Source: Geosiphon pyriformis uo1 (taxonomy: Eukaryota; Fungi; Glomeromycota). Taken from it: a stretch of 8,108 nucleotides of DNA. The stretch is from contig JAAOMT010000624.1 in assembly GCA_016748015.1 (NCBI GenBank), positions 1-8,108 of the forward strand, read 5' to 3'. Positions 1 through 8,108 of this stretch are shown piece after piece. The translations under genes and the position numbers were made by a program. How positions within the stretch are numbered: position 1 is the stretch's first letter; the number at the start of each line of letters is the position of its first letter. The notes beneath the pieces are model-generated. The model was not told the DNA's origin. It made no database searches and saw only the letters and a list, made by a program, of their open reading frames with translations.

Positions 1-1549
1 CAGTAATACAATCCCGGTGTGGAATCACTCATCCTCATCAACTATGACATCCCTCATCCAGTCTCCCCCCCTGGTACAAGTCATGGGCGCTACTTAGATC
101 ACCACATTGTAGATTAGGACTGTCATTGTAGGTTACCATTAACCTATCTTATAGCTCAGTATATGTGTCATGGAGCCTAATACCTAAGACCTTACCACTA
201 TGAATACCCTTACAAAACTCTATGAGGATCTGTAATAACTTGACTACTCCATTACCCTGTCCTGTACTGTAGCATCACTCCTATCCATGACAGTACAATG
301 CTCAACTAACCAACTTACAACTACACAATCCCGGATAAATTCTTGACACATCCCTAGACAGGAGACCACCAGATCCTGTAATAGAGACGGCAATCAAGGA
401 TGACCCATGTACAGGATTACTTTCCCTATCACTAGCAGTACCTTTGTGGTCCCAGCACACTACCTCTCTGACGGCAGCATAGGTAGTCCATTAGTACTCT
501 AACCTACCTACCCTATCACCTTGTCAATAACTACACTGTTATTGGATGACACCCTTACAACTGAGGTCCTGCTGCGACACCATAGCAACATTGGTACACC
601 TTCCACAAGGATTGCAACTACAAACCAGCTAACCTCCCGATGCTGTGCTATACTAGATCCCCGCATGTCTACCTACCTTACCAGGGGAGTTGCTATACCA
701 GTGTGATCCATGACTGACTAGCCCCCATAACCATCAACCTATCCTAGTACCCAAGTCCCCATCATCATCACAATACATCATGCTATCTACCTATCCCTAA
801 CACTTAGAGCACATTACCAGTTCACAGTATCTTTTACACATCCTGTATAGCAGGTACAACATCTCTCATGACAGAGGCCTCTCCATACCTATCCATTATA
901 AGTTACCAGCTCACCAGATCACAAAGGACACTGGGGACAGGGTCTAGAGCATACGTATTGGTAATTACCTGTTATGGCAAGACTATATCATAACCATCCT
1001 AACAATATGTACCACTTACAGGGAGCAAGGTCTATGAAGACTACCCTTGTAAAGGTATGAGTACCACTAGCTAGCTGCAATCCTTGCGGGAGCATGAGCC
1101 CTTACAACAAGGGATTCCCATCTGACAGTCTTCCTATTAAATAACACTGTACAATTTCCAATGGACATCACAATAGATCATACACTATGACACCCCAGAA
1201 CCTATCCACCAATCGACAGGTATGGTATTGGCATTCATATAGTCTACCTAGCATGAACGTATCCCCTGTACCCATCCCCTATCCCTACTACAATTAGGAT
1301 CCTCACAAGATAGGAGTACTCAAGGGTTTATCAGTACAACTCCTACACAGTCCTTACAGGATACCCATACCAACCCTACACTTACTATCCAAAACTAGTA
1401 TAAGGGATCTTGGTCCACTGTCATCTAAAAGGATAGTTGTACAATCCCCATTGTCAGTCTACTACTAACTAGTCAGTCACTGTAGTTATTAGGAGCTAGG
1501 ACTCTCCATATAGGTAGTGTACACAATCATTACAATACAGTACCAGTCC
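1..1549 (+). repeat. Terminal direct repeat, copy 1 (matches 6560-8108)
   Basis: CAGTAATACAATCCCGG at 1 recurs at 6560. The window end (...TACCAGTCC, 8108) matches 1549. The same 61-aa ORF occurs at 521 and 7080 (offset 6559). No mismatches seen in spot checks. Confidence 0.97.
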
Positions 1550-2220
1550 CGTCCGTACAGTACATGTACCCTACTAATACAATGGTAAGACTTGACACCC
1601 AGCTACCACCTATAACCAGATCACCACATTAGCAATCCCAATGATCTACTCCCATTCCTCACATGACAATTACAGACTCTATGCATACTGAGGATACCAC
1701 TAGCCCCAATAGCTCTACTATACTCTAGCAACAACATTACAATTACTGTCATGGCAATACCCTTACCCACAATGACCTAACATCCTAATCCATATTACAG
1801 CTAGCCCTTCCAATTTCCAGGATCACAGCTAACTTGCTAACGCACATCACAATAAGGAATGTACACATGGCACTCACCTCACCTATCTTCTGTACCTGAC
1901 TTATACCTGTAGGATGGGATTTATACTGATGACACCTCCATGAGGGATAGGGATAGGCTATGACCACCAATGGCCATGATACCTCACAAGACTATATAAG
2001 ATCAGCTATACACTTTTACAATCCCTATTGAACACCTGATGACCACCATCCTACAAAATTGGACAGTACAATACCAGATCCATAGCACAATTCCCTGCAG
2101 GCAGCAAAATAGGTAACATAGGAATCTCAACAAAGATAAAAAGGGTTATTATCCCACGCGAGAGCCAAAGGGCCTTGCAGGGTCTAGAAATAGGATATAT
2201 CTGAGGTGTTCACAAAGTTT

Positions 2221-2231
2221 ACCCCCACCCC
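2221..2231 (-). repeat. Left arm of core-bounding inverted repeat (ACCCCCACCCC); UMS/CSB-3-like on minus strand
   Basis: Its reverse complement GGGGTGGGGGT is found exactly at 2507-2517. Confidence 0.85.
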
Positions 2232-2385
2232 GTTTGGGGCAGCCGTAAAAGGGGGGGCCGGGCATAAAGGTCTCAATAGTATTTGATCACGATGGTCCCC
2301 ATATTGACCCCTAATTAGGGCGCCGTAAAACAGGGCCAAGTGCCAAAAAGGGGTGGATAAAAGTGATTACTGATCCCGTTTGGGA
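2228..2385. repeat. Repeated mini-hairpin CCC-GTTT-GGG x2 (2228-2239, 2374-2385)
   Basis: CCCC-GTTT-GGGG and TCCC-GTTT-GGGA share the same 10-mer, and the outer pair changes from C:G to T:A while staying complementary. Confidence 0.8.
2242..2330 (+). repeat. Direct repeat GCCGTAAAA x2 (2242-2250, 2322-2330)
   Basis: Exact 9-mers 80 bp apart. Each is preceded by a CCC..GGG palindrome/hairpin and followed within a few bases by GGGCC. Confidence 0.8.
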
Positions 2386-2506
2386 CCCTTGTGACCCTTA
2401 GAAGGGGGGATTCTTGGGACGCCAGGGGCTCCGCCCCGCCCTCAGGGAAGCCCAGTACCCTAGGGGCGTAGCCCGCCTGGGCGTGGCCCTCTCTCACGGG
2501 TCGTTG

Positions 2507-2517
2507 GGGGTGGGGGT
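2507..2517 (+). repeat. Right arm of core-bounding inverted repeat (GGGGTGGGGGT)
   Basis: Exact reverse complement of 2221-2231. Confidence 0.85.
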
Positions 2518-2860
2518 CTAGCTAGCGTATTGATATTAGGGGGTCATGTCCAATCCAAGTCCCATTACAAAGGTAGTTCTGGAACAGACTGGAAACTCTA
2601 GTCCCATTAGCCTACCATACTACACAGAATCACAATTACCACAAGGGTTATCTTGTAGGTCTTGGGGGATTGGGTATGGGCTATGGTAAACCTGCGTATG
2701 TGTAGAGCATGACGTATAGGATATGTTGCATGATTCTGGGTCACTCAATGATCGTAATTACTAGGTATCTCAAACTAGATCCCAGTACATAGCTACTAAA
2801 TCACCAATGTAAGATGATAAACGTCCTGATACTTACCAATTAGGACTGTAGGATAGTACC

Positions 2861-2926
2861 TGGGACCCTGTACGTAATACCAGTACCACTAGCCCGCCAC
2901 CATGACGGGTCGGGATCCTATAGGAT
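2861..2926 (+). repeat. Condensed, collinear degenerate copy of core motifs
   Basis: TGGGACCCT (2861; core 2381), CCAGTACC (2880; core 2452), TAGCCCGCC (2890; core 2469) and ACGGGTCG (2905; core 2496) occur in the same order and orientation. Confidence 0.7.
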
Positions 2927-5900
2927 TAAGCTAGCTAAACCCTGTGTTACAAGTCTACCATTGTTACAATGATTCACGCATAACCTGTGAACGCCCTCCT
3001 ACCTAATGTGAGTACTTGACTCACCTCCCCATATCCTATAGTACTACCCATAGCCTAACTGTCTATCACTTCACAATCCAGTACATGATTAACTGCTGCA
3101 TGTCAATGGTAAAAATACTCATGCTGTAACCTTACCATGACCACTCACTCTACAATAGCCACAACATAAGGTATCTCTATCTCTAGCTAGGAGTTTAACA
3201 CTATCCTTATCCTTATCACTGTCCATGTGTAAGATATATAGCTACCAACCTAATACAAGGCTAAGATCTGATCTATGGTACAACTACATAGGATCCATGT
3301 TAGATAGAGACTGAGTTACTAACTCTCTTCATATATGTAATATCTTAGAGGGGCTAGGTGCCTATAACAGTATCACATAAATCAATAGCTCCCTCAAGTA
3401 CTGTCAACTGGATAGTCTACCACCCAGACCACTAATATGATCTACATTACCAGTGAGGATACTTTACATATACCATATTTACAGGTCCCATCCACTGTTT
3501 CAGGTTATCATTGAATAATCCAACCATACTACAATACACATTAACTTTTAAGATAATCCTAGGGCTTCCACTCCCCCAGTGGTACTTGACAACACTATAA
3601 ACTAAATATTTCAGCATTTACAGTAAGGTAGACTGCTATGGGGGCATGAGGGGGATGGATGACTAAGAATGTCCACACAATATCAGGATTCCATACTGTC
3701 CTCAACTACCTCTCAATCTAGACTGTGCTATAGGTACCTAGCTAAGGGTCCAGATCCCTAGTAAGTACACAATACTAGGTAAGATGATGCCCATCACAGG
3801 TAACAGTTCCAATGCCTTAACAACTCCTAACTACTGACTACAATGGTATGAACACTAGCTAATATCCATCAGACTATCTGACGCTGAGTAGCTATAGCCG
3901 CCGGATCCCTAGGATGTGTGGTGTACTGTGAACAGTATAATGAGGACCTTAAACTAGTATGTACTACTAAGATTGCAGATAACATCCTCACCAGATCCAT
4001 TTAGGGACTATGACAGATGCGGACATTGGATGGTGATGTGCTATATAGCCAGTAGTCTAGCAGCGATCCACTGTTATGAGTAAGTACTAGGATAATTGTG
4101 ACGATGTCAGATAACTTTACTCAGGACCTGCATCTATATGGGCTACTAGCTAACTGAGATCCTGTTGTACATCTCTCAGGAGTGGTAGAGTATGGGTACT
4201 ACTAGGTTAGCTACAGGTACTGGTGATAGAACATACACAATCATTGTAAGGATTAGCTACCTATCGAGCATATCATTATCAATCAAGTCATAAATTTGGT
4301 ATGTACTACATGAGAGTCTCATGGAGCCGTAAGTCCTGTCCTCTCTACTATATCTGATAGACCACTAGGTGATAGGGGACTACTACAGTCATGAAGGGAG
4401 TATGTAAATATTCTACCATCCCCTGATAGACACCTAAGTACTTGGAATCTAGTGATGCTAAGGGTTATCAGTACATCTGGTAAGTAACAGACTCTACAAT
4501 ACCTATCCTGAGGTTGCTATACTTCATCATGGAGGAGCCTTAGCAGTACCATAAGTCATTAGTAGTGTGGAGGGAGACTCCATTGCAATGCCAACGCATA
4601 CTATCTAGCTATCGTATACCTAATATCATCTACCATTGTACACACCAACATTGATGTAGTGTTAACAGGGCTACGATCTGGAATCACACCATAACAGGAG
4701 TCTCCTATAATTACAGGATTTACTCTAGCAAGGACCCCAACACTGGCAGCAACCAGCTACTCTTACAGTACACTAACAACTAACACTCTAGCTCACTGTA
4801 ATGGCTAAGGGTAGGGGGGTATGATCTAGCATTTGACTCCACACCGCAAGTATGATGGTCAGGTATAGAAACTGTCATATTCTGATCAGCATTCCCAAGT
4901 AGGGTACTTAGCCTCACCATCAGTAGCTAACAGACTCCAAGGATAGGGTACTACCATTCTGTTGTGGATATTCTATCAAGACTTTGATTGTCAGTATCTT
5001 TAGATGATTGGATCTAACATGTGCTTGTATTAGGATGCTAAGCTAAAACCCAGTCACTTGTGAATTGGATCAATGCTCATGCTGGCAGGGTGCTATAGCT
5101 AAGGAAATGCTTTACTTGTATAGTAGTAGTACGCGGGCTACCAATCATCCAAGTCAATCACTAGGGGTACTACTAGCCCCTACTAATGTACAAGACACAT
5201 GACTGTCAGGGGGTCTAGCCATCCAACTGTGATCAGTACCATGTCAAATCCTACTTAGACAATGCACCATGTCATATATTTACAACAGGATTACCCCTCC
5301 ACCTCCCACTACCAACCATACCAAATACCAGAGTGATGGCAGTAATGACCCCTCACCATTGTACATTTATAAGTCCCAACAAGGGTATAGTACTGCTGCT
5401 ATATACAGACCCTGTAACATTCATGATCCACTAGGCACCATTACAGAGGATACTGGTACCTATGACTAGTATGTATCTACCTTAGCCTAGCTAGCATATA
5501 CCAGTACCTACCAGTCCCTGTACCAATGAATAGGATCAGTTTTAAGGATTGGTAATGTACTGACAATGTTTAATGACACGGTTATAGTACCTATTCTATT
5601 GGGGTACTGATCCATTGTAGCTTACCTAGCATCATACCTAAGAACTAGGGACTGGCTAGCTACCTTAAATCATGATAGAGAGCACAACCAATCCACCATA
5701 CAACCTCTACTGATCTCCTGAGGGGTTTTGCATGTACAGTAACACTTCCAATGCTATGCTATCCTCTACCCATTACCATATTACCAGATGACCATGAGCT
5801 ATGGATCACTATGGGGGGGGCATAGACTAGCTAAGTACCATGAGATCTGCCCCTGTTACAACCTAATGCTATGTTAGTACCAAGTACCAGTCCAATGGAT

Positions 5901-6005
5901 ACCCTATCCGAGGAGCTGAGCTATAGTACTATCACAACCATTGTGTAGAGCGTAGATCAACTAGGATGTACAAGGATCACCAAGACTACCCTGTTAACAC
6001 TATGG

Positions 6006-6032
6006 ACCAATCTACCAATCTACCAATCTACC
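6006..6032 (+). repeat. Short tandem repeat (ACCAATCT)x3 + ACC
   Basis: Read directly: ACCAATCT ACCAATCT ACCAATCT ACC. Confidence 0.9.
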
Positions 6033-6559
6033 TAGGAATTCTATGATCAACTGTAATGCAAGAGTGTTAGCTTACCTCCACTGAGCTATATACCGACCCG
6101 GACCCAGTACCCTGTACCTAATGCTACCCTAATAAACATCCAACATACAGTGTAATGGTCAGCAACCTGTCTTATAGCTAATACTCTTAGGATGAACAGG
6201 CGGATCTAACCATTTAACCTTAACAATGGCTGTATGGCTAAGTAACTGTATCACTCCTCAGTACGCTATGCCAACCCCTAAGATTATGTGTAATAAGAGA
6301 GATACCCCAATCAACTATAAGTGATGTGTGCAGTAATGGATATCCACAATGTGTACCTAGCTAATACTCACATTGGTGTGAGAGGCCTGTAACAATAGTC
6401 ATCAAGGTATTGTACACATCCTAAGTACAGTGTGATAGGACCTATCCTAGTGCAATAGCTACTAGATCCTCCTATGCTCTACTACTAAGGAGGTTGCCCT
6501 AGTATCTCAGTATACCAAGTACAGTACTGGAGGGTCATCAAGATCACCATTGAGATGTA

Positions 6560-8108
6560 CAGTAATACAATCCCGGTGTGGAATCACTCATCCTCATCAA
6601 CTATGACATCCCTCATCCAGTCTCCCCCCCTGGTACAAGTCATGGGCGCTACTTAGATCACCACATTGTAGATTAGGACTGTCATTGTAGGTTACCATTA
6701 ACCTATCTTATAGCTCAGTATATGTGTCATGGAGCCTAATACCTAAGACCTTACCACTATGAATACCCTTACAAAACTCTATGAGGATCTGTAATAACTT
6801 GACTACTCCATTACCCTGTCCTGTACTGTAGCATCACTCCTATCCATGACAGTACAATGCTCAACTAACCAACTTACAACTACACAATCCCGGATAAATT
6901 CTTGACACATCCCTAGACAGGAGACCACCAGATCCTGTAATAGAGACGGCAATCAAGGATGACCCATGTACAGGATTACTTTCCCTATCACTAGCAGTAC
7001 CTTTGTGGTCCCAGCACACTACCTCTCTGACGGCAGCATAGGTAGTCCATTAGTACTCTAACCTACCTACCCTATCACCTTGTCAATAACTACACTGTTA
7101 TTGGATGACACCCTTACAACTGAGGTCCTGCTGCGACACCATAGCAACATTGGTACACCTTCCACAAGGATTGCAACTACAAACCAGCTAACCTCCCGAT
7201 GCTGTGCTATACTAGATCCCCGCATGTCTACCTACCTTACCAGGGGAGTTGCTATACCAGTGTGATCCATGACTGACTAGCCCCCATAACCATCAACCTA
7301 TCCTAGTACCCAAGTCCCCATCATCATCACAATACATCATGCTATCTACCTATCCCTAACACTTAGAGCACATTACCAGTTCACAGTATCTTTTACACAT
7401 CCTGTATAGCAGGTACAACATCTCTCATGACAGAGGCCTCTCCATACCTATCCATTATAAGTTACCAGCTCACCAGATCACAAAGGACACTGGGGACAGG
7501 GTCTAGAGCATACGTATTGGTAATTACCTGTTATGGCAAGACTATATCATAACCATCCTAACAATATGTACCACTTACAGGGAGCAAGGTCTATGAAGAC
7601 TACCCTTGTAAAGGTATGAGTACCACTAGCTAGCTGCAATCCTTGCGGGAGCATGAGCCCTTACAACAAGGGATTCCCATCTGACAGTCTTCCTATTAAA
7701 TAACACTGTACAATTTCCAATGGACATCACAATAGATCATACACTATGACACCCCAGAACCTATCCACCAATCGACAGGTATGGTATTGGCATTCATATA
7801 GTCTACCTAGCATGAACGTATCCCCTGTACCCATCCCCTATCCCTACTACAATTAGGATCCTCACAAGATAGGAGTACTCAAGGGTTTATCAGTACAACT
7901 CCTACACAGTCCTTACAGGATACCCATACCAACCCTACACTTACTATCCAAAACTAGTATAAGGGATCTTGGTCCACTGTCATCTAAAAGGATAGTTGTA
8001 CAATCCCCATTGTCAGTCTACTACTAACTAGTCAGTCACTGTAGTTATTAGGAGCTAGGACTCTCCATATAGGTAGTGTACACAATCATTACAATACAGT
8101 ACCAGTCC
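6560..8108 (+). repeat. Terminal direct repeat, copy 2 (circular overlap or start of next tandem unit)
   Basis: Matches 1-1549 at a constant offset of 6559. Confidence 0.97.

Follow-up and report, generated by a model that had tools for sequence, protein, structure and literature searches.

The contig JAAOMT010000624.1 of the Geosiphon pyriformis assembly GCA_016748015.1, identical to the whole of the window analysed here (1-8108, 8,108 bp), is a real oddity: it carries a gene-free unit with a composition foreign to the fungus and for which relatives were not found. The best explanation, tentative and at somewhat less than even probability, is a non-coding circle, present in many copies and replicated in trans, whose source would be the fungus or a eukaryote cultured with it. 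The source culture was that of a terrestrial, soil-surface glomeromycotan and was non-axenic.

End-to-end comparison of the window showed that 1-1549 is repeated at 6560..8108 without a mismatch (1549/1549 bases), and the repeat unit is therefore 6,559 bp (1..6559), one full unit of a circular-mapping or head-to-tail element, as the earlier note on this DNA had proposed. The spacing of the repeat family across the window is also 6559. The unit is presumed to be circular, the terminal redundancy being the sole basis for this. The contig has no flanking sequence and totals 1.24 units, which is the output that an overlap assembler would give for a small circle and would be less expected for a long tandem array. 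Self-blastn of the unit (word size 7) found no internal repeat with E < 0.4, and no tandem array scored >54, so the earlier description of the remainder as unique and non-repetitive also holds. This absence of internal repeats is unlike satellites and the repeat-rich constant regions of D. papillatum (PMC3035467). No siblings or relatives were found in the DNA and protein collections searched (the Geosiphon assembly lies outside the DNA collections), and there is thus no evolutionary conservation to mark any part as functional.

The unit codes for no protein and no known RNA. ORFs with a start codon reach at most 66 aa, the same limit that had been noted before, and stop-to-stop frames at most 78 codons (codes 1 and 11); longer maxima arose in 98.7% of first-order Markov simulations (mean 108) and in every mononucleotide shuffle (mean 123). 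With TGA as Trp, the maximum is 144 codons versus 143.9 by chance, and under the ciliate code it is 353 codons, approximately the expectation with one remaining stop codon. A Pfam search with 104 stop-free pieces of at least 30 aa gave nothing better than E = 0.0064; Rep, capsid and transposase, already reported as missing, were not among the results, nor were reverse transcriptase or organellar families, and the same pieces held no trace of integrase, protease or gag. No tRNA was predicted by ARAGORN, permissive mitochondrial modes included, no Rfam family was matched at E <= 1, and rRNA pieces and mitochondrial or plastid gene fragments were not detectable in the unit. A period-3 signal is absent (whole-unit ratio 0.27 versus ~37 for simulated coding sequence of equal length). 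Gene modules shorter than ~90 nt, or interrupted by TGA, would escape the scans used.

The G+C content of the unit is 43.2%, 14 points above the 29.25% of the Geosiphon assembly (PMC9453076, Table 1), which places it outside the nuclear mutational environment of the fungus. Its dinucleotide signature is extreme, with CpG observed/expected of 0.18, TpA of 1.4, AA/TT of 0.55, AAA/TTT of 0.24 and an excess of TpG/CpA; A-tracts are avoided outside a GC-rich island, and G and C runs reach 8. One strand is A+C-rich across about three quarters of the unit and the bias reverses at the island; in the polarity model most of the unit has a single orientation, with the reversal at 2100-2600. Strand asymmetry of this size is far above that expected of nuclear DNA. 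The strongly A+C-rich arm (1..2050, + strand; GC skew -0.3 to -0.69, AT skew positive) begins at ~6500 and crosses the junction. Beyond it the skew is patchy and has no smooth gradient; in skew and polarity scans the weaker arm (2519..6456) matches the polarity of the other except at ~3900-4500, 4800-5100 and 6300-6500. The palindrome TAGCTA occurs 21 times, 20 of them in this weaker arm and one in 1..2050.

The island (2221..2517; GC 0.61, CpG observed/expected 0.56) is a candidate cis-acting control region and contains 15 of the 64 CpGs of the unit. The single distinct GC-rich core of the earlier note is thus present, but it is narrower than the 2090-2610 suggested. The two ends of the island are marked by a perfect 11-nt inverted repeat, ACCCCCACCCC (2221-2231) and GGGGTGGGGGT (2507-2517), and alignment resolves three degenerate tandem units of 66-80 bp on the + strand (2222-2301, 2302-2367 and 2368-2447), each with TGAYCCC, GTTTGGG and CCGTAAAAGGGGGG-like blocks; there are two exact copies of the 10-mer CCCGTTTGGG, at 2229 and 2375. 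CpG density peaks at 2421..2489 (8 CpG in the 120-nt window from 2401), where GC-box-like CCGCCCC runs and the doublet GGGCGTAGCCC / GGGCGTGGCCC are found. Polypurine blocks, such as AGAAGGGGGG and AAAAGGGGGGG, are also present in the island. The core can therefore be called structured, as it had been, with regard to its motifs (the three iterated units and the inverted repeat) but not its folding, which is no better than that of shuffles (z = +0.07); the rest of the unit likewise folds no better than shuffles. None of the motifs in the unit was recognised as a known origin, promoter or conserved block.

It is very improbable that the contig is an artefact, namely a chimera of assembly or whole-genome amplification, or non-biological DNA, with a redundancy made by the assembler. 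The lack of relatives in the collections searched, outside which the Geosiphon assembly lies, and the odd composition (few A/T runs, few CpGs, many stops) would fit such an origin. However, the unit contains runs of G and C as long as 8, compatible with neither homopolymer compression nor a storage code, natural-looking slippage microsatellites occur in the unit, skew and word usage vary regionally, the island is organised, and an exact 1,549-bp overlap is expected of a real repeat or circle and not of a chimera.

Under the favoured explanation, the contig would represent, in linear form, a small covalently circular DNA of 6,559 bp that is present in many copies or, less likely, short head-to-tail multimers of this unit. 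It would be eukaryotic DNA that co-purified with G. pyriformis, originating possibly from the organellar or extrachromosomal pool of the fungus or from a micro-eukaryote in the non-axenic culture. As the unit codes for no protein and no known RNA, its copying and upkeep would depend on enzymes supplied in trans. On its anatomy, three iterated 66-80-bp units between C5AC4 / G4TG5 arms, the ~300-bp island is the likeliest cis-acting region, and may serve as origin and/or promoter. By analogy with animal mitochondrial DNA, the reversal of the A+C bias at the island suggests strand-asymmetric, essentially unidirectional replication or transcription from it, during which the G+T-rich strand may spend time single-stranded and undergo C-to-T and A-to-G deamination. 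For the other ~6.2 kb, non-coding filler is a better reading than hidden genes, and this sequence was probably shaped by an unusual mutational regime of CpG loss, TpA gain and A/T-run avoidance. The helper-dependent circle that the earlier note had offered as one option is compatible with all of these observations and is close to this explanation.

The main rival, although itself unlikely, is that the DNA belongs to the nuclear repeats of Geosiphon or a contaminating eukaryote, being either a large-unit tandem, the loop that an assembler builds from a non-autonomous, LARD-like LTR element (an LTR with a non-coding interior) or a real 1-LTR circle of such an element. The apparent circle would then reflect the assembly graph or arise as a by-product when the element retrotransposes. 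Repeats make up 64% of the Geosiphon assembly (PMC9453076), and the CpG depletion together with the TpG/CpA excess is the classic trace of a methylated repeat. LARD-type elements and 1-LTR circles share with the unit a non-coding interior of several kb, a direct terminal repeat or circular graph and CpG depletion, and the polypurine blocks, GC-box-like runs and ~75-bp direct repeats of the island recall the polypurine tract and U3 region of an LTR. Retroelements also show an A-rich, G-poor plus strand. Against this, TG...CA termini are missing from the boundaries of the redundancy, and neither strand has a TGG-type primer-binding site after 1549 or a purine tract before 6560. The polypurine-like block is found at three places, in iterated units, and so looks more like iterons than a single priming tract. 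The 104 stop-free pieces hold no retroelement protein remnant, the G+C content is far from that of the host genome, the strand bias is very strong for a nuclear repeat, and the contig shows only its 1.24 units and no flanks.

A sub-genomic, gene-free circle amplified from fungal mitochondrial DNA, like yeast rho-minus petites or Podospora senDNA, and retaining an ori-like GC-cluster element, is less probable still. Yeast petites and the non-coding mitochondrial plasmids of plants are gene-free and persist in the organelle solely through a cis-acting GC-cluster origin and host enzymes, and like the unit they are circular or tandem DNA. The DNA does come from a fungal assembly, its G+C near 43% is within the glomeromycotan mitochondrial range (e.g. 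~45% in Gigaspora), the strand asymmetry is of organellar magnitude, and the GC-cluster island with its inverted G/C-run arms recalls yeast ori/rep elements. It would, however, be unusual for 6.5 kb of fungal mitochondrial DNA to be free of genes, tRNAs, intron ORFs and rRNA pieces, and A/T runs are avoided, whereas fungal mitochondrial spacers tend the opposite way. Petites and plant plasmids, moreover, derive recognisably from AT-rich host mitochondrial DNA or resemble it in composition, and no parent sequence is known for the unit.

A chromosome from a multipartite organellar genome of diplonemid, kinetoplastid or dinoflagellate type is also improbable, if slightly less so than a mitochondrial derivative of the fungus. 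It would be either an 'empty' member or one with its content hidden in guide RNAs or in modules that are very short, heavily edited and trans-spliced. The size of 6,559 bp fits diplonemid chromosomes (4-12 kbp; PMC5658414, PMC7049700), the strand asymmetry would be in keeping with an organelle, and the shortest or TGA-interrupted modules are those that the scans would miss. In the diplonemid Sulcionema specki, the class A and class D mitochondrial chromosomes, module-less and long-cassette circles, are thought to hold only origin and promoter signals, and class D circles have 83-90% unique sequence next to a short shared region (PMC7049700). These are, like the unit, circles of a few kb without a recognisable gene. 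No module, gene fragment, tRNA or rRNA piece was nevertheless found in the unit, and it has no counterpart of the repeats >40 bp of D. papillatum constant regions (PMC3035467). The cassette-framing motifs of Namystynia are missing or no more frequent than chance. Diplonemids and peridinin dinoflagellates live in water, mostly in the sea, and the source is a terrestrial fungus culture. As diplonemid constant regions lack conservation from one species to another (PMC5658414), sequence cannot decide this comparison.

Kinetoplastid kDNA minicircles (guide-RNA circles) are likewise gene-free when judged by ORFs, with one conserved control region per circle, and reach several kb in some species. They are A-tract-rich and AT-rich, unlike the unit with its avoidance of A-tracts outside the island, and their universal 12-mer (CSB-3, GGGGTTGGTGTA) and CSB-1 are found in it only with at least 2 mismatches, at chance frequency. 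The cores of dinoflagellate minicircles contain blocks of G runs and of A runs, and blocks of the AAAAGGGGGGG type occur in the island; a size of 2-3 kb is typical of these minicircles, and dinoflagellates do not inhabit soil-surface fungus cultures. Gene-free, 'empty' plastid minicircles that retain a conserved non-coding core have been described in peridinin dinoflagellates (PMC1679814). The multipartite organellar genome proposed in the earlier note finds no positive support and meets some counter-evidence (motifs at chance, no modules or siblings found). Dozens of annotated siblings sharing 5199-5469 or 2620-3051 would be expected to yield near-identical gene models, but the models there are singletons among 5.8 billion protein clusters.

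These two are among five spliced hypothetical genes that GenBank places on the contig, all of which are probably over-predictions. G9A89_000331 (P0001; 74 aa, two exons; 5199..5469, +) has no Pfam domain and no period-3 signal, and G9A89_000330 (P0002; 68 aa, spliced; 2620..3051, -) also lacks a Pfam domain. A 138-aa model (311..2265, -) takes its ATG (2263-2265) from within the GC-rich island. The remaining two, of 170 aa (6708..7428, -) and 75 aa (7533..7957, +), lie in the duplicated end, and the former differs from the way in which the identical sequence is modelled in the first copy.

Comparison of the two ends of the contig showed that positions 1-1549 recur at 6560-8108 with 0 mismatches, which confirms the 1,549-bp terminal redundancy and the 6,559-bp unit described in the earlier note. 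This redundancy, the sole basis for the reading, suggests that the unit is circular. The contig contains 1.24 units with nothing on either side of them, as is more readily expected of a monomer circle than of a long array, in a manner that depends on the assembler. Self-comparison of the unit found no internal repeat with E < 0.4 and the largest tandem array is 27 bp, in agreement with the previous description of the sequence outside the core as unique and non-repetitive. Small microsatellites of the slippage type are present, namely (ACCAATCT) x3.4 at 6006-6032, (ATTACCAT) x3 at 5772-5795 and (TATCCT) x2.7 at 3202-3217, and hint at natural replicating DNA and not a designed construct. An artefact was the slimmest of the explanations weighed: a homopolymer-compressed or designed sequence was ruled out by G and C runs of up to 8, and a mirror or reversed sequence is implausible because its natural original would need an extreme GpC deficit.

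The unit is non-coding. Its longest start-codon ORF is 66 aa and its longest stop-to-stop frame is 78 codons, compared with a mean maximum of 108 codons in first-order Markov simulations (1.3% as short) and 123 in mononucleotide shuffles (none as short). As the longest frame lies below chance, stops are in excess, chiefly TAG and its complement CTA. Alternative genetic codes were rejected, as the longer frames were confined to codes that leave fewer stops, did not exceed chance and came with no period-3 signal; reading TGA as Trp extends the longest frame to 144 codons, exactly the simulated mean, and the 353 codons obtained with the ciliate code are about what a single remaining stop codon would yield. 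The period-3 spectral ratio of the whole unit was 0.27, against ~37 for a simulated coding sequence of the same length. Maxima were 3.2 in 600-nt windows and 2.4 in 1,200-nt windows, against simulated medians of 4.1 and 7.5, a test which rules out coding stretches of at least ~1 kb and which modules of up to 300 nt could escape. A Pfam scan of the 104 stop-free pieces of at least 30 aa gave a best E of 0.0064, to an irrelevant family, with no Rep, capsid, transposase, retroelement or organellar family among them, so that the claim of no ORF over 66 aa and no Rep, capsid or transposase gene is upheld by both the ORF and Pfam scans. No tRNA was detected in the unit, ARAGORN mitochondrial modes included, and no Rfam family at E <= 1.

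The window is identical over 1-8108 to contig JAAOMT010000624.1 of the Geosiphon pyriformis assembly GCA_016748015.1, of which it is one entire small contig. The contig record carries five spliced 'hypothetical protein' models, located at 311-2265(-), 2620-3051(-) (G9A89_000330, the 68-aa product P0002), 5199-5469(+) (G9A89_000331, the 74-aa product P0001) and, in the duplicated end, at 6708-7428(-) and 7533-7957(+). The identical sequence carries different models in the first copy and in the duplicated end. Neither P0001 nor P0002 contains a Pfam domain, and each is a singleton in a set of 5.8 billion protein clusters, results which cover these two of the five products, the other three being 138, 170 and 75 aa; P0001 was the sole protein recovered when the longest stop-free piece (5233-5466) was used in a word search. 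The modelled stretches show no codon periodicity. All five models are probably over-predictions on non-coding DNA that inflate the orphan-gene count of the proteome. Five doubtful hypothetical proteins stand in a public fungal genome, on a possibly non-nuclear contig, which matters for studies of orphan genes or gene age that use the Geosiphon proteome, for example PMC10234402.

The G+C content of the unit is 43.2% (A 30.4, C 24.9, G 18.3 and T 26.3%); that of the Geosiphon assembly is 29.25%, with 64% repeats (PMC9453076, Table 1). Outside 2221-2517, the dinucleotide ratios include CpG 0.18, AA 0.59, TT 0.53, GpC 0.68, TpA 1.40 and GG 1.43, and among trinucleotides TAG/CTA and GTA/TAC occur at ~1.9 times expectation and AAA/TTT at 0.24. 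We know of no genome with this dinucleotide signature. A and T runs of four or more are scarce, and of 12 A-runs half are found within the GC-rich island or close to it (2106-2362). The tetranucleotides GATC, GTAC and AGCT are enriched (the first two about two-fold) and ATAT, TATA and GGCC depleted. Nothing further stands out against a third-order Markov model, and the unit thus behaves like unique DNA under strong 3- to 4-mer biases. The indices of repeat-induced point mutation, TpA/ApT (1.23) and (CpA+TpG)/(ApC+GpT) (1.00), are borderline, but this process was rejected since CpA/TpG shows no depletion and the G+C content is not reduced. Vertebrate DNA is rich in A/T runs, and a human origin was likewise rejected, as the contig is filed under a fungal assembly and does not have this character.

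The plus strand is A+C-rich from ~6500 via the junction to ~2050, with a GC skew of -0.3 to -0.69 and a positive AT skew. A coupled excess of A (relative to T) and of C (relative to G), of such size, is a property of the light strand of animal mitochondrial DNA and is not known from nuclear DNA. A polarity model trained on this arm found the same orientation over most of the remainder, at 2900-3600, 4500-4800 and 5100-6200, a reversed orientation in the island (2100-2600), and a weak or reversed one at 3900-4500, 4800-5100 and 6300-6500. The unit contains 21 copies of the palindrome TAGCTA, where ~3.5 are expected from the dinucleotides; 20 of these are in the arm 2519-6456 and a single copy, at 1068, is in the arm with the strong C skew, so the arms differ in word usage as well as skew.

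The GC-rich core, which the earlier note had called structured, is best placed at 2221-2517. This island has a G+C fraction of 0.61, holds 15 of the unit's 64 CpGs and has at its two ends the arms of a perfect 11-nt inverted repeat (ACCCCCACCCC / GGGGTGGGGGT). Within it are three degenerate units of 66-80 bp that share the blocks TGAYCCC, GTTTGGG and CCGTAAAAGGGGGG-like, followed by the part where CpGs are densest, which contains CCGCCCC runs and two copies of GGGCGTRGCCC. Its predicted folding was no better than that of shuffled sequence (z = +0.07), so given the iterated units and the bracket, 'structured' holds for its motif organisation and not for its thermodynamics.

We tentatively interpret the unit as a small multi-copy circle replicated in trans, a reading that may prove right but which we hold with some reserve. 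In such a circle the island would serve as the origin and/or the promoter, and the one-sided A+C bias may be the trace of strand-asymmetric replication or transcription. Its host could be a co-cultured eukaryote or the fungus itself, where the circle would belong to an organellar or extrachromosomal pool.

A less probable, though serious, alternative is that the unit is a nuclear tandem or LTR-derived repeat, and the polypurine blocks, GC boxes and ~75-bp repeats of the island keep the idea of an LTR alive. Set against this, TG...CA termini, a primer-binding site and a polypurine tract are all absent at the redundancy boundaries on both strands, a test which is void if a true LTR sits elsewhere inside the unit. 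The terminal repeat starts CAGTAA and ends CAGTCC, with CGTCCGTACAG after 1549 and GAGATGTAC before 6560. No Pfam family for gag, protease, reverse transcriptase or integrase was matched at E <= 1 in the 104 pieces.

The chromosome of a cryptic multipartite organelle genome, as first suggested for this sequence, was considered improbable following tests against the known families. The best matches to the kinetoplastid CSB-3 universal minicircle sequence (GGGGTTGGTGTA) have 2 mismatches, at 2220-2231(-) and 6267-6278(-), which is two matches where 1.68 are expected, and 104 of 200 shuffles did as well. CSB-1 (AGGGGCGTTC / GGGCGT) has four 2-mismatch matches against 3.13 expected, which is chance. 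No CSB-3 accompanies the two GGGCGT copies at 2464 and 2479, and the fixed order and spacing of CSB-1 and CSB-3 are not seen here.

In size the unit fits the diplonemids: 6,559 bp lies within the ~4-12 kbp of their circles, the circularity here being read from the redundancy only, and gene-less chromosomes are documented in Sulcionema, which has 16 module-less chromosomes and class D circles that are 83-90% unique (PMC7049700). No diplonemid-type module was seen, that is, no mitochondrial family in the 104 pieces of at least 30 aa and no rRNA, a search that shorter, TGA-containing or edited modules would escape. The constant region of D. papillatum contains dispersed and tandem repeats of >40 bp (PMC3035467), whereas the unit has no such repeats. 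Diplonemid chromosomes of one organism have a constant region in common, at over 90% identity across more than 100 bp. Constant regions are not conserved between diplonemid species (PMC5658414), and sequence similarity therefore cannot settle membership. P0001 and P0002 also have no near-identical copies, some of which would be expected if dozens of annotated siblings contained the same stretches. A culture of a soil-surface fungus with Nostoc is moreover an unlikely home for diplonemids or peridinin dinoflagellates. The class X upstream motif of the hemistasiid Namystynia (GGGCCAAAAA) has three matches at up to 2 mismatches against 3.15 expected, and the downstream motif (TTTTGGGCC) has none. 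No photosystem, ATP synthase, rRNA or tRNA match was found that would indicate a dinoflagellate plastid minicircle gene, a test from which 'empty' circles are excepted.

Other small replicons were compared in the same manner. The intact gene or tRNA required of gene-bearing mitochondrial minicircles (lice, red algae, Globodera and others) is absent from the unit, and we regard a sub-genomic circle of the fungal mitochondrial DNA as very unlikely. The nonanucleotide origins (NAGTATTAC / TAATATTAC), which lie in a stem-loop in rolling-circle replicons of the CRESS or geminivirus type and their satellites, have no match and Pfam detected no Rep domain. A viroid-like or ribozyme-bearing circular RNA is not indicated by Rfam (nothing at E <= 1) or by a rod-like fold (mean z +0.34). 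In a bacterial promoter and terminator scan, promoter-like sites occurred at the level of shuffles and terminator-like sites numbered 0 against 3.1 expected.

Relatives were sought with three exact 24-mers, which jointly span viral, metagenome and prokaryote-genome collections. The island 24-mer (2421-2444) was absent from viral, metagenome and genome contigs, one from the arms (5291-5314) from metagenome and viral contigs, and another (681-704) from genome contigs. The unit had no match among plasmids and phages with blastn in distant mode, and degenerate back-translated scans of viral contigs with two ORFs found no relative. None of the 17 ATG-initiated ORFs was present in an exact look-up of a 15-billion-protein collection, a blank explained by the deposited models being spliced. 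A word search with the island ORF 2318-2521(-) gave no candidate, which says little as this stretch lies outside every deposited model. A full-text literature search with five island motifs returned no paper, and no constant-region sequence is given in the diplonemid supplements.

The unit is thus far without known relatives and is an unusual object. A true circle of this kind would be a replicon that is maintained although it encodes nothing, and would allow a clean test of which cis-elements are enough to maintain it. To our knowledge, such non-encoding replicons occur only in a few eccentric organelle genomes and in plant and yeast mitochondrial derivatives. The unit could also point to a eukaryote that has yet to be sampled, or to an unknown species of DNA in early-diverging mycorrhizal fungi. 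A further-reading version of the trans-replicated circle, which is speculative and rather unlikely, is that a gene-free 6.6-kb circle with its own mutational signature and an iteron-like island is kept multi-copy purely in trans in a glomeromycotan fungus or an associated protist. It would then be a non-coding selfish replicon or an 'empty' organellar chromosome outside the described families, and perhaps the first member to come to light of a multipartite organelle genome from a terrestrial lineage that has yet to be sampled.

Folding of the rest of the unit was also no better than that of shuffles (mean z = +0.34, 150-nt windows). The single outlier of 176 windows was 4576-4725; refolded as 4560-4720, the plus strand gave z = -3.0, equalled by 1 of 200 shuffles, with a long-range stem (GGAGACUCC / GGAGUCUCC) around a branched fold at 4572-4705. 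An RNA structure here was rejected, since this z lies within multiple-testing noise. Only three canonical G-quadruplex-type motifs are present in the unit, at 2236-2262(+), 2434-2460(-) and 1263-1285(-), the first two being inside the island on opposite strands. Just to the right of the island, the exact 10-mer AGTCCCATTA occurs at 2558-2567 and again at 2600-2609, 42 nt apart, and contains GTCCCA, to which TGGGAC at 2415-2420 is the reverse complement; the pair could be due to chance or could represent short inverted termini.
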